From a virus: a stretch of 64,000 bases of DNA. The notes under the pieces are model-generated. The model did no database searches. It was not told where the DNA came from and saw only the letters and a list, made by a program, of their open reading frames with translations. Both the position numbers and the translations under genes were made by a program. The DNA lies in IMG/VR virus record IMGVR_UViG_3300022682_000033, positions 3,893 to 67,892 of that record; one strand, written 5' to 3'. Positions within the stretch are counted from its first letter, which is position 1. Each line of letters begins with the position of its first letter. This document shows, one piece after another, positions 1 through 64,000 of the stretch.

Positions 1-44
1 TTGAGCGTTTTTCAAGTGAGTGTTCCATAAAATCGAAAGGAATT

Positions 45-593
45 GTGGTTATGGGAGCTAAAATTGATGAAAAGGATGAACAAAAAACACGCGATGCCGT
101 CGCAAACGACGACCCGCCTATCAAAAAACATGAGAGTGCAATCGCCTTTGTGAAGGAAACTGTGTTTGGCAAAAGCAGTGGCAGCAGGGTTATTGAGGCG
201 TTGTCTGCTTCCGTTGACGCTTCTGGATTTGTTCTCGAAGACGGCTCTTTTGACGCCAGCGGGTATGCGGCCGCCTTGACTGAAATCCGCAACGGATTGG
301 ATGAGATTGTTGATGACGCCGTGACAAAAGCTGTCTCCGGAGCAGCATTGTCAATTATTAACGACGGTGACGAAAAACAAGTCGTTTTGAGCGTTGCCGG
401 AAAACAATACCCTATTTCATTGCCGAATGATTTTGTCGATACGCCCGAACCCAAAAAAGAGGCTGCCGGTAAAAAACAAAAAGACACTGCCGCCGCTTCT
501 CAAACAGTTAGCGGTGTTGGTTCTGTTGTCGGTGACGGCAATGCCAGTGACGGCTATGATAAGGATTATATCAAACGTCTGAGAAATAATTAA
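45..593 (+). CDS. Putative capsid scaffolding/head assembly protein
   Basis: Charged, low-complexity ORF directly upstream of decoration and capsid genes; position only. Confidence 0.4.
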   Translation: MVMGAKIDEKDEQKTRDAVANDDPPIKKHESAIAFVKETVFGKSSGSRVIEALSASVDASGFVLEDGSFDASGYAAALTEIRNGLDEIVDDAVTKAVSGAALSIINDGDEKQVVLSVAGKQYPISLPNDFVDTPEPKKEAAGKKQKDTAAASQTVSGVGSVVGDGNASDGYDKDYIKRLRNN

Positions 594-653
594 CCCAGGG
601 GATCAAACGCACAATCTTGATTTTTTGGTTATATAAAAAAGGAGATTAAAATT

Positions 654-1901
654 ATGTTAAGCAATTTCCCCGGTGGACCGGGATATTTCAAAAGCGGCCA
701 GGTTCGCGTTGAAGACCTTTGGGAATCGCCACAAGAACAAGCGATGTTGGCCTCAATTATGCTGGATGTCGGCTATGGAGTCCTCGTGCCTGGCATGGTT
801 TTGGCCATGAAAAGAACCGCCGCGAGTGGTGTTGGTAATAGAGTTCACGTGCCTTATGTTCCGGCTGTTTATGACGCAATGGTAACAAACCCGTACATGC
901 TTGCAGGGCGCATCTTTTTGACCGCCGATGCCGCTGATGGCGCCACGGTTGTATACGTTCCGATTGAGGATTCTTATCGTCTGAGCGTTGGCGATGAATT
1001 GATTGTGGCCGATGACGGAACCACTACACCTGAAAACCTCGGGCCGATTACAGCAATCGACAGAACGACCTCCGCCATTTTTGCCGGTGTAACCGCAACT
1101 TATCCGATTACTGCAAGTGGTGGGTTTACGACTTCCAATACCGCGTGTTGTTATCCGAATGGCAACCCATCCGCATTGCTTGCGAGTGATTTTGGGGCCG
1201 CAGCGAAACAGGTTGACACGCTCACATTAACCGGAACGAGTGGAACCGCGACCATTTCTGGCGCTGGTGATCTGACAAGAACCGCAACATTCGACACTGA
1301 TCTTACCACTACCGCGGGCAATTTTGTGACTGCCTACGCATCCGATTATCTCGGCCAGGATATCGTCCTGACCAGTTCCGGCGCCGATTTGGTTTTTACG
1401 GCACTGGTTGCCGGTGTGGGCTTCACCTCGCCGTCGATTGCGAATGCAACGACTGATTTGGCCGGTTCTGTTGTCAACACAACCGCGAACTCCACCGGGA
1501 AAAATGCGGTGGTTGCGAACGCCAATGCCGTTGGGTTAAAGGTCGGTCAAACCCTTGTCATTGTTGATGATGATTCCGACGCTGTCAATATCGGCACGAT
1601 TACCTCAATCACGAAGGGATCAACCAACACCACTATCGCTGTTTCAAATGTCCCGACCGGAACGTTTACAACCGACGCCGATGCAATGATTTACGTGTAC
1701 ACTCCGACGATGCAAACCGCAGTATGCATTCTCGGAAGAGAACGAAACACAGGCTATGGCAAGCTGGCTTCCGCTAACACCGCATACGGCCAGGGTATTT
1801 TTAAGAACGCAAAACTCAAACGCGCAGCGCTTGGCAATATTGACGCCGATGCCGTGAATGCGCTTGGTGCAAAAGAATTCGCCGGGTATTTGATGGTATA
1901 G
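654..1901 (+). CDS. Head decoration-like protein with Thr/Ala-rich insertions
   Basis: GYGVLVPGMVLA...AVCIL...FKNAKL framework, position before the major capsid gene, GGAGA RBS. Confidence 0.55.
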   Translation: MLSNFPGGPGYFKSGQVRVEDLWESPQEQAMLASIMLDVGYGVLVPGMVLAMKRTAASGVGNRVHVPYVPAVYDAMVTNPYMLAGRIFLTADAADGATVVYVPIEDSYRLSVGDELIVADDGTTTPENLGPITAIDRTTSAIFAGVTATYPITASGGFTTSNTACCYPNGNPSALLASDFGAAAKQVDTLTLTGTSGTATISGAGDLTRTATFDTDLTTTAGNFVTAYASDYLGQDIVLTSSGADLVFTALVAGVGFTSPSIANATTDLAGSVVNTTANSTGKNAVVANANAVGLKVGQTLVIVDDDSDAVNIGTITSITKGSTNTTIAVSNVPTGTFTTDADAMIYVYTPTMQTAVCILGRERNTGYGKLASANTAYGQGIFKNAKLKRAALGNIDADAVNALGAKEFAGYLMV

Positions 1902-1944
1902 CCTGGCTCAAAATTTTAACAAAAAGATATGAAGGAGATAGGTT

Positions 1945-3159
1945 ATGCCAATTCCTAAAATTGTAAGAACGTCAACAATTAACGAGGTTGTAAAAGACGC
2001 CATGCCGGATGAAGGCATGTACTTTTCAACCAAGTTCCCATCTCAGGTTAATTCGCCTACCAACGAGATTAAATATCTCATGCTGCACGGTACGAACGGG
2101 ATGGCCCCGATTACTGATCGTGGTGTCGCTGCTCCGCAGTACAGAGGCGGCGGGGCTTCCTGGGTGACGCAAAAAGGATGTCTGATCAATGAAAAAATCG
2201 TCTACACGGAAGAAGATTTGAATTTGTGTTTGAACCCCGATCCGGTCGCAAGACAGGCCGCTGAGGTTGCGTGTCTAGAAACCGTTGATGATTTGACTCG
2301 ACGTGTTATGCTGCGCCGTGAATGGCTCGCCGCCAGCATTCCATGCAATAAGGGTGTGATCGCCTACAAAGATCAAAGCGGGATGACGTTTAATGTAAAT
2401 TATCGCATTCCGTCAACTCACAAAGAAACTTTGACGGGCAATTATGTGTGGGGAACGGGCTCATCGAGAGACCCTATGGGCGATGTCAACACCAAAATGG
2501 ACGTTGTGAGAAAATCTTGTGGTTCCCCCGTAACCGCGGTGATCTGCAATTCAACTACGTTTAACACGTACATCGCCGGCGACACAACGCTTCGCGATAT
2601 GATGAAAAACAGCGCATTCAGGGGAGCCTACAATCCTATTACGCAACCCTGGGAAGCATACAAAGATTTGTTCAAGGTGCCGTTTGTGAGGTTTGACCAG
2701 GCGCACCAGGTTATTGCTCACATGACGAGTACAATCGTTTCTGATAAGTTCACAGTCGACAACGCCATTGACCTTCGCGCCGGGGCCACATTGCAGTTTT
2801 GCCGTGGTGATGAAGACAATTTTGAGGTTGTTGAAGAAGAAACCATTTCAAGCATCTCTGGAAATGAGATTACGCTTTCGGATTCCCCGAGCGAAACGTT
2901 CGTTCCGGGCAGGGATTTCGTGAAAGCCACCATTGAGTTTCTGCCTGACAAACGCCTTGTGTTTATGGCCGAGACAGTCGGCGGCAAGCCGCTGCTGCAA
3001 TGGAATAACGCCCCGATGGGCATTGGCGCCACGCGGTATGGTATGCTGCCCAAGACGTGGGAAGGCAACGATCCGGATGCGGTCAAAACTCGTATTCAGT
3101 GGCTTGGGATTTGGGCGTTGCGATCCAACCAGGCCATTGCCACTCTCGACGTAGCCTAA
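1945..3159 (+). CDS. Major capsid protein (lambda gpE-like)
   Basis: GMAP, DDLTRRVMLRREWLAA, W...SSRDPMGD and KTWEGNDPDA motifs typical of major capsid protein E. Confidence 0.8.
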   Translation: MPIPKIVRTSTINEVVKDAMPDEGMYFSTKFPSQVNSPTNEIKYLMLHGTNGMAPITDRGVAAPQYRGGGASWVTQKGCLINEKIVYTEEDLNLCLNPDPVARQAAEVACLETVDDLTRRVMLRREWLAASIPCNKGVIAYKDQSGMTFNVNYRIPSTHKETLTGNYVWGTGSSRDPMGDVNTKMDVVRKSCGSPVTAVICNSTTFNTYIAGDTTLRDMMKNSAFRGAYNPITQPWEAYKDLFKVPFVRFDQAHQVIAHMTSTIVSDKFTVDNAIDLRAGATLQFCRGDEDNFEVVEEETISSISGNEITLSDSPSETFVPGRDFVKATIEFLPDKRLVFMAETVGGKPLLQWNNAPMGIGATRYGMLPKTWEGNDPDAVKTRIQWLGIWALRSNQAIATLDVA

Positions 3160-3188
3160 ACCCAATTTCATAATGTGAAGGAGGGACA

Positions 3189-3593
3189 GTGATACTATTA
3201 CGGAACATAACTGGCGGTTACATTGTCGTTGATGGCAGTAAGGATGAGAACGGGCAATTGGGTCGGATGCGTATCAAACCCAATGGTACGTTTTGGTCTG
3301 AATCTAACATTGATGGTTACACCGAAATTGTTGAAAATAAACAAGAGCCGGTTTTGCAACAAATTGATGTAAAAGAAGAAGATGTTGATGATATTTCCGA
3401 ACCATCTGTTGTTGTGATTGATGATTTGCCGATTGATGACCTGCGCCAACTGGCAGTTGACATGGCGGAATCTAATCAGACGGTGCCGAAGCCGCATCCG
3501 AATATGGGCGCGGCGAAACTGAACAAGTGGGTCAGAAACTTCTTATACGAACACCCGCAATACGCCGATGAACAAGAAACAATTTATAAGTGA
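3189..3593 (+). CDS. Hypothetical virion/packaging protein
   Basis: RBS GGAGGG; acidic ORF following the capsid gene. Confidence 0.5.
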   Translation: MILLRNITGGYIVVDGSKDENGQLGRMRIKPNGTFWSESNIDGYTEIVENKQEPVLQQIDVKEEDVDDISEPSVVVIDDLPIDDLRQLAVDMAESNQTVPKPHPNMGAAKLNKWVRNFLYEHPQYADEQETIYK

Positions 3594-3978
3594 AACGTTC
3601 GAGGAATGGGCTGAATATCCCGACGCGAAGAAGATCGAGGCCGCCATACGCAAGGCTCAAACGACGTGTGGCGTTACCATTGAGTCCGCTTCCGAAGACA
3701 GCAACCAAAGGCTCTGGCTTGCCAACCGCGTTGAAAGAAACGTGATATGGTCATTGTTGCGTGATGAGGCAAGTTCGTATGATTATGCCGGTTCCCCGGT
3801 AAAGCAGGTGTTTGACTCGTATGAACGGCTTCTAAAAATGCTTGATGCGGAGTGGGAAGATGACTTTGCCGGTCAAGTATATGCCGGAAAGATTGGGTCA
3901 AGCCTGACTAATGGCACGGGAGTTTTCGGAGCCGTTGGTCCGGGATACCGATACGATAAGTTTGGCGTGCCGTTATGA
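3568..3978 (+). CDS. Putative head-tail adaptor
   Basis: Size and synteny. Confidence 0.45.
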   Translation: MNKKQFISETFEEWAEYPDAKKIEAAIRKAQTTCGVTIESASEDSNQRLWLANRVERNVIWSLLRDEASSYDYAGSPVKQVFDSYERLLKMLDAEWEDDFAGQVYAGKIGSSLTNGTGVFGAVGPGYRYDKFGVPL

Positions 3979-4583
3979 TTGATTATGGGCGCAGAGTCAG
4001 AACCATGATTGACAGGGTGGGCCGCAAATTTTATCCCCCTGGGGATTATCGTGCGGAATATGCGGCCTATCAGACAGTCGGAACAGGCAACCCTGATTAT
4101 TTAGGCGGGCATCAATGGCTCGGCAGGTTTTATTATGACACCGTTATCGAAGCCGGTGACGTGTTTTATTTTGCAGACGACGAAGATGTAAAATATTTAG
4201 TTGTTACAAAAACACCCATCAGACGCCAATCTAATGTGATTGAGAACCAATGCGGATTTATTGAGTCGAACCATATTGCCGATATATACCGCAAATCAAC
4301 TACACAGGACGCCACCACGGGCGAAAAGACAGACTCGTGGACGTTGACTAAGGGTGATCAAAATATCGTCTTATTTGACGCCTCGGCGGGCGTAACGGCT
4401 GCAATGTCAAATGCATTCCCGACCTATGCCGAACATGATGTCGCTATTTGGCTCCCGCATAGTGTTGGCGTTCAGAACGGTGATAGATTTGATGTTGATA
4501 GTGACTATTTCGTTGCAACAAAAATTTCAAAATATCAATCAGACGGCGTTGACGTTGTTTTTGCTGAGAGGGATGCGCGGTGA
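3975..4583 (+). CDS. Putative head closure protein
   Basis: Synteny; C-terminal GVQNGDRF..Y.V beta-barrel pattern. Confidence 0.45.
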   Translation: MIDYGRRVRTMIDRVGRKFYPPGDYRAEYAAYQTVGTGNPDYLGGHQWLGRFYYDTVIEAGDVFYFADDEDVKYLVVTKTPIRRQSNVIENQCGFIESNHIADIYRKSTTQDATTGEKTDSWTLTKGDQNIVLFDASAGVTAAMSNAFPTYAEHDVAIWLPHSVGVQNGDRFDVDSDYFVATKISKYQSDGVDVVFAERDAR

Positions 4584-5776
4584 AGCTTATACACGATGAT
4601 TGTTTAGACGTCCTAAGAAGTATGGAAGATAATACCATTGACGCAATCGTAACTGACCCACCATACGGACTTAAATTTATGTCAAAAAAGTGGGATTATA
4701 ACATTCCCGACGTTGATGTATGGCGCGAGTGTTTACGGGTTTTAAAACCCGGCGGTCATATTTTAGTTTTTGCGGGAACTCGCACCCATCACCGCATGGC
4801 ATGTGCAATTGAAGACGCTGGTTTTGAAATTCGCGATATGGTTGCTTGGGTTTATGGCAGCGGTTTTCCTAAGAATCATGATATAAGCAAGGCTATTGAT
4901 CGGAAACTTAGTAAAAAAAGAAAAATAATCGGGCGGAGGGTTTATGCCGATGGGACACCTGCGGGTGGAAGAAGATATGATTCTGTTGGTGAAGCTTGGC
5001 AGAGGCCTTGGAGAGCAAAACCACTAGAAAAGCAAGGCCAAGCATGGGAAACTGAGCCAGCCTCACAACAAGCTTGTCAATGGCAAGGCTACGGAACAGC
5101 CCTAAAACCAGCATTGGAGCCCATCACTCTTGCCCGCAAGCCGTTAAGCGAAAAGACGATTGCCGCAAACGTGCTCAAATGGGGAACCGGGGCGATAAAT
5201 ATTGATGGGTGTCGGGTGGAAATGCAGGCAGGAGACCAAAAGTCATTGTTTGGGCCGATAACACCACGCAAGCGTAAAGATAGCACAATTAATTGTTGTG
5301 GCAAAATAGATGCGCCACAAAAGCAAAACGTTGGGCGCTTTCCGGCCAATTTCATTCACGACGGCAGCGATGAGGTTGTTGGATTGTTTCCTGAAACAAA
5401 ATCCGGTTCAATATTGCCGCACCATAAGGCAAAAGAATCTGAAAACAGGGCCATGAGTGGCAAAAATTATGCCAGAACAGGGCAACTATTTGAAGGTTCA
5501 CAGGGCTCCGCTGCACGCTATTTTTACTGCGCCAAAGCAAGACCAAAGGAACGCGGGGAATACAACAATCATCCAACCGTCAAGCCGTTAAAGCTTATGC
5601 GTTATTTAGTGCGTTTGATAACGCCTCCGGGCGGTGTGGTTTTAGACCCCTTTTTGGGAAGCGGATCAACGGCAATTGCATGTGAAAAAGAAGGGTTTGA
5701 ATGTATTGGGATTGAAAAAGAAAAGGATTACATTGAAATTGCCGAGCGACGGTTGGCTGATTTTTTGCCAAATTAA
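4580..5776 (+). CDS. N6-adenine/N4-cytosine DNA methyltransferase (beta class)
   Basis: IVTDPPY catalytic motif, HPTVKP, VLDPFLGSGST SAM-binding motif. Confidence 0.92.
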   Translation: MKLIHDDCLDVLRSMEDNTIDAIVTDPPYGLKFMSKKWDYNIPDVDVWRECLRVLKPGGHILVFAGTRTHHRMACAIEDAGFEIRDMVAWVYGSGFPKNHDISKAIDRKLSKKRKIIGRRVYADGTPAGGRRYDSVGEAWQRPWRAKPLEKQGQAWETEPASQQACQWQGYGTALKPALEPITLARKPLSEKTIAANVLKWGTGAINIDGCRVEMQAGDQKSLFGPITPRKRKDSTINCCGKIDAPQKQNVGRFPANFIHDGSDEVVGLFPETKSGSILPHHKAKESENRAMSGKNYARTGQLFEGSQGSAARYFYCAKARPKERGEYNNHPTVKPLKLMRYLVRLITPPGGVVLDPFLGSGSTAIACEKEGFECIGIEKEKDYIEIAERRLADFLPN

Positions 5777-5781
5777 TTGAT

Positions 5782-6291
5782 ATGTTCACAATTGAGTTTG
5801 ATAAAACCGACATGAAGAAATATATCAAGTCTGTTGAAAATGTAAAAAAAACGATTGAAAAAGAGGAAAAAGAACTTCCCAAAAGCTGCGCTAAGGAGCT
5901 TGCAAATGCTATTTTAGAGAACATTTCAAATCAAGCATTTGCAATGGCTCCATACAATCAGCGTTATGCCCAATGGAAACAAGACCGTGTAGGACATCTA
6001 AAATATTGGTTGCTTGATGGTGATCTGTATGGATCAATAAAGGCTTTCAAGTATGAGGGCTTTTGGTTTGCCGGTATTCAACCGGGAATATTCGATAAGG
6101 GTGGGAAAAGCTGGCATAACACTGGCGGGAGGCCGATGGAAATTGTAAAATATGCACGCTGGCTTGAGAAAGGGCGTAAAGGGCAACCGGCCAGGCCATT
6201 GTTCGCTCCGACAACCGAGAATTACTCAAAAGCCGGTTTTATAAAACAACATGAGAAGTCAGCGAAAACGATAGAATCAAAATGGAGATAA
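5782..6291 (+). CDS. HK97 gp10-like neck/tail completion protein
   Basis: YARWLEKG...PARPLFAP motif and synteny. Confidence 0.65.
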   Translation: MFTIEFDKTDMKKYIKSVENVKKTIEKEEKELPKSCAKELANAILENISNQAFAMAPYNQRYAQWKQDRVGHLKYWLLDGDLYGSIKAFKYEGFWFAGIQPGIFDKGGKSWHNTGGRPMEIVKYARWLEKGRKGQPARPLFAPTTENYSKAGFIKQHEKSAKTIESKWR

Positions 6292-6297
6292 CGTCAA

Positions 6298-6774
6298 TTG
6301 AGCCTCGGAGCCAACCAAAAACTATCAAACATAAGGCGCTCAATACAGCGATATTTTGTTGAAACTATTGAAACACCTGATAACGGGATAAGTTTCTATT
6401 TTGACAATAACGCCTTTGACGTACCGACAACGGTTGCAAAATGGGTTGTTCTAAACTCAATTCGAGATGAAATTTCTGACTATTCAGGTTTTGAGTTTGA
6501 TTGCTTTATGTGTGCAAAAGATGATGATTATGGCCGGAAATGCTTGGCACTGAGAGATTTGGTTTATGATGCGATTACCGACTTCGACAATGATCAATGC
6601 GGCCTAAAGAGAATTACTCTATATGACATTGATAACGATTCTGGCACGTGGACTGATTCCGGGAATAAAATAGTATTTAACAATCTTATGCCCGGCGTCG
6701 GCCCATTAAACGGCCCTACAATTGGCCTAAAGTATTACAAGGCAGAAATAACTTCCAATATAATAACAGGATAA
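6298..6774 (+). CDS. Putative tail terminator
   Basis: Position before the major tail protein; size. Confidence 0.45.
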   Translation: MSLGANQKLSNIRRSIQRYFVETIETPDNGISFYFDNNAFDVPTTVAKWVVLNSIRDEISDYSGFEFDCFMCAKDDDYGRKCLALRDLVYDAITDFDNDQCGLKRITLYDIDNDSGTWTDSGNKIVFNNLMPGVGPLNGPTIGLKYYKAEITSNIITG

Positions 6775-6804
6775 AAAAACTTTATAATTTAGGAGAAAAA
6801 TAAA

Positions 6805-7716
6805 ATGGCTGGAGCAACTTATGTAAATCCTGAAAATGCGTTTGTCGGAAAATTCGACACTCGGCTTGGCCCGTGGGCGGCAAACATTGAGCAAACGACC
6901 GTGCAATTGACGAAATCAGCTAACAGTATAGGCGCCGTTTCCGAACAGGACATTGCCAGCGAGAAAGAGTTTTTGGATTTGATGCATGATTTTCCTGAGA
7001 CGATTGCATACACGATTCCGCTTAGCGAGTCATTCAAAGTCAATGTTTCCCCACAAGACATAAACCCTTTCAACATTGGCATTGCTAATGGTCTTAACCC
7101 TTATGATTCCGTTGCGGCGTCATATAGCGAGGTTGCTAAAAGCTCTACGTCCGGCACTTATGATGACACTAAGTTATCGTTTGACAATGACGGAACGCCA
7201 GCGGATACGTTTATTTTTGTGTTTACCGACGAGACAAATTTCAAATGCTATTCGGCATTGGATGGTTATCTGCAAGACGGCGGATCAGACGGCGCGGTAG
7301 CGTCCGAATTTGCGCCTGAAAATGGGTCTGACGTATACTTCACAATGGCCGCAAACTTCTTTACGGGTACTTGGGCCGCAGGCGACACATTAACGCTTCG
7401 TATGACTCCTTACGTTGCCGCTGGTAGCAATCTTTCGAGAACCACCGGCGAGGGTGGGGAGATAAAGCTTGGGAGTATTTTGGCTCCCGAAATTATGAGA
7501 TGCGAGTTGCATTTTCAGTACCCGAACGGAGATTATATGTATGTTGTTTTACCGCGTGCCCAGGTAAAAAGTCCTCTGTCTTTGGCAACTTCTATTTCCG
7601 AGGCATCCGCTATGTCTTGGGAAATTGTTGCTATCAGCGCCGATTCATCCGTCGATGGGATTAGCGTTACAACCTGGGATACGATGCCGCTTGGTAGAAT
7701 TTATTGGAGCAGTTAA
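6805..7716 (+). CDS. Major tail (tube) protein
   Basis: Synteny; IGAVSE and VVLPRAQV beta-rich motifs; AGGAG RBS. Confidence 0.65.
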   Translation: MAGATYVNPENAFVGKFDTRLGPWAANIEQTTVQLTKSANSIGAVSEQDIASEKEFLDLMHDFPETIAYTIPLSESFKVNVSPQDINPFNIGIANGLNPYDSVAASYSEVAKSSTSGTYDDTKLSFDNDGTPADTFIFVFTDETNFKCYSALDGYLQDGGSDGAVASEFAPENGSDVYFTMAANFFTGTWAAGDTLTLRMTPYVAAGSNLSRTTGEGGEIKLGSILAPEIMRCELHFQYPNGDYMYVVLPRAQVKSPLSLATSISEASAMSWEIVAISADSSVDGISVTTWDTMPLGRIYWSS

Positions 7717-7745
7717 TAAAAAAGACTAATGGAGGTTATTTAAAA

Positions 7746-8195
7746 ATGGCTCAAAAAAATAGTGTCAACCCAAAGATAAGAAAGTTCACCTTTGGGATTG
7801 ATGAATTGCAAACAGTCCAAATGTATCCGCTTTCGGTTGCAAATCAAAAACTTGTTTTGCAGTCTATTGTCGATGCATATTTTGAATTGGTTGGCGATAG
7901 CAGTAAACCAGAAGAACTTAAAAACGTAAGATATGTTGATCTTGCGCAAAAGGTTAAAGACGTTATTTTTGACAATGTTGATGATATCGCGAAGATGGTT
8001 TTTAGAGACTTTGATTCGGATATAACAACTGAAATTGACAATGACCAGCTTGTTCAATTCGTTGAAAATGTCTGGGAGCAAAATTTTGAGAACTCCTTAA
8101 AAAACGGGATGAGCCTCTTCAACAGGATCAAGTCAGCATTACCGAAGAAGAGGCCATCCAATTCGTCTGCGAGCACTACCCAGGATACCGATTAG
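7746..8195 (+). CDS. Tail assembly chaperone (gpG-like)
   Basis: Follows the tail tube gene; GGAGG RBS; slippery heptamer A-AAA-AAC at 8099-8105. Confidence 0.7.
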   Translation: MAQKNSVNPKIRKFTFGIDELQTVQMYPLSVANQKLVLQSIVDAYFELVGDSSKPEELKNVRYVDLAQKVKDVIFDNVDDIAKMVFRDFDSDITTEIDNDQLVQFVENVWEQNFENSLKNGMSLFNRIKSALPKKRPSNSSASTTQDTD

Positions 8196-8449
8196 AACAC
8201 TTTTACACGCTTTCCTATCTTGAAGGCGGCGTGACTTATGATCAGTTGTTTGGGCTGTACGAGCACAAGGTAAAATCGTTAAACAGGATGTATGGCGGCG
8301 ACGGCAAAAACACTGATGGCGACAATCAAAAAGAACAACCAAAGACAAAGGTTTACACCCAGGAAGAAATTGAGACCATGTCATGGGAAGAACGCGAAGA
8401 GCTTACGAGGCAAATGAAAGCCCATCATCGGAAAAGATTTTTCGGATAG
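8099..8449 (+). CDS. -1 frameshift extension of the tail chaperone (gpGT-like)
   Basis: The -1 frame is open from the slippery site into ORF 8231-8449. Confidence 0.7.
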   Translation, partial: KKRDEPLQQDQVSITEEEAIQFVCEHYPGYRLEHFYTLSYLEGGVTYDQLFGLYEHKVKSLNRMYGGDGKNTDGDNQKEQPKTKVYTQEEIETMSWEEREELTRQMKAHHRKRFFG

Positions 8450-8476
8450 ATAATCGTTTTATATATAATATTAACG

Positions 8477-8511
8477 AAGCCCGGCTGGTTTATCCTGTTT
8501 GGGCTTTTTTT
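8477..8511 (+). terminator. Intrinsic terminator after the chaperone genes
   Basis: AAGCCC...GGGCTT hairpin followed by a T-run. Confidence 0.6.
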
Positions 8512-8605
8512 ATTTTATTGACGCTTTTTGAAAACTTATGTTAATAGACGTTAATTAACGGCAATGACCATGCCAAAACAAAAGACCAAATTGAGGTAAA
8601 AAGCT

Positions 8606-10165
8606 ATGCAATATCCGAAAGATTATTATCCGACGCCAGAAAGCCTAATTGCGAAAATGGTTTCCAAAATTGACCGATTAAAGGAAAGCATATTAGAGCC
8701 ATCGGCGGGAGATGGCGCCATATTGGAATATTTGAAATCGTCTAAATATAAGTATCACGGTTTCAATGCAATGTGCGCAATCGAGAAAGATGAAAATCTC
8801 AGGTCAATTTTGACGGGCAAGGGTATAAGAGTAATCGACACAGATTTTTTGACATTCATAGGCCATGACAAGTTTGATCTTATAATTATGAACCCGCCCT
8901 TTTCAAAAGGAGCCGACCATCTCCTAAAAGCAATTGAAATTCTTTATTCAGGCCAAATAATTTGTCTTCTTAATGCAGAGACGCTAAAGAACCCGCATAC
9001 GAACAAGAGAAGGCATTTGGCAAGCGAACTTGAACGGCTTAATGCCGACATTGAGTATATCGAAGGGGCTTTCCTTGAGGCCGAGAGGCGCGCGGTGGTT
9101 GATATTGCATTGATTGACATTAGGGTCAATCGCAAGGTTGAAGATGATCTATTCGATGGTCTTTCAAAGCCTAAAGAAAAGAATATAGAAGTTGACACCG
9201 AATGCAAAGATGTCGCCACAAAAAAAACAATTAAGGATTTGGTTGCTGAATACAATCAATGCATGAGAATTGCACAGGAAACGCTTCTAAATTATTACAA
9301 AAATCATCGTAAAATTGGTGAATGGATAAGAATTAAAACATCGAAAGACGATTATTCAAAAGGGTCAACATTAACCGAGAAAATGCAAGCCGATATGAAT
9401 AATATATGTCAAGAAATGCGAGCATCCTTTTGGAAAAAACTTATTGATGTTGATATGGTCAGATGCCGATTGACTGGTAATAGATTTAAAGAATTTTACA
9501 GCAATATAGAAATTGTAAAGTCTCTTGATTTTACTGAATATAATTGCAATCAATTTATATTGAATACAATTAGAAACTTCCCAAAAACGATTGAAGAGGC
9601 CGTTCTTGAGATATTTGACATGTTCACAATCCGCCATGCTTATCATGAGGAATTGTACACCAAAAACATCCATTATTTCAACGGTTGGAGAACGAACAAC
9701 GCTTATAAGTGCAACAAAAAAGTAATAATTCCGATTAGGTCATCTTATGCAGAACCGTTTCAAAACTGGGGAAAATGGAGTCTTGACTATGAGGCTAAAC
9801 GTCAACTCAATGACATTGATTTGGTCATGAACTATTTTGACGGGATGCAAAGTAAGTATGCTCGTATGTCGGATGCTATTTCTGAAGCATTTGAAACAGG
9901 CCAAAACAAGGGAATTGAATCAACCTATTTCACTGTTGATTGTTTCAAAAAAGGAACCGCTCATTTAACATTCAATGACCATGACATTTTGAGACGATTC
10001 AATATTGCCGCTTGCAAAGGCAAAGGATGGCTTCCGAGAAATTACGGCGTTAAACCTGCAAAAGAAATTGAGACTCAAATTGTTGAGGAATTTGAAGGAC
10101 GTAAAAATTATAAAGTCGAAAACAATGTTTTGCAGACTGCTAATATTTTACGAATAGCGGCATAA
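8606..10165 (+). CDS. SAM-dependent methyltransferase with DUF4942-like C-terminus
   Basis: YYPTP, ILEPSAGDG and IIMNPPF motifs; C-terminal CFKKGTAHLTF. Confidence 0.8.
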   Translation: MQYPKDYYPTPESLIAKMVSKIDRLKESILEPSAGDGAILEYLKSSKYKYHGFNAMCAIEKDENLRSILTGKGIRVIDTDFLTFIGHDKFDLIIMNPPFSKGADHLLKAIEILYSGQIICLLNAETLKNPHTNKRRHLASELERLNADIEYIEGAFLEAERRAVVDIALIDIRVNRKVEDDLFDGLSKPKEKNIEVDTECKDVATKKTIKDLVAEYNQCMRIAQETLLNYYKNHRKIGEWIRIKTSKDDYSKGSTLTEKMQADMNNICQEMRASFWKKLIDVDMVRCRLTGNRFKEFYSNIEIVKSLDFTEYNCNQFILNTIRNFPKTIEEAVLEIFDMFTIRHAYHEELYTKNIHYFNGWRTNNAYKCNKKVIIPIRSSYAEPFQNWGKWSLDYEAKRQLNDIDLVMNYFDGMQSKYARMSDAISEAFETGQNKGIESTYFTVDCFKKGTAHLTFNDHDILRRFNIAACKGKGWLPRNYGVKPAKEIETQIVEEFEGRKNYKVENNVLQTANILRIAA

Positions 10166-10175
10166 GGAATAAAAA

Positions 10176-10361
10176 ATGCAATGTTCATTTTGTTCAATGC
10201 ATGCTTTAAGCGAGTCAGCGGAAGTGCCTGGAATATACTATTGTCGTAAATGTTTGATTGACCGGGTTGTTAATGATGGACCTAAAACAGCAATTTTGCT
10301 AAAAAACACCAATGAAATGGAGGAACAAAAAAATGAATCGAGATTTTATTACAACAATTGA
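10176..10361 (+). CDS. Small zinc-finger protein
   Basis: CSFC and CRKC pairs; AAGGA RBS. Confidence 0.55.
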   Translation: MQCSFCSMHALSESAEVPGIYYCRKCLIDRVVNDGPKTAILLKNTNEMEEQKNESRFYYNN

Positions 10362-11565
10362 GATGCTGAGACAAATCAGATTTGCCAGCGACATAAAAAT
10401 GAGCCGTAATTTCGCCGACTTTTTATCTGATCGCATTTTGCAGGCAGCCACTGAAAAAACATTGTTAAAGTTTTCTGAACGGTTATGCGTGCTTGTTAAC
10501 GCATCTGTCGGAAAGTTAAATCATGATATAAAAACAGATTTCATTCGGGTTGCAATGCAACCGGAATCAAATATCATGGTTTCATGGATGCGCGAATATC
10601 CCAAACTGGCCGCCATGCTATGCTTTATCAGAGACGATAAGGAACGGCGCGACATTATCTCAGGCATAGATATTGATATCGAGGATAAGCCACAAGGCGT
10701 GGCAGTGCAAAGAAAGCCGTTTGATATCGGTATTAATGTAGTTTGCAGCACTCCACTTTCTCATGGGTCAGACATAAAAGCAGGCAATGCAACGCTTTTC
10801 AGGCGCATGGGTGTGCTTTCAAATAAGGAGTCAGTCTTATCCCTACCTTATTACGCCGGTAATGCCATGAGAGGTCTCATGCGCGATTTATTGGCCGATC
10901 ATTTCCTTGAATCACTTGGATTGACGCCGCGCCGCGACACGCCTCCTGTCGAGTTGTGGTTTTTTCATGCACTGTATTCAGGAGGCGCACTATCTGAGCA
11001 AAGCAAGTCTTTAAGTGACATTATGAAAGTAGCTGGTAAAACAGCTATCCGAGCAGACGGGATCAAGCAGATTAGAGAAAACTTTCCAGCATTATCATTG
11101 CTCGGTTTTGCATTCGGGAACCGCGTATTGTCTGGACGTTGTAATTTTGGAGACCTAAGGCCGGTGTGCAAACAGTGGGGGTTTGATAGCGATATTGATG
11201 TTAATGATCTTTTCGAGTGGGTATTCCTCACACGACGCGAAGACCATGAAGGCCACAATGATGATGAGAACTCAAGTATGATTGCAAATTGTGAATGCCT
11301 AAAACCTGGTGTTGTGCTTGACGGGGGCGTTGATTACGGACCTTATCTGACAGATATCGAAAAGGGTGCGTTGGCGCGTGGATTATTATTGATATCTGAA
11401 AAGGGACGGCTCGGTGCGGAAGCAAGGCGCGATTTGGGAGGCGTTAATTTTGTTTTTGAGAACCTTCCAGACCCGAAACCGTATGATGATTTTTTGGTTG
11501 AAAAGAAAGATTCTATCATTGCTTTTTTGAATGAGATAAGCGCATTTAAGGAGGCTATAAAGTGA
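10333..11565 (+). CDS. csf2: Type IV CRISPR Csf2 (Cas7) with a ~110-aa helical, Cas11-like N-terminal extension
   Basis: RAMP motifs TPLSHG, LPYYAGNAMRGLMRD, LYSGGAL, FPALSLLG and Gly-loop RLGAEARRDLGGV; GGAGG RBS before the ATG at 10333. Confidence 0.8.
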   Translation: MNRDFITTIEMLRQIRFASDIKMSRNFADFLSDRILQAATEKTLLKFSERLCVLVNASVGKLNHDIKTDFIRVAMQPESNIMVSWMREYPKLAAMLCFIRDDKERRDIISGIDIDIEDKPQGVAVQRKPFDIGINVVCSTPLSHGSDIKAGNATLFRRMGVLSNKESVLSLPYYAGNAMRGLMRDLLADHFLESLGLTPRRDTPPVELWFFHALYSGGALSEQSKSLSDIMKVAGKTAIRADGIKQIRENFPALSLLGFAFGNRVLSGRCNFGDLRPVCKQWGFDSDIDVNDLFEWVFLTRREDHEGHNDDENSSMIANCECLKPGVVLDGGVDYGPYLTDIEKGALARGLLLISEKGRLGAEARRDLGGVNFVFENLPDPKPYDDFLVEKKDSIIAFLNEISAFKEAIK

Positions 11566-12194
11566 ATCTAAAAGTTATTTTTGAGCTTGACGGAACTGGT
11601 GTCGTGTATAGCCCATCATTTCCGCTTCACCTTGATGGACTTTTGGAATGGGCGGCCATGCCGATTGAGAAAATAGGAATTGTTGATCGCAATTCAGATG
11701 ATATTTTTCATCCCGAAATTCCGGTTGAAAAGTGGAAGGTTGGTGATACATGGGGTTGGAAAGCATCGGCGTTGTTCCCGGAGCCGGAACGACATCCTGA
11801 ATCAATCCAATACTGGAGAAAAAAATTTCGCCAAAATCGCTCACATCTTCTTGGTTGCAGTTTTAATACGATGTCCGGCGCTTACAGAGAGTATAATATG
11901 CCGATGGTTCTCTGTATGTGCAATCGGATGATTGCTTATGTTCGCGGAGAAAAATGCAAGATAAAAACTCTTTTGGAAAAGATAAAATACTTAGGTAAAA
12001 AGGGTTCTTACGGGAAAGGCCGTGTAAACAATATCCGAGTACGTGGAATCAATCACGATTGGTCTATTGAGAAGGATGGACGTTACATGCGCTTTTTCCC
12101 TAAAAAAGACGGTGTTCGTTTCGGTAGAGTAAGGCCGCCGTATTGGAATACAACGAACCGATTGCAAACGTGTTATGTGGGGGATGCGGTTTGA
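11562..12194 (+). CDS. csf3: Type IV CRISPR Csf3 (Cas5), copy 1
   Basis: LHLDGLL, WKAS, YLGKKGSYGKGRV Gly-loop, RPPYW. Confidence 0.8.
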   Translation: MNLKVIFELDGTGVVYSPSFPLHLDGLLEWAAMPIEKIGIVDRNSDDIFHPEIPVEKWKVGDTWGWKASALFPEPERHPESIQYWRKKFRQNRSHLLGCSFNTMSGAYREYNMPMVLCMCNRMIAYVRGEKCKIKTLLEKIKYLGKKGSYGKGRVNNIRVRGINHDWSIEKDGRYMRFFPKKDGVRFGRVRPPYWNTTNRLQTCYVGDAV

Positions 12195-12979
12195 ATTTCC
12201 ACAATTATTTCATGGAAGATATTGTTGCGGCTAAAATATACACCAACTATCTTGAGGCGAATGCAAAAAAAACAATCCTCAAAATAGAATCTTTTTTGGA
12301 TAGCTGTAAATCTGTTTGTTTTTCTCTATCTTTTGGAAAAGATAGTATGACGATATTACAGTTATTGCATGAAAGCGGTTTGATTGATAAAATATCTCTC
12401 GTTATGTTCAATCATTCCGGTATAGAAACAGATGATACTGAAATATTTATTGATTATGTAGTTGAATATTATGATATCAAAAGAAAATTTTATATGACCA
12501 AACCGGATGAGAATACATTAAAAAAATCACTATCAACAGTCGATTTTGATGCTTTTCATCCGATGCGAGATTTTGTGTATTATTGCCTTGAAAAGCCTCG
12601 TTGGGAATTAATGGATAAGTTTGATGTGGATGGAACGATTTTAGGTTTAAGAATTGACGAATCGAGAGGAAGAAAAATAAACTATTTTGTTCGTGGTGAT
12701 AATTATTATGCAAAGCGCGAACTGTCTAACATATTGACTCCTATTGTTAAGTGGAGAACAATAGATATATATCGTTTCGCGGCATTGCGAAAAATCCCTT
12801 TTCATCCGATCTATCGAAAAAAAGCACGACTCGGATATGACAAAATGCAAATACGCCATAATACACCGTTAGAGGTTAAATTTTCAAATAATGGCGATAT
12901 GTCTGTTTTGAAAGCACTGTATCCACGTACTTTTCAAGAATATGAACATATTTTACCACAAATATCGAATTTTTTATAA
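12143..12979 (+). CDS. cysH: CysH/PAPS-reductase-like PP-loop protein of type IV-B loci (start uncertain)
   Basis: SLSFGKDS PP-loop, LGLRIDESRGR, PIVKW...DIY. Confidence 0.8.
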   Translation: MEYNEPIANVLCGGCGLNFHNYFMEDIVAAKIYTNYLEANAKKTILKIESFLDSCKSVCFSLSFGKDSMTILQLLHESGLIDKISLVMFNHSGIETDDTEIFIDYVVEYYDIKRKFYMTKPDENTLKKSLSTVDFDAFHPMRDFVYYCLEKPRWELMDKFDVDGTILGLRIDESRGRKINYFVRGDNYYAKRELSNILTPIVKWRTIDIYRFAALRKIPFHPIYRKKARLGYDKMQIRHNTPLEVKFSNNGDMSVLKALYPRTFQEYEHILPQISNFL

Positions 12980-13036
12980 GGAGGTGATTGTGATGCAAAA
13001 AGCTACTGGAAGCGGAAGAGGCGGGAGAGGCAGATA

Positions 13037-13777
13037 ATGCACACCTTACAGCTAATCGGAAGGCAAATAAAAGACCATTGGAAAGAGTTGCCTTCCGAAC
13101 CACAAAAAGAAATATGCTGCGTTTCCGGTGATTATTGCGACTGCGTTCCGCGCAAAAAAACGTTTTCATCTGGCTTTACATCCCAAAAAAAATTGGCCGC
13201 GCCCGAATCGCAATGGGTGTCAGTCGAAATATACCAGGCCATGAAATACAGGCCGTCACGGTCGTCTTGGGTTGTTTCGGAAAACGGTTTTCAAAAACTA
13301 ACACGCATTGAAGCACGTGAATATGTACTTCACAACCAATTGTCGCCGCCGTGGGCGGGATATATAACAACCAGCTATAAGAAGCACGGCGGATTGATCG
13401 CTCCCTTTAATTCGGGTGATAAGGCTGTATGGCTGTTTGAGACAATGATTGTTGATTGTTCTGATTCAGAAAAGATCAATCGTTGGTATAATATCATGGA
13501 TGATGCTCTTAGGAATGGGATAGGGAGAACTATAATCGAAACGCTTGAAATATCACCGCTATACATACCGAAAATTGGAATTGACCGTTGGATTGCTTTT
13601 GAAAAGTGGGCGCGTCCAAAAATTAACGATCCGCTATATAAATTTTTGACCTATTTTATGAAGTCTCAGGAGGAATTGAAAGATGAAAAAAAAGAATCAG
13701 TTAATAAAGAAAGAAAAGAATATCAGAAAACTGAAAATGTTTTCGAAAAACAATTGCAAATGTTTCCCGATTCTTGA
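13037..13777 (+). CDS. csf1: Type IV CRISPR Csf1 (Cas8-like)
   Basis: N-terminal Cys cluster, FSSGFT, PPWAGYITTSYKKH; operon context. Confidence 0.7.
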   Translation: MHTLQLIGRQIKDHWKELPSEPQKEICCVSGDYCDCVPRKKTFSSGFTSQKKLAAPESQWVSVEIYQAMKYRPSRSSWVVSENGFQKLTRIEAREYVLHNQLSPPWAGYITTSYKKHGGLIAPFNSGDKAVWLFETMIVDCSDSEKINRWYNIMDDALRNGIGRTIIETLEISPLYIPKIGIDRWIAFEKWARPKINDPLYKFLTYFMKSQEELKDEKKESVNKERKEYQKTENVFEKQLQMFPDS

Positions 13778-13955
13778 AAGAATAATATGGTTTGATAGCG
13801 AGGTTGAAAAAGATAAATTCCCAAATGCGACTAAACTAGCTAAAAAATTTGAGATATCTGTTAGAACTGCACAAAGAGCAATAGAAACAATGAGAGATAG
13901 GCTTGAAATAGATATCCAATATGATCCTCATAAAAAAGGATACTTCTATGGATAA
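13683..13955 (+). CDS. Stand-alone winged HTH (HTH_11-like, as at the N-terminus of WYL regulators)
   Basis: PNATKLAKKFEISVRTAQRAIETMRDRL...IQYD...GYFY. Confidence 0.7.
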   Translation: MKKKNQLIKKEKNIRKLKMFSKNNCKCFPILERIIWFDSEVEKDKFPNATKLAKKFEISVRTAQRAIETMRDRLEIDIQYDPHKKGYFYG

Positions 13956-14571
13956 TCTAAAAATAATTTTTCATTTAGATGGTACTGGCGTTTTTTTGAC
14001 AGGCATACATCATTTAGATGGTATTTTGGCATATCAATATTTCGCAAATAATGGCTGTGATCGTCTAACCAATGCAAATGATGTGCCTGAAGACGCTGAT
14101 TTACCGTTAGAAAAATGGGAAATAGATGGCCATTGGGGTTGGAAGGCAAGCATGCTATTTCCAGGAGAAAAATTTAATAGTTCGATACAATATAGACGTA
14201 GGAGATTTAATATAAATCGAATCGAAATGTTAAATTGCTCTATTAGTACAATGGGATTCACGACTGGCAATAGAAATATGCCAATGGATTTAAAATTAGT
14301 TGATAAAATTTATTCTTATGCAGTTGGTGATAAAAATAAATTATTAAATTTATTAAAAAATATAAAATATATAGGCAAGGATGCATCAAGAGGAAAGGGG
14401 CGCGTTAATGATATTACGATCGAATATTTAGACAGAGATAAGTCTATGTATGATTCGGACGGGCATCCTGTCAGATATCTTCCAGATGAAAGCGGAAGTA
14501 GGTTTGGAAGGGTGAGACCGCCGTATTGGAATAACCATGATAGGTGCCATACAAAAATATTTATTCAATAA
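13948..14571 (+). CDS. csf3: Type IV CRISPR Csf3 (Cas5), copy 2
   Basis: Collinear with 11562-12194: LDGTG, HLDG, EKW, WGWKAS.LFP, IGK..S.GKGRVN, RFGRVRPPYWN. Confidence 0.8.
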   Translation: MDNLKIIFHLDGTGVFLTGIHHLDGILAYQYFANNGCDRLTNANDVPEDADLPLEKWEIDGHWGWKASMLFPGEKFNSSIQYRRRRFNINRIEMLNCSISTMGFTTGNRNMPMDLKLVDKIYSYAVGDKNKLLNLLKNIKYIGKDASRGKGRVNDITIEYLDRDKSMYDSDGHPVRYLPDESGSRFGRVRPPYWNNHDRCHTKIFIQ

Positions 14572-14588
14572 ATAGGATAAGATAAAAA

Positions 14589-17500
14589 ATGGCTGAAGCA
14601 GCATTAGGAACAAAATTCACAACTAAGGGCGCTAACGATGTTATCAATGCCCTTGACACGATTAAGAACTCAATGGCCGCATTGGATAGGATAAATGCGT
14701 CTTTTGTTAAAAATGCTGCTGCTGTCAACAAACAATTTGAGAATTTTAATAAGACCGCCAAAAGCGCCGCACAAAACATAAATACTTTTGTAAAAAGCGC
14801 TGACATAGCCTCAAAATCTACAAAGTCAGCTTCCGAAAATATCAAGAATGCCGGTGATAACGTAAAAAGAACCGGAAGCGAGTTTGACAAAACTTCAAAA
14901 AAGGTTGGCGGATTCTCAAAAGTTATTGAAACTCTAAACAATAATTTCGCGAGAATAAGCCAGGCCGGTAATGATGTCGCTAACATCGGGCAAAAGATGA
15001 TCGGTGTTTTGTCATTTCCAGTAAAAGAGGCCGCTGATTTTCAGAACAAGATGCAAGCGGTTAAGGCTGTCATGGCCGATGTGAGTGAAGAAGGCTTTAA
15101 GGCCATGTCAGATGAGGCTAAGCGGATGGGGGCCACAACCGCCGCCACGGCTTCACAGGCAGCCGAGGCACTTCAATTCCTTGCTATGGCTGGTCTTGAT
15201 GCAAGGGAAGCGACAGAGGCACTCTCAGGCACTTTGGCGCTTGCTCAGGCTGGTAACTTGTCAATGGCTAAGGCCGCTGATATTAGCACCAATGTTTTGG
15301 CCGGTTTGGGTCTTGAGGTGGAAGAACTTGGCCGCGTTGTGGATGTCATGGCGACCGCCGCCAACAAATCGAATCAAAGCGTTTCTGAACTTGGACAAGC
15401 AATGAGAATCGCAGGCCCAGCCGCAAAAGGCACAAACACCGAAATGGAGGACATGGTCGCTTTTTTGGGCGGGCTTGCAAATGCCGGTATAAAGGGATCG
15501 AATGCCGGTCATGCTGTCAAACGGATGCTTATATCGCTGTTAAGCCCGACCGGACGCGCCGCCGATAAATTGGAAGAATTGAACATCTCAACGGAAGATT
15601 CGGAAGGCAATTTCAGGGGACTAATACCGATCCTAAAAGACCTTCAAGGCAGGCAAGTTGACCTCGCCGATGCAACCGAAATATTTGGGAAATATACATC
15701 AACTGCGGCCATTGCAGCGGCCGGAGCGACAAATGACATTGAAGGATTGCAAGGTGCTTTTGAACAAGCGTCCGGAGCCGCAAAGAAGATGGCGAAAACT
15801 CGGTTGGATAGTTTTTTGGGTTCTTTGACGCTACTCAAATCAGCGGTTTCTGGACTATTAATTTCAGCGGGGGAGCCATTGCTTGGAATCCTTGCGAAAA
15901 TAGCAGGGGCCGCAACAAAGCTGATAGGAATAATTCAATCTGTTGGGAAATTTCTTGGCCCTGTTACTCCGATATTGTTGGCGATTGTAGGAGTTCTCGG
16001 AAGCCTTTTAGTTGTCATGGGGTCAACGGCTGTGGCATTGGCAGGGATGATAGCTGCATTCACAACGCTTTCAGGTATTTTGCAAGGCCAGGTTGCAACA
16101 AGCCTTTTCGGATATGTTCGTAACCTTGCGGTCGTTAATGCTGGAATGACAGTTACCACTACGGTTGTTGGAAAATTGAAATTAGCGTTCACAACATTGC
16201 TTCCGGTTTTGGCAGCGGTTGGAGCGGCTTGGGGAATTTCGAAAATATATGAGGCGATCAAAGCCTATTATTCAATGCGGGACGCTCAAAAGGCGGCCAA
16301 AGAATCAATTCAAAATCTCGTAACAAACAGTCAAAATCTGATTGATAAATATTCAGAATTTGGTGCAATGGATTTTTCCGGCAAAACCGTAAACCAATTG
16401 GTTCAAATGCAAACTGAATTAAAAAAAGCCCGTGTCTATTGGATTGCAATGAAAAACGTTGCCGAAACCAAAAAAGATTCGGAGGCTATTGCCGATGCAA
16501 CCGCTAAATTGAAAGAGCTTGATGGGATGCTTGTTCAGGTTTCTCAACAATCGGCGCTTGAAAAGCCACGAGAGGCAATTAAGGCAACCAAAGATGAGAT
16601 GCAGAAATTCAAGGAGGCCGCTCAGGATGCGTATGATAAGGCAATTGAATCAGCAAAAAAATATACAGACAAGGCGTTAGAATTTACGGAAAAAATAAGG
16701 CAAGCGAATCTTACCACAGAACAAAAGGTCGCTGAATTTAGGCGTCAAGGATTAACTGATGAAGAGAAAAGGGCTTCTCGTCAAAAAGAACTCGAAGAAA
16801 CACTTGCTAAACTGAAAGAAGCATCCGCCAATAAAGACTATGAAACAGCCGAGAGATTGGCTAAACACGCGGAGTCGCTGCAAGTCGCCAACATGCAAGG
16901 CCAAGATAAGGTCACTGAAAATCAAATTCAGGGTTATGAACAAATCAGGCAGGCGTATAATGATTATGTGTTAGAGCCTCAAAAACAAGCAAACGTTGAA
17001 CTCGCTAAAGGCGCTTCCGAAGCGGCAAAAACGATTCAGGAACAACTAAATGCAATAGGTGATAATCTCACAGCAAATGTAAGAATTGAGCTTTCAAACC
17101 TTCAGGAAATGGAAGAAACGTTAGATGCTCAATTCGCAAAAATAGAACCTGAAATTGATCTAAAAAAACCAGCATTGACCGCTCTTGATGAGGCTTTGAA
17201 AGCGATTGAAAATACCGATAAAAAGGTTGACGTTCCAGTGGATGCGGACGATGCCGAAGCAAAGAGAAAAATATCCGAACTTACGAAAACCGAAACGAAA
17301 ATTATAAAAGTTGTCACTCAAGAGGCAAAATCGGGGGGCGGTGTCGCAGGTGATTCAGGCCCGTTGAAATTATCGCGTGGGTTTAAGCTTCCTGGATATT
17401 CTCGAAAAGACACAGTACCAGCATTATTGACGCTTGGTGAGAGGGTCACAAACGCATTATCAACGCGAGTAATAGACGGTTTTATGCCCGGTCTTATGGA

Positions 17501-17825
17501 TTCAATCAATCGCCTAAGAACGCGCCAAGACGCTGTCAATTTGTTCTCAAAATTTATGCCGACAATAAAGGCTTCTCAAGGTGCTTTTATCGCTGCAAGG
17601 CGTCAACCGGTTATGAGACCGGTTCTAAAACTTGCCGATGGTGCGAAGGTTGGCGGCGGATCGACAACGATAAATAATAATGGTCTTAACCTTGATGACA
17701 TCAAAGACTTAGGCCGGATTATGGTAGTAACGCCTAAAGAGAAAGGTTCAATATTTGGGAATGAGTCAATCCTAAAACAACTGACTCGTGAAATGCAAAG
17801 ACAGAAAATGGCGGGTGCTTTCTAA
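14589..17825 (+). CDS. Tail tape measure protein (TP901-family core)
   Basis: 1078 aa, Ala-rich helical; AAEALQFLAMAGL, LANAGIKGSNAG. Confidence 0.92.
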   Translation: MAEAALGTKFTTKGANDVINALDTIKNSMAALDRINASFVKNAAAVNKQFENFNKTAKSAAQNINTFVKSADIASKSTKSASENIKNAGDNVKRTGSEFDKTSKKVGGFSKVIETLNNNFARISQAGNDVANIGQKMIGVLSFPVKEAADFQNKMQAVKAVMADVSEEGFKAMSDEAKRMGATTAATASQAAEALQFLAMAGLDAREATEALSGTLALAQAGNLSMAKAADISTNVLAGLGLEVEELGRVVDVMATAANKSNQSVSELGQAMRIAGPAAKGTNTEMEDMVAFLGGLANAGIKGSNAGHAVKRMLISLLSPTGRAADKLEELNISTEDSEGNFRGLIPILKDLQGRQVDLADATEIFGKYTSTAAIAAAGATNDIEGLQGAFEQASGAAKKMAKTRLDSFLGSLTLLKSAVSGLLISAGEPLLGILAKIAGAATKLIGIIQSVGKFLGPVTPILLAIVGVLGSLLVVMGSTAVALAGMIAAFTTLSGILQGQVATSLFGYVRNLAVVNAGMTVTTTVVGKLKLAFTTLLPVLAAVGAAWGISKIYEAIKAYYSMRDAQKAAKESIQNLVTNSQNLIDKYSEFGAMDFSGKTVNQLVQMQTELKKARVYWIAMKNVAETKKDSEAIADATAKLKELDGMLVQVSQQSALEKPREAIKATKDEMQKFKEAAQDAYDKAIESAKKYTDKALEFTEKIRQANLTTEQKVAEFRRQGLTDEEKRASRQKELEETLAKLKEASANKDYETAERLAKHAESLQVANMQGQDKVTENQIQGYEQIRQAYNDYVLEPQKQANVELAKGASEAAKTIQEQLNAIGDNLTANVRIELSNLQEMEETLDAQFAKIEPEIDLKKPALTALDEALKAIENTDKKVDVPVDADDAEAKRKISELTKTETKIIKVVTQEAKSGGGVAGDSGPLKLSRGFKLPGYSRKDTVPALLTLGERVTNALSTRVIDGFMPGLMDSINRLRTRQDAVNLFSKFMPTIKASQGAFIAARRQPVMRPVLKLADGAKVGGGSTTINNNGLNLDDIKDLGRIMVVTPKEKGSIFGNESILKQLTREMQRQKMAGAF

Positions 17826-18214
17826 TGATATACTCAATGTGGATAGACGACACAGTTGAATTGCCGGACTTATGGTTTCAAGATGAACTCTCATATTCTG
17901 GTGTTCATAATGTGTCAAAACGCGCTCTGAACAGGCAAAATCATATTTATGAGCAGGCCGAACCGGATCAACCGATAAACATAGTCGGAAGCGAACGGAG
18001 AGGCGTTTTAACGCGGTCTCAGATTGAGAGCATCAAAGCCTTGTCTGTGGCTCCGTTGGCGCAATATACGCTTTCTTACAACGGCACGGAGCGTAATTTT
18101 CGATTCCGAAATGAAGACCCGCCATCTGTTTATGCGGATAGAATTGAAACGAGAACTTTCCCAAACGATGAAGATCATTTCAACAATGTGATTATAAAAA
18201 TAGTGTTCATATAA
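17825..18214 (+). CDS. Putative distal tail protein
   Basis: Translationally coupled to the tape measure gene (TAATG). Confidence 0.5.
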   Translation: MIYSMWIDDTVELPDLWFQDELSYSGVHNVSKRALNRQNHIYEQAEPDQPINIVGSERRGVLTRSQIESIKALSVAPLAQYTLSYNGTERNFRFRNEDPPSVYADRIETRTFPNDEDHFNNVIIKIVFI

Positions 18215-18342
18215 ATTCCCGCATTGAGCTTTGCTCTTTTCTCTCAATGTAGGGTCCAGGGGCGCGGCTGGTCACCGTTAAAGGCCGGCGCCACCTCCAC
18301 GCCGGCCGGCCCCTAAACCAATTTTGAAAGGTAAAAAATATT

Positions 18343-19776
18343 ATGCCAACGGTTGCGGAGAGCGTAAAATATCACGCTGAAAGAATTTCAGATACTTCTT
18401 CCAATGGCGGGAGAAGGGGAACGAAAAAGATAATTGACAATTCAGAGCAGGCCCTTTTTCCTTATCCGACTCGTGGAGAAATGGTTGACGGGATTGCTGA
18501 TAAAATACGATTCATGTTCATGAAAAATGAGAATGCATCGAATGTTAGCATGTTCAATGTCATGGGCTTTCAGGAAATGCCTTCAAATGGTGATGACAAA
18601 TATCTTTATGCGGATGCGGATTGGCGTGAAACAAATGCGGATGTTGTCGAAGCCGATACCGCTTGGTGCGGATGCGGAAAGTTGAATTCGGCATTAACCG
18701 GAAGCGGGTCTGAGGTTCAAGTTGAACTTTTGATGGAAAGCAACGAGCCGAGTTTCATCAATGGCAACGAGCTTCACATTGCCGATTATTTTTTCACTTC
18801 TCAAACGATTGGTTCCGGTGTTACGGTTGGTGATTCTGTTGAATTGTCAGGCGGAACCTGGGGGAAAATCGCATTAGATGAGTCAATTATCTATCTCAAG
18901 GGCCGCTATATGGGTGACAATATCGTTATGTCATACCAGAGCGGTACGAATACCGAAGCGTTCGTTACAATCGCCGAGAATTTATATGAGGATGAAGATA
19001 TTGGCGATGGCGATGGCTCTGACACTTCCCCTACGCTGTCTGCCCTGGCGAACGCTACGAACGGGATTGTTGGGAATATACCAGATATGCGCCCGGTCGT
19101 TACGGTGACGGTAAGTGGCTCTCCTCAAACTGTTACGATTGGCGCGGATGGTACATGCACAGGATATTGTTCAGCCGGTCAACTAAATATGGCAGATGGC
19201 ACGTGGACTACCCCAATAACGTTCACAGCCGCGCCTGACAATGCCACCAATATAACGATCACGTACAGAGAAAAACCTTACTCGTACAGCGGAAACGTGG
19301 CCACCGTCGATCTTGATGACCCGATCCCGAACGCTTATGGGACATCAAACACCTATGCCGCCTGTTGTTTACAAAAAGACAACACCACGCCAGCGATTGA
19401 AAGTTGGGTTGAGACAAGTACTTCCGGCACATTCGATGAGTCCGGCAACCCGGTTCAATTGGATTGCTTGGGAACATTTGACGATGACATAACAATCACT
19501 TTTACCAGCGCGACCGCTTTTACGGTTTCCGGTTTGAACGCCGGTAACATGGGAAGCGGCACGACAAGCGCTGACTTTACTTATGTTGATCCTGAAACCG
19601 GAGCGGATGCACTCGTAATACCGAGCGCAGGATGGGGAGGAACTTGGGCCACAAACGAAACGATAAATTTTACGATGCGGCCGGCTGAGTTTCATGTAAA
19701 AGTCAAACAAGACTTGCCAAGCGCGGCCACGGCGGTTTCTGAAAATCAATTCGATTTAACGTGGATGTGGACATAA
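18343..19776 (+). CDS. Tail structural protein
   Basis: ISDTSSNGGR N-terminus; Thr/Gly-rich; GWGGTWA motif also in the tail tube protein. Confidence 0.55.
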   Translation: MPTVAESVKYHAERISDTSSNGGRRGTKKIIDNSEQALFPYPTRGEMVDGIADKIRFMFMKNENASNVSMFNVMGFQEMPSNGDDKYLYADADWRETNADVVEADTAWCGCGKLNSALTGSGSEVQVELLMESNEPSFINGNELHIADYFFTSQTIGSGVTVGDSVELSGGTWGKIALDESIIYLKGRYMGDNIVMSYQSGTNTEAFVTIAENLYEDEDIGDGDGSDTSPTLSALANATNGIVGNIPDMRPVVTVTVSGSPQTVTIGADGTCTGYCSAGQLNMADGTWTTPITFTAAPDNATNITITYREKPYSYSGNVATVDLDDPIPNAYGTSNTYAACCLQKDNTTPAIESWVETSTSGTFDESGNPVQLDCLGTFDDDITITFTSATAFTVSGLNAGNMGSGTTSADFTYVDPETGADALVIPSAGWGGTWATNETINFTMRPAEFHVKVKQDLPSAATAVSENQFDLTWMWT

Positions 19777-19777
19777 T

Positions 19778-21481
19778 TTGCCTGTTTCGAGAAACATATA
19801 TCCGACATCGGCGGGGGTGTTCTCAGAGAATATCTATCCGCAAGGATTCGGTGTTTATGATGCAAACATATACCCGACCAAAACATCGACTATGGCAAGT
19901 GTATCCGTATACAAAACGGCCTTTCCACGTTATGATGTCAATGTGTATGAGGTAAAACTTTCTCTTGGCGTCAAGTCTGTTAATATCTATCCGTATGCAT
20001 ATAGCACGACGGCATTGAAATCGGTCAATATATATCCTTGGCCGATACAAAATCCGATGATGCGATCTGTAAATGTCTATCCATACCAAATAGGCAGACT
20101 GTCGGACGTTCTCCACAATGACACCTATGAGATTTATTTGGATGAAAAAAACATCAAAGGTTACGTCGAATATTTTGAAATAGAATACTCGCAAGAGGCC
20201 GCCCACAACACAATATCAATAAGCGGCATCAACCCTGATCTCTATTATTACATAAGCAAAACCGGGAAAAGCAGTGATGCAAGAATTAAAGTTGTTACAA
20301 ATACAATTACGGAATGGTTTCTTTTGATAGATTGTGATGGCACGCCGTTCGCTTTCGACATTTTCGGGATATCTGTTAGCGGTCAATATGGAAGTGGTTT
20401 TTCTTATGTGGATGCTGAATATGATCCAAGCATGGTTTCGGATATGGCCGGTCAATTCATTTCCGGCATAACCTGGGATGCGGTCGATTGGATGCTATCC
20501 GATGCATATAGCCACACAGGAGACGCTGTAAGCGCCGTCAAGAGACTCGCTGATTCAATTGGGGCAGTTATGGAGTGCGATCAAGACGGGGCCATTACAG
20601 TGCGTCCTGCTTATCCTATCAGGCCGTTTGAAATGCAGACAGCAAATTACGTTGCAATATTCGATAGAGGATCAATTTTTTCAATCTCAAGCAAAATAGA
20701 CCATGGTGATAAGTACAATTCTGTTGAAGTGCTTGGGCCGACTTCTAACGTTGATGTTGATTTCAACATTGAAGTTGAATCCGATCCGTCGCCGGTTATT
20801 GGCGGTGATGCGATTGTTAGGGCATATTACCCACAACCGAATGAACCGGAGTCGATTACGTTAAGCGTAACAGCCGGGAAAATAGAGCGTCGAGGCGTTA
20901 CGGAATTGACAATTGAAGATGAGCAAGTTGTTTTTGACTCAGGATATGGAACTGCTCAAAAGCCGGTTGTCTCGATATCAGATGTAAAATGGCTTGGGAA
21001 TGATGGTGGCAATGTCACCTTTTTCCCGTATCGTAATTATCTCAGAAATAGCAATGAAATAACCGGCATTGCTAAGATAACCTATAAAACAAAATATCAC
21101 TCATACCGGTGCTTTGGTGCGAATGTTTCGCAGTTGATAGGTGAAATGTTGATACCGATACAGGGAGGGGATGACCTTATGGTATCAATCGGAGATGGGT
21201 CAAACGTCAACCCGGATTCTATTTCGGATGATCTTCTAACCGCTGAAATAGCAAAACTCGCAAGGGGGAAAGCTGAAATTGATTCCAATTATTATGACCG
21301 CGAAACCGTATCAATGGAAGCCGTTTACAATGAAGATGTATTCCCAGGGCGGCTAATATTAATTGATGATGTTGATGATGATATCCAAGGTGTATTCCAC
21401 ATAATGCGAGTCAAGAAAAAATATGACGGCCCTGCAATTTTTATAGACATCGAAGCCCAAAAATGCATAATTGAAACATGA
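19778..21481 (+). CDS. Tail hub/tip protein with N-terminal NIYP repeats
   Basis: Synteny; hub-like C-terminus. Confidence 0.5.
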   Translation: MPVSRNIYPTSAGVFSENIYPQGFGVYDANIYPTKTSTMASVSVYKTAFPRYDVNVYEVKLSLGVKSVNIYPYAYSTTALKSVNIYPWPIQNPMMRSVNVYPYQIGRLSDVLHNDTYEIYLDEKNIKGYVEYFEIEYSQEAAHNTISISGINPDLYYYISKTGKSSDARIKVVTNTITEWFLLIDCDGTPFAFDIFGISVSGQYGSGFSYVDAEYDPSMVSDMAGQFISGITWDAVDWMLSDAYSHTGDAVSAVKRLADSIGAVMECDQDGAITVRPAYPIRPFEMQTANYVAIFDRGSIFSISSKIDHGDKYNSVEVLGPTSNVDVDFNIEVESDPSPVIGGDAIVRAYYPQPNEPESITLSVTAGKIERRGVTELTIEDEQVVFDSGYGTAQKPVVSISDVKWLGNDGGNVTFFPYRNYLRNSNEITGIAKITYKTKYHSYRCFGANVSQLIGEMLIPIQGGDDLMVSIGDGSNVNPDSISDDLLTAEIAKLARGKAEIDSNYYDRETVSMEAVYNEDVFPGRLILIDDVDDDIQGVFHIMRVKKKYDGPAIFIDIEAQKCIIET

Positions 21482-21720
21482 TAAATCCATTTCAAGACAA
21501 AGATAAAAAAGTAGCTCAAGCAAGAGTTGTTGGCAAAACGAATACGGGCGAAATAATCGTTTCGGGTTCTGGCGGAAGGACGCAACGAATACCGAACAGC
21601 ACGGGCGCAAGTATAAGAATAGGCGCCAACGTTGTGGTTGTGAAAGACAAAAACAACCGTTCCGTATTAGGGTTTCATGGCTATCGCAACGCGCCTAAGC
21701 AGGTAAGGATTTCAGGCTAA
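21478..21720 (+). CDS. Small tail protein
   Basis: Coupled ORF in the tail operon. Confidence 0.45.
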   Translation: MINPFQDKDKKVAQARVVGKTNTGEIIVSGSGGRTQRIPNSTGASIRIGANVVVVKDKNNRSVLGFHGYRNAPKQVRISG

Positions 21721-21722
21721 AA

Positions 21723-22571
21723 ATGCCAGGACATGTAAAAAAACAATTCACGGTTAATTTCCAAGAACCGTCGGACGATTCGAGCGATGCCGGTCAACAA
21801 GAATTGGCACAATGGTATATTGATTTGCAATTGTCAGATCAAAATACCGTTGATGGATCCGTGTTCCCGTTGAACTCGGACGTTTATATTGATGTTTATC
21901 GGTGGCCTTATAACGATGTTCAGATCGAATCTATGGCCGGGACCCTAAAAAAGTCAGGGTCAAACATAAATGTAAAGTTGAGTAAAAATATTTCTTTCGT
22001 TCATTCTGATCAAGGCACCTTGGCGCAAGCGCCTTATGATGAATTTAGCTACGAATGGCAAAACAGAGAACGACCTGAACCAGCGATATCGGTGTTGGGG
22101 CGGTCATTAACACTAAACCGGGAAGTTTTTAATGTTCTGCAAGTAAAATATTCATCAAAAAAAGACACATACATACTCAATAATGTCAAGGAACCGACAG
22201 AAGTTGTTGTTTATGCATCAATGGGCGAAGTGTCCGCAAGTTTAACCGTAAGGTTTGGAACGATTGAAGAAGACGCGGAATACCCGGACGATTCAATTTT
22301 CGAAGAAACAGAGGAAGAAACAGAGGAAGAAACAAAGGAAGAGGTCGTTGATGGCGAGAAAATAGTCAAGGCAGTTCACACCTACGATTGCACAACCGGA
22401 ATTTCAGAATCGGGGTGGGCGGTATACGTCAACAACAAATTTCAGGGTTTGACAAATTCTCAAGGTAATGCTTCAATAGGCGAACGAACGGTAGGAGAAA
22501 CGGTTACAATACGATGCTCAAAAGACGGGCAAACAGTTACAACAGATAGGGTGATAGAATCAAGTGGCTGA
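21723..22571 (+). CDS. Tail protein
   Basis: Operon position; acidic EEET linker. Confidence 0.45.
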   Translation: MPGHVKKQFTVNFQEPSDDSSDAGQQELAQWYIDLQLSDQNTVDGSVFPLNSDVYIDVYRWPYNDVQIESMAGTLKKSGSNINVKLSKNISFVHSDQGTLAQAPYDEFSYEWQNRERPEPAISVLGRSLTLNREVFNVLQVKYSSKKDTYILNNVKEPTEVVVYASMGEVSASLTVRFGTIEEDAEYPDDSIFEETEEETEEETKEEVVDGEKIVKAVHTYDCTTGISESGWAVYVNNKFQGLTNSQGNASIGERTVGETVTIRCSKDGQTVTTDRVIESSG

Positions 22572-25380
22572 TATAGAAATTGGGATATGCTCTGACGCGG
22601 CAAGCGAAGCCAGAGATAAACCGGAGTTTCATTCCGAAAGCGGTCTGTCTATTGCTGTTCCCAAAGCAGGTTTTGGTGCGTGTCCTGACGGTGTAATCCA
22701 GATAGCTGTTCAATCGTCTGGAAGCCCATGCCCGTGCATCGACTGGAACGTTATTCAGGAATCGCAGCTTTCTCTTGAGTGGAAATCAGAGGATGAGGAA
22801 GTCCCAGACTATTCGACACCTGAACCTTCTGATACAAAAACCGAAACGACTTACGACGATCATCCGACGATTAGTTTTGACGCTGTGCAGGCGTGCAATT
22901 GGAACGGTGCGACGGTTGATGTTTTGATTGGCGAAAGCCGTGAAACTCTAATAACCTACACGCGGGGCGGAAGCGGATGCCCGGAAAATGAAGGGGCCGG
23001 GTACTCGGCACAGTGGCCAGACAACCGCATAATTCCGGGCGCAAAGCTGGAAATTACTCACTTTCTTGATTGCCCGGCCCCGAATCAAATCACCGGAAAC
23101 TATGTAATTTGGGAGTCCGTCTGTCTTACGGGTGGCGTTGTTACCGGCGTTATTGGTGAATATACAGACGCTAATCATTCCTATCGTGTGCAATTGATGA
23201 CGGATGAAATTATCGAGGTGGCGCCGGACGACTGGGTTGATTATCGCGAGGGTGACTGGGTGACGATTATCACCGTGGGCAGCGGTGCGGCGCAGTTCGG
23301 GAACAAGGGCGGAATCATTGCGGATGCTGGCGACAAGCAGTTGATCGTCCCGTTTGGATATGGCGACAACCCTGGCAACGGCGGTCTAACCTGGCAGCCA
23401 GTCGAATTTGGCGCTGGTGACAATCAATCGCTTTTGAATCTTCGAAATGTGGCCGGTGAAATAATTGAAATTAACGAAGACGACAACAAAGCGCTGGTCA
23501 ATATTCCTCATTTCGGACAGATAGAAGCTCAATTCGCCTGGCATTGTCCTGGCTCCGGGGACTGGGAGGACGCCTGGAAAGCATACGAAATAGGCGATAA
23601 AGTCAACGTGCTACTTCCCGGAATTGCCCACGACGCCCACGTAAACACGCCTAAAACGCCACCTGAAAAACCGCTAATTGCCGGTTGGGTTGCCCAGCAG
23701 TTACGACAATGTTCATCGCTATTATATTTTTTCGTTGACCCGCTGGAATGGCATGACGCCGACGGAAATGTTGTGCAATCAGATGATCCCACGGCGGAAA
23801 CTGTTGCGCGGGTGTTTGACTGTGAGGAAGTCAATAACTCAAGCCTAACGACGGTCGATATAACAGACGCAGCGGCAATCGGCTTGCCGTTCAACTCGTT
23901 CTGTATTGCCGGAAACACGGAAGACACCGAGCACGGCGACAGGATATGCCAATATCACGCCTCAAAAACGGTAGGCGATTACACCGCTCATGCGCTATCA
24001 TGGATGGTTCCGACAGGTTCAGGCACGTTTTTTTATTGGGGTGTTTGGGCCGAGCATAAAAACGAAAAATATATTTTTAAGCCGGACCCTAACGACGATA
24101 CGACATGGACGGATTTGTGGGATGATGATAACCCATATCCTGACCGCATTGTTTGCGATTCCGAGATAGAAGCGGGCGAATATACGCCAGTCAAGGCTTT
24201 TGATCTTTTCGAGTTACAAGCGGATCAGGATGCCTACGGCTGGCGCGCAGGTGATATAATCCTAGTTTCGTATGGCAACAAATCATCCGCCGATTTGTGG
24301 AATCTGACTCAAAACGACCATTTAACGCGCGCCGTTCCGATATATGCTCAAATACTGACTGATTACCCATCAGAAACACAGGCAGAGGACCGGACGGTTG
24401 CTCTTGGCATCAACCGCAATCTAATCTATATTGCGTATGCTCAAATGAGCGGCCCTCACATGTACGAATATTATGACTTATATGAGTTTGATGTCTTTGA
24501 GGGTTCATGGGAAAGGTGGGGCGAATCTGGAACCGGAGTTGTGTATAATCCGTTTACGAAGGAGATTATTTCGTTCGTAGTAGATTCGGAATCAGAATCG
24601 CTCGGTTATACAGCCGAGGCGCGCGACCTAACATTTAACGGCGTTGTATCCACTGACAATCGGATGAATTGTGATGGCAAAACATCACCATGCGCAACGC
24701 ACTATTTCAAAAGCCGTGATGACGCTGCAATAATTTACGCGGCTGGTTATGACAGTCTCACTATATTTTCACCTGGATATTGCCCACCTGGTTATTCTGA
24801 TTTGTCTGAATGCTGTGGTGTGACTTATACTTATTGGAAATTCAGAATGGTTGACGGTGAAAAATACAAACGTGGTGATGGCAGCTATAAATGGGTTGGT
24901 CATACAAATTATTATAGTACGACACGATGGACTAGATGGTATAATGATCCCGACTGTAGCAGCGTGAATGAGGGGATAATAGGGGGCGCGTGCAATGGGA
25001 TATATTATGAGGATTGGCTGGCTGATTGGGATGATTTCAGCGCGTCAATCCATCCCGATGGAACTGGATTCAGGTTGCCAGTGACACTGAAAAACGGCCA
25101 GGAATCATCCCAAACAGGATGCGACAACAATGTAATTGAAACAGCCGACAACTACGATTATGAGAGCTTAGATACTGATTATTTGATCCAAAACTGGCCT
25201 CACATGCCAGCCTACGCAATAGCCGAAAACGTAACCGACCGTGACGGGAATCAGTACGAGCAGCTAATCGCAATTCAAAATAATGACGGGGATATTATCG
25301 TTGACGGAGAGATAATTTCTGATCAGAACGGCTATTTTCAGTTCCGCCAACAAAAAGAGGAGGTTGAAATTAATGCCTGA
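22564..25380 (+). CDS. Large acidic Cys/Trp-rich tail tip/spike protein
   Basis: 938-aa ORF in the tail operon. Confidence 0.5.
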   Translation: MADIEIGICSDAASEARDKPEFHSESGLSIAVPKAGFGACPDGVIQIAVQSSGSPCPCIDWNVIQESQLSLEWKSEDEEVPDYSTPEPSDTKTETTYDDHPTISFDAVQACNWNGATVDVLIGESRETLITYTRGGSGCPENEGAGYSAQWPDNRIIPGAKLEITHFLDCPAPNQITGNYVIWESVCLTGGVVTGVIGEYTDANHSYRVQLMTDEIIEVAPDDWVDYREGDWVTIITVGSGAAQFGNKGGIIADAGDKQLIVPFGYGDNPGNGGLTWQPVEFGAGDNQSLLNLRNVAGEIIEINEDDNKALVNIPHFGQIEAQFAWHCPGSGDWEDAWKAYEIGDKVNVLLPGIAHDAHVNTPKTPPEKPLIAGWVAQQLRQCSSLLYFFVDPLEWHDADGNVVQSDDPTAETVARVFDCEEVNNSSLTTVDITDAAAIGLPFNSFCIAGNTEDTEHGDRICQYHASKTVGDYTAHALSWMVPTGSGTFFYWGVWAEHKNEKYIFKPDPNDDTTWTDLWDDDNPYPDRIVCDSEIEAGEYTPVKAFDLFELQADQDAYGWRAGDIILVSYGNKSSADLWNLTQNDHLTRAVPIYAQILTDYPSETQAEDRTVALGINRNLIYIAYAQMSGPHMYEYYDLYEFDVFEGSWERWGESGTGVVYNPFTKEIISFVVDSESESLGYTAEARDLTFNGVVSTDNRMNCDGKTSPCATHYFKSRDDAAIIYAAGYDSLTIFSPGYCPPGYSDLSECCGVTYTYWKFRMVDGEKYKRGDGSYKWVGHTNYYSTTRWTRWYNDPDCSSVNEGIIGGACNGIYYEDWLADWDDFSASIHPDGTGFRLPVTLKNGQESSQTGCDNNVIETADNYDYESLDTDYLIQNWPHMPAYAIAENVTDRDGNQYEQLIAIQNNDGDIIVDGEIISDQNGYFQFRQQKEEVEINA

Positions 25381-25591
25381 GATTAGTTTACGGCGCTGTC
25401 AGCACGATGTAACGATTGAGTTTTACGGCGGGAAAGCGGTGCGGATTTCGTTTGATTTTCGCGGCCCGGTCTCACTGTATCATGCGTTGCGTGCGGCGTT
25501 GGTGTTTCAGCGAAAAGCGATCCGAAATAGCGAAAAGAAAAAGGTGAAGCGACAAGGGAAGGTTTGGAAAAGACAAAAATAAGGCGCAATT

Positions 25592-25984
25592 ATGGGAAAC
25601 CAAATATCTAATTTTTATCAGGGCGAAACGCTGAAATATACGGTCTATGTTACTGATTCTAATGGTGATCCGGTGTCCGTGGACGGTGGAACACTTCTTT
25701 TTACAATGAAAAGTGAAATAGAAATGGCGGACGCGGATGCAGAAATCGCTGGCTTTGCGTATGGTTCAGAAGCAGACCCGGAAGACCCGGACGGCATTAT
25801 AACTTTGACGGTCGATAAAAGCCGTACAATTTCACTGCCGCCGGGAGAGTATTGGTATCAGTTCAAATACATTGATGTTGATGGGAATGCGTCATATTGG
25901 CTGCCAGAAAAAGACGCGAATCAGGATGAGAGATTTGTCGAGGTTTATAAAACGGTAACAACGCGAACTGAACCAATTGTGTAG
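25592..25984 (+). CDS. BppU-like Ig-fold baseplate protein
   Basis: YQGET...FTMK...GIITL...LPPGEYWYQ pattern. Confidence 0.5.
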   Translation: MGNQISNFYQGETLKYTVYVTDSNGDPVSVDGGTLLFTMKSEIEMADADAEIAGFAYGSEADPEDPDGIITLTVDKSRTISLPPGEYWYQFKYIDVDGNASYWLPEKDANQDERFVEVYKTVTTRTEPIV

Positions 25985-25993
25985 GGGATTCTC

Positions 25994-26488
25994 ATGCCAA
26001 GTCAAAACCTAAACATAAGAGTTTCCGAAAAGACAGTCATCAACACTGCAAATGGCCCAACGCCGATCAATGTCCGTTTTGGTGGGAATGTTATGCGGGT
26101 ATCACCATCAACCATATATGTTGGCGGCGGGCTTAATGGTGAGAACGTTGTATCTATACCAGCAGGGGTTGATATTGGCGGCCATAGGGTGGTTGTGCAA
26201 ACGGATATTGGTTTGGTGTATGCTGACAATACAAATCCGGCACATGCGGGGATGATTGTTGGGATAACTACTGCGGCGGTAACAGCCGGAAGCAATGCTT
26301 CAGTTGCGCTTAGTGGAAAGGTTGAGAATAGCGGTTGGAGTTGGGATATAACCAAAGGTCTTTGGCTTTCGACTAATGGGTTGATGGTGCAAGAAGAACC
26401 ATTGACTGGGTTTATTCTCGGCCTTGGCGTTCCGATATCATCAACTAAAATTGATTTTAAAAAAGGAATTTCATTAATAAGGAGTTAA
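25994..26488 (+). CDS. Virion structural protein
   Basis: IGGHRVV..YAD..GITT..WSW pattern of tail-fibre-associated proteins. Confidence 0.5.
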   Translation: MPSQNLNIRVSEKTVINTANGPTPINVRFGGNVMRVSPSTIYVGGGLNGENVVSIPAGVDIGGHRVVVQTDIGLVYADNTNPAHAGMIVGITTAAVTAGSNASVALSGKVENSGWSWDITKGLWLSTNGLMVQEEPLTGFILGLGVPISSTKIDFKKGISLIRS

Positions 26489-26492
26489 TCAA

Positions 26493-27014
26493 ATGGCTGA
26501 TAAGTATTTAGCAAAAAACGCTACAAATCCAGACACGATAAAAGAGGTTGAGGTAATTACCACAAGTTCTGGTGCGGCCGATGCAGGTAAAATGGCTGGT
26601 GTTGGTGCTAACGGTAGATGGGATGAAACTTTTATGCCTACAGGCATAGGTGCGGATGTAGCTACAGTCGAAGCTTCTGAGGATCTAAGCGCTGGAGATT
26701 TCGTAAATCTTCATATTTCCACTGGCGCAAAAGTTCGTAAGGCTGATGCTACAACTGCGGGTAAAGAAGCAGATGGTTTTGTAAAAGCTTCTGTAACTGC
26801 TGGTAATAATGCCACCGTATATCTTAGCGGAATAAATGATCAACTAACAAGCTTGACGCCTATGGATAAATATTTCCTTGGTACTACCGCTGGTGCTGCC
26901 GTTGCCGTTGGCTCTATTCCATCAGCCTCTGGAAACGTGCAACAATATCTTGGGAAAGCACTATCTGCAACTGAGATATTTTTTAGTAAGCAACCTGGAG
27001 TGGAATTAGCGTAA
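26493..27014 (+). CDS. Virion structural protein
   Basis: ASEDLSAGDFVN..RKADAT..ADGFV pattern. Confidence 0.55.
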   Translation: MADKYLAKNATNPDTIKEVEVITTSSGAADAGKMAGVGANGRWDETFMPTGIGADVATVEASEDLSAGDFVNLHISTGAKVRKADATTAGKEADGFVKASVTAGNNATVYLSGINDQLTSLTPMDKYFLGTTAGAAVAVGSIPSASGNVQQYLGKALSATEIFFSKQPGVELA

Positions 27015-28447
27015 TGGCTGATAAACGTCCTCTTTCCATATATTCTGGAATCCCTAAAGAGATTTCAGATACAGATGTCTCCGAAATTCCTGGTTTAAAG
27101 TGCATCGGTGGCGTTTCTTATTCTGTAGTTACTAAAATAGGAACTTATACAACTACACTTTCAGACCATACAATCAGATGCAATTCTACATCTGATTTCA
27201 CAATAGCACTACATTCTGCTGCAAGTGCATATAACTCAACAGACAACACCGGACAAGAACTCGTTTTCAAGAATGTAAATTCCGGCACTGTTACGATTGA
27301 TGCAAATAGCACTGAGACAATAGACGGTAAAAACACCGTCTCAATCGCTCAGTATGGCACTCTCACTCTCCGCTCGAATGGTACGAACTGGGATATAGTA
27401 GGCAATGCAGTAGCTACACAGAGAGACTATGCCTTGCTGACAATGTCGGCGAATCAGACAGCTGATGTAAGCATTGGTGATCCTATTAAGTTTGACACCA
27501 TAGATACTAATAATCTATCTTTATCTAGTTACAAAGTAACCTTGAAAGCTGGGAAGACTTACATGCTAACGGCTGAATCGCTAATCACTTTTGATTCCAC
27601 CGCTAATGCCAGAGCACAACTACAGTGGCATGATGGGACTTCTTATATTGGAAAAAGAAGTATGTCCATAAGACCGGATAGCACTGCTTTAGAGTTTAAT
27701 GAGGCTCCTACAGCTTGGGCTGTTGTTACTCCGTTGGTTGACACAGAGTATGAGTTGAGGATTGTATTTCTTGAAGGTTCAATAAGTGCCGTAAATAATC
27801 TTTTTTCCACCGCCTACATAGAAGAAATAGCCTCATACGAAGGCAATGGTCTGAGGAAATATACTACTGGGTGGGTAGCGTGTAGTGATTGGACGAATCA
27901 GAAGTTAGGAACTACTCTCGGTGGTAATGTGGTGCATAACTTAGGAAGGAGCCTGAAGGATTTACATGTAAAAGTCCTTTACTCTTCTGACGGTACCGAT
28001 GCTAATTCTTATGAATTATTGCCGAGTATGTACAACAGTGGTGAATATGGCTATGGTATAAAGCAGGTAGACAGTCTTAATAATAGCATCATAGTATCCA
28101 CGGCAACCGCAGGAACATTGTATCTTGACCCGACTGATGGGGATATAGAAATTTTAACAAATCAAAGTGGTTATTATAAGATAGAGGTCTATGATCTCCT
28201 GAGTGCCGGTGGAGACAGTTATTGGAGTCAAGACGATAACGATGTCGAGTATACTTCTGGATCAGTAAATTTAAACACATTGAAATTACTGGAAAGAAGT
28301 TCAGACCCAGGAACACCTGATGAGGGAAGTTCATATATTTGGCAAAGTGATGGAACAGGTTCAGGAGATGATGGAGATATTATGGTAAAAATTACAGCTG
28401 GCGGAACAACAAAAACTACTACATTGATTGATTTTTCAACACTATAA
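27014..28447 (+). CDS. Tail fibre/receptor-binding protein
   Basis: VTIDAN.ETIDG...SNGTNW fibre motif; modular Ser/Thr-rich. Confidence 0.6.
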   Translation: MADKRPLSIYSGIPKEISDTDVSEIPGLKCIGGVSYSVVTKIGTYTTTLSDHTIRCNSTSDFTIALHSAASAYNSTDNTGQELVFKNVNSGTVTIDANSTETIDGKNTVSIAQYGTLTLRSNGTNWDIVGNAVATQRDYALLTMSANQTADVSIGDPIKFDTIDTNNLSLSSYKVTLKAGKTYMLTAESLITFDSTANARAQLQWHDGTSYIGKRSMSIRPDSTALEFNEAPTAWAVVTPLVDTEYELRIVFLEGSISAVNNLFSTAYIEEIASYEGNGLRKYTTGWVACSDWTNQKLGTTLGGNVVHNLGRSLKDLHVKVLYSSDGTDANSYELLPSMYNSGEYGYGIKQVDSLNNSIIVSTATAGTLYLDPTDGDIEILTNQSGYYKIEVYDLLSAGGDSYWSQDDNDVEYTSGSVNLNTLKLLERSSDPGTPDEGSSYIWQSDGTGSGDDGDIMVKITAGGTTKTTTLIDFSTL

Positions 28448-28457
28448 GGATATAAAA

Positions 28458-29132
28458 ATGATAATTTTTACAAGAGGATACGAGCAACGTATTATTGCCA
28501 TTTTAAAAAATGACAACACCGATCCAAGCAATTTTCCAAAAAGAGATGTGATTAAATGGGATCAATGCGCTTATATCAGCAATTCAGCACTGAATGAAAA
28601 TAACCAGCCTATTGGAGTTGGGGATGCCTTTAAACCAGAATATCTTGAGTATTTGCCATCTCCTAATCCTAAATTATATGCTCATGTGTCAATATCACCA
28701 GGCGTTAATGGGACTACGGCATCTACAAATAACATCGTTGGTGCTCCCAATAATTTCGAAGGGTCAACGATCAATATACAAGCAAGCATTCGATTTGGTC
28801 CTTATTTGAACGACGCTATGGGGGAGCCGGACAGTCCTTTATTGCCAATAACAGATGCATGGATTTTTACAATCTCAAATAAAGACGGGCCTTTTTTCTC
28901 AATTCGAGTGCCATTTGAAAATGGCATTGCAAATATTGATCTAAAGACACACGGGAAAATATGCGGTAGGTACTTTATTGATGAGGAGCTTTTTAAACCG
29001 ATCTATTTGACTAATGCTACGCTGGTTTCACTCGGCCAAAATATGGATGAAAATGAAAACGAGATTCCTGATGGAAATTGGGATGTAAAGCTTATCGGTA
29101 CGCCAAGATTTGATATTTATGAAAGCCCATAA
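28458..29132 (+). CDS. Hypothetical protein
   Basis: AAGGA RBS and long ORF. Confidence 0.5.
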   Translation: MIIFTRGYEQRIIAILKNDNTDPSNFPKRDVIKWDQCAYISNSALNENNQPIGVGDAFKPEYLEYLPSPNPKLYAHVSISPGVNGTTASTNNIVGAPNNFEGSTINIQASIRFGPYLNDAMGEPDSPLLPITDAWIFTISNKDGPFFSIRVPFENGIANIDLKTHGKICGRYFIDEELFKPIYLTNATLVSLGQNMDENENEIPDGNWDVKLIGTPRFDIYESP

Positions 29133-29143
29133 GAGAGGGGAAG

Positions 29144-29521
29144 ATGGATTTAAATAAAATACTTGAAAATCCTATTTTTATATTGTTGGTAGTTCCTTTT
29201 TTGATGCCTCAAACAATCAATTTTTTGATCGCCGTTCAAGTCAATATTGTTGATTTTTTCTTAAAAACTCCTCAATATCGAATAGGGGTTATATATGATT
29301 GGGCGAAGCTTCCGAAGTCTGGTTCAAGATACCCTAAAAGCGTAGTCGTCAAAAAAGGGTTGCTTAGATGCTATTTGCTTGATATTTCAAAAGGCGATGG
29401 GGGGATGTGGAGCTTGCCTTGGTTCCGCATGAAACAATTAACCGCGAGCATAATAAAACCAATCCATAAATCAGAGGCTTTGACGTTGTTGAGTAATTAC
29501 AAATCAAGGACAAAAATATGA
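29144..29521 (+). CDS. Membrane-anchored hypothetical protein
   Basis: N-terminal hydrophobic helix. Confidence 0.45.
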   Translation: MDLNKILENPIFILLVVPFLMPQTINFLIAVQVNIVDFFLKTPQYRIGVIYDWAKLPKSGSRYPKSVVVKKGLLRCYLLDISKGDGGMWSLPWFRMKQLTASIIKPIHKSEALTLLSNYKSRTKI

Positions 29522-30309
29522 AATCGCATATCGGCATTCTTTTTTTTGCATCAATTGCATTGTTTTCCGGGTGTGCTTCAAGCAATTATCAGCAGTATGC
29601 AAGAAGCAACGCTGATCAAACATTATACAGAAGCACGAACCAACGGGAAACATTGAGAAATGTAACGACAACCATTAAGGATATTCTGAAGCCGTTTGAG
29701 GAGCAAGCGCAGGCAAAGATTCAGAATAGCATGGTTCAAGCCCAAAGAATGCCGATGCCGACAAATGATATCCAATACGCTTTTTACTCAATGTCACAAA
29801 TGGCAATTGAGGCTTCAAGGTGGAACGGTATGGCGAGGCTTGCTGATGCCAGGGAGCGCGCTGTGGCTCATTTACAGCCTATTGTTATGGCAATATACGA
29901 TAAACAGGATGCGCCTCTTAAAGCGCCTCTCACAGCCGCTGACGTGCTTAATAATTTCACAGATAAGATACCGTTTCTCGGAACCATAGGCGGTATGTAT
30001 GGGCTTGGTGTAGCTGCTATTGATAAGGTAGGCGATAAAATATCAGTCTCGATGCGTGATGGTGATAATAACGTAGGCAACGGAACTCAAGGAAATGCTG
30101 GGGGGAACACCGCGGTTGGCAGTGATAACAATCCAATATCAGGGCAACACTCCGTCAACAGCAATAGCAGAAATGCAAGCGGTCAAAGCACATACTCGCC
30201 CGCCGAAACAAACGTAAACGGTAATTTAGAAGAGCTGGCTGAGGAGCCCGAAGAAGAAATAGAGGAAGAAATTGACGGCGAAACGGAATCCGTAGAAGAA
30301 ACTGAATAA
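29518..30309 (+). CDS. Putative lipoprotein
   Basis: Signal peptide with lipobox FSGC. Confidence 0.55.
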   Translation: MKSHIGILFFASIALFSGCASSNYQQYARSNADQTLYRSTNQRETLRNVTTTIKDILKPFEEQAQAKIQNSMVQAQRMPMPTNDIQYAFYSMSQMAIEASRWNGMARLADARERAVAHLQPIVMAIYDKQDAPLKAPLTAADVLNNFTDKIPFLGTIGGMYGLGVAAIDKVGDKISVSMRDGDNNVGNGTQGNAGGNTAVGSDNNPISGQHSVNSNSRNASGQSTYSPAETNVNGNLEELAEEPEEEIEEEIDGETESVEETE

Positions 30310-30311
30310 AA

Positions 30312-30737
30312 ATGGATTTGTACAACCCGGATAAAAATATTTCTGTTTACGGAGACATGGTTTCACAGCAACTTGCACTTTTGCGTCTTGAATTTGAGAC
30401 TATGAAGGATGAATCTGATGCAAAAAGGGCCGCATACGAAAGAGGAATTGATGAAAAGATAGAATTATTGAGAGCGGAATCAAAGAGTATAATTGAAGCT
30501 TGTAAGGCCGATTCTGATTCACGGCTTAAGGTTTTGCAAGATGATAGTGATAAAAGATATTTGAAAAAAAAGACGATTGTGTATGTTCTTAGATTTTTGA
30601 TTCCGGCAATTATAATGATTACTGGGTTTTTGCTTCACCTTGGTATAAAAATAGAGGAACGAAGCCATGAAATTTCAACGTCGATAACTGAGATCAAAAC
30701 CAATTTGGGGATACATGATAAAAATGATTTACATTGA
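30312..30737 (+). CDS. Coiled-coil membrane protein
   Basis: Heptad pattern plus a C-terminal TM segment. Confidence 0.45.
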   Translation: MDLYNPDKNISVYGDMVSQQLALLRLEFETMKDESDAKRAAYERGIDEKIELLRAESKSIIEACKADSDSRLKVLQDDSDKRYLKKKTIVYVLRFLIPAIIMITGFLLHLGIKIEERSHEISTSITEIKTNLGIHDKNDLH

Positions 30738-31179
30738 TATTTTGCACGTATTAATCCTTATTGTTATCGTCGTAATTTGCTTTTTAATTTGCCGCAAACA
30801 ATTGGTAATATTAAACAAGTTATCAAAAATTGATAAATCAATAGTTGAATCAAGTGAAAATTTAAAAGTTGATTTTGATAAGCTTTCAGATAACCAAAAA
30901 AAAATGCTTAAAAACCAAACTGAGATTATGCTACAAATTGAACCTGCTTTGAGAGCAACTGTTAAAAACAGGAAAGATTTGACTTTGCTTGCTACAAAAT
31001 ATGAGGAGTGCCCACCGCAAAAAGTAAACGATATGATCTCAAAACGGATTGATTATTATGGCAGGAAACAGTTATCTGAAATAAAGGTGTGGGGTGAAAA
31101 AATAATTGAAGAAATTGTTGATAAATTGGTAAACGGAATATATGTCCGAATGGATAGGCGCGGCAAAAATAAAAGATAA
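30715..31179 (+). CDS. Membrane-anchored coiled-coil protein
   Basis: N-terminal TM segment. Confidence 0.45.
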   Translation: MIKMIYIDILHVLILIVIVVICFLICRKQLVILNKLSKIDKSIVESSENLKVDFDKLSDNQKKMLKNQTEIMLQIEPALRATVKNRKDLTLLATKYEECPPQKVNDMISKRIDYYGRKQLSEIKVWGEKIIEEIVDKLVNGIYVRMDRRGKNKR

Positions 31180-31206
31180 TATTTGACCAAATGGAGGTGA
31201 AAAGAA

Positions 31207-31800
31207 ATGAAAATTGTTGACCAATATTGGGAATGGATTCAGAGGCCCCGTAAGCCGTTAGAATTGATTGAGAAGGCCGGAAGGACTTGTTACAAGTCAG
31301 AAGACAAAATAAGCACAGGATCGGCCTTAAAATTCGTTCAGATGCTAAAGAAAAGCGGGCATGAGTCTGTCATTGAACATGCTGTTGCATCTGTAAGGTT
31401 TGTTACCAACCGCGGTGTTACCCATGAACTTGTGCGCCACCGGCTGGCCTCCTACTCCCAGGAATCGACCCGTTATGTTCGCTATGGCGGCGATATGGAA
31501 TTCATTAAACCTGTTTGGTGGGATGATTGGTCTAATACGGAAAAGCATGCTTTTAGGGCGTCTTGTGATTTTTCAGAAGAATCATATAAAGCGCTTATAT
31601 TGTCTGGAAGCAGTCCAGAACAAGCACGCGAAATTTTACCAAACAGTTTAAAAACTGAAATTGTGATGACCGCCAATTCAAGGGAATGGATGCACGTTTT
31701 CAAACTTAGATGCAGCAAAAAAGCGCATCCGCAAATAAGAGAACTAATGATTAGTTGTCGAGAAGGGTTCAAGAAAGAAATACCAATACTTTTTGATTAG
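31207..31800 (+). CDS. thyX: FAD-dependent thymidylate synthase
   Basis: GHESVIEH and the ThyX signature RHRLASYSQESTRY; AHPQIR. Confidence 0.95.
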   Translation: MKIVDQYWEWIQRPRKPLELIEKAGRTCYKSEDKISTGSALKFVQMLKKSGHESVIEHAVASVRFVTNRGVTHELVRHRLASYSQESTRYVRYGGDMEFIKPVWWDDWSNTEKHAFRASCDFSEESYKALILSGSSPEQAREILPNSLKTEIVMTANSREWMHVFKLRCSKKAHPQIRELMISCREGFKKEIPILFD

Positions 31801-31810
31801 GAGAATAAAG

Positions 31811-32377
31811 ATGAAAAAATTAATTTTTGTTTTCATGTTCATGGCTTTTTCTTATGGATGCGCTTCAATGCGCCCCGCAACGGATCATGTAATTGATATG
31901 AGCAAAGCCAATGAAGGCATATCAAGGCTTGAGCAAGATTTCAATAACACTGTTAGGTTGCTGACAGAATTGCATGACAAGTCAACCGCTGAAGGGAAAC
32001 CGGTGTTTACGGATCAGGAATGGGACGTTTTAGACGGGGAGGTTAGGCCGACTTTCTCATTGTTGATTGTTAAACTTAAAGGACGAAATAGCCTATATGT
32101 TACACTTGATGACATGAAAATGTTTTGGGGCCTGGCCGTCGATGCTTACAAAAAAGCAAGGCCTATTTTGCAGCGAAAATGGGGGATGCTTGACCGGGAT
32201 ACGAAAAGCCTTCTCTATGCTTTCGACAAAGAAGCTGTAAGCACGAATGAAATTATCCAAAAGATGCTTGACAACCCAAAATCTGAACAATATGATGAAA
32301 TTTTATCGTTGATTCTGAAACTCGGGAAAACAGGTCTTGGCGTTATGTCAACAACCGTTTTGCCGTTACTATTGTGA
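31811..32377 (+). CDS. Putative lipoprotein
   Basis: MKK + hydrophobic stretch + SYGC lipobox. Confidence 0.55.
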   Translation: MKKLIFVFMFMAFSYGCASMRPATDHVIDMSKANEGISRLEQDFNNTVRLLTELHDKSTAEGKPVFTDQEWDVLDGEVRPTFSLLIVKLKGRNSLYVTLDDMKMFWGLAVDAYKKARPILQRKWGMLDRDTKSLLYAFDKEAVSTNEIIQKMLDNPKSEQYDEILSLILKLGKTGLGVMSTTVLPLLL

Positions 32378-32644
32378 TTTTTCATAGAAAGGAGGGTCTA
32401 TGTAATCTACAAAAAATGGGTCAGCACAACGTGAATTAAATTAGGGAAATTATTAAGCCGGTCATGGTTTGAAGACATGATCGGCTTTTTTTGTTGCAAT
32501 AATAATTTAATCGTGATACAGCCCCTGAAAAAGGGGATAGGGAAAGCCTGTACAACTTTTCCGAAACCCGTCAACGGTGAGACGGCTTCCCCACAACTCT
32601 TCATTCACCTGTTATAAATCCTTAGCATCGAAAGGAACCCCGAC

Positions 32645-33487
32645 TTGTCAAAAAAAGATTTACCCATCGAGAAACCAGTCCAAAACTGGACAAAATTTCC
32701 AAATATTATTTTAGACAATATAGAAAAATTCACATCCGCTGAATTTAAAATTTTGGGTCTGATGGTTAGGAAAAACATTGGATATGATAAACCAAATAAA
32801 CGCTTTTCGATTAGTTATATAAGCTCTAAGACTGGTTTAAGCGATCCCACCGTTATAAAAGCAATCAATGGGCTTTTATCAAAAAAATCAATAAAAATTA
32901 TTGGAAGTGGTCAGAGAAGCGTAAGGCTATTCGATATAAATTGGATTGACCCGCAAACAACGACTACTAAAGAAACTTTACCGGTAAAGAAATTTAACCG
33001 GTCAAAAAACTTTAGTGGTACTACTAAAGAAACTTTACCAGAACCGGTAAAGAAACTTTACCCATTACAAGAAAACAAAAGTATTAGAAAACAAACTACA
33101 ACAACACAGCCGCCGCAGTCGCTTTTAAATATCTTTCCCAAAACCCTAAAACTAACACCGCGTAAAAAATTAGAGCTTGAATTGCTAATTGATGAACACG
33201 GTATTGATTACGTGAAAGCCAATGCGCTTTATGCTATCAATAATTTCAGGACCAATTTTTGGGCATATTTCAAAAAAAGCTGTGAAAACGATTATGCAAC
33301 TGAAAATGAAACCTTTGAAAACCCGAATGATAAACCACCTGAACACTTAAAAGACGGCACTGTTGTAATTTTCAGCGGAAAAGAATATACCGTCGAGGCT
33401 GGTGGGTTTCTGTATACCGATTACGGTTGTTACGCTCCCGGACAGGTTGCCGCGGCTGTTGCAAGCGGATTGATGGATATAAAATAG
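32645..33487 (+). CDS. Phage replication initiator (gpO-like)
   Basis: WTKFPNIILD start, wHTH (ISYISSKTGLSDPTVIKAINGL), internal DNA repeats. Confidence 0.7.
   Translation: MSKKDLPIEKPVQNWTKFPNIILDNIEKFTSAEFKILGLMVRKNIGYDKPNKRFSISYISSKTGLSDPTVIKAINGLLSKKSIKIIGSGQRSVRLFDINWIDPQTTTTKETLPVKKFNRSKNFSGTTKETLPEPVKKLYPLQENKSIRKQTTTTQPPQSLLNIFPKTLKLTPRKKLELELLIDEHGIDYVKANALYAINNFRTNFWAYFKKSCENDYATENETFENPNDKPPEHLKDGTVVIFSGKEYTVEAGGFLYTDYGCYAPGQVAAAVASGLMDIK
32963..33062. repeat. Iteron-like repeats (putative origin)
   Basis: TAAAGAAACTTTACC at 32968, 33025 and 33048 plus variants at 32985 and 33003. Confidence 0.7.
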
Positions 33488-33506
33488 ACATGAAACCACA
33501 TAGCTA

Positions 33507-33535
33507 TTGACAGCCATTTTAAAATTTTATATGTT
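33507..33535 (+). promoter_or_regulatory. Sigma70-type promoter for the antirepressor leader
   Basis: TTGACA-17-TATGTT. Confidence 0.6.
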
Positions 33536-33540
33536 GGTGG

Positions 33541-33669
33541 TGCTTGAAATTAGGAGTATCGGTAAAGCCCACGTCAGCGGCTTTTTATATTGTGTATTTA
33601 CCCGAGCTTCCACCATCCGTGAGGACGTGGGCGTCGATACTCCGACGTAAGCAAAGCTCGGGTTTTTTT
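33541..33669 (+). ncRNA. Structured leader/attenuator upstream of the antirepressor
   Basis: GGAGTATCG/CGATACTCC and GCCCACGTC/GACGTGGGC stems crossed by ACCCGAGCTT/AAGCTCGGGT plus a T-run. Confidence 0.55.
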
Positions 33670-33708
33670 ATTTTTCTAATGCTTTAAGCCTTGAAAGGAG
33701 GCAGAGTA

Positions 33709-34521
33709 ATGAACAATGAACTAATCAAGATCGAAAAAAAGACCATTGGTGAAGAAGAAGTTACTGCGGTTGATGCGCGTGAGCTACATGCATTTTTGGA
33801 AGTCGGTAAGGTCTTTGCAGCTTGGATTCAAGAACGTATTGAGCAGTACGGTTTTAAAGAAAATCTGGACTATGAGGTTTTTTCCAAAAGCGGAAAAAAC
33901 CCCACAGGTGGCCGACCTTCAAAGGAATACTATGTTTCCATCGACATGGCCAAAGAACTTGCGATGGTTGAAAGGAATGAAAAGGGCAAACAAGCCAGGC
34001 AATATTTTATAGAGTGTGAAAAGATCGCCAAAAAAGCTGCTATTGGGAATGCACCCAAAATAAAAAAACCTTCTATATCTCGCGTAAATTCAGATTTTAA
34101 TGCGTTCGTGAAAATGGCTAAGACTTTCGGCATTGAAGGGAATCAGGCATTGCTTACCGCGAATAAAAGCGTAATTAAGCTACATGGTTTTAATTGTATG
34201 GAAGCATTGGGCGTCACGCACTTGATTTCCAAAAAACAGGAGCTTGATCTTACACCTACAGCTATTGGAAATCGTTTAGGTGGCATTCCTGCTACACAAG
34301 TTAATAAACTGCTTAAAAGTGCTGGTTTCCAAAAATCATTTCGTGATGCTAAAAAAAAGCTGCAATGGGAACCGACGGAAAAAGGCAAACCGTATTCAAT
34401 GATCAAGGACACGAATAAAAAACATAGTGACGGCACACCGGTAAAGCAACTTTTTTGGACGGCGGATATCGTTCCATTCGTCGAAGATGAGCTTAACGGT
34501 TTGGATGGAATTAAAAAATAA
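33709..34521 (+). CDS. AntA/AntB-family antirepressor
   Basis: VDARELHAFLEV, DMAKELAMVERNEKGKQARQYFIECEK. Confidence 0.9.
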   Translation: MNNELIKIEKKTIGEEEVTAVDARELHAFLEVGKVFAAWIQERIEQYGFKENLDYEVFSKSGKNPTGGRPSKEYYVSIDMAKELAMVERNEKGKQARQYFIECEKIAKKAAIGNAPKIKKPSISRVNSDFNAFVKMAKTFGIEGNQALLTANKSVIKLHGFNCMEALGVTHLISKKQELDLTPTAIGNRLGGIPATQVNKLLKSAGFQKSFRDAKKKLQWEPTEKGKPYSMIKDTNKKHSDGTPVKQLFWTADIVPFVEDELNGLDGIKK

Positions 34522-34522
34522 G

Positions 34523-34553
34523 CCGGAATCTTCCGGTTAATCGCTGGTTATAT
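34523..34553 (+). repeat. Cassette-run leader motif (half-attC/attI-like), copy 1
   Basis: CCGGAATCTTCCGGTTAATCGCTGGTT; copies at 36246, 37693 and 40071. Confidence 0.7.
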
Positions 34554-34565
34554 GGAGGGAAAACA

Positions 34566-34790
34566 ATGATTTCAGACAAACTATATAGTGAACTCGAAAA
34601 AATGAAATGGAACGGCGGTGTTTACGGAGTTAGCCCAAAAGGACCTGCAAATAATGCGGTATGGTCACATTTACAGGATGCCGTTGATATTGGAAGCATA
34701 TCACCGATGGATGCGTATGACGCACTAAAACTTGGGTATTTGCCCGAACATTTGACGGTTCGTAAATCAAGATACGCACATTTATTATAA
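34566..34790 (+). CDS. Cassette ORF, hypothetical
   Basis: GGAGG RBS; stop codon within the attC R'' core. Confidence 0.6.
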   Translation: MISDKLYSELEKMKWNGGVYGVSPKGPANNAVWSHLQDAVDIGSISPMDAYDALKLGYLPEHLTVRKSRYAHLL

Positions 34791-34842
34791 CCTGTCATTC
34801 CAGCGGACCTAAAAAGCCGGCCGCTGAATTCAAACGTTATCA
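34785..34842 (+). repeat. attC-like site
   Basis: TTATAAC...ATTCCAGCGG/CCGCTGAAT...GTTATCA. Confidence 0.8.
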
Positions 34843-34940
34843 TGCTATCGAGATAGGGTCGCCACCGAAAAGCAAGTATCCTGTTCTTGTCTGCTCGATA
34901 GCTCATTAAAAACAGGAAACCCTGAACAGGAGGAGTCCTT

Positions 34941-35303
34941 ATGATTACGTATTTAGAAACAACACAGCCGAATTGGAAACCGTTTGAAGCAATTATCGCA
35001 CAAGTAACGCCTGATATTATCCAGTCGTCTCCGTTTCCACTATTCCAGAGAGATCCAGAATATTTTCTTCATGATTTTATGCACATGGGAACAATCACGG
35101 ATTCGTATTTACCAGAAAAACAGATAGAGATTTACAAACATTGTGATACGAGGCGGTGTTTGAATATTGATAATAGCGGACAATGTTATGCTTTCGGGTC
35201 AAAGGTTCTTGATGAAACGAAAGATCCCTGGGATGATGGATATGATGAGAGCATCTACACCCCCATTGAAACACAGTCGGCATTATGGATCGCATTATCG
35301 TAG
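34941..35303 (+). CDS. Cassette ORF, hypothetical
   Basis: AGGAGG RBS; cassette ends GTTATCAT/ATGATAAC. Confidence 0.65.
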   Translation: MITYLETTQPNWKPFEAIIAQVTPDIIQSSPFPLFQRDPEYFLHDFMHMGTITDSYLPEKQIEIYKHCDTRRCLNIDNSGQCYAFGSKVLDETKDPWDDGYDESIYTPIETQSALWIALS

Positions 35304-35310
35304 TCAGCAA

Positions 35311-35432
35311 TGATAACAATGCGTTTGCAGCCGACGCAAGCCCGCGCCCGCTGTAAAGCGCATCGTCATAAATAGCGTCGTCTCACCGCGCATGTCCTGT
35401 GTGGCTTGCGCGGCTGAAACGCGGCGTTATGC
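35311..35432 (+). repeat. attC-like site (long)
   Basis: TGATAACAATGCGTTTGCAGCCG...CGGCTGAAACGCGGCGTTATGC. Confidence 0.85.
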
Positions 35433-35506
35433 CGCAGTCGCCCAGTTGGCCGGGAGCACGTTTTGTAAGCGTGATGACGTCGGTTCGAATCCGACCTGCG
35501 GCTCCA
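35431..35506 (+). tRNA. tRNA-Thr(UGU), sole cargo of an attC cassette
   Basis: 76-nt cloverleaf: GCCGCAG/CTGCGGC acceptor, anticodon loop TTTGTAA, GTCGG-TTCGAAT-CCGAC T arm, encoded CCA; one D-stem mismatch. Confidence 0.85.
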
Positions 35507-35562
35507 TAACCCACCGCTCAAGCGGACGCAAAACAGCCGCGCCGCTTAATTGATCGTTAGCA
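35504..35562 (+). repeat. attC-like site
   Basis: CCATAAC...TCAAGCGG/CCGCTTA...GTTAGCA. Confidence 0.8.
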
Positions 35563-35586
35563 ATTTCAGAGGGGAAGGAGAAGACT

Positions 35587-35892
35587 GTGCCTATCAGACC
35601 TGAAAATAAGATGAGATATCCAAAAGATTGGAAAACCAGATCCAGATTTATACGGTTTTTCCGTGCCAAAAATCATTGCGAATGGTGCGGCGCTGAAAAC
35701 TACAAACCTCATCCGATTACAGGTTCAAAAGTGGTTCTCACCTGCGCCCATGTTTATGATCACAGGCCAGAAGCATCTAACTTGCTAAACCTTGCGGCAC
35801 TGTGTCAGAGATGCCACAATCGGCATGATGCCGGTTTGCGACGCAGTGAGCGCAGAAAAAGGCTTAATGCCAATCAACTGGAATTGTTTTGA
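35587..35892 (+). CDS. HNH-fold protein
   Basis: CEWC...AH..H...NLAALCQRCHNRHD. Confidence 0.75.
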   Translation: MPIRPENKMRYPKDWKTRSRFIRFFRAKNHCEWCGAENYKPHPITGSKVVLTCAHVYDHRPEASNLLNLAALCQRCHNRHDAGLRRSERRKRLNANQLELF

Positions 35893-35915
35893 CAAGCTAT
35901 AATAAGATCAGCCCG

Positions 35916-35945
35916 GTAGGGTGGGCGCGGGTGTTTGCGCCCACC
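35916..35945 (+). repeat. GTAG-family REP-like palindrome
   Basis: GTAG-GGTGGGCGC-loop-GCGCCCACC. Confidence 0.5.
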
Positions 35946-36147
35946 ACATCAAAACCGAACTATGATTTGTAGGATTTCAGAATTAATAGGATTAAGAGCT
36001 AAAAAAATGTCTATAGAATATAAATTAAGATCAAATGGAAAAACAAAATGTGAAAATCTTGATTGCGGCCGAACGATTTTATTAAACGAGGAATACGTAG
36101 TTGTAGAATTTAAAAACATTACCATAAAACTATGCAAAAAGTGCGCA

Positions 36148-36203
36148 TCTTAACCCATCTCTCCACCGGTCTAAAACCCGCGCCGGTGAGCTAATCGTTG
36201 AAC
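36148..36203 (+). repeat. attC-like site
   Basis: TCTTAAC...CTCCACCGG/CCGGTGAG...GTTGAAC. Confidence 0.75.
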
Positions 36204-36245
36204 GTTGAATGTTGAAAGTTGAACGTTCAACATCCAAACAAAAAC

Positions 36246-36269
36246 CTTCCGGTTAATCACTGGTTGGAC
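36246..36269 (+). repeat. Cassette-run leader motif, copy 2 (5'-truncated)
   Basis: CTTCCGGTTAATCACTGGTT. Confidence 0.65.
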
Positions 36270-36341
36270 GCCTTAAACGTGGTGAGGTTAGTTTTCCAAG
36301 CACGGTGCGTTTATCATAAAAAAACTAAATACCTCCGTGCC

Positions 36342-36397
36342 GCCCAACCAACCATACAAGCTGACGAAAAACACCGCTGCTTAACTAATCGTTGTGA
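36342..36397 (+). repeat. attC-like site (degenerate)
   Basis: GCCCAAC...CAAGC/GCTTA...GTTGTGA. Confidence 0.65.
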
Positions 36398-36404
36398 GGA
36401 GAAC

Positions 36405-36653
36405 ATGCAAATAATAAATACGGTTGAAATAATATGTATGAATTGTGAGAAACAATTATCGGTGGAATATCCAGGCCCAAAGCTACAAAACGGGAAGTGG
36501 ATATTCAGGGTGCTACCGTTCTGCGATAATTGCGCAGCACAACCCAACACTCAAGCGGAATCGCCGCCGTCAGTCGATCACGGTGTTCCGTGTTCTAAAT
36601 GCGGTGCAACTGATAACTGGATTTGCCTTTGCGAAATGCGGCAATCCGATTAG
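36405..36653 (+). CDS. Cassette ORF with CxxC pairs, reading into its attC
   Basis: GAGGAG RBS immediately after the GTT core. Confidence 0.5.
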   Translation: MQIINTVEIICMNCEKQLSVEYPGPKLQNGKWIFRVLPFCDNCAAQPNTQAESPPSVDHGVPCSKCGATDNWICLCEMRQSD

Positions 36654-36666
36654 TTCTATGTTATAT
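36537..36666 (+). repeat. attC-like site (long, degenerate)
   Basis: GCACAAC...TCAAGCGGA/TCCGATTAG...GTTATAT. Confidence 0.6.
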
Positions 36667-36719
36667 GCCTATGAAATGCGAACAACGCGCCGCCGCCTAA
36701 TTAAACATTCAACCACACA

Positions 36720-37133
36720 ATGACGAAAAACGAACTAAAAACAGTAGCCTTGCTCGCATTTGCAAAGGCAACACTCGAAAAAATTGGCAATTGCAAAAAC
36801 GCTGAAAATATTGTAGTAAGTGCTATGGACCAGTGGCCTGCCTTAGAACAGAAAAACGTTAATACGTTTTGCCGCTGGTTTGAGGCGTTTGAAAGGCAAA
36901 CATGGAATGGCGAATTGCAAGACCAATTTGTTAATTTGAGTTTTTCAATCGCTATTTTGGATGACATTTCAACATACTTTTCAGGTAAAAAACTTGGCCT
37001 GGTTGAAGATGTTATAGATTCACTTTCGAGATTGTACTATGAAAAAATAGAAAATCAGAATGACCATGAGGTTAATGAGAGCGCGGCTAATGCCGCCAAT
37101 GCATGGAGAAATATAATCAATGACGACTATTGA
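36720..37133 (+). CDS. Hypothetical protein
   Basis: ORF in a tightly packed run. Confidence 0.5.
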   Translation: MTKNELKTVALLAFAKATLEKIGNCKNAENIVVSAMDQWPALEQKNVNTFCRWFEAFERQTWNGELQDQFVNLSFSIAILDDISTYFSGKKLGLVEDVIDSLSRLYYEKIENQNDHEVNESAANAANAWRNIINDDY

Positions 37134-37368
37134 AATTTGTGATATATGCGGGAAGAAATGTGATAACAGATTGTTTTTTAGAACCGATAGAGCAATGGAC
37201 GCCGCCGGCAGTATGGAAGATGAAGGCGAAGTTTACGACCTGTGCGAAATACATGAGAACATGGTTTTAAAAAAAGTGCTTTTTAAAGGCACAAATGAAA
37301 TTGAAAAGCAAAATATAAACAAACGGCTTGTGATGGAAGTCGAAAATTTGAAAAAAAGTAAGGAGTAA
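37120..37368 (+). CDS. Small Cys-containing hypothetical protein
   Basis: CDICG...DLCEIH; GGAG RBS. Confidence 0.5.
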   Translation: MTTIEICDICGKKCDNRLFFRTDRAMDAAGSMEDEGEVYDLCEIHENMVLKKVLFKGTNEIEKQNINKRLVMEVENLKKSKE

Positions 37369-37371
37369 AAA

Positions 37372-37710
37372 ATGGTAAATTTGAAACCGGCATGGAAATC
37401 AATCGAAGGTCAAGGTTCAAGCGGTGTGATTGGTGTTTTGCTGTACTTTTTGAATGACGTTTTGTCAGGAGAAAGGTTCAGCAAAAATATTGTTGAACTG
37501 TTACAATCCATAGCAGGTACGATGGATTTTGACAAAATATTCTTGATCCAAGAAATTGCAACAATCGTAAAGACAGGTTTAATTCTTACAGCGGTTTGTT
37601 TTGTGCTGTTCAAGCTTGTAGAGCACCGGTCTTATTTGAAAAACGATGCGATCAAGGCAGCAGAGAACATCGAAATAGCAAAGATGAACACACCGGAATC
37701 TTCCGGTTAA
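37372..37710 (+). CDS. Membrane protein (holin-like candidate)
   Basis: Two hydrophobic segments; AAGGAG RBS; near the endolysin. Confidence 0.4.
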   Translation: MVNLKPAWKSIEGQGSSGVIGVLLYFLNDVLSGERFSKNIVELLQSIAGTMDFDKIFLIQEIATIVKTGLILTAVCFVLFKLVEHRSYLKNDAIKAAENIEIAKMNTPESSG

Positions 37711-37723
37711 TCACTGGTTAGAA
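37693..37723 (+). repeat. Cassette-run leader motif, copy 3
   Basis: CCGGAATCTTCCGGTTAATCACTGGTT. Confidence 0.7.
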
Positions 37724-37732
37724 AGCTTTTTT

Positions 37733-38449
37733 ATGAATAATTATTTATCATTCGGAGGCGGTGTCAATTCGGTAGCCTTGCACTTGTATTTGCTGAAGCA
37801 AGGCACTCAGTTTGAATCTGTGTTCGTTAATCATGGCGAAGATTGGCCCGAAACATACGAATATGTTAATATGTTTCAATCCTGGCTGAAGAAAAACGGA
37901 CATAGCCCAATAACCGTTTTGACTCCAAATATCAATGGATCAACAGATATTTATAATTACTGTGATAAATACGCAATGATCCCTTCCAGGATGAAAAGAT
38001 GGTGCACAGAAAAATTCAAAATACGGGCCTTGAAAAAACACTATCAAAAACCTTGCTTTGCCTTCATCGGTTATGATTTTGATGAGGTAAAACGGGCCAA
38101 AATTGTTCATGAAAAAGGCGTAGAAAAACGGTTTCCGTTAATTGAAGCTGAAATCACAAGGGCAGGTTGCAAAGATATAATAAAAAAAACAGGCTTGCCA
38201 GTTCCAATGAAATCAGGTTGCTATTTCTGCCCCTTCCAGCGGATAGGGCAATGGAAAGAGTTGAGACGTAAACACCCTGACCTGTTTTGCAAAGCAAACA
38301 AACTCGAACAAAAAACCAATGCAGACCGTAAGCGCAGGGGAAAATCAGAAATATATTTAATACATAAACCTTTACGGCTTGTTGTTGATGAAAAACAACG
38401 GCCTTTATTTGAAATTGATGCACTGCCTCCATGTGAGTGCGCTTTCTAA
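37733..38449 (+). CDS. PAPS-reductase-family PP-loop protein (cassette-borne)
   Basis: YLSFGGGVNS, RWCTEKFKI, RFPL, KSGCYFCPF. Confidence 0.8.
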   Translation: MNNYLSFGGGVNSVALHLYLLKQGTQFESVFVNHGEDWPETYEYVNMFQSWLKKNGHSPITVLTPNINGSTDIYNYCDKYAMIPSRMKRWCTEKFKIRALKKHYQKPCFAFIGYDFDEVKRAKIVHEKGVEKRFPLIEAEITRAGCKDIIKKTGLPVPMKSGCYFCPFQRIGQWKELRRKHPDLFCKANKLEQKTNADRKRRGKSEIYLIHKPLRLVVDEKQRPLFEIDALPPCECAF

Positions 38450-38541
38450 CCAGTCGCTCAACCGGAGCCATACTGTCACCGCTTTTGCAAAGGACAGCAA
38501 AAGCAGTGACAGCATGTCCCGGTTAGCTTAAATCGTTATAT
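38444..38541 (+). repeat. attC-like site
   Basis: TTCTAAC..GCTCAACCGG...CCGGTTAGC..GTTATAT with a long central hairpin. Confidence 0.85.
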
Positions 38542-38555
38542 TTTTTGGGGGATCA

Positions 38556-38741
38556 ATGGATAAAAAAATTGTCTATGGTGCTGTCCAGTGGATAAAAAAA
38601 GACATGCCGATATTAGACGGAATGCCTGCGTTTGAAACTAAAGAAGAGTGTTTGGAATATATTAACCGACACCAAACAAATCTTGGCGTATCAGAATGGA
38701 CAATTGTTAGGGTTGAAATAAAAATCACCGATAAAAATTGA
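38556..38741 (+). CDS. Hypothetical protein
   Basis: ORF directly after an attC core. Confidence 0.5.
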   Translation: MDKKIVYGAVQWIKKDMPILDGMPAFETKEECLEYINRHQTNLGVSEWTIVRVEIKITDKN

Positions 38742-38752
38742 GGAGACAACTT

Positions 38753-39235
38753 ATGCAAACGCAAACAGTTGAATTTAGTCGTGGATATGAAAAATTCAAA
38801 CTTGTTTTCCCTACAAGAGTAAAGATACCTTTCGAAGAAGTTGAAATGTACCCGGACTTCTGAGGCCCCGGAAACGCATGGGGGGACAGGTTGGTTCCCG
38901 AAGAAATGTGGGGTTTAAAAATTTCGGTTGCGTGCTTTTGCCATGACCTTATGTGGGCGATTGCGACGTTGAATGAGGACGAGTTTATTTCACTAAATGT
39001 GGTTTTTCTATCAAACATTGCAACGATCAACGCCCATTGCTCATCCAGCAAAATCTTATCCGCGTTACGGATGTACAGGGCGGCAACATATATGAATGCG
39101 GTTGGGTTGCCAGGTTGGGAGATTTTCAAACGCGATAAACTCAAACCGGTTTCACATCACATTGAAAAATATATTGATGACGATCTTGTCATTGAAATAA
39201 ACAAAAGAGCGGAGTGTTTAAGAAATGCAATTTAA
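38753..39235 (+). CDS. PLA2-like protein with an in-frame TGA (38861-38863): recoded or pseudogene
   Basis: GAGGAG RBS + ATG at 38753 in frame with ORF 38891; F*GPG...LVPE.MWGL.IS.ACFCHD. Confidence 0.55.
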
Positions 39236-39755
39236 TGAAATGCTTTTCGCGATGGCGGCAAGGTTCACGCTGTCCGAACGCATAGAGGGCGGATACGTCG
39301 ATGATCCTGACGATAGGGGCAGAGAAACGAAATACGGCATATCGAAGCGAAGCTATCCAAACGTAGATATAAAAAATCTCACAAAAAAGGATGCAATCGA
39401 AATATACAAACGAGATTATTGGGATGTTAATCGGACAGGTGAGATGCCCGTTACAGTTGGAATAGTGCTGTTTGATAGCTCCGTTTTATTCGGCCCGTCA
39501 AGACCCTCCAAATGGCTTCAGACGGCTTGTAATCTTTCAAGGTATGGTGATATAGCTGTCGATGGAGTTATAGGCCCAAAAACGATCTCAGCGGCTATGT
39601 TGGCAAGCGAGGCAAGTATTGTAGAAAACATGATTGCAATTCGGATAAAAGCTCACACTGACGACGTAAAAGAGAATAGGAAACAAATCAAATTCTTGCG
39701 TGGGTGGATGAATCGTATCAGTGAGCTTCTGAAATATATCGCAAAGATAAGGTGA
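39225..39755 (+). CDS. Endolysin, glycoside hydrolase family 108 with PG-binding domain
   Basis: EGGYVDDPDDRGRETKYGI, DGVIGPKT, KFLRGWMNR. Confidence 0.9.
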   Translation: MQFNEMLFAMAARFTLSERIEGGYVDDPDDRGRETKYGISKRSYPNVDIKNLTKKDAIEIYKRDYWDVNRTGEMPVTVGIVLFDSSVLFGPSRPSKWLQTACNLSRYGDIAVDGVIGPKTISAAMLASEASIVENMIAIRIKAHTDDVKENRKQIKFLRGWMNRISELLKYIAKIR

Positions 39756-39760
39756 AAAAA

Positions 39761-40069
39761 ATGAGCAAAACGTTAAAAATTATATTGGTATTGATGGTAT
39801 CCGTACTGTTTTTCGGATGTCAAAAAAAGCATGTTAGGACGCAACCAATAGACGTTCCGAACATAGGCGTTACTTATATCTTGACCGAATCAAATATTGG
39901 GACACGAAGCATCACAATTTACGGCAGGCTGTATAAAAGCGGTCTCCAAATTTACGGCTTCCACATAGGCCAAAAAATAAAAACGATGGACAACAGGACT
40001 TTTGAGTGGGTCGGATGCGATAACAGGAATTATGCTAATGGGTGGGTCGAAATTGATCCTATAAAATAA
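39761..40069 (+). CDS. Putative lipoprotein
   Basis: Signal peptide with FFGC lipobox; follows the endolysin. Confidence 0.5.
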   Translation: MSKTLKIILVLMVSVLFFGCQKKHVRTQPIDVPNIGVTYILTESNIGTRSITIYGRLYKSGLQIYGFHIGQKIKTMDNRTFEWVGCDNRNYANGWVEIDPIK

Positions 40070-40070
40070 G

Positions 40071-40101
40071 CCGGAATCTTCCGGTTAATCACTGGTTATG
40101 C
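40071..40101 (+). repeat. Cassette-run leader motif, copy 4
   Basis: CCGGAATCTTCCGGTTAATCACTGGTT. Confidence 0.7.
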
Positions 40102-40116
40102 GTAAAAGGATTTACT

Positions 40117-40344
40117 ATGGAATGCCAAAAATGTGGCAGAGAAAAAATATTCTGTGAACAGGCAATTACAGGGTTCCCAGACTATCATGTTGCCGGAAGC
40201 ATAGTTGAATATTGTGGTTTTTGCGACGAACCTCCAATTACCGCATTAAATCCTGGAGGTCGCAAAATTATTTTACAGCATAACCAGTCGCCGCTTAACT
40301 CAAACGTTAGCTGTATTGGTAGGGTTGATTTGAATGTACATTGA
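40117..40344 (+). CDS. Cassette ORF, zinc-ribbon-like
   Basis: CQKC and CGFC; AAGGA RBS. Confidence 0.5.
   Translation: MECQKCGREKIFCEQAITGFPDYHVAGSIVEYCGFCDEPPITALNPGGRKIILQHNQSPLNSNVSCIGRVDLNVH
40278..40312 (+). repeat. Internally deleted attC-like site (35 bp)
   Basis: GCATAACCAGTCG-CCGCTTAACTCAAACGTTAGCT. Confidence 0.6.
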
Positions 40345-40702
40345 TAAATTCAAAAAAGATGGTGGGTATTATTCCGAAGATGGTTGTTTCTACGAATCAT
40401 CAGAAGATTTTATTCAGTGTGAAATTTTAGGTTTTTGCGGTTGTGGTAATCCGGAATGTAATCTTGAATTTATAATGAATGGGTTGAAATATATTAATGA
40501 TCCACAACCAGAAGATCGTTCCAAGTTTGATGAGTGGATAGAAGATGGTATGAAGCTGTTCGGAAGCGAAGGCGCAAAATATTTCTTTTTTTATTGGGCT
40601 GATAAAGAAGGGTTGGCAGAACACGGTGGTTCAGTTCCTGGATGGCTTACTGAAAAAGGCGCGCAGTTATTGTCAGACTTAAAAGAAATTCACAACAGCT
40701 AA
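40334..40702 (+). CDS. Cassette ORF, hypothetical (FCGCG...EHG...WLTEKG)
   Basis: Cassette ends GTTAGCTG/CAGCTAAC; stop codon in the R'' core. Confidence 0.65.
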   Translation: MYIDKFKKDGGYYSEDGCFYESSEDFIQCEILGFCGCGNPECNLEFIMNGLKYINDPQPEDRSKFDEWIEDGMKLFGSEGAKYFFFYWADKEGLAEHGGSVPGWLTEKGAQLLSDLKEIHNS

Positions 40703-40788
40703 CGAGTCGTTCAACCGGACAGCCATCCGTCACGAAATTTGCGGAGCAAATTTAGCACCGGAGATTGCCGGTTAACACGGCGTTATAT
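40697..40788 (+). repeat. attC-like site
   Basis: AGCTAAC..GTTCAACCGG...CCGGTTAAC..GTTATAT. Confidence 0.85.
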
Positions 40789-40800
40789 TCTGGTGAAAAA

Positions 40801-40968
40801 ATGATATGCAAAGAATGCGGAGTAGATATGTTCATAGACACATGGGGCGGATGGGCGTGGACGTGTCCTCATTGTGATAGCATCGGCAGAATTGCAACAG
40901 ACCAAGAAGTTGAAGAGTATGAAAGAGAATTAAATGAACATATTGGAAGAAAGAAAACTTTGGAATGA
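40801..40968 (+). CDS. Small zinc-ribbon protein
   Basis: CKEC and CPHC. Confidence 0.5.
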   Translation: MICKECGVDMFIDTWGGWAWTCPHCDSIGRIATDQEVEEYERELNEHIGRKKTLE

Positions 40969-41128
40969 TAATCAAGTTTTGTACTCAGAGTTAGCTTGTA
41001 ATTATCAAGACCAGGTAATGCCGACTGAATGTTTTTGCGGTGTTCCATGGGAAAAAGACAATGAACTTTTTGGCTGTTGGGCTTGCGGATACGAATTGCC
41101 GGAAGAGTACGTTAGAATTGTAGATTAG
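40934..41128 (+). CDS. Small Cys-rich protein
   Basis: CFCG and CWAC. Confidence 0.45.
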   Translation: MNILEERKLWNDNQVLYSELACNYQDQVMPTECFCGVPWEKDNELFGCWACGYELPEEYVRIVD

Positions 41129-41603
41129 AATAGCTTTCAAGCGCTCCTTTAACGTCATAGGCGTAATTTACTTGTTGCAGTTTGGCATTGACAATGACAC
41201 CGTTCCTTTCTGCGAATTCCAGCGGGATGCTTTTACGGCCAGACGTTTTTTTATGAATTTCAATTTGATTTGCATCGAGGATGTACGTCAAATTCTGCTC
41301 GCGCCAATTTAGGCAGAAAATGCCGAATGCATTTTGGGGCGGATCGGATTGAATTTTAACCAAATCTTTCAATTGATTTTTGCCTATATTGTTATATGGC
41401 ATTGATTTTCCAAGAAAGCTTTTGCACTCCACAAAAAAAAGATGAATCCCAGTGAACACAACAAAATCCGATGCGTTTCGTGGCGTGAATCGAGAAGCAC
41501 CGGTGTTGCTCCATGACCCGGATGAATCTTTCAGCCTGTATACGAGCCATTCTTTGGGGACCGAATTTTTGAAATTATTTTGAAATCTTGCACCTGGTTT
41601 CAT
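41112..41603 (-). CDS. recU: RecU-like Holliday junction resolvase
   Basis: GARFQ..F, YRLKD, SDFVV, FVECKS PD-(D/E)xK motifs. Confidence 0.7.
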   Translation of the reverse strand: MKPGARFQNNFKNSVPKEWLVYRLKDSSGSWSNTGASRFTPRNASDFVVFTGIHLFFVECKSFLGKSMPYNNIGKNQLKDLVKIQSDPPQNAFGIFCLNWREQNLTYILDANQIEIHKKTSGRKSIPLEFAERNGVIVNAKLQQVNYAYDVKGALESYSNLQF

Positions 41604-41633
41604 AAACCAAACAATACGATATGAATTTATTAA

Positions 41634-43667
41634 ATGTCAACAAAAATACCAAGTTCAAAAATTGAATCGATGTGGCGAAACCTTGATCCGGAAATTAAGG
41701 CAGATTGGATACAGACCGCCATTGTGAATTATAATGTTCCTCGTAATGTTGCAGAAATAAAAGCCGTCGAGTTGTTCTGGGAAGCAGAAAATGCAAAAAG
41801 CAAAATGGCTGAGTATCAATCAGGCCCAGAAGGATGTATCCGCTGGATTAATGATAACATATACCAAAAGGTGATCCCGTATGGCGGGCATGTCCATCAA
41901 TGGGTTCCGATGGGAGAATTGCCAACAAAAAAAGATAAATATGGCAGGTCATACAAAACTATGTGGGAGGCTCAGCAAAAGGTTATTATGGAAGCCCTTG
42001 CCGTTGATAGCACCGGAACTTATAAGCATAACCTGATAGCTCTCGTTTGGCCTCGTGGCCTTGGAAAAAGTTTTCTCGCGGTGTGCATTGGGCTTTATCG
42101 TTTTATTTGTTTCAGCTATCAAAAAGTTTATTTCAGCGCGAATAGCTACGATGAGAGTGACGAGTTGCATTTCAGTGAGGCGAAAACGCTTCTTCTTAAT
42201 AGTCCTGTCTTGTGTGAAATAATAGGTGAAAATAACATACTATCAAATAAAATTAGATTCGTTGCCGGTGATAAAAATGTAATGAATGAGATAAAAATAA
42301 TATCTCAAAAACGCGGCATTGTTTCTAATGCTGCTGTTGTGACTCAAACAGAGGTTTTTAAACAAGAATCCGATACTTTTTTTGCTCAATGGTATGGAAG
42401 TTTGAGGATGACACATAATGCGCTTGGTATAATTGATTCAACCGTGTCAGACAAAAGCCATTGGCTATATCGTCTGTATAGAAATGCAAAAAAAGACCCT
42501 GGTGGGCCAGTATATTTCAACTACTATGGATGGGAGGACGCTAAGGCAAAATATTTCTGGCACCCTGGGATGACAGATCGTGATCTGGCCGGCTTTAAAA
42601 CAGCAATGTCCAGACGGGACTTTGACAGATATTATAATAACCTATGGGGGAAACAAGGGGTTGGGTTATTTGACAATATTGATATTGGCGCAATTGGATA
42701 TTTTGGGGCAAATGGAGTCCCGATATGCCATGAGGTTGTTAAGGATACACTGAAAAGGGCAAATAAGAAATCGCAGCGCATTGTGGTTCAGCAACTTCAA
42801 CAACAGCCTACGAGGCGCCAGGAGGTCGCAGCCGAATTGATTGGGTCTCTCATGCCGGTGGAAGACTTTTATTCTCTCGGCCAGCATTCGTTCGACAAAG
42901 AAACGACCATACGAAGGCCATCCATTATGCCGGGAATGAAAGAGGCCAGAAAGATAACCGATGCGCTGCAAACAAATTTGTTCTCTTTGCTGGTTGGTAT
43001 TGACCGTGCGGAACCAAACAAGTTCAGCACCACTGGTGCAAAAACAGTCGTGTCTTGGATGATTAAAGTTCCGGCCGGTGAAATGTTTACAGGATTCGCG
43101 GAAGACCCGTATATGTACGTTCTTTTCGGTTTGGCGGTAGTAGAAAATTCTATGAGCCACCCGATTATTACACTGTTGTCCGAAATACATAATTGTATGG
43201 GGATTGATTTTTTGTGTGGGGATCGATATAACTTTAGTGAGATATCGCCATGGTGTGATCAAAATGGAATCAAGTGGAGGTCTGTAAACCCGACGCTTGA
43301 AATTCAGAGGCAGGGGTTCGGGTTGTTTATCCGAGCCGTAAACAACGGTCTGTTTAAGGCTCCTCCAATGCCGGTAGCAGGTGTCACTCAAGCTGATATC
43401 TTGAGAGAAGAGCTTTCTGTGTTTGACGAGCTTGGGAAGCACAAGCAAACAGGCGTTTCAAAATACGGAAGCCCACAAAAACACAAAGCAAACGGTATTC
43501 AGGACGACGCTATGGATTCAATCGGGATCGGTATGTTTGGCGGGATGGGCATTACAAAAGCCCACATGATCGACAAGTTTGCTCAAAAGAAAAGCAGCCT
43601 ACCATATCTGAAAATGATCAATGGCCCGGCTTCCATTCAGGACACATACTCGTCTTTGTATATGTAA
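41634..43667 (+). CDS. terL: Terminase large subunit
   Basis: Walker A WPRGLGKS, R.Y.N.W linker, nuclease motifs VGID, GDRY and QDDAMDS. Confidence 0.75.
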   Translation: MSTKIPSSKIESMWRNLDPEIKADWIQTAIVNYNVPRNVAEIKAVELFWEAENAKSKMAEYQSGPEGCIRWINDNIYQKVIPYGGHVHQWVPMGELPTKKDKYGRSYKTMWEAQQKVIMEALAVDSTGTYKHNLIALVWPRGLGKSFLAVCIGLYRFICFSYQKVYFSANSYDESDELHFSEAKTLLLNSPVLCEIIGENNILSNKIRFVAGDKNVMNEIKIISQKRGIVSNAAVVTQTEVFKQESDTFFAQWYGSLRMTHNALGIIDSTVSDKSHWLYRLYRNAKKDPGGPVYFNYYGWEDAKAKYFWHPGMTDRDLAGFKTAMSRRDFDRYYNNLWGKQGVGLFDNIDIGAIGYFGANGVPICHEVVKDTLKRANKKSQRIVVQQLQQQPTRRQEVAAELIGSLMPVEDFYSLGQHSFDKETTIRRPSIMPGMKEARKITDALQTNLFSLLVGIDRAEPNKFSTTGAKTVVSWMIKVPAGEMFTGFAEDPYMYVLFGLAVVENSMSHPIITLLSEIHNCMGIDFLCGDRYNFSEISPWCDQNGIKWRSVNPTLEIQRQGFGLFIRAVNNGLFKAPPMPVAGVTQADILREELSVFDELGKHKQTGVSKYGSPQKHKANGIQDDAMDSIGIGMFGGMGITKAHMIDKFAQKKSSLPYLKMINGPASIQDTYSSLYM

Positions 43668-43720
43668 CGATTGAAGCCAGCGGCGCGGGGTTTTGCGTCC
43701 GGTGGATTGAATGGTTATGT
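43662..43720 (-). repeat. attC-like site overlapping the terL stop codon
   Basis: Minus strand ACATAAC..TCCACCGGACGCAAAACCCCGCGCCGCTGG..GTTACAT. Confidence 0.75.
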
Positions 43721-43835
43721 GCCGCCTGGAATTGAACCAAGACCGGGACACCTTCACGAACCGTCATTTAAGGCGGAGTCGAACCGCCAGGATCTCCCGT
43801 GTTCATGACCACTGCACCTGCTGTGGGTCAAGCAC
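43719..43835 (-). ncRNA. tRNA-like pseudoknotted RNA A (cassette cargo)
   Basis: Closing stem, D-like arm, two T-loop hairpins, crossing helices; same topology as 47772-47897. Confidence 0.65.
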
Positions 43836-43860
43836 ATAACGATTGAACTAACCGGCGCAC
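43834..43860 (-). repeat. 3' half of an attC-like site
   Basis: Minus strand GCGCCGGTTAGTTCAATCGTTATGT. Confidence 0.6.
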
Positions 43861-44058
43861 AACGCATTAATTAGTAGATTATCCTACGTAGCGCCTTTTC
43901 CGTTGGAATCCACGCCCAATCTCCAATCCTACGTCGCAGAAGTCCGAGTCTGTACAGGTCAATTTTGATTTGTTTCCAGCATTTCGCGCGGATCATTCGA
44001 TCATCACCTTTGGAAATTATGTGCCGCAACGCCTTTTTATGTTCGACTGAAAGATGTG

Positions 44059-44340
44059 TCATTTTATTGTGCCGCTTGGCATCAATCGGTAATACAAAGT
44101 TTTTGGAATGCACAGGTCGTCTGCGATATCTTTTTTACTCATTCCGCCAGCAAGCTTTCTTTTTATAGCCATTTTAAGGCACTCATGCTGCTTTCTGACG
44201 GCGTTCTTGTATGCACCCATCATTTGCACCGTGGTATATTGCGCGATACGTTGTCGTGACCGTCCTAAGATTCTCGCGCAATCAGCTTGCGGTATGCCTT
44301 CGGCCAGCATTTTTGATATGGTTTCTTTTGTGACTTCCAT
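44059..44340 (-). CDS. HTH DNA-binding protein
   Basis: GIPQADCARILGRSRQRI and GMSKKDIADDLCIPKTLYYR. Confidence 0.6.
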   Translation of the reverse strand: MEVTKETISKMLAEGIPQADCARILGRSRQRIAQYTTVQMMGAYKNAVRKQHECLKMAIKRKLAGGMSKKDIADDLCIPKTLYYRLMPSGTIK

Positions 44341-45110
44341 TAAGGCAACGCCTTTCGATATTTGCATAGTAAATTTTTATCTTCTTTAAGGTTTTGCTCA
44401 AATTGGTTTATTACGTCAACATGATATGCATTTACGGTATCCCATTCACTATCAGTTTTTATTTTTCTGATTTCGAATCCAAGAAAATTGGATAGATTAG
44501 TTAATTTTTTCCCTATTTGTTGGTAAGCAGGTTTGGGTTTGATTCTTAGATCGAAGTATTTTCGCAGCCAAGGGATTGCCTTTACCGTTTTGTATTTTTC
44601 GCCGTCCCCTAATTTTTCTTTTAGCTTTTTGTTCTGCCTTGACAATACGGATGCTGTAGCCATTGCCGTGGCCGTTTTCTTGTTGTTGATATGTGCCTTT
44701 GTTCTTATCGCCTCATCCCGTTGAGCAAAGGCAAGTTGTTTTTGATCGTAAATATCTGCCCACGCCCTGGCAGCCTCGGATGGATTTGTAAAGTCAGGTA
44801 TTGCAACCTGGTTTTTCATTAACTCGGATTCGAGTTCTTCAAGCATGTCTACTATTTTAGCACGAAGCGGAATAGAATAACCGGAAACAAGAATGATAAC
44901 CTCTCTCTTTGGAAGCAAGTAACAATTCTGTTCTCTGCCATAGCTGTCTTTATAGATGTGCCCAAAAATGGGCACATCTTTTCCGTGTAATTCAAGCAAC
45001 ATACGTTCAGCGTCTCTTTTTACATGCCTGTGTTCTTTTCCTGTTCGTTGAGCGATTTCAACCGTTGTCATAGCAATTTTATTTGTATTCGGTTTTGTTA
45101 CTTCATTCAT
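44340..45110 (-). CDS. Rha-family regulatory/antirepressor protein
   Basis: MTTVEIAQRTGKEHRHVKRD, LVSGYSIPLRAKI, PDFTNPSEAARAWAD. Confidence 0.85.
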   Translation of the reverse strand: MNEVTKPNTNKIAMTTVEIAQRTGKEHRHVKRDAERMLLELHGKDVPIFGHIYKDSYGREQNCYLLPKREVIILVSGYSIPLRAKIVDMLEELESELMKNQVAIPDFTNPSEAARAWADIYDQKQLAFAQRDEAIRTKAHINNKKTATAMATASVLSRQNKKLKEKLGDGEKYKTVKAIPWLRKYFDLRIKPKPAYQQIGKKLTNLSNFLGFEIRKIKTDSEWDTVNAYHVDVINQFEQNLKEDKNLLCKYRKALP

Positions 45111-45111
45111 T

Positions 45112-45297
45112 TCAACCCTCCTTTTGGTCATCATCTTTAAAACAATTCAATGCGATTATCGCACCCGCAACCATGTGCATGATAATATGAGATATCCAAA
45201 TTAAATCAAGTTCGGGCTCGATGCCCAATAAAACAGTATCTACAAATGTTGTTGTAAAAGCAAAAGCCATAACAATTACCACATGTTTCATAATCAC
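45112..45297 (-). CDS. Small membrane protein
   Basis: Two hydrophobic segments. Confidence 0.4.
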   Translation of the reverse strand: MIMKHVVIVMAFAFTTTFVDTVLLGIEPELDLIWISHIIMHMVAGAIIALNCFKDDDQKEG

Positions 45298-46108
45298 ACC
45301 TTATCATTATTAATTTCGGTTATGTTAAGTAATTTTTTCACGCCCGGAATGAAAGTTATCATCCGGTCAACGCATACGCAGCAGAGCTTTCTTCTTGGTT
45401 CATCCTCTATCCACGAATCAACATAGTATGCAACCGGGTGTTTTGAGCATGCTTCGCAATATCCAGCTTTCATTTCAGATTCCTTTCTTAATTTTGGTAG
45501 CAATGGCGCAATTCCGCAACCCGTTGAACACACACACCTGAAAAAGCATGTGCATTGAGGCTGGTATGACCTAACCTCTGGCATGATTGCATGAAAGAAA
45601 AGAGTTTTAAAAAATTTTCGTCGATTTTTTCATGCAACCAAGCGTACTACCAGATTTACCAGGGTACCTTTTAGACTGGGCCAGCAGCTGAACACCCCAC
45701 CGATTAAATGCCGTGGTCGCGGTAAAACATGTGCGTGTATATTGGGAGTCTTTAAAAACGAATCCCATCCCTGTATATCCCGAAAACGGGCGAGCGGGTT
45801 GATCACTCGCCTGGCAGTAACTTCTTCCGGTTACTACTCAGGTTGCGTATTTTTGTGGCTGAAAGCATACCTTTTTAAAAAACAACGCTGCATAACAAAA
45901 AAAGCGCTTTTATGAGAGGGGGCGACTCCACAGGGAAAAAGTCGCCTCCAAGGTGGAATTGCCAAGGAAACCCTCTCATAAAAACGCTTTATGTTATTCC
46001 CTATGGATGTTTTAGCAATTGAACTCAGCGTTTTCCAGGCGCGTCATCGTTCAAAAACTGTCAAAAGATACAATTTGTTTTTGGCTCTGTCAAGTATAAA
46101 AATATCTA

Positions 46109-46297
46109 TCACTTGTTGGATAAAACTTCGGGATTTAGTTTCAAAAATTCTAATATCCCCTGAGCGACACCTTCTTTGATAGCTTTTTGGACGTTTATTT
46201 TGTTACCACCAGCCCACCATGATTTGTCTTGTTCTTCCAAAAATCTTAAAAAGGCGTGCTCAATTCCTTTTTTAACATCTCTTTGATTGATATCCAT
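46109..46297 (-). CDS. Hypothetical protein
   Basis: AGGAGGG RBS directly after an attC core. Confidence 0.55.
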   Translation of the reverse strand: MDINQRDVKKGIEHAFLRFLEEQDKSWWAGGNKINVQKAIKEGVAQGILEFLKLNPEVLSNK

Positions 46298-46937
46298 TAT
46301 TCCCTCCTAACGCCTCAAATAACCGGCGCGGCTTTTTGCGTCCGGTGCAGCGACTGGTTATGTGACGCATTATGTATTCGCCCAATTCTGGCAAAATACA
46401 ATTTCTTAGAACTTGTCGCTTGTTTTTAATCTTGGACTGAGCAACGACTTCATATTCGGCAAAGTCGGATATTTTGTTTTTACTTCTGATTTTTACCGGT
46501 TTAAAATCCATATGCGGTACGGTATCACTTGACCAAAATAAATGACGATGCAGAATGAATGACGGCTCGACCAACGGTGTATAGTAAGGTTTTGTATTTT
46601 CAACGACCCATTGCCCCTCGAAATATGTTTTCAGGAAAACGATCTGTGCATAAAGCGACATATCCGGCATTATTGGGTCAAAACCTTTTCCGATGACCCC
46701 GACATTGTGCCGATATTGTCCGTGACTTGGGCATGGTGGCGAAGCCCATATAAAATCATATTCGGCATAGTGTTTTTCAAGATAGTGCAGCGCATCACCA
46801 ACAATTACCGTATCATTTGGGTAAAGTAATTGGTAAACAGCTGCAATATCAGGATCAAGTTCAACAGCGGTCACATGATGCCATTTCCATAATTTACGAT
46901 TGCCGCCGATTCCTGCATATAAATTCAAAACTTTCAT
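46272..46937 (-). CDS. C5-cytosine DNA methyltransferase (short, cassette-borne)
   Basis: LNLYAGIGG, WASPPC, VVEN; reads through its attC. Confidence 0.85.
   Translation of the reverse strand: MKVLNLYAGIGGNRKLWKWHHVTAVELDPDIAAVYQLLYPNDTVIVGDALHYLEKHYAEYDFIWASPPCPSHGQYRHNVGVIGKGFDPIMPDMSLYAQIVFLKTYFEGQWVVENTKPYYTPLVEPSFILHRHLFWSSDTVPHMDFKPVKIRSKNKISDFAEYEVVAQSKIKNKRQVLRNCILPELGEYIMRHITSRCTGRKKPRRLFEALGGNNGYQSKRC
46305..46363 (-). repeat. attC-like site
   Basis: Minus strand ACATAAC..GCACCGGACGCAAAAAGCCGCGCCGGTT..GTTAGGA. Confidence 0.8.
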
Positions 46938-46959
46938 AAACACCTCCGATATTAAGTCA

Positions 46960-47018
46960 ATCTAACGTTTCAAATAACCGGCGCTGGGGTTTGCGTCCGG
47001 TTGAACAGATTGTTATGC
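46960..47018 (-). repeat. attC-like site
   Basis: Minus strand GCATAAC..TTCAACCGGACGCAAACCCCAGCGCCGGTTA..GTTAGAT. Confidence 0.8.
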
Positions 47019-47037
47019 TACATCATCCCGATTATAA

Positions 47038-47152
47038 ATGCGTCTCCGTGTGTCCAGCTTTCTCATCGCGGCAGCACGTCTGCTTGCCGGGGTGATATTG
47101 GTCTCGCACCGTCCCTCACCTGGGCCATCATAGCGCAGTGACGGAGACGCAT
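47038..47152 (-). ncRNA. Structured RNA C (ORF-less cassette)
   Basis: 12-bp closing stem ATGCGTCTCCGT/ACGGAGACGCAT with internal hairpins. Confidence 0.55.
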
Positions 47153-47212
47153 AACGGTTAAGCTAACCAACGCGCGGCTTTTTGCGCGTCCGGGTTTAGC
47201 GAATGGTTAGCC
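47149..47212 (-). repeat. attC-like site
   Basis: Minus strand GGCTAAC..GCTAAACC..GGTTAGC..GTTATGC. Confidence 0.75.
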
Positions 47213-47428
47213 GACAGCAGTTATTTCAGCAACGTCCGCAATAATATTTAATGCTGCCCTCAGTCCAGGCACATAAATTCGGTCACGCCTGAGATCATGT
47301 TCAATGTGATTGACGATTACAGACGATATATTCCCCAATGAGATTGAATCAACCAATCCCCAGGTGAACTGTTCTGGAAATTCCTCATTGTAGCTATCGT
47401 GATCCTTCACCTTCATGAATTCTCCCAT
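47207..47428 (-). CDS. Cassette ORF, hypothetical
   Basis: AAGGAG RBS; cassette ends GTTAGCC/GGCTAAC. Confidence 0.6.
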   Translation of the reverse strand: MGEFMKVKDHDSYNEEFPEQFTWGLVDSISLGNISSVIVNHIEHDLRRDRIYVPGLRAALNIIADVAEITAVG

Positions 47429-47442
47429 GAATTCTCCTTTCT

Positions 47443-47500
47443 GGCTAACGATTAGCTCACCGGCGCTGGGGTTTGCGTCCGGTGGAGCGATTGGTTATTT
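47443..47500 (-). repeat. attC-like site
   Basis: Minus strand AAATAAC..GCTCCACCGG..CCGGTGAGC..GTTAGCC. Confidence 0.85.
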
Positions 47501-47704
47501 ATTAATTGCCAATGGCTCAATATCTAAATTAATTGAAAACGCATATCCACAATCCTGACATTCCAGCGGTATGACAACAAAAAGATTTTTATTATCCGCG
47601 AAAAAAGGTTGATCCGAAATATTCCGTTTCAAATTATCACATCCACAATTAATGCAAAACGGATTAAGCTTTTCCGTAAATGTCACCTCATCCGTAGGTA
47701 TCAT
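47495..47704 (-). CDS. Cassette ORF, zinc-ribbon-like
   Basis: CINC and CQDC; stop codon in the R'' core. Confidence 0.6.
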   Translation of the reverse strand: MIPTDEVTFTEKLNPFCINCGCDNLKRNISDQPFFADNKNLFVVIPLECQDCGYAFSINLDIEPLAINK

Positions 47705-47714
47705 TTCAGTTCTC

Positions 47715-47773
47715 CAATAACGTTAATGATCACCGGCGCGGCTTTTTGCGTCCGCTCGAATGTCGGGTTATGT
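47715..47773 (-). repeat. attC-like site
   Basis: Minus strand ACATAAC..GCGGACGCAAAAAGCCGCGCCG..GTTATTG. Confidence 0.75.
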
Positions 47774-47897
47774 GCCGTCAGAATCGAACTGACCTCAACC
47801 AGGGTTTTCACCCTACGGCTATTTCACGATGCCGATTTGAACGGCCACCCCTGGTTTTCTTTTCCGCAGTTGCCAGTCACCAGTCTGGCTTGGGCAC
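47772..47897 (-). ncRNA. tRNA-like pseudoknotted RNA B (cassette cargo)
   Basis: GTGCC/GGCAC, D-like arm, crossing CTGCGG/CCGTAG and AACCAGGG/CCCTGGTT, two T-loop hairpins. Confidence 0.7.
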
Positions 47898-48023
47898 ATA
47901 ACGCCCGGGTCAGTTGCCTGGCGGTTAAAATTAAAACGGTGGCTTGCCGATGCAAACATGATCAAGCACTTCATTATCAAAAACCGCATCGCCCGCCCGG
48001 TCCACTGCACCTGCTTGTTGGGG
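47896..48023 (-). repeat. attC-like site (long)
   Basis: Minus strand CCCCAAC..GTGCAGTGG...CAACTGAC..GTTATGT. Confidence 0.65.
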
Positions 48024-48155
48024 GGCGTGTTGCGCTTCTCTGATAAGCCTTAATGCGGTCTGATGTCTGTTTTCATTCGGATATTTATTTTCAACTGCCA
48101 TTATTAGTTCGTAATAGCTTTCAAGCTGTTCAAACTCTTTCTCTTGAATTTCCAT
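47931..48155 (-). CDS. Cassette ORF, hypothetical, reading into its attC
   Basis: GGAGG RBS right after GTTGGGA; YYELIMAVENKYPNENRHQTALR. Confidence 0.55.
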   Translation of the reverse strand: MEIQEKEFEQLESYYELIMAVENKYPNENRHQTALRLIREAQHAPQQAGAVDRAGDAVFDNEVLDHVCIGKPPF

Positions 48156-48389
48156 AAAGCCTCCCAACAGTTTTGATAGACGGAAAACATTTCCGTCTAT
48201 TCAGATATTATTGTCAAATTTACGCAGACCTATTAAAGTCTCGCAAAAGTTCCTTGTATTTCGCCAATAGCAGATTGTATTTCTTATAAAGATTCAAATG
48301 TGAGTCAATAAGCGCCCAACTGTATTGGAAGTGCTTTAGTTTTCTCAGATGTTTCAAGTGACTCTCTTCCAATAATTTTGGTTTGTTTT

Positions 48390-48935
48390 TTACCATTTTT
48401 TAACTCGAATTTTACCTGGCTCATACCCTATTGCGCCGATTTCATCAATTGTTTCATTAAAAGCTTCGACTGCTTCAACAAGCTCATCTGGGACGTCCGT
48501 ATCATCTGGCATTTCATCATACCAGCGATCAACATCAAGATAGCTTAGTTGCGTAGGAACGCAAACAACAAGCAGAAGGTTATCGAATCCGAGTTTGGTC
48601 TTCAACAAAAAATCTTTGACTTCATCCTTGTCATTAAAAAACATACCTAATTGGATTGAGTATGCTGGAAGTGACTGATCCCACTCCATTTCTTTTAATT
48701 TTCCATATCTTTTTATCTTTTCTGTGAAAGCGCAATTGTCGCATCTGAAATACTTCTTATCAATTATTGCGCCGCAATCATGACATTTTCGATGAGTGCA
48801 TCCATTATTTCTTGCAGCTTCTTCATTTGTTCCAAAAAATACTCCGTTTCTTGAAACCCATCCTTTTATATCTTCAACATATTTAGCGGCTTCGCCTGAT
48901 TCTGGCAAAATATTTTTCATATTAATTCCCTCCAT
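48390..48935 (-). CDS. Conserved phage hypothetical protein (Cys-rich)
   Basis: GWVSRNG.FFG..E..AR..GCTH..C..CG. Confidence 0.6.
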   Translation of the reverse strand: MEGINMKNILPESGEAAKYVEDIKGWVSRNGVFFGTNEEAARNNGCTHRKCHDCGAIIDKKYFRCDNCAFTEKIKRYGKLKEMEWDQSLPAYSIQLGMFFNDKDEVKDFLLKTKLGFDNLLLVVCVPTQLSYLDVDRWYDEMPDDTDVPDELVEAVEAFNETIDEIGAIGYEPGKIRVKKW

Positions 48936-48972
48936 TATGGTTGAGTTTTTGGCTATATATGTTCAAAACCTT

Positions 48973-49188
48973 TCATATTCGATCCCAAGACGCCAAACCA
49001 ATTACGATTGGCCCAAAAAGTAATTCTATTGTTTTAAAACCAGGTTTATAAACTTTGTTTATTGCAAAAAACACAGTCCTTCTAAAACCATTTGAATCAT
49101 AATAATACCACAGTTTGTTTTCTTTTTTATCTGGAAACCACAAAAATAAAACGTTGTTTTTGCCGATCTTCTTTTCAAATTTACGCAT
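48973..49188 (-). CDS. Hypothetical protein
   Basis: GAGGGG RBS. Confidence 0.45.
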   Translation of the reverse strand: MRKFEKKIGKNNVLFLWFPDKKENKLWYYYDSNGFRRTVFFAINKVYKPGFKTIELLFGPIVIGLASWDRI

Positions 49189-49327
49189 TCTGCTATCCCC
49201 TCATGTAACTCAATAAAATATGCCCGCCGAAGTATAAAACCGTAACGATTGAAGTCACGGTTACAATTGCAGGCATATACTTGTCTATAATATCGAACAT
49301 TGATTTTTCTTTGTCTATAAGCATTAG

Positions 49328-49582
49328 TTACCTCCCTTCCCTTAGCAACCCATATCTATATGGTTTTGTCTCGTTGATTTGATAGATCAGAAGCCACCGC
49401 GATCCCTCTCTCAAATACCGCAATGCTACAGGATAACTGCAATCTAACTCTAAAGCAATATCCTCTGTTGTAATGCCGCTTTTTGACTTGAAAAGCCGCA
49501 TAAACCGAAACGCCCTTTCGATGTTGTTGTGCTGGCGAACCGTCCGTCGTGACGCCAGCCGCTTCTTAATGCCGCCCATCGG
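49328..49582 (-). CDS. Small wHTH protein (start uncertain)
   Basis: GITTEDIALELDCSYPVALRYL. Confidence 0.5.
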   Translation of the reverse strand, partial: PMGGIKKRLASRRTVRQHNNIERAFRFMRLFKSKSGITTEDIALELDCSYPVALRYLREGSRWLLIYQINETKPYRYGLLREGR

Positions 49583-50183
49583 ACAATTTCTCCTTGTCAT
49601 ATTGATTGATCCCCCACACAATCGCGTGTAGGCACCAGAGAAAATGGTAACTGAACTCTGTTAGGTCCCATTCCCAGGTGTCATAAAACGTAAATGTGTC
49701 ACAATCATATCCGAATTTATATTCAAATCTATGTAGTTTTTCATGAGCATCATATTCATTTTCGGCATTGAGAATTTCTTTTTTTATGGTTTTCCAAAAC
49801 GTTCTGCGGGAATCAATCGGTATTAAATCGTCTTTACATCCATCTACAAATGCATCCCGCGCATAGGCCATTAGAGCGTCATGGCTAAACTTTTTAGCTG
49901 GTTCGTAGGTGCTATCAGCGACCATCTTTTCGTGCCAATATGAGGCGTCTATGGAGCCGTCTGGACGCCTGAAAAAGTTGAACATGTCATCCAATCTTCT
50001 GAATGCATAACTGCCCATGTCGCCGTTTATGATTAGCATCCCCTTTGCAGTGATTAATTCGAACCAGTGGTTGATACTGTTTTTGGCCCCGAAATACAGG
50101 TGCCGGTTCAGGCCATCGTCATTGACGATTTTGATCCGGTGATCTTTGACGTCATCAATAAAGAAGTCGCGGCTAAAATTCAT
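49566..50183 (-). CDS. Conserved phage hypothetical protein
   Basis: DDGLNRHL, FELIT..G.LII.GDMG.Y.F.R..DMF.FFR. Confidence 0.6.
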   Translation of the reverse strand: MNFSRDFFIDDVKDHRIKIVNDDGLNRHLYFGAKNSINHWFELITAKGMLIINGDMGSYAFRRLDDMFNFFRRPDGSIDASYWHEKMVADSTYEPAKKFSHDALMAYARDAFVDGCKDDLIPIDSRRTFWKTIKKEILNAENEYDAHEKLHRFEYKFGYDCDTFTFYDTWEWDLTEFSYHFLWCLHAIVWGINQYDKEKLSDGRH

Positions 50184-50485
50184 TTTTCTCCTCCTCTTTG
50201 GGATTCTTTCCTTTCAATCCGGTTGCATTTCATTGTTCTGCGATTATACCGCACGTTTTGAAATCCAGGCGGCGGCTTGTGTTTGGAATTATGCTTGAAA
50301 CACTCTCTTGGCCGAGGTGGTTTTGGTTTTGGATTGTCTTTGAAATAATCCGACAAATTATCGTTAGAAGTTGTGCAAGATGAGTAAACGTAAATTATCC
50401 ATTCAAGGTCGTCACTTGTAATAGCAGTACTTGTTCCATTGATAGTTTTGATAACCGTGCTGGTGCATGTATCATCAGGAATCAT
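50180..50485 (-). CDS. Hypothetical protein
   Basis: ATGA overlaps with both neighbours. Confidence 0.45.
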   Translation of the reverse strand: MIPDDTCTSTVIKTINGTSTAITSDDLEWIIYVYSSCTTSNDNLSDYFKDNPKPKPPRPRECFKHNSKHKPPPGFQNVRYNRRTMKCNRIERKESQRGGEK

Positions 50486-51579
50486 TTTCCGCGTCCGTAC
50501 TTTTTAAGGAAATCGTTTCTAAGATATGCGAGCTTGCGATGATCGGCCATGAGTATTGATTGAGGCCCACCCCAACTTTTTACGATTGCAATTGTAATAT
50601 TGTCATTTATTTCAAGATTCCCGTCCGTCGCGTTTTTTGCTGATTCTATTAAAATTTCCCATGCTTTATTTGCCTTGTCATCGTCATGTCTTTGGTCTCC
50701 CTTTTTCCTCTTTTCCATACATAGGCGGTCATAATGTTCACGAAGTTTTTTCGGGCTCAAAACATTCATGCACCAAAACCCGTCTCTCGATGCAAAGTTG
50801 ATTATTTCATGCACTTCAAGCGGGTTCCGCTTATCTATTCTAAGCATCAAGTCTATATCACCGGCCCACGATTGCATGTTTGGCTGCCTAAAATCAGGCT
50901 TGTTTTCACGAATTCTTGTTAGCAGGTGTTCAGCCAAGCGCATCTCTCGTGAGGTTTTTAAGAATTTCGGCTTTGGCCGTGTCTTATCAGACGATATGTG
51001 GTTTTCGAGTATGTTTTCCCACGCCTTAACCGCTTTTATACATAATTGCTTCGTTTCCTTATCCGCATCAGGCGGCGCGATAGATTCTCTTATTCGGATC
51101 ATGGCAACATCATCATTTCCCAATTTAGACAAGTGATTGTCTATAATTGACGCCGCAACCGCATCCCTGATGTTATCATCTTCATCTGGCAGTGATTTTT
51201 TCCATAATCTATTAATAAGCTCATTGGCCGCGTTCCGAACCAATTTAACCTCCGGTGCCGCCTGGGTTATCCCAGATGATGCGAGAGCATCGTTACATTC
51301 TTTTTTTGCTTTAGCGCAGAGGTTTTTGACGACAAAAACAGTAGCAGCATAGCAAAAATCCTTTTGTGATATAGTGGCGTTTATGAAAAAAATGCTTGGC
51401 GAGACATCAAACACATTGCATATTTTTAGAATGTAATCAATTTTTGGGCGGTTTCTTATGATCCGCCAATTAAATACAATTTGCCTTGATACGCCAAGCC
51501 GCCTGGCTATTTCTGATTCGCTCATCTTTTTGGCAGTGATTAGATCATCCAGAAAGGCAGTATTGAATAGTAACATCAA
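50482..51579 (-). CDS. XRE/Cro-like HTH fused to a replication-initiator-like C-terminal domain
   Basis: MSESEIARRLGVSRQIVFNW; WAGDIDLMLRIDKR...FWCMNVLSPKKLREHYDRL. Confidence 0.65.
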   Translation of the reverse strand: MMLLFNTAFLDDLITAKKMSESEIARRLGVSRQIVFNWRIIRNRPKIDYILKICNVFDVSPSIFFINATISQKDFCYAATVFVVKNLCAKAKKECNDALASSGITQAAPEVKLVRNAANELINRLWKKSLPDEDDNIRDAVAASIIDNHLSKLGNDDVAMIRIRESIAPPDADKETKQLCIKAVKAWENILENHISSDKTRPKPKFLKTSREMRLAEHLLTRIRENKPDFRQPNMQSWAGDIDLMLRIDKRNPLEVHEIINFASRDGFWCMNVLSPKKLREHYDRLCMEKRKKGDQRHDDDKANKAWEILIESAKNATDGNLEINDNITIAIVKSWGGPQSILMADHRKLAYLRNDFLKKYGRGK

Positions 51580-51644
51580 TGAACATCCTTTTTATTAAAG
51601 TGAAGAACATTTATAATCCGTAAATGTAAAAAGCTTGTACAATG

Positions 51645-51676
51645 TTCTTGACATTGTTGTCAAGAAATAATATAAA
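51645..51676. promoter_or_regulatory. Divergent promoter/operator palindrome
   Basis: TTCTTGACA-4-TGTCAAGAA; rightward TTGACA-17-TATAAA. Confidence 0.65.
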
Positions 51677-51734
51677 AAAACATGTTTTGTCAAAATTATT
51701 TTACTTTATTAATTTTTTATCATGGAGGTGTTAA

Positions 51735-53135
51735 ATGGAAGAAGTATACAAAATCAAACAAATCGGTATGAAAAATTTTGGAGCGTTCAAAGCTTTTCAG
51801 GCCGATATCGACCCAAACGTGACCTATTTTTGCGGATGGAATGGCAGCGGCAAATCAACTGCTGGTGTAGACGCAGTGTGGGCCGCTATGACAGGCATTG
51901 CAACGCGGGGTGATGCGTTGCCTGGGGAAAAATTTCGGTTTGTAGGTGACTACGACAGGACGGCTATGACCGAGTTGACGCTTGAAGAGATCAATTCGGG
52001 AAGGACAATAACCGTAAGCCGAAAGATTCTGAAGAACAGCACAATCTTGAAGGCTGAAAGCGATGACGGTAAAAAAATTGATCAAGCCGATATCAAGGAT
52101 ATGTTTTCAAGTCTGTTTGTCAATTTGTCAGCGTTCGCCCAACTAAGCCCGGTTGAACAGGCAAAGGCCATCGGTATTGACACGTCTGAGTATGACGAGT
52201 ACAATTCCGAATTGAAAAAGGCGCGTGCAGATGTTAACCGGGATCGTCTCCGGTTAAAAAAGGCGGTTGAAAGCTACGGTGATGTTGAGGCCGTCGAGGC
52301 GATTGACGTTGCCGCATTGAATGCTGAGTTGAAACAGGCGTATGAAACGAACATGCAACGCCAGCAAGAAGCGAGTGAATCCATTGCCGCCGAAAGAGCG
52401 GAAATTGATAAGTTTAACGCTGAGCAAGATAAAGTTTCAAGGGTGCGCGATTCAATTTCGGCGAGTATTAATACGCTTGAAGATCAAATCAAAGCAATTG
52501 AGCGGACGCTTGAAGAAAAAAAGCGACTTCTTGAAAGTCACAAAGATGAATTGCAAAAAACACCCTTGCCTGAACCTATGAAGGAATCACCGGAAGAGCC
52601 GGAAGTCGAATACATCGACACTGAGAAGATCGAGGTGCAAATTGAGAATGCCGCCGAACAGAATGAAAAGGCGGCGGTATACAAAAAATATAGCGAGCTG
52701 AAAGATCGGCTTAAAACCGTCGAAAAGGATTATGCCGGGTTTAACAAGCGGATTGATGAGAACCTGGCCAAGCGCAATAGATATATATCGGATGCCAAGC
52801 TCCCGTTTTCAAACATTTCGATTGATGAGAGCGGCGGCGTGATGATGAATGGGCGCCCGTTTTCGCCGAATTACTTTTCGCACGGTGAAATCATCAAATA
52901 CTCATCCATGCTTCTGGCATCGAACCCGCCCAAGCTGCGCTATGTGTTCATTGAGAACGCGAGTTTGATTGATCCGGAAAATCTGGATCAACTGTTGAAA
53001 TTTCTAAACGAAAACGGCTTTCAGGTTGTGTGCGAAATTGTGGACAACAGAAAGCGAGGCGATAATTCGGTTTTGCTCAAGGACATGGAAATCGTTGAAT
53101 CTTATGACGATGACGGCGCTGTGGAATTGAGATAA
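51735..53135 (+). CDS. Rad50/SbcC-like AAA ATPase
   Basis: MKNFGAF, Walker A GWNGSGKST, coiled coil, FSHGE signature, VFIEN. Confidence 0.8.
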   Translation: MEEVYKIKQIGMKNFGAFKAFQADIDPNVTYFCGWNGSGKSTAGVDAVWAAMTGIATRGDALPGEKFRFVGDYDRTAMTELTLEEINSGRTITVSRKILKNSTILKAESDDGKKIDQADIKDMFSSLFVNLSAFAQLSPVEQAKAIGIDTSEYDEYNSELKKARADVNRDRLRLKKAVESYGDVEAVEAIDVAALNAELKQAYETNMQRQQEASESIAAERAEIDKFNAEQDKVSRVRDSISASINTLEDQIKAIERTLEEKKRLLESHKDELQKTPLPEPMKESPEEPEVEYIDTEKIEVQIENAAEQNEKAAVYKKYSELKDRLKTVEKDYAGFNKRIDENLAKRNRYISDAKLPFSNISIDESGGVMMNGRPFSPNYFSHGEIIKYSSMLLASNPPKLRYVFIENASLIDPENLDQLLKFLNENGFQVVCEIVDNRKRGDNSVLLKDMEIVESYDDDGAVELR

Positions 53136-53198
53136 GTTTGCCTTCCGGTTGGGCTTATAATTTGGGCATGATAACTTAAGAATAGAGGTCTAATAATA

Positions 53199-53384
53199 AT
53201 GTTAGAAACAGAAACAGAAATAGAAAAAATTGAAAGTGAGTACATGAGCGCTGTCAGTGTTATAAACTCAAAGTTTGCCCCGTCTGATGATGATTGGAAA
53301 AGACTTGAAGTCGCAGAAAAAAAATATAACCAATTAATCCAGCGGAATCAGTGCCGGTTTGATTCCGCTGATCTTAACGTTTAA
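53199..53384 (+). CDS. Hypothetical protein ending in an attC-like site
   Basis: GAGG RBS; ORF track. Confidence 0.45.
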   Translation: MLETETEIEKIESEYMSAVSVINSKFAPSDDDWKRLEVAEKKYNQLIQRNQCRFDSADLNV

Positions 53385-53385
53385 C
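53324..53385 (+). repeat. attC-like site
   Basis: ATATAAC..ATCCAGCGGAATCA/TGATTCCGCTGAT..GTTTAAC. Confidence 0.7.
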
Positions 53386-53405
53386 TGATAATTAAGGAGT
53401 GTAAT

Positions 53406-53861
53406 ATGGGTAGAGAAATAAAAAGAGTGCCTCTTGATTTCGAGTGGCCAATCGGTGAAATTTGGCCGTTTTATTTGCACAATACATGTATTGACGATTG
53501 CGACAAATGCAAATTGGCGGCTAAAGAGATCGGTCTTGGAATGACAGAATATGGTTGTCCTGCATTTAAAAAATATAATCCACCGGAAGGCGTCGGATTT
53601 CAGTTGTGGGAGACGACGAGTGAAGGTTCTCCTATGTCTCCGGTTTTCGATACACCAGAAAGTCTTGCCGAATGGTTGGAGGCGAACAAGGTGAGTTCTT
53701 TTGCATCGTTTACATGCTCGTATGATCAATGGCTCGATTTTATACGTGGTCCGGGATGGGCTACGAGCGCCATCCTCGACAAAAACGGCTTTAGAAGCGG
53801 CGTTTGCGCCTCAGTCCAACCAGTCATTCAAGCGGACGGCAAAAAGGACGCCGCCGCTTAA
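53406..53861 (+). CDS. Conserved phage hypothetical protein (cassette-like)
   Basis: MGREIKRVPLDF.WP, G.QLWETTSEGSP.SPVF. Confidence 0.65.
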   Translation: MGREIKRVPLDFEWPIGEIWPFYLHNTCIDDCDKCKLAAKEIGLGMTEYGCPAFKKYNPPEGVGFQLWETTSEGSPMSPVFDTPESLAEWLEANKVSSFASFTCSYDQWLDFIRGPGWATSAILDKNGFRSGVCASVQPVIQADGKKDAAA

Positions 53862-53880
53862 TTCCACAGCCAGGTTAAAA
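53814..53880 (+). repeat. attC-like site with an eroded 3' end
   Basis: GTCCAACCAGTCATTCAAGCGG..CCGCTTAAT. Confidence 0.6.
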
Positions 53881-53895
53881 TTAAGGGAGGGGAAA

Positions 53896-54909
53896 ATGCA
53901 AAATCAAGACGGATTCGCTGTCATGGAAAAACCAAATGGCAGCGTGGCACAAACAAGGGAAATGCAATCGGCCATGACTGAGATACAGTCAAAGCTGGTT
54001 ATCGCGAAAAGATTTCCACGCGATGAAACAATCGCATATCAGAAAATTGTCGGAGCGTGCCAACGCTATGGGCTGGCCGCCGAGGCGCTTTATTCATATC
54101 CGAGGGGTGGCCAAAGAGTCGAGGGGCCGAGCATTGATCTTGCCAGAGCAATCGCCCAACGTTGGGGGAATCTCGACTATGGGACTCGTGTAGTGGAACA
54201 GGGTGATGACTCCACTCGGATGGAGGCATACTGTTGGGATTTGGAAACGAACGTTTGTGAACGTCGTGAATTTAATGTGCCGCATGTCAGAAAGGCGCGC
54301 GGCGCGATGAACAAATTGACCGACCCCAGGGACGTATATGAAATTACCGCAAACATGGGTTCCAGACGCCTGAGAGCTTGTATTTTAAACATTGTTCCTG
54401 GTGATATAGTAGAGGCGGCAGTCGGGCAGGTTAATGCGACGTTGAAGGCAGGGCTGAGCCAGGCAGGTAATTTTGAAGACCGCAGTCGGAAGATGTTGGT
54501 CATGTTTGGAGAAGTCGGCGTTACAAAGCCCATGATCGAGAAATACATGGGGCACAAGTTTGACTCAATAAGCCCGGCTGAATTGGCACGATTGGGAAAG
54601 GTATACAAATCGATCCGGGATGGGATCGCAAGAAGGCGCCAGTTTTTTGAGGTTGAAACGGATTTGGCCAATGAGATTAAACAGAAGGATGGCGGGACAT
54701 CTGCCAAGACAACGGAGGAGAATACTAAAGACGAAAAGCAGGATAACCATAAGTCAGAGGGCTTAGCGTTGCAAGACGTTTACGATGAATACGGAACAGT
54801 CGTTGACAAGGTTCTAAAAAAGGCCGGTAAGAAGCGGAACGACTTTACGGACAAGGATGCGGGGATGCTTGCGGATATGTGCCTTGAAGAATTGGATGGG
54901 GGTGAGTAA
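53896..54909 (+). CDS. Putative phage recombination (ssDNA annealing) protein
   Basis: AKRFPRD, YSYPRGG..VEGPSI.LA..IA..WGN; lies between the ATPase and SSB-like genes. Confidence 0.55.
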   Translation: MQNQDGFAVMEKPNGSVAQTREMQSAMTEIQSKLVIAKRFPRDETIAYQKIVGACQRYGLAAEALYSYPRGGQRVEGPSIDLARAIAQRWGNLDYGTRVVEQGDDSTRMEAYCWDLETNVCERREFNVPHVRKARGAMNKLTDPRDVYEITANMGSRRLRACILNIVPGDIVEAAVGQVNATLKAGLSQAGNFEDRSRKMLVMFGEVGVTKPMIEKYMGHKFDSISPAELARLGKVYKSIRDGIARRRQFFEVETDLANEIKQKDGGTSAKTTEENTKDEKQDNHKSEGLALQDVYDEYGTVVDKVLKKAGKKRNDFTDKDAGMLADMCLEELDGGE

Positions 54910-55259
54910 TGGAAATTGTGACAGTAAAAATAAAATCTTCTCAGTATGGTGAAGCTGCTATGGCTGAAGAATATAACGGGGCGTTCTCAATTGTTGCCGC
55001 GCAAGCAGGGAAAGATGGCAAAACATATAGCCGGTGGGCGTTCCCTCAAACAAAAGACCGCAAGCCAGCTAAAAAGGCTATTCCGGTTAAGGTGTCAATC
55101 GGAAACTCTCTTGACGAGGCCATTTCAACGGTAAGACAGATTTTGAGCAGTCTAGAAAAGGCCAAAAATCTTACTGGCGGTGCACCTCAGCCTCCAAAAC
55201 ATGATGACGGCGGTTATGATGGTTATGAGCCGCCTGTGCCTGATGACATCCCATTCTAA
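54909..55259 (+). CDS. SSB-like protein
   Basis: Acidic C-terminal DDIPF tail. Confidence 0.6.
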   Translation: MEIVTVKIKSSQYGEAAMAEEYNGAFSIVAAQAGKDGKTYSRWAFPQTKDRKPAKKAIPVKVSIGNSLDEAISTVRQILSSLEKAKNLTGGAPQPPKHDDGGYDGYEPPVPDDIPF

Positions 55260-55263
55260 TAAA

Positions 55264-55290
55264 AAATCCGTCGCTATATGCGGCGGATTT
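55264..55290. terminator. Hairpin terminator between convergent operons
   Basis: AAATCCGTCGC/GCGGCGGATTT. Confidence 0.6.
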
Positions 55291-55401
55291 AAAATTATGC
55301 TGGCTTCGGATCGCTAAAGAGATGGACAGGCACAAGAAAGCGATCTGATTGGGTTCCGGGACGGCCAGCGCGCCCGTGCTAAGGAGTCTTGTGCCAAACT
55401 A

Positions 55402-55731
55402 TTATTTTTTCTGGAATCTTTTGACTCCAAGAATATGCCCTTTGTCATTTCTGACAGCACTTTCTGGACCAGTATCAGGACACACCAGATCGGTTCTGTC
55501 TGATGCCTGAATAACGAGAACGCTTACAACTATCCATACGTCTTCTTTTTGTTCCGGCAACCCTGAAATATCTGTATATGCTTTACGCACTACAGGGATG
55601 CCCTCTATTTCAGGCTGTGTTGTAGTTTCTTCATTGATCCTGACCTGCACGCCTTCAGGCTCAATAGTTGTAATAATGTTCCCATTTTCTCCATAAACTA
55701 CCACCGGATGTGGTGTAAAGTTTCTAATCAT
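55402..55731 (-). CDS. Conserved phage protein (NxTPH family)
   Basis: NFTPH, GLPE, IVVS, PDTG..AVRN..G.I.GV. Confidence 0.65.
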   Translation of the reverse strand: MIRNFTPHPVVVYGENGNIITTIEPEGVQVRINEETTTQPEIEGIPVVRKAYTDISGLPEQKEDVWIVVSVLVIQASDRTDLVCPDTGPESAVRNDKGHILGVKRFQKK

Positions 55732-55746
55732 TTTTTATTATCCTTT

Positions 55747-55914
55747 CTATATATATTGTGGTAAAATTTTATTTTTTTGAATCATCAATCTTGCATCGTA
55801 ATTGTCAACCTCACTAAATCCATATAGGTTAGTAGTTATACCAATACGGTAAGAACCATCTTCCAGCTTAACTAATAGTGCATAATCTATTATCCAGCTA
55901 TCAACCACTTTCAT
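55747..55914 (-). CDS. Small hypothetical protein
   Basis: GGAGG RBS before MKVVDSW. Confidence 0.4.
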   Translation of the reverse strand: MKVVDSWIIDYALLVKLEDGSYRIGITTNLYGFSEVDNYDARLMIQKNKILPQYI

Positions 55915-56327
55915 ATTTACCTCCATATTATTTAAATAATAAAAACCGATTATGTATGTAATAGCCGATCTTGCATATCTTGGGCGCGCTCGCCTTCGCA
56001 TGTATGCTCGCTTCCATGGTGGCAGCCGCAATAGTGTCTTTTTGATCCAAGCTTGAATGGCTCTCGGTTTTCATATCGTTTTCGATAATGGTACCGGCAG
56101 AGGCCATTCCTATATTCATCTGCAGCGCACATACTGCAGAACCTCTTTGGCGGGTTGCGGTTCAATTCATCCCGCTTTTCGTATGCCTGGCGCCTCTTTG
56201 GATAGAAATAGCATGAGTGAACATGCCATATTCCCATGTTGTCAAGGCGGCCGATCTCAAAGAGCAATTTGCTCCGCGATACTTTTATTAAGTACATCTC
56301 TTGACTCCTTTTCTTGTTTTTACAATG

Positions 56328-56369
56328 CAAAAAGCCGAACCGCGCATTAAGCATAATTCGGCTTTTTTT
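56328..56369 (-). terminator. Repeated terminator-like hairpin (copy at 60890-60929)
   Basis: AAAAGCCGAA-ccgcgcatt...-TTCGGCTTTT near-identical at two sites. Confidence 0.6.
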
Positions 56370-56371
56370 AC

Positions 56372-56638
56372 TCATTTGTTATACCACACCCAATCAGCAT
56401 GTGGGACTTTAACTCCGAGACGGTATGCAAGGGCGCGAAATGCCCACAAATCCGCGCCGCAAGAAGTGGTAGCGAAATCCTCGACCTCTTCTTGTTTCAG
56501 ATTGAATGGGCCTTTGAAACCAAAAGCCCTACAATCTCCATTACCATCTAAACAGCAATTGTCCGGGTTTACTCTTTCCCGGACGACCTTAGCCAATTTT
56601 ATTAATGATCTTTCCATCCTTAGCTCCTTTGTTTTCAA
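56372..56638 (-). CDS. Hypothetical protein
   Basis: ORF ends at the hairpin. Confidence 0.45.
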   Translation of the reverse strand: MKTKELRMERSLIKLAKVVRERVNPDNCCLDGNGDCRAFGFKGPFNLKQEEVEDFATTSCGADLWAFRALAYRLGVKVPHADWVWYNK

Positions 56639-56792
56639 TATCGTAATAGGCCCTTAGCGCTTTTTCTATCGCCTGGGCCTGATTCGGTTGTGTCCGCAAC
56701 CAGGCCACCAGGTCTTTAGGCAGCTTGGTTGCGTATGGGATTTTGTTGACGCCGGGTTTTCGCCCGGCGTTTTTTCGTTTCCCGCCTCTCAT
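56589..56792 (-). CDS. Small DNA-binding protein (GGxRxxAGR hook + RHH-like)
   Basis: RGGKRKNAGRKP...LPKDLVAWL..NQAQAIEKAL. Confidence 0.6.
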   Translation of the reverse strand: MRGGKRKNAGRKPGVNKIPYATKLPKDLVAWLRTQPNQAQAIEKALRAYYDIENKGAKDGKIINKIG

Positions 56793-56983
56793 TTATTATC
56801 CTTATTTTTTCTGTAATGTTTTTTGGCCCAAGGAGGCGCAACCCTCATTCTCGGATGTATTGGTCTCCACATCTGATGGTCTGTCGAGTCATAACAGCTA
56901 TCATACTCGATAGGGCCTCGGCCATCGTCCCAATCATACATATAAACAGGTTCATATCCGAACAATCTCATGATTGAGTTCAT
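56789..56983 (-). CDS. Hypothetical protein
   Basis: AAGGAG RBS; coupled to its neighbours. Confidence 0.45.
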   Translation of the reverse strand: MNSIMRLFGYEPVYMYDWDDGRGPIEYDSCYDSTDHQMWRPIHPRMRVAPPWAKKHYRKNKDNK

Positions 56984-56984
56984 C

Positions 56985-57506
56985 TTATTCTCCTTTCAAA
57001 TGCCGATAAGCGGCATAAGCAACCGCCGAATCATACAGCGGGTTGTGTTCGCCTCCTTCGAATTCGCCAATATGAAGTTGATGCTTCTTACAATAAGCAT
57101 CAACCGATGTTGGATCTTCGCCAGCCTGGTCAAGGTTGCCCGCCACGTCAATCAACGGGAATGGGCCGTCCCGGTCTCCGATTAATCCAAGGTCATGCAT
57201 GTCGATAAGCAGCCTCGACTCTACCGGCATCCCCATGTGAACGATAATGTCAGCGCCTTCTTTGTGATTTATGTAGAAGGCCGAAAAATCATTTAGCATT
57301 GAGATGTAGTTCACGTGAGTCACCGGAATTGACTTGACTTCCGGTAACACATTGTCAACCACCCATTGATCGGTTACATGCTCATAAGAAAGGCGAGCTA
57401 CAAACCTGTCAATTTCATTGCCATCTTCGTCGTAAACAAGCGCCCCAATTGCGAACGCCTGTCCCCATAGCCCATTAGTCTCTGCATCAAAACTGAATGT
57501 TTTCAT
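56985..57506 (-). CDS. DEDDh 3'-5' exonuclease-like protein
   Basis: FSFDAETNG, LIDV, HNPLYDS. Confidence 0.7.
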   Translation of the reverse strand: MKTFSFDAETNGLWGQAFAIGALVYDEDGNEIDRFVARLSYEHVTDQWVVDNVLPEVKSIPVTHVNYISMLNDFSAFYINHKEGADIIVHMGMPVESRLLIDMHDLGLIGDRDGPFPLIDVAGNLDQAGEDPTSVDAYCKKHQLHIGEFEGGEHNPLYDSAVAYAAYRHLKGE

Positions 57507-57521
57507 TTTAGCTCCTTTTTT

Positions 57522-57722
57522 TTAACATTTTCGCTGGGCCCTAAGCGCGGGGCTTCCGTCTGACAATTCAGCGGAAGAGTAAAAAATCTTTCCCGACAGA
57601 GTAATGATTTCGTCTATATAAGATGAAATATCAGGAGTTTCTAAACATTTTTTATCGATTCTAATGGCGGCATCTTGTATCTTTGCCGCCATTTCTCTTA
57701 TTCTTACTAATTCTTTTAACAT
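57522..57722 (-). CDS. Hypothetical protein
   Basis: AGGAGG RBS. Confidence 0.5.
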   Translation of the reverse strand: MLKELVRIREMAAKIQDAAIRIDKKCLETPDISSYIDEIITLSGKIFYSSAELSDGSPALRAQRKC

Positions 57723-57772
57723 CTTTTCCTCCTTTCGCCGTTACGATGCCACGGCGGGGGCGTTAGTCGGAA

Positions 57773-58063
57773 TTAACGATTGTATTGGGCGTCTTCTTGC
57801 GCCCAATAAAACTCATACAGTTGATCGCCGTCAAACCCTTCATAACGATCATCCCAACAATCATCAACCTCATAGATAAAAACTCCGTTTTGGCCGTTTT
57901 TTGATTCATGTTCGTATATGATCATTTTATCTAATTCATCCTCAGAAATACCTTGATCATTGTTGTCACCCACCAGCCAAGTACAAGCCTCATCGCGAGC
58001 GTCTTTCAGCGTTTTACCAGCGCCCCAAACCGTCATTTGATCCATAATCATGTAGAAACCCAT
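57773..58063 (-). CDS. Hypothetical acidic protein
   Basis: AGGAGG RBS before MGFYMI. Confidence 0.5.
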   Translation of the reverse strand: MGFYMIMDQMTVWGAGKTLKDARDEACTWLVGDNNDQGISEDELDKMIIYEHESKNGQNGVFIYEVDDCWDDRYEGFDGDQLYEFYWAQEDAQYNR

Positions 58064-58241
58064 TTTCTTTCCTCCTTTGTTTTTAGTTTTAGTTTTCGTT
58101 TTCCCTATCGTTAAGTTCAATTTATAGCATAAAATACGCATTTATGCTTTATATCGAAAATATCTTTTCTCCCGGTCGCGCCAGCCGGAGCCCAATCGGG
58201 CTCCGGCGTGGGTGTTTTTTTTAGTTTTCACGTTTCTATAT

Positions 58242-58721
58242 CTATTCTTGTGCAATATTATCGATTAAAGCTTCCACTCGCGCGCCCCATTCGTGGCTAT
58301 TTTCATCATATGCAATTGGCAGAATATCACTGTATACGATGCCACAAGGCAGATAGGCCGCTAATGATTCGTATGGATTGTCTTTTTTCCATACGTCAAC
58401 GTCGTCTTCAGCCGCCCTCAAAATCGCAAGACGTATAGCGTTTTCTGGAACAATTGAGAGAATAAAATCTTTCCACGTATCGTTCCAATCATCCCATCCC
58501 CTGGTATCATCCAAATCGCAATTGACCAAAATTGTATTGTCATCGTTATATGCTGAAACAATCAGCCTATCAGAATAGATTACAACGGAAACCTCTTCGG
58601 CCATGTCAGCACCGTATGCAGAAATGTCATATCCGAATTGCAGCGCCAATTCCGAAACTGTCATAATTTCGTGCCAATCGCCATTTTTTTCTACCACGTC
58701 TTTGATCTCTTTGTAATTCAT
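58242..58721 (-). CDS. Hypothetical acidic protein
   Basis: Promoter and AAGGAG RBS upstream. Confidence 0.55.
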   Translation of the reverse strand: MNYKEIKDVVEKNGDWHEIMTVSELALQFGYDISAYGADMAEEVSVVIYSDRLIVSAYNDDNTILVNCDLDDTRGWDDWNDTWKDFILSIVPENAIRLAILRAAEDDVDVWKKDNPYESLAAYLPCGIVYSDILPIAYDENSHEWGARVEALIDNIAQE

Positions 58722-58756
58722 TTTCTTTCTCCTTTTTTTATGGTTTTAGCTTCCTG

Positions 58757-58802
58757 CCCGATCGTTAAGTTCAATATATACCCTGTTTTGATTGTTGTCA
58801 AG
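58757..58802 (-). promoter_or_regulatory. Sigma70 promoter with a shared ACTTAACGAT start motif
   Basis: TTGACA-17-TATATT then GAACTTAACGAT; the motif recurs near 58108 and 63531. Confidence 0.65.
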
Positions 58803-58843
58803 ACTTTTTTCATAGAAAAACAAAAAAAGATAACACAATGAAA

Positions 58844-59761
58844 CTATATACCAATATGTGTTCCGATTGTGTTGATTATATCATTTCCTGGGCGCTCAGA
58901 ATCCCACAGGACGCCATCAAGGACGTATCGCAAATCAGACGGCCTTGCCATGATATATCTATCCATGATGGATTCTACGGTCTCTCCGAGCATGTGGGCT
59001 ATGATTTCTATTCGTATCCCACGGAACAGCGCTTTGGTTGCGAGGGTGCGCTTGAAAACATCGAACGGATCATCTATTTTGAGGTTAATGTCCTTGCTCG
59101 CAGCAGTCACCAACCTCGTTACCTCCCTGACATTCAGGTCGAATAGCAGCGGAGTATCGTCGCTTTCGTTACATGCGATTCCCGCTGCGGCAATCTTTAA
59201 TTTCGTTTGGTTTGAAAACACCACAAATCTTGTCCTCAAACCATTGATAATGAACAGACTTCTTGTTTCGGCGGAAAGGTCGCATTTTTTTGACGTGGAA
59301 ATCTCGACCGCGTTTAACCCCGTGTCGATCAGGATTGCTATTATCGCACGGTTGCGCTCATTATCGCTTTTCCAGGTATACGCTTTAAGCTGAAGGCACT
59401 CATGGTCAGAAAGCACGACGCCGGATGCTGAGTGGCGAATGTGCGATAACTCTCTTTGTTGTATGTTATCAAATGCAATCGTGATATCTGACTCCTCTGC
59501 CCCGTTGAACATGGCGAACCTTTTTGCGAGATTCACCTTTGCTTTAACTGTTGATTTTTTGGCATAATTCGATTCAAGCCAAATCTCATATTCTGAAACA
59601 GTCGCCATGCTATCTATCGGTAATGTCCATTCATGTTCTGCTAAAAAGCTATAAAATGGTTTTATGGCTCCCCTCATACCATCTTTTGATGTAGACTTTA
59701 TTTTTAGAGAGTTCAAAAACACATTGAACTTCGTTGCTATCTTATTACGTTCAGAATACAT
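58844..59761 (-). CDS. Tyrosine-recombinase-fold protein with a degenerate active site
   Basis: RNRAIIAILIDTGLNAVE, DVFKRTLAT, MLGE, DRY. Confidence 0.75.
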   Translation of the reverse strand: MYSERNKIATKFNVFLNSLKIKSTSKDGMRGAIKPFYSFLAEHEWTLPIDSMATVSEYEIWLESNYAKKSTVKAKVNLAKRFAMFNGAEESDITIAFDNIQQRELSHIRHSASGVVLSDHECLQLKAYTWKSDNERNRAIIAILIDTGLNAVEISTSKKCDLSAETRSLFIINGLRTRFVVFSNQTKLKIAAAGIACNESDDTPLLFDLNVREVTRLVTAASKDINLKIDDPFDVFKRTLATKALFRGIRIEIIAHMLGETVESIMDRYIMARPSDLRYVLDGVLWDSERPGNDIINTIGTHIGI

Positions 59762-59773
59762 ATCAAACTCCTC

Positions 59774-60199
59774 CTAAAAATAAACCAGACTACATCTGCA
59801 ATTGCAGATGTCCTCATCCGTAGCGTTCTTATCACGCGGATACATTGGCCCTATGCTATTCGGGAATTGAATCGAAAACCTTTCATCAATATGAATCCGT
59901 TCACCGTTTCTGGCATCATGCTCAACCCTTTGACGCCCGTCGATTTCTGTCTCCCATTCTTTGAACTCGAACCCTGCTTCACGGGCAGCCTGAAAGTCAT
60001 CCTCATCCTTTTGGCTTGTTTTGTCGCTTATATTAATCAATCCTTGTTTTTCAAGAAAATTAGTCAATTCATACATCTTAAATCCACCGTCATCACGAAC
60101 GAATGACGGAGCGGTTTCTTGAACTGTTTTAAGGACCCTTCTATATTGCCAATCCCCGGCAATAAAACGGGCAAGCCTTTCTGCGTCAAAACCTTTCAT
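59774..60199 (-). CDS. Protein with a MuF/SPP1-gp7-like C-terminal motif
   Basis: KEW...DGRQR.EH...NG, YPRD, ICNCRC. Confidence 0.6.
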   Translation of the reverse strand: MKGFDAERLARFIAGDWQYRRVLKTVQETAPSFVRDDGGFKMYELTNFLEKQGLINISDKTSQKDEDDFQAAREAGFEFKEWETEIDGRQRVEHDARNGERIHIDERFSIQFPNSIGPMYPRDKNATDEDICNCRCSLVYF

Positions 60200-60223
60200 T
60201 TTAATATCCTTTTGTATGGTTGG

Positions 60224-60400
60224 TTATTTGTAATAGTTATCCAACGCCGCCCGTACAATTGCGGCGGCGTTTTGCTCTTGTTTTAACCGTTCAATTTGAT
60301 CCCGGCGCAACCGGGTTTGATATCGGAAATATTTTTTTTCCCGGTTGCGCCAGCCGGATCCCGGGCGGGCTCCGCCGTGGGTGTTTTTCTTATTTCCCAT
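60224..60400 (-). CDS. Small DNA-binding protein (HGGARPGSG hook + RHH-like)
   Basis: Paralog of 56589-56792; partial copy at 58150-58225. Confidence 0.55.
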   Translation of the reverse strand: MGNKKNTHGGARPGSGWRNREKKYFRYQTRLRRDQIERLKQEQNAAAIVRAALDNYYK

Positions 60401-60450
60401 TATTCCAAAAAAGATGAAAAAAATACCCGCCATATAGACGGGGATTAAAA

Positions 60451-60684
60451 TTAAGTAATTCCGAAAGTGATTTTTTGGCTTTCAGGGATAATCACTTCAC
60501 GTCCACCAATGGCGGCCATGCCGTCATGCCATTTGCATTGCATGAAGAATTGTAGTTTTTGTTTGCCATCATAATCATCATATACCCTACCGCCGATGAC
60601 CCCTTCTTGATCAAGATACGCATCAAGAATATCTTGATCATTTGATTTTTCATCCAACTTTTCAGTAAATTGTATTGCCTTCAC
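60451..60684 (-). CDS. Hypothetical protein (start uncertain)
   Basis: GGAGG RBS before GTG-AAG-GCA. Confidence 0.4.
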   Translation of the reverse strand: MKAIQFTEKLDEKSNDQDILDAYLDQEGVIGGRVYDDYDGKQKLQFFMQCKWHDGMAAIGGREVIIPESQKITFGIT

Positions 60685-60707
60685 TTCTTCCTCCTTTTGA
60701 TTAGTTC

Positions 60708-60863
60708 CTATTCCCACATATACCGAAAGATATCCTTCGGGTTTACAACTTTTGGCATAAGTGGTTTTGCCGTTATATACAATGACGGCTTGGTTACATA
60801 ATACCAAAACCGCCATTGGCGACAATATTCAATCACTTCGCTTTCCAAATTTCTAATATCCAT
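60708..60863 (-). CDS. Small hypothetical protein
   Basis: GAGGGG RBS before MDIRNL. Confidence 0.35.
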   Translation of the reverse strand: MDIRNLESEVIEYCRQWRFWYYVTKPSLYITAKPLMPKVVNPKDIFRYMWE

Positions 60864-60931
60864 ATCATCCCCTCTCTCTCCCCCAACACAAAAAGCCGAA
60901 CCGCGCATTTAGCGCAATTCGGCTTTTAATT

Positions 60932-61360
60932 TTATTCAAAAGCATCACAGTCATCACAGTCATTGCAACAATTGCTACGACTGCGGCACCCATTGCAAAC
61001 ATGCTCGTAAAGAACATGTTCGCCTTCTTCTTTAGCTATAAGATAGATATTTTCGTCCTCCTCGAAAATACCTTCCCCCATCTCCCAATTTTCACAGAAA
61101 CCACTTGCGCGGTCTCTGAATTTCATCGCAGAAGCTGCGATTTTTTTCTTTTTCATTTGTTTCATTGTTTTTTCCTCCTCGGGTTTATACAGTCCGATGC
61201 AGCCGCCATAATTGGCGGCGTCGTCCTGCCAGTAGGCTCTCGCGATCGTGTCGCCGGAGCGGGTAAATTCATACCGAACGTCTATATCGGGATCATCCAG
61301 CAGATCCCACAGTTCAGTTAAACTATAACCAGAAGGCATCCCAACGATGCCTTCTGACAT
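60932..61360 (-). CDS. Hypothetical protein with a Cys-rich tail, 5' end abutting the IS
   Basis: ORF track; no RBS between its ATG and the IS end. Confidence 0.45.
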   Translation of the reverse strand: MSEGIVGMPSGYSLTELWDLLDDPDIDVRYEFTRSGDTIARAYWQDDAANYGGCIGLYKPEEEKTMKQMKKKKIAASAMKFRDRASGFCENWEMGEGIFEEDENIYLIAKEEGEHVLYEHVCNGCRSRSNCCNDCDDCDAFE

Positions 61361-61362
61361 TT

Positions 61363-63301
61363 CGTAATATTCCTTAAAAAGGGTGTTAAAACAATTTATT
61401 AAAAAGTAATTAAAAACAGTTGCTTAAATAGGAAAAAGCGTCTAGGGTCAAAAAAATTGAATAAGGATATAATCTGTTATCATTGAAAAAGGAACCCGAT
61501 CATGACGCACAAAGATATAAAAAACAGTGTCAGAAAGCAACTGAAAAAAGAATATCCAAATTGGAAAAGGCTTAGCAAAAAAGAAAAAAGAGCGATTGCC
61601 AAAAAAGTTTTGGATGAAGTTGAAAGTTGTTATGATTTTGAGCAACCCATCACGACGCCTTTTCCGGAATTGTTGGGTATTGAAAATCAAGTAGGCGTTG
61701 AAAACAAGATAATGAACTTGGAAACGATGGAAATGTTCATATCTGATTTCGACAGTGGCAATCTTTTTAAATTAGCGGGGGAAAAGGGTCATCCCGCGAT
61801 CAAGGATATCGAACTTCGATTGATAGATGAAATCTTAAATGATCAGATTATCAATCGGTTGCTATCGTATGAAGGCTTTACACCTTCGATGAGGGAATTT
61901 ATGCCGAGTGTGTTTCTGCGCGCGGAACTGCTGAAGGCCATAAAATATCCCGAAATAAGCTACCGCAAATTTTGCGGAGACAACGGCAATTACGAAGGCT
62001 GCAAGAAAAACAACCTTTTTACCGGAAAAGATCAGAAACAGAATAGGGCTTTTATCGGTTTGCCGTTGAACAAAAATCAATTTATCAGTCATGTACAAAT
62101 GAGCCAGTTTCGGAACAGTCTGACCTTCGAACAACAGGTGAATCTGACTGTTTACATATTGTATCATTTTAATAAGAGCGGTCTGTTGAAAGAGGGTGTT
62201 TTGCATTGTGTCGATTCCACGGAATTGGCGGTGGATAGCGCCCGACCGTTAGCCACTTTGAAAATCAAAGACAAAAAGATACGTATTTATAATGATATCG
62301 ACTGTGACTGTGGCAAGCGTCGCAATAAACGGGATAAGTCTGTATATGTAGTCGGATACAGGATGCATACGTTAACGGCAATTTGTCCGAAAAGCGGTCA
62401 CAGCTATCCGTTAATATCTTTATTGGCTCCGGCCAATCACCATGACAGTCTCTTTTTGCCATATCTGTCGAAACTTGGAAAAGCGATGGGCTTGGATGTG
62501 CGTCTCATCACGGCCGATGAAGCGTATCATGATAAAGAAGGCCAAATGTTAACGGAAACAGGTGTACATTTGGTAAAGCCGCCAAATGCGAAAGTGCGCC
62601 CACCGGAAAATGTCAGTACGGCAACAATGGAGGTCACTGCTGATGATTTTTGTGATATTCCAATGGATTATATGGGATTGACTGAAGACGGCCATGAATA
62701 TAAATGCGCCGCCGTTTCTGGTGAATGTCCGCGTTCGGCTATTTGTCCGCAATTCAGAATAGTGCCCATGGATAACGGATGCTTTCAGCCGATTATTCAC
62801 GGAAGCGCGGAAGTAGCTAAAGCAATGGAATTGCGCAAAAACGGTGAACGCCCCTTTAACTTGATTAAGAAACGTGAAGGGCTGGATGAAACCCGTGTTC
62901 GTAGCCAGCATGCGCTGCTTGCTCGATGCACGATCACAACAATGGCCACATTATTGTTAGAAATTATTGGCACCCGCGAAAAACAAAAGCGGAAAAAGAG
63001 TCAGGTTCAATTAGAACTGCCTTTGGTTTCCGGTTTTTGACAATTTAAAAAGCATATTAATAAAAACGCTCTGGTTTTCGGGTAGTCCCTAAAAAGCGGT
63101 GCAGGTTATCAAAAAGCACATAATAACCTTACGCAACCTATTGATTTTATTGACTCGCATTGTTTTGTAGGGACTACCGGTTTTCGTTTCTAATATGTCA
63201 ACGATATCTATCTTATCTGTCGATTTCAAATCCGTGTTTTTGTATATAAGACAGAATATATCAGTAAAGAGCAAAATGATATGGCACTATCTGAATTACG
63301 T
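61363..63301 (+). mobile_element. Insertion sequence (DDE, IS4-superfamily-like); ends approximate
   Basis: Transposase flanked by CGTAAT...ATTACG(T); opposes the surrounding minus-strand genes. Confidence 0.65.
61502..63040 (+). CDS. DDE transposase
   Basis: VDST, GYRMH, ITADEAY, RKNGERPFNLIK. Confidence 0.85.
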   Translation: MTHKDIKNSVRKQLKKEYPNWKRLSKKEKRAIAKKVLDEVESCYDFEQPITTPFPELLGIENQVGVENKIMNLETMEMFISDFDSGNLFKLAGEKGHPAIKDIELRLIDEILNDQIINRLLSYEGFTPSMREFMPSVFLRAELLKAIKYPEISYRKFCGDNGNYEGCKKNNLFTGKDQKQNRAFIGLPLNKNQFISHVQMSQFRNSLTFEQQVNLTVYILYHFNKSGLLKEGVLHCVDSTELAVDSARPLATLKIKDKKIRIYNDIDCDCGKRRNKRDKSVYVVGYRMHTLTAICPKSGHSYPLISLLAPANHHDSLFLPYLSKLGKAMGLDVRLITADEAYHDKEGQMLTETGVHLVKPPNAKVRPPENVSTATMEVTADDFCDIPMDYMGLTEDGHEYKCAAVSGECPRSAICPQFRIVPMDNGCFQPIIHGSAEVAKAMELRKNGERPFNLIKKREGLDETRVRSQHALLARCTITTMATLLLEIIGTREKQKRKKSQVQLELPLVSGF

Positions 63302-63320
63302 GACGATAATTTTTCCAGTT

Positions 63321-63491
63321 TTAAGTAGCTAAATTACAAAAACTGGCACAAAAAGCATCTTTAATCGAATGGAAAGCAAAATGTGTTTCAGAAATTTGGC
63401 CCAAATTGGGCTTATACTTCGCCTCATTCGTATGATGGAACATACTTTTTAACACCTTTTTAAACGCTTTTAACTCGAAATTTGTTTCCAT
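63321..63491 (-). CDS. Small hypothetical protein
   Basis: TTTACA-17-TATAAC promoter and AAGGAG RBS upstream. Confidence 0.45.
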   Translation of the reverse strand: METNFELKAFKKVLKSMFHHTNEAKYKPNLGQISETHFAFHSIKDAFCASFCNLAT

Positions 63492-63711
63492 TTTTATTCT
63501 CCTTTTTTGTTTGTTTAATTTGTTTCCCGCATCGTTAAGTACGTTATACACCGAAAAGTTTTATTTGTAAAGGGATAAAAAGCGTGATTAAGTTTACTTA
63601 TGAAAGGTTAAAGGCAATGAAAGCACTTTTTTAATATTTTTCATTGTTTTTCTATTATTTTCTAAGAAATGCTTAAAGCTGCTAATTAATGAAATTTTTC
63701 TTAATAATCCG

Positions 63712-63790
63712 AAGCTACAAAAATGTAACTACAATATGTAACTACAAATCAATATTCTGATAAAAACCAATGTTACAAAAATGTAGTATA
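63712..63790. repeat. Short direct repeats near the presumed prophage end (arm-site-like)
   Basis: ATGTAACTACAA twice in tandem plus TACAAAAATGTA twice. Confidence 0.4.
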
Positions 63791-63822
63791 CTGCACTCTT
63801 GGGTTGATGGCAATGACATATA

Positions 63823-63851
63823 TTGACAGATTATATATGAGATGGTACAAG
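63823..63851 (+). promoter_or_regulatory. Promoter of the tRNA cluster
   Basis: TTGACA-17-TACAAG with an extended TG. Confidence 0.55.
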
Positions 63852-63862
63852 AAAAATCTTTC

Positions 63863-63948
63863 GGAGGGATGGCCGAGTGGTTTAAGGCGGCGGTCTTGAA
63901 AACCGTTGTACGAAAGTACCGTGGGTTCGAATCCTACTCCCTCCGCCA
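63863..63948 (+). tRNA. tRNA-Ser(UGA)
   Basis: GGAGGGA/TCCCTCC acceptor, anticodon loop CTTGAAA, long variable arm, GGTTCGAATCC, GCCA end. Confidence 0.95.
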
Positions 63949-63976
63949 TAAACGACATAGACCTTTACGGACCACT

Positions 63977-64000
63977 GGAGAGATGACCGAGTTGGCCGAT
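63977..64000 (+). tRNA. 5' part of a second tRNA, probably Ser (truncated by the window)
   Basis: GGAGAGATGACCGAGTTGGCCGA start; anticodon not visible. Confidence 0.6.

What the first reader, a model, noticed from the sequence alone, without database searches (positions are those of the whole stretch)
43714..43840. RNA A: tRNA mimic with a pseudoknot and second T-loop in place of the anticodon arm
Seen on the minus strand: GTGCT/GGCAC closing stem (extended by the attC cores and followed by A-CCA), D-like arm CCAC-AGCAGGTGCA-GTGG, crossing helices ATGAAC/GTTCGT and CGGGA/TCCCG, an internal GGCGG-TTCGACT-CCGCC and a terminal CTTGG-TTCAATT-CCAGG. It fills the whole cassette, with no ORF. I do not recognise the family.
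Basis: partly seen in the sequence, partly recalled or inferred. Interest (0 to 1): 0.85.

Follow-up and report, generated by a model that had tools for sequence, protein, structure and literature searches.

The report
Phage tRNA-shaped RNA without anticodon
A small gene cassette in a phage genome carries no protein gene but a conserved RNA folded like a transfer RNA whose anticodon arm is replaced by a stem bearing a second T-loop hairpin; it belongs to a rare, uncatalogued phage RNA family of unknown function.

Summary
The element fills an ORF-less attC-bounded cassette in an IMG/VR phage record.

It matches no Rfam family and is not called as a tRNA or tmRNA. I found 11 members in two subtypes. 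Eight are A-type, including RNA A. Three are B-type, including "RNA B" at 47765-47900. They lie in viral contigs, a metagenome contig, three Bacillota genomes (prophage-like context) and one Litorivicinus MAG. At least five are not flanked by attC sites.

Five helices keep pairing through compensatory changes: the closing/acceptor-like stem, the D-like arm, the inner stem, the internal T-loop hairpin and the T arm. In the A-type, 23 of 27 pairs change on both sides and 91% of cells are paired.

An encoded CCA is not conserved either.

Best reading: a real, transcribed-strand-specific tRNA-shaped RNA gene of phages, probably acting as a tRNA mimic. The function is inferred, and no expression data were found.

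Earlier AI notes of this scan describe similar designs in other phages. They share no near-identical sequence, and I did not test whether they are the same family.

The parts
43712..43840 (-). RNA A, an A-type member of the family: the whole tRNA-shaped element including the core-extended closing stem
   Evidence: Sequence. It scores 138.2 bits with model R1 and 127.7 bits with R3, filters off.
43831..43840 (-). 5' strand of the closing (acceptor-like) stem. The outer 5 nt are the R' core GTTAT of the upstream attC.
   Evidence: All 8 pairs of this helix change on both sides among 8 A-type members.
43714..43723 (-). 3' strand of the closing stem. The outer 5 nt are the R'' core ATAAC of the cassette's own attC.
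43809..43826 (-). D-like arm: a 4-bp stem and a 10-nt loop that starts and ends with A and contains GG
   Evidence: The stem is 100% paired, and 3 of 4 pairs change on both sides once L164 and L165 are added.
43795..43799 (-). Inner stem, 5' strand (takes the place of the anticodon stem)
   Evidence: All 5 pairs change on both sides; 80% of cells are paired.
43744..43748 (-). Inner stem, 3' strand
43772..43788 (-). Internal hairpin with a T-loop-type 7-nt loop (TTCGACT)
   Evidence: 4 of 5 pairs change on both sides; 94.9% of cells are paired. RNAalifold proposes a rival pairing, which breaks in 3 of 8 members.
43752..43757 (-). Conserved single-stranded GTGAAG motif in the 3' linker
   Evidence: Present in 7 of 8 A-type members; L164 has ATGGAG. 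All 3 B-type members have GGTGAAA. Six members were found by patterns that did not require it.
43725..43741 (-). Terminal T arm: a 5-bp stem and the loop TTCAATT
   Evidence: 97.5% of cells are paired; 3 of 5 pairs change on both sides.
43801..43806 (-). It lies inside the conserved TCAnGAACA linker.
   Evidence: The helix with 43756-43761 is complete only here and is 3-5 of 7 bp in the other 7 A-type members.
43665..43720 (-). The cassette's own attC site, and the last attC of the minus-strand array
   Evidence: Reference copy of repeat family D1, which has 5 copies.
43836..43885 (-). Degenerate upstream attC. The R' half is intact and the R''/L'' half overlaps the end of the 80-aa ORF.
   Evidence: Read. 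The judgement 'degenerate' is my own, from comparison with D1 copies.
47765..47902 (-). RNA B, a B-type member, in another ORF-less cassette of the same array
   Evidence: Sequence. It scores 154.7 bits with R2, 28.7 bits with R1 and 31.1 bits with R3. Pair table.

Best explanation
RNA A is a gene for a small structured RNA of about 120-130 nt, read from the minus strand. It belongs to a rare family carried by phages and prophages.

The RNA folds as a tRNA-like four-way junction with these parts:
- a closing stem that stacks on a canonical T arm;
- a D-like arm whose loop keeps A...GG...A;
- in place of the anticodon arm, a 5-7 bp stem that encloses a second hairpin with a T-loop-type loop, followed by a conserved GUGAA(G/A) strand.

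In this phage two diverged copies (A and B) have been captured as ORF-less attC cassettes. There the R'/R'' core pairing simply prolongs the closing stem.

Shown: the family, its strand and five helices. Inferred (about 0.35 of my belief): the RNA is made and processed like a tRNA, and works in trans as a tRNA mimic. It would occupy a protein that recognises the acceptor/T-arm/elbow half of tRNA, most plausibly a host tRNA-targeting defence or processing enzyme. It cannot decode.
For: **Family**
I found 11 members.
- A-type (8): RNA A, L008, L026, L153, L155, L088, L164 and L165.
- B-type (3): RNA B, L003 and L038.
- Sources.
- The A-type model R1 scores B at 28.7 bits and L038 at 28.2 bits.
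- The B-type model R2 scores four A-types at 34.1-35.4 bits as its best non-self hits. Real tRNAs reach at most 27.5 bits.
- R3 with filters off on the window gives A 127.7 bits, B 31.1 bits, and the two real tRNAs 21 and 18.4 bits.

**Structure**
- (8 A-type members): 91.2% of cells are paired against 66.1% in shuffles, and 23 of 27 pairs change on both sides. None of 500 shuffles reaches the observed values.
- Every helix has changes on both sides: 8/8, 3/4, 5/5, 4/5 and 3/5 pairs.
- (3 B-type members): all five helices pair in all three, with compensatory changes in each.
- RNAalifold independently recovers the closing stem, D arm, inner stem and T arm.

**Strand**
19 of 215 cells are G-U pairs, which would be A-C mismatches on the other strand.

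**tRNA-likeness**
- The closing pair G-C and the loop TTCRAnT of the T arm are kept in 10 of 11 members; L155 has TCCAATT.
- The D-loop GG is present in all 11.

**An RNA gene rather than an attC by-product**
- L088, L153, L155, L164 and L165 lack flanking GTTAT/ATAAC cores, yet keep a covarying closing stem.
- L155 lies between tRNA-Ile and tRNA-Pro on the same strand, in a tRNA region of a 141-kb phage.
- The Bacillota copies sit in prophage-like replication modules. Conservation there drops outside the element.

**Phage cargo context**
- The same phage carries a complete tRNA-Thr placed exactly between cassette cores.
- Neighbouring cassettes hold a C5 methylase-like ORF and small ORFs.
Against: - No expression evidence: no RNA run was listed. 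Promoter-like sites number 9 against 11.2 expected, and terminator-like sites 5 against 6.3.
- Folding energy alone is unremarkable (z -1.94 and -0.97).
- The pair counts were made on alignments fitted to the model, which leans towards the structure.
- Members were found with patterns or models derived from A and B, so they were selected for fitting.
- RNAalifold prefers another pairing to the internal hairpin.
- It fails every tRNA, tmRNA and YrlA detector.
- The linkers differ from tRNA: 3-4 nt between closing stem and D arm, and 9-17 nt between D arm and inner stem.
- There is no conserved CCA, no G3-U70, and the mature ends are unknown.
- No conserved partner gene was found, so nothing points to a particular target. 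The decoy idea rests on analogy.
Confidence: 0.55

Rival explanations
1. It is a cis-acting element of the phage mRNA. A tRNA-shaped structure inside an operon would serve as an RNase P/RNase Z processing or stabilising signal ('tRNA punctuation') for the neighbouring genes. It would not be a free trans-acting RNA.
For: In the non-cassette loci it lies in the same orientation as a downstream ORF and very close to it.
- L153 abuts the ATG, L155 is about 13 nt from an RBS/ATG, and L088 is about 20 nt away.
- RNA B is followed by a cassette ORF on the same strand.
- No promoter signal above chance was seen in the array.
Against: - RNA A is the last cassette, with only a convergent gene after it.
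- L026 is followed by a repeated promoter-like motif and is preceded by a divergent gene.
- Downstream genes are unrelated across loci.
- A processing signal would not need the elaborate conserved inner domain.
Confidence: 0.15
2. It is a chargeable tRNA-like RNA. It would be processed, CCA-tailed and aminoacylated, then used outside normal decoding: tmRNA-like entry into ribosomes, or as an aminoacyl donor.
For: It has a closing stem of at least 7 bp stacked on a canonical T arm and a D-loop GG elbow. The unpaired base after the stem is A in the cassette members.
Against: - No conserved acceptor sequence, discriminator or CCA is seen across members.
- There is no G3-U70.
- ARAGORN finds no tmRNA, and no Rfam tmRNA family appears at E up to 10.
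- There is no tag reading frame, and no SmpB-like or synthetase-like neighbour in the loci examined.
Confidence: 0.1
3. It works as DNA: a folded single-strand recombination structure tied to the attC machinery, or an integrase attachment site that copies a tRNA 3' part.
For: - In 5 of 11 members the ends coincide with cassette cores.
- attC sites act as folded single strands. Structured-motif searches cannot tell ssDNA from RNA (PMC5737381, passages read).
Against: - At least five members have no attC cores, yet keep the fold.
- The orientation GTT...AAC is the cargo side, not the attC side.
- The conserved T-loop and D-loop nucleotides are RNA-tertiary features.
- No integron integrase was found in the record, only a 17.2-bit tyrosine-recombinase match.
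Confidence: 0.05
4. It is a decaying tRNA gene remnant or a chance fold with no present function.
For: There is weak similarity to tRNA-Sec (15.5 bits). The folding z-scores are unremarkable. Nested or duplicated tRNA pieces do occur, as in L063, L073 and L065.
Against: Compensatory changes occur in all five helices across members from different phyla and habitats. Unpaired motifs are conserved: TCAnGAACA, GTGAAG and the D-loop GGTG.
Confidence: 0.04

Closest known systems
Canonical tRNA, especially long-stem types such as bacterial tRNA-Sec (Rfam RF00005 / RF01852)
   Same: Four-way junction. The closing stem stacks on a 5-bp T stem with a G-TTCRAnT-C loop. The D-like arm has A...GG...A in its loop. 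In this phage it sits between cassette cores exactly as the genuine tRNA-Thr cassette does.
   Different: It has no anticodon arm or 7-nt anticodon loop, and the linkers are longer. No RF00005 hit appears at E up to 10, and RF01852 scores 15.5 bits against a cut-off of 47. ARAGORN does not call it.
tmRNA tRNA-like domain
   Same: It is a tRNA-shaped RNA that lacks an anticodon. The place of the anticodon arm is taken by a stem leading into further structure, with a plausible pseudoknot in the B-type.
   Different: It has no tag ORF, no G3-U70 and no conserved CCA. It is about 125 nt long. It is not found by ARAGORN's tmRNA search or by the Rfam tmRNA models.
YrlA, bacterial and phage Y RNA with a tRNA-like domain (Chen et al. 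2014, PMC4201824; passages read)
   Same: It is a non-decoding tRNA mimic with T and D arms, and YrlA is also found in phages. YrlA is modified by tRNA enzymes and, in one species, is cut by RNase P and CCA-tailed. That is a precedent for the proposed mechanism.
   Different: In YrlA the order is T arm, closed acceptor-like stem-loop, then D arm, and the RNA ends lie in the Ro60-binding stem. Here the ends are in the closing stem. No Rfam hit appeared and there is no TROVE/Ro60 gene in the record.
[quoted passage not shown] 2013, PMC3664808; passages read)
   Same: It is an RNA with more than one T-loop-type motif. B-type linkers carry two pentamers of the form (A/U)GAAA next to the internal T-loop hairpin.
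   Different: The invariant AGNNA...UGNNA pair is not kept in the A-type. No structural test was possible, so this is a lead only.
Earlier AI notes of this scan: 'two-headed anticodon-less phage tRNA mimic' (e1-6046830) and 'anticodon-less tRNA mimic gene in prophage' (e1-2653850)
   Same: The idea is the same: a phage RNA gene shaped like a tRNA whose anticodon arm is replaced by other structure, absent from Rfam and from the papers searched.
   Different: They lie on other DNA. No near-identical sequence was shared. I could not see their sequences, so whether they are the same family is untested.

Membership tests
tRNA (RF00005; ARAGORN) | Score at or above the family cut-off, or a call by a tRNA finder | tested here: not met
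   No RF00005 match at gathering score or at E up to 10 on 43400-44200. ARAGORN lists only the two genuine tRNAs. None of the seven homolog loci L003, L008, L026, L038, L088, L153 and L155 gives an Rfam match on the element at gathering score.
tRNA (RF00005; ARAGORN) | Anticodon arm: 5-bp stem with a 7-nt loop | tested here: not met
   The inner stem encloses 45-60 nt, including a hairpin.
tRNA (RF00005; ARAGORN) | T arm G53-T54-T55-C56-R57-A58...C61 and D-loop G18G19 (features recalled from textbook tRNA numbering) | tested here: met
   The terminal loop is TTCRAnT with a closing G-C in 10 of 11 members; L155 has TCCAATT. GG is in the D-like loop in 11 of 11.
tRNA-Sec (RF01852) | Score at or above 47 bits | tested here: not met
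   15.5 bits, E 4.8.
tmRNA | Detection by ARAGORN or Rfam; a tag reading frame; G3-U70 | tested here: not met
   No G-U at the third pair of any plausible 7-bp register.
YrlA / bacterial Y RNA | Rfam match; adjacent Ro60 (TROVE) gene; permuted T - acceptor-loop - D order | tested here: not met
   No match at E up to 10. There is no TROVE match in the 67.9-kb record, and the control search found it in 2 of 14 control genomes. The order of arms differs (passages). The accession RF02553 comes from an earlier AI note, not from a call of mine.
Integron-type gene cassette (attC-bounded cargo) | Cargo lies between a GTTRRRY-type core and the RYYYAAC-type core of an imperfect-palindrome attC, within an array of such sites | tested here: met
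   Five D1 repeats of about 60 nt lie on this strand, with further sites read. The cores GTTAT and ATAAC flank RNA A and RNA B.
Integron-type gene cassette (attC-bounded cargo) | Integron integrase (IntI) next to the array | tested here: not met
   Only one tyrosine-recombinase match, at 17.2 bits and below the cut-off, about 11 kb away at window 58949-59404. The record is 75% complete.
Integron-type gene cassette (attC-bounded cargo) | Match to a formal attC covariance model (IntegronFinder) | not testable with these tools
   No such model was on hand.
[quoted passage not shown] | Invariant AGNNA...UGNNA in two interlocked T-loops | tested here: inconclusive
   B-type has UGAAA or AGAAA followed by UGAAA in 3 of 3 members. 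A-type lacks a consistent pair. No 3D test was possible.
The family defined here (models R1, R2, R3) | Five helices in this order, plus the conserved GUGAA linker | tested here: met
   RNA A scores 138.2 bits with R1 and 127.7 bits with R3, which is by construction. Independent members L164 and L165 score 60.9 and 54.2 bits with R1.

The most novel reading that the evidence does not exclude
Phages move ready-made RNA decoys as integron-type cassettes. On this reading the family is a double-elbow tRNA mimic, in which each of the two T-loops is matched by a GGUG-type strand. It would soak up a host immune effector or processing enzyme that recognises the tRNA elbow/acceptor half. Alternatively, it would dock the elbows of real tRNAs through a double T-loop platform. 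Together with the tRNA-Thr cassette, it would make RNA cargo a distinct class of attC cassette.
Probability: 0.15. Interest if true: 0.85.

Novelty: new variant of a known kind. Interest (0 to 1): 0.62.

Why it matters
Non-decoding tRNA mimics are few: tmRNA, YrlA and viral tRNA-like structures. Each revealed a new way of using the tRNA shape. This family adds a compact design with a second T-loop in place of the anticodon arm. It is found only on phage, prophage or mobile DNA, and here inside attC cassettes, which are usually thought of as single-ORF units.

If it is a decoy against tRNA-targeting immunity, it would be an RNA-based counter-defence that can be shuffled like a resistance cassette. 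Even without a known function, it gives a testable RNA of about 125 nt with a defined fold.

Tried and rejected
**Patterns that led nowhere**
- One search used a mis-written D-loop pattern. All 25 loci were coding false positives.
- L004 and L005, and L007 and L009, share only the end motifs and are not homologs.
- Most of the 25 viral and 93 genome stretches are tandem or duplicated tRNA pieces.
- One search gave 0 hits. One search gave only L003.

**Alignments**
- MAFFT alignments of both subtypes together (A1, A3) and the R2-fitted joint alignment (A7) put the D arm and inner stem out of register. I therefore counted the subtypes separately and built no joint model.
- For the B-type I assigned the columns by hand.

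Rejected as a family feature.

**My own ideas that found no support on reading the alignments**
- Pairing of the 3' linker GGTC with the 5' junction GACC.
- Pairing of the GAAC linker with a T-loop GTTC.

**RNAalifold's alternative to the internal hairpin**
Its CCG/CGG half breaks in L088, L164 and L165, while the hairpin covaries. In the B-type, L003 changes the hairpin pair C-G to U-A without changing the downstream copy. The four T-loop/GUGAA pairs hold in 8 of 8 members but vary on one side only, so they remain undecided.

**Expression**
No RNA holder was listed. The one DNA run listed holds a 0.07 share of the sampled words. I did not lay reads.

**Other collections**
- blastn in 'distant' mode of A and B against 50,697 GenBank phage records gave no match.
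- Relatives of G156: 0 of the other 150 genomes matched.
- A class sample around G156: 0 of the other 150 matched.

**Partner genes**
No conserved neighbour was found.

**Literature**
Searches found no description of such an RNA. I read passages only of PMC5737381, PMC4201824 and PMC3664808. All others were seen only as listings. Supplements are closed, so the motif lists of PMC5737381 could not be checked.

Full report
**What is there**

In order, the elements are:
- a closing stem, GTGCT/GGCAC, lengthened to 10 bp by GTTAT/ATAAC;
- a D-like arm (CCAC, a 10-nt loop, GTGG);
- a 9-nt linker;
- an inner stem CGGGA/TCCCG, which encloses a hairpin GGCGG-TTCGACT-CCGCC and a 23-nt strand;
- a terminal arm CTTGG-TTCAATT-CCAGG.

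The only ORFs are 37-52 codons long, cross the repeat boundaries and have no obvious ribosome-binding site.

**Setting**

The window is part of a 67.9-kb IMG/VR virus record rated 75% complete. On the minus strand from about 48000 to 43665 there is an array of attC-type repeats. Family D1 has five copies, and I read further sites directly.

Between the repeats lie small ORFs on the same strand: a 69-aa ORF, a 73-aa ORF and a C5 methylase-like ORF. Three cassettes have no ORF. RNA A is the last cassette. RNA B (47765-47900) lies at the upstream end of the part of the array that I read.

The record has no integron integrase. One tyrosine-recombinase match of 17.2 bits lies about 11 kb away. On the plus-strand run, a complete tRNA-Thr(UGU) sits exactly between a GTTAT core and a CCATAAC core. 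That is the same layout as RNA A.

**Known families**

- Rfam 15 gives nothing at gathering score on the element.
- At E up to 10 it gives only mascRNA (16.4 bits) and tRNA-Sec (15.5 bits, cut-off 47).
- ARAGORN calls neither a tRNA nor a tmRNA.
- The seven homolog loci L003, L008, L026, L038, L088, L153 and L155 also give no Rfam match on the element at gathering score.
- There is no Ro60/TROVE gene in the record.

**Relatives**

Pattern scans and covariance-model searches gave 11 members.

| Subtype | Member | Source | Found in |
|---|---|---|---|
| A | RNA A | this window | |
| A | L008 | metagenome contig; attC downstream | |
| A | L026 | 80-kb viral contig | |
| A | L153 | 29-kb viral contig | |
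| A | L155 | 141-kb viral contig | |
| A | L088 | Bacillota MAG | |
| A | L164, L165 | two related genomes, found only by model R1 | (3 of 151 genomes; 3 of 64) |
| B | RNA B | this window | |
| B | L003 | 45-kb viral contig; attC on both sides | |
| B | L038 | Litorivicinus MAG | |

The two subtypes recognise each other:
- R1 (A-type) scores B at 28.7 bits and L038 at 28.2 bits.
- R2 (B-type) scores four A-types at 34.1-35.4 bits, above all real tRNAs in the same 0.72 Mb, which reach at most 27.5 bits.
- R3 with filters off on the window gives A 127.7 bits, B 31.1 bits and the two tRNAs 21 and 18.4 bits.

One non-member, L063, scored 31.8 bits with R1. It is a tRNA-Pro nested in another tRNA-like gene of a CPR bacterium. 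So the A-B link rests on reciprocity and shared architecture, not on score alone.

The family is rare:
- no blastn match in 50,697 GenBank phage records;
- 0 of 150 other genomes matched, both among relatives of the Litorivicinus genome and in a class sample around it.

**Fold**

On the 8 A-type members, aligned to R1 (A8), the five helices pair in 91.2% of 215 cells. The 500 shuffles average 66.1% and slid controls give 35-50%. 23 of 27 pairs change on both sides, and no shuffle reaches any measure.

| Helix | Pairs changed on both sides |
|---|---|
| closing stem | 8 of 8 |
| D stem | 3 of 4 |
| inner stem | 5 of 5 |
| internal hairpin | 4 of 5 |
| T stem | 3 of 5 |

The D stem and hairpin became informative only with L164 and L165. 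With six members they were nearly invariant.

In the 3 B-type members all five helices pair fully, with compensatory changes in each. Examples are the D stem GCCAG/CTGGC against ATGCT/AGCAT, and the hairpin pair C-G against U-A.

There are three caveats:
- A5 and A8 are fitted to the model.
- The B-type registers are my own assignment.
- Members were selected by patterns or models built from A and B.

RNAalifold, run on its own on the model-fitted alignment A5, recovers the closing stem, D arm, inner stem and T arm. It replaces the internal hairpin with pairing between TTCR...CCG and CGG...GUGAA. The CCG/CGG half of that rival breaks in 3 of 8 members where the hairpin covaries, so I keep the hairpin. 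The four pairs between the internal T-loop and GUGAA hold in 8 of 8 members, but without a change on both sides, so they are undecided.

**Pseudoknot**

In RNA A it arises because the 3' linker happens to repeat part of the hairpin's 5' half.

In the B-type a different crossing helix gives 5-6 contiguous pairs in all three members. It joins GCGG in the 5' linker to CCGT in the 3' linker. Its 4-bp core never varies and only the flanks slide. It is plausible but not shown.

**tRNA-likeness**

- The terminal loop is TTCRAnT, closed by G-C, in 10 of 11 members.
- The D-like loop begins and ends with A and holds GG in all 11.
- The closing stem abuts the T stem directly in the B-type, and with one extra C in most A-type members.
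- 19 G-U cells fix the strand.

It departs from tRNA in three ways: the linkers are longer, there is no anticodon loop, and there is no conserved discriminator or CCA.

The conserved unpaired strands are TCAnGAACA and CGGUnnGUGAAG in the A-type, and GCGGAAA and GGUGAAA in the B-type. The 3' linker resembles the D-loop (GGUGA in both places in the B-type). This suggests that each T-loop has its own GG-type partner, giving a second elbow. That is inference only.

**An independent gene**

Five members (L088, L153, L155, L164, L165) have no GTTAT/ATAAC cores but keep a covarying closing stem.
- L155 lies on the same strand between tRNA-Ile and tRNA-Pro, in a five-tRNA region.
- L153 lies between two large ORFs of the same strand on a 29-kb viral contig.
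- The Bacillota copies lie between PHROG-typed phage genes (phrog_23155, DUF669/SSB-like, helicase). Conservation there falls off outside the element.

So the closing stem is part of the RNA. In cassettes the R'/R'' core pairing merely extends it.

**Mechanism**

Shown: a conserved, strand-specific, tRNA-shaped fold without an anticodon, on phage and mobile DNA.

Inferred: it is transcribed with the cassette strand and recognised by enzymes that read the acceptor/T-arm/elbow half of tRNA. YrlA is a precedent, being modified by tRNA enzymes and in one species cut by RNase P and CCA-tailed (PMC4201824, passages). It would act as a competitor or decoy.

The context is suggestive only: a tRNA cassette in the same phage, accessory regions, and phage tRNAs reported as counter-defence (PMC13096335, seen only as listing and abstract start). 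I give the decoy role about one in three. The rivals are a cis processing element, a chargeable RNA, a DNA-level site and a remnant.

**Novelty**

Six literature searches and Rfam found no description. The 2017 survey of 224 motifs discusses attC-like motifs but has no tRNA-like term in its main text.

Earlier AI notes of this scan report similar anticodon-less phage tRNA mimics on other DNA. No near-identical sequence was shared, and I could not test whether they are the same family.

I class it as a new variant of a known kind (non-decoding tRNA mimics).

Noticed in passing
window 35431-35506 (+), with cores at about 35426 and 35504-35510: A complete tRNA-Thr(UGU) sits exactly between a GTTAT core and a CCATAAC core, followed by an attC-like repeat. 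It is a tRNA as cassette cargo.
   Followed up: partly
window 34846-34916 (+): An Rfam int-alpA RNA match (39.1 bits, cut-off 35.8) lies at the head of the plus-strand cassette run.
   Followed up: no
window 47012-47158 (-): A third ORF-less cassette ('RNA C') has a long closing stem. Its sequence is unrelated to A and B, its folding z-score is -1.12, and models R1-R3 do not hit it.
   Followed up: partly
window 58949-59404 (-): The only tyrosine-recombinase-like match in the record (17.2 bits, below cut-off, in a 309-aa open frame). It lies near repeat families D4/D5. Whether it serves the attC arrays is unknown.
   Followed up: no
window 34512, 36228, 37682, 40060 (+): A 40-nt repeat (family D3) recurs four times along the plus-strand cassette region.
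   Followed up: no
L063 5139-5275 (-), Candidatus Buchananbacteria MAG: A tRNA-Pro(CGG) appears nested inside a second, interrupted tRNA-like gene. Model R1 scores it at 31.8 bits. It is not a member of the family.
   Followed up: partly
L018 558-677 (-) and L011 5863-5983 (+), viral contigs: A different element of about 120 nt has two GGTTCGAATCC arms and a closing stem with G-U pairs. It may be another two-T-arm tRNA-like RNA of phages.
   Followed up: no
L008, minus strand, just downstream of the RNA cassette's attC: An open frame with CxxC...CxxC and a DRD-L-NAS-LNI ending resembles the C-terminal zinc-ribbon part of a TnpB-type protein. That name is recalled, not tested.
   Followed up: no
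L155 2891-3260 (-) and 16-330 (-): The 141-kb phage carries a cspA thermoregulator match (79.9 bits) with a CspA-like ORF. Right after its copy of the RNA there is a small ORF that looks Smr-like by eye.
   Followed up: no
L161 3271-3355 (+): The 80-kb contig holding L026 also carries a tRNA-Thr(UGU), here 85 nt long. This is the same anticodon as the tRNA cassette in the window.
   Followed up: no
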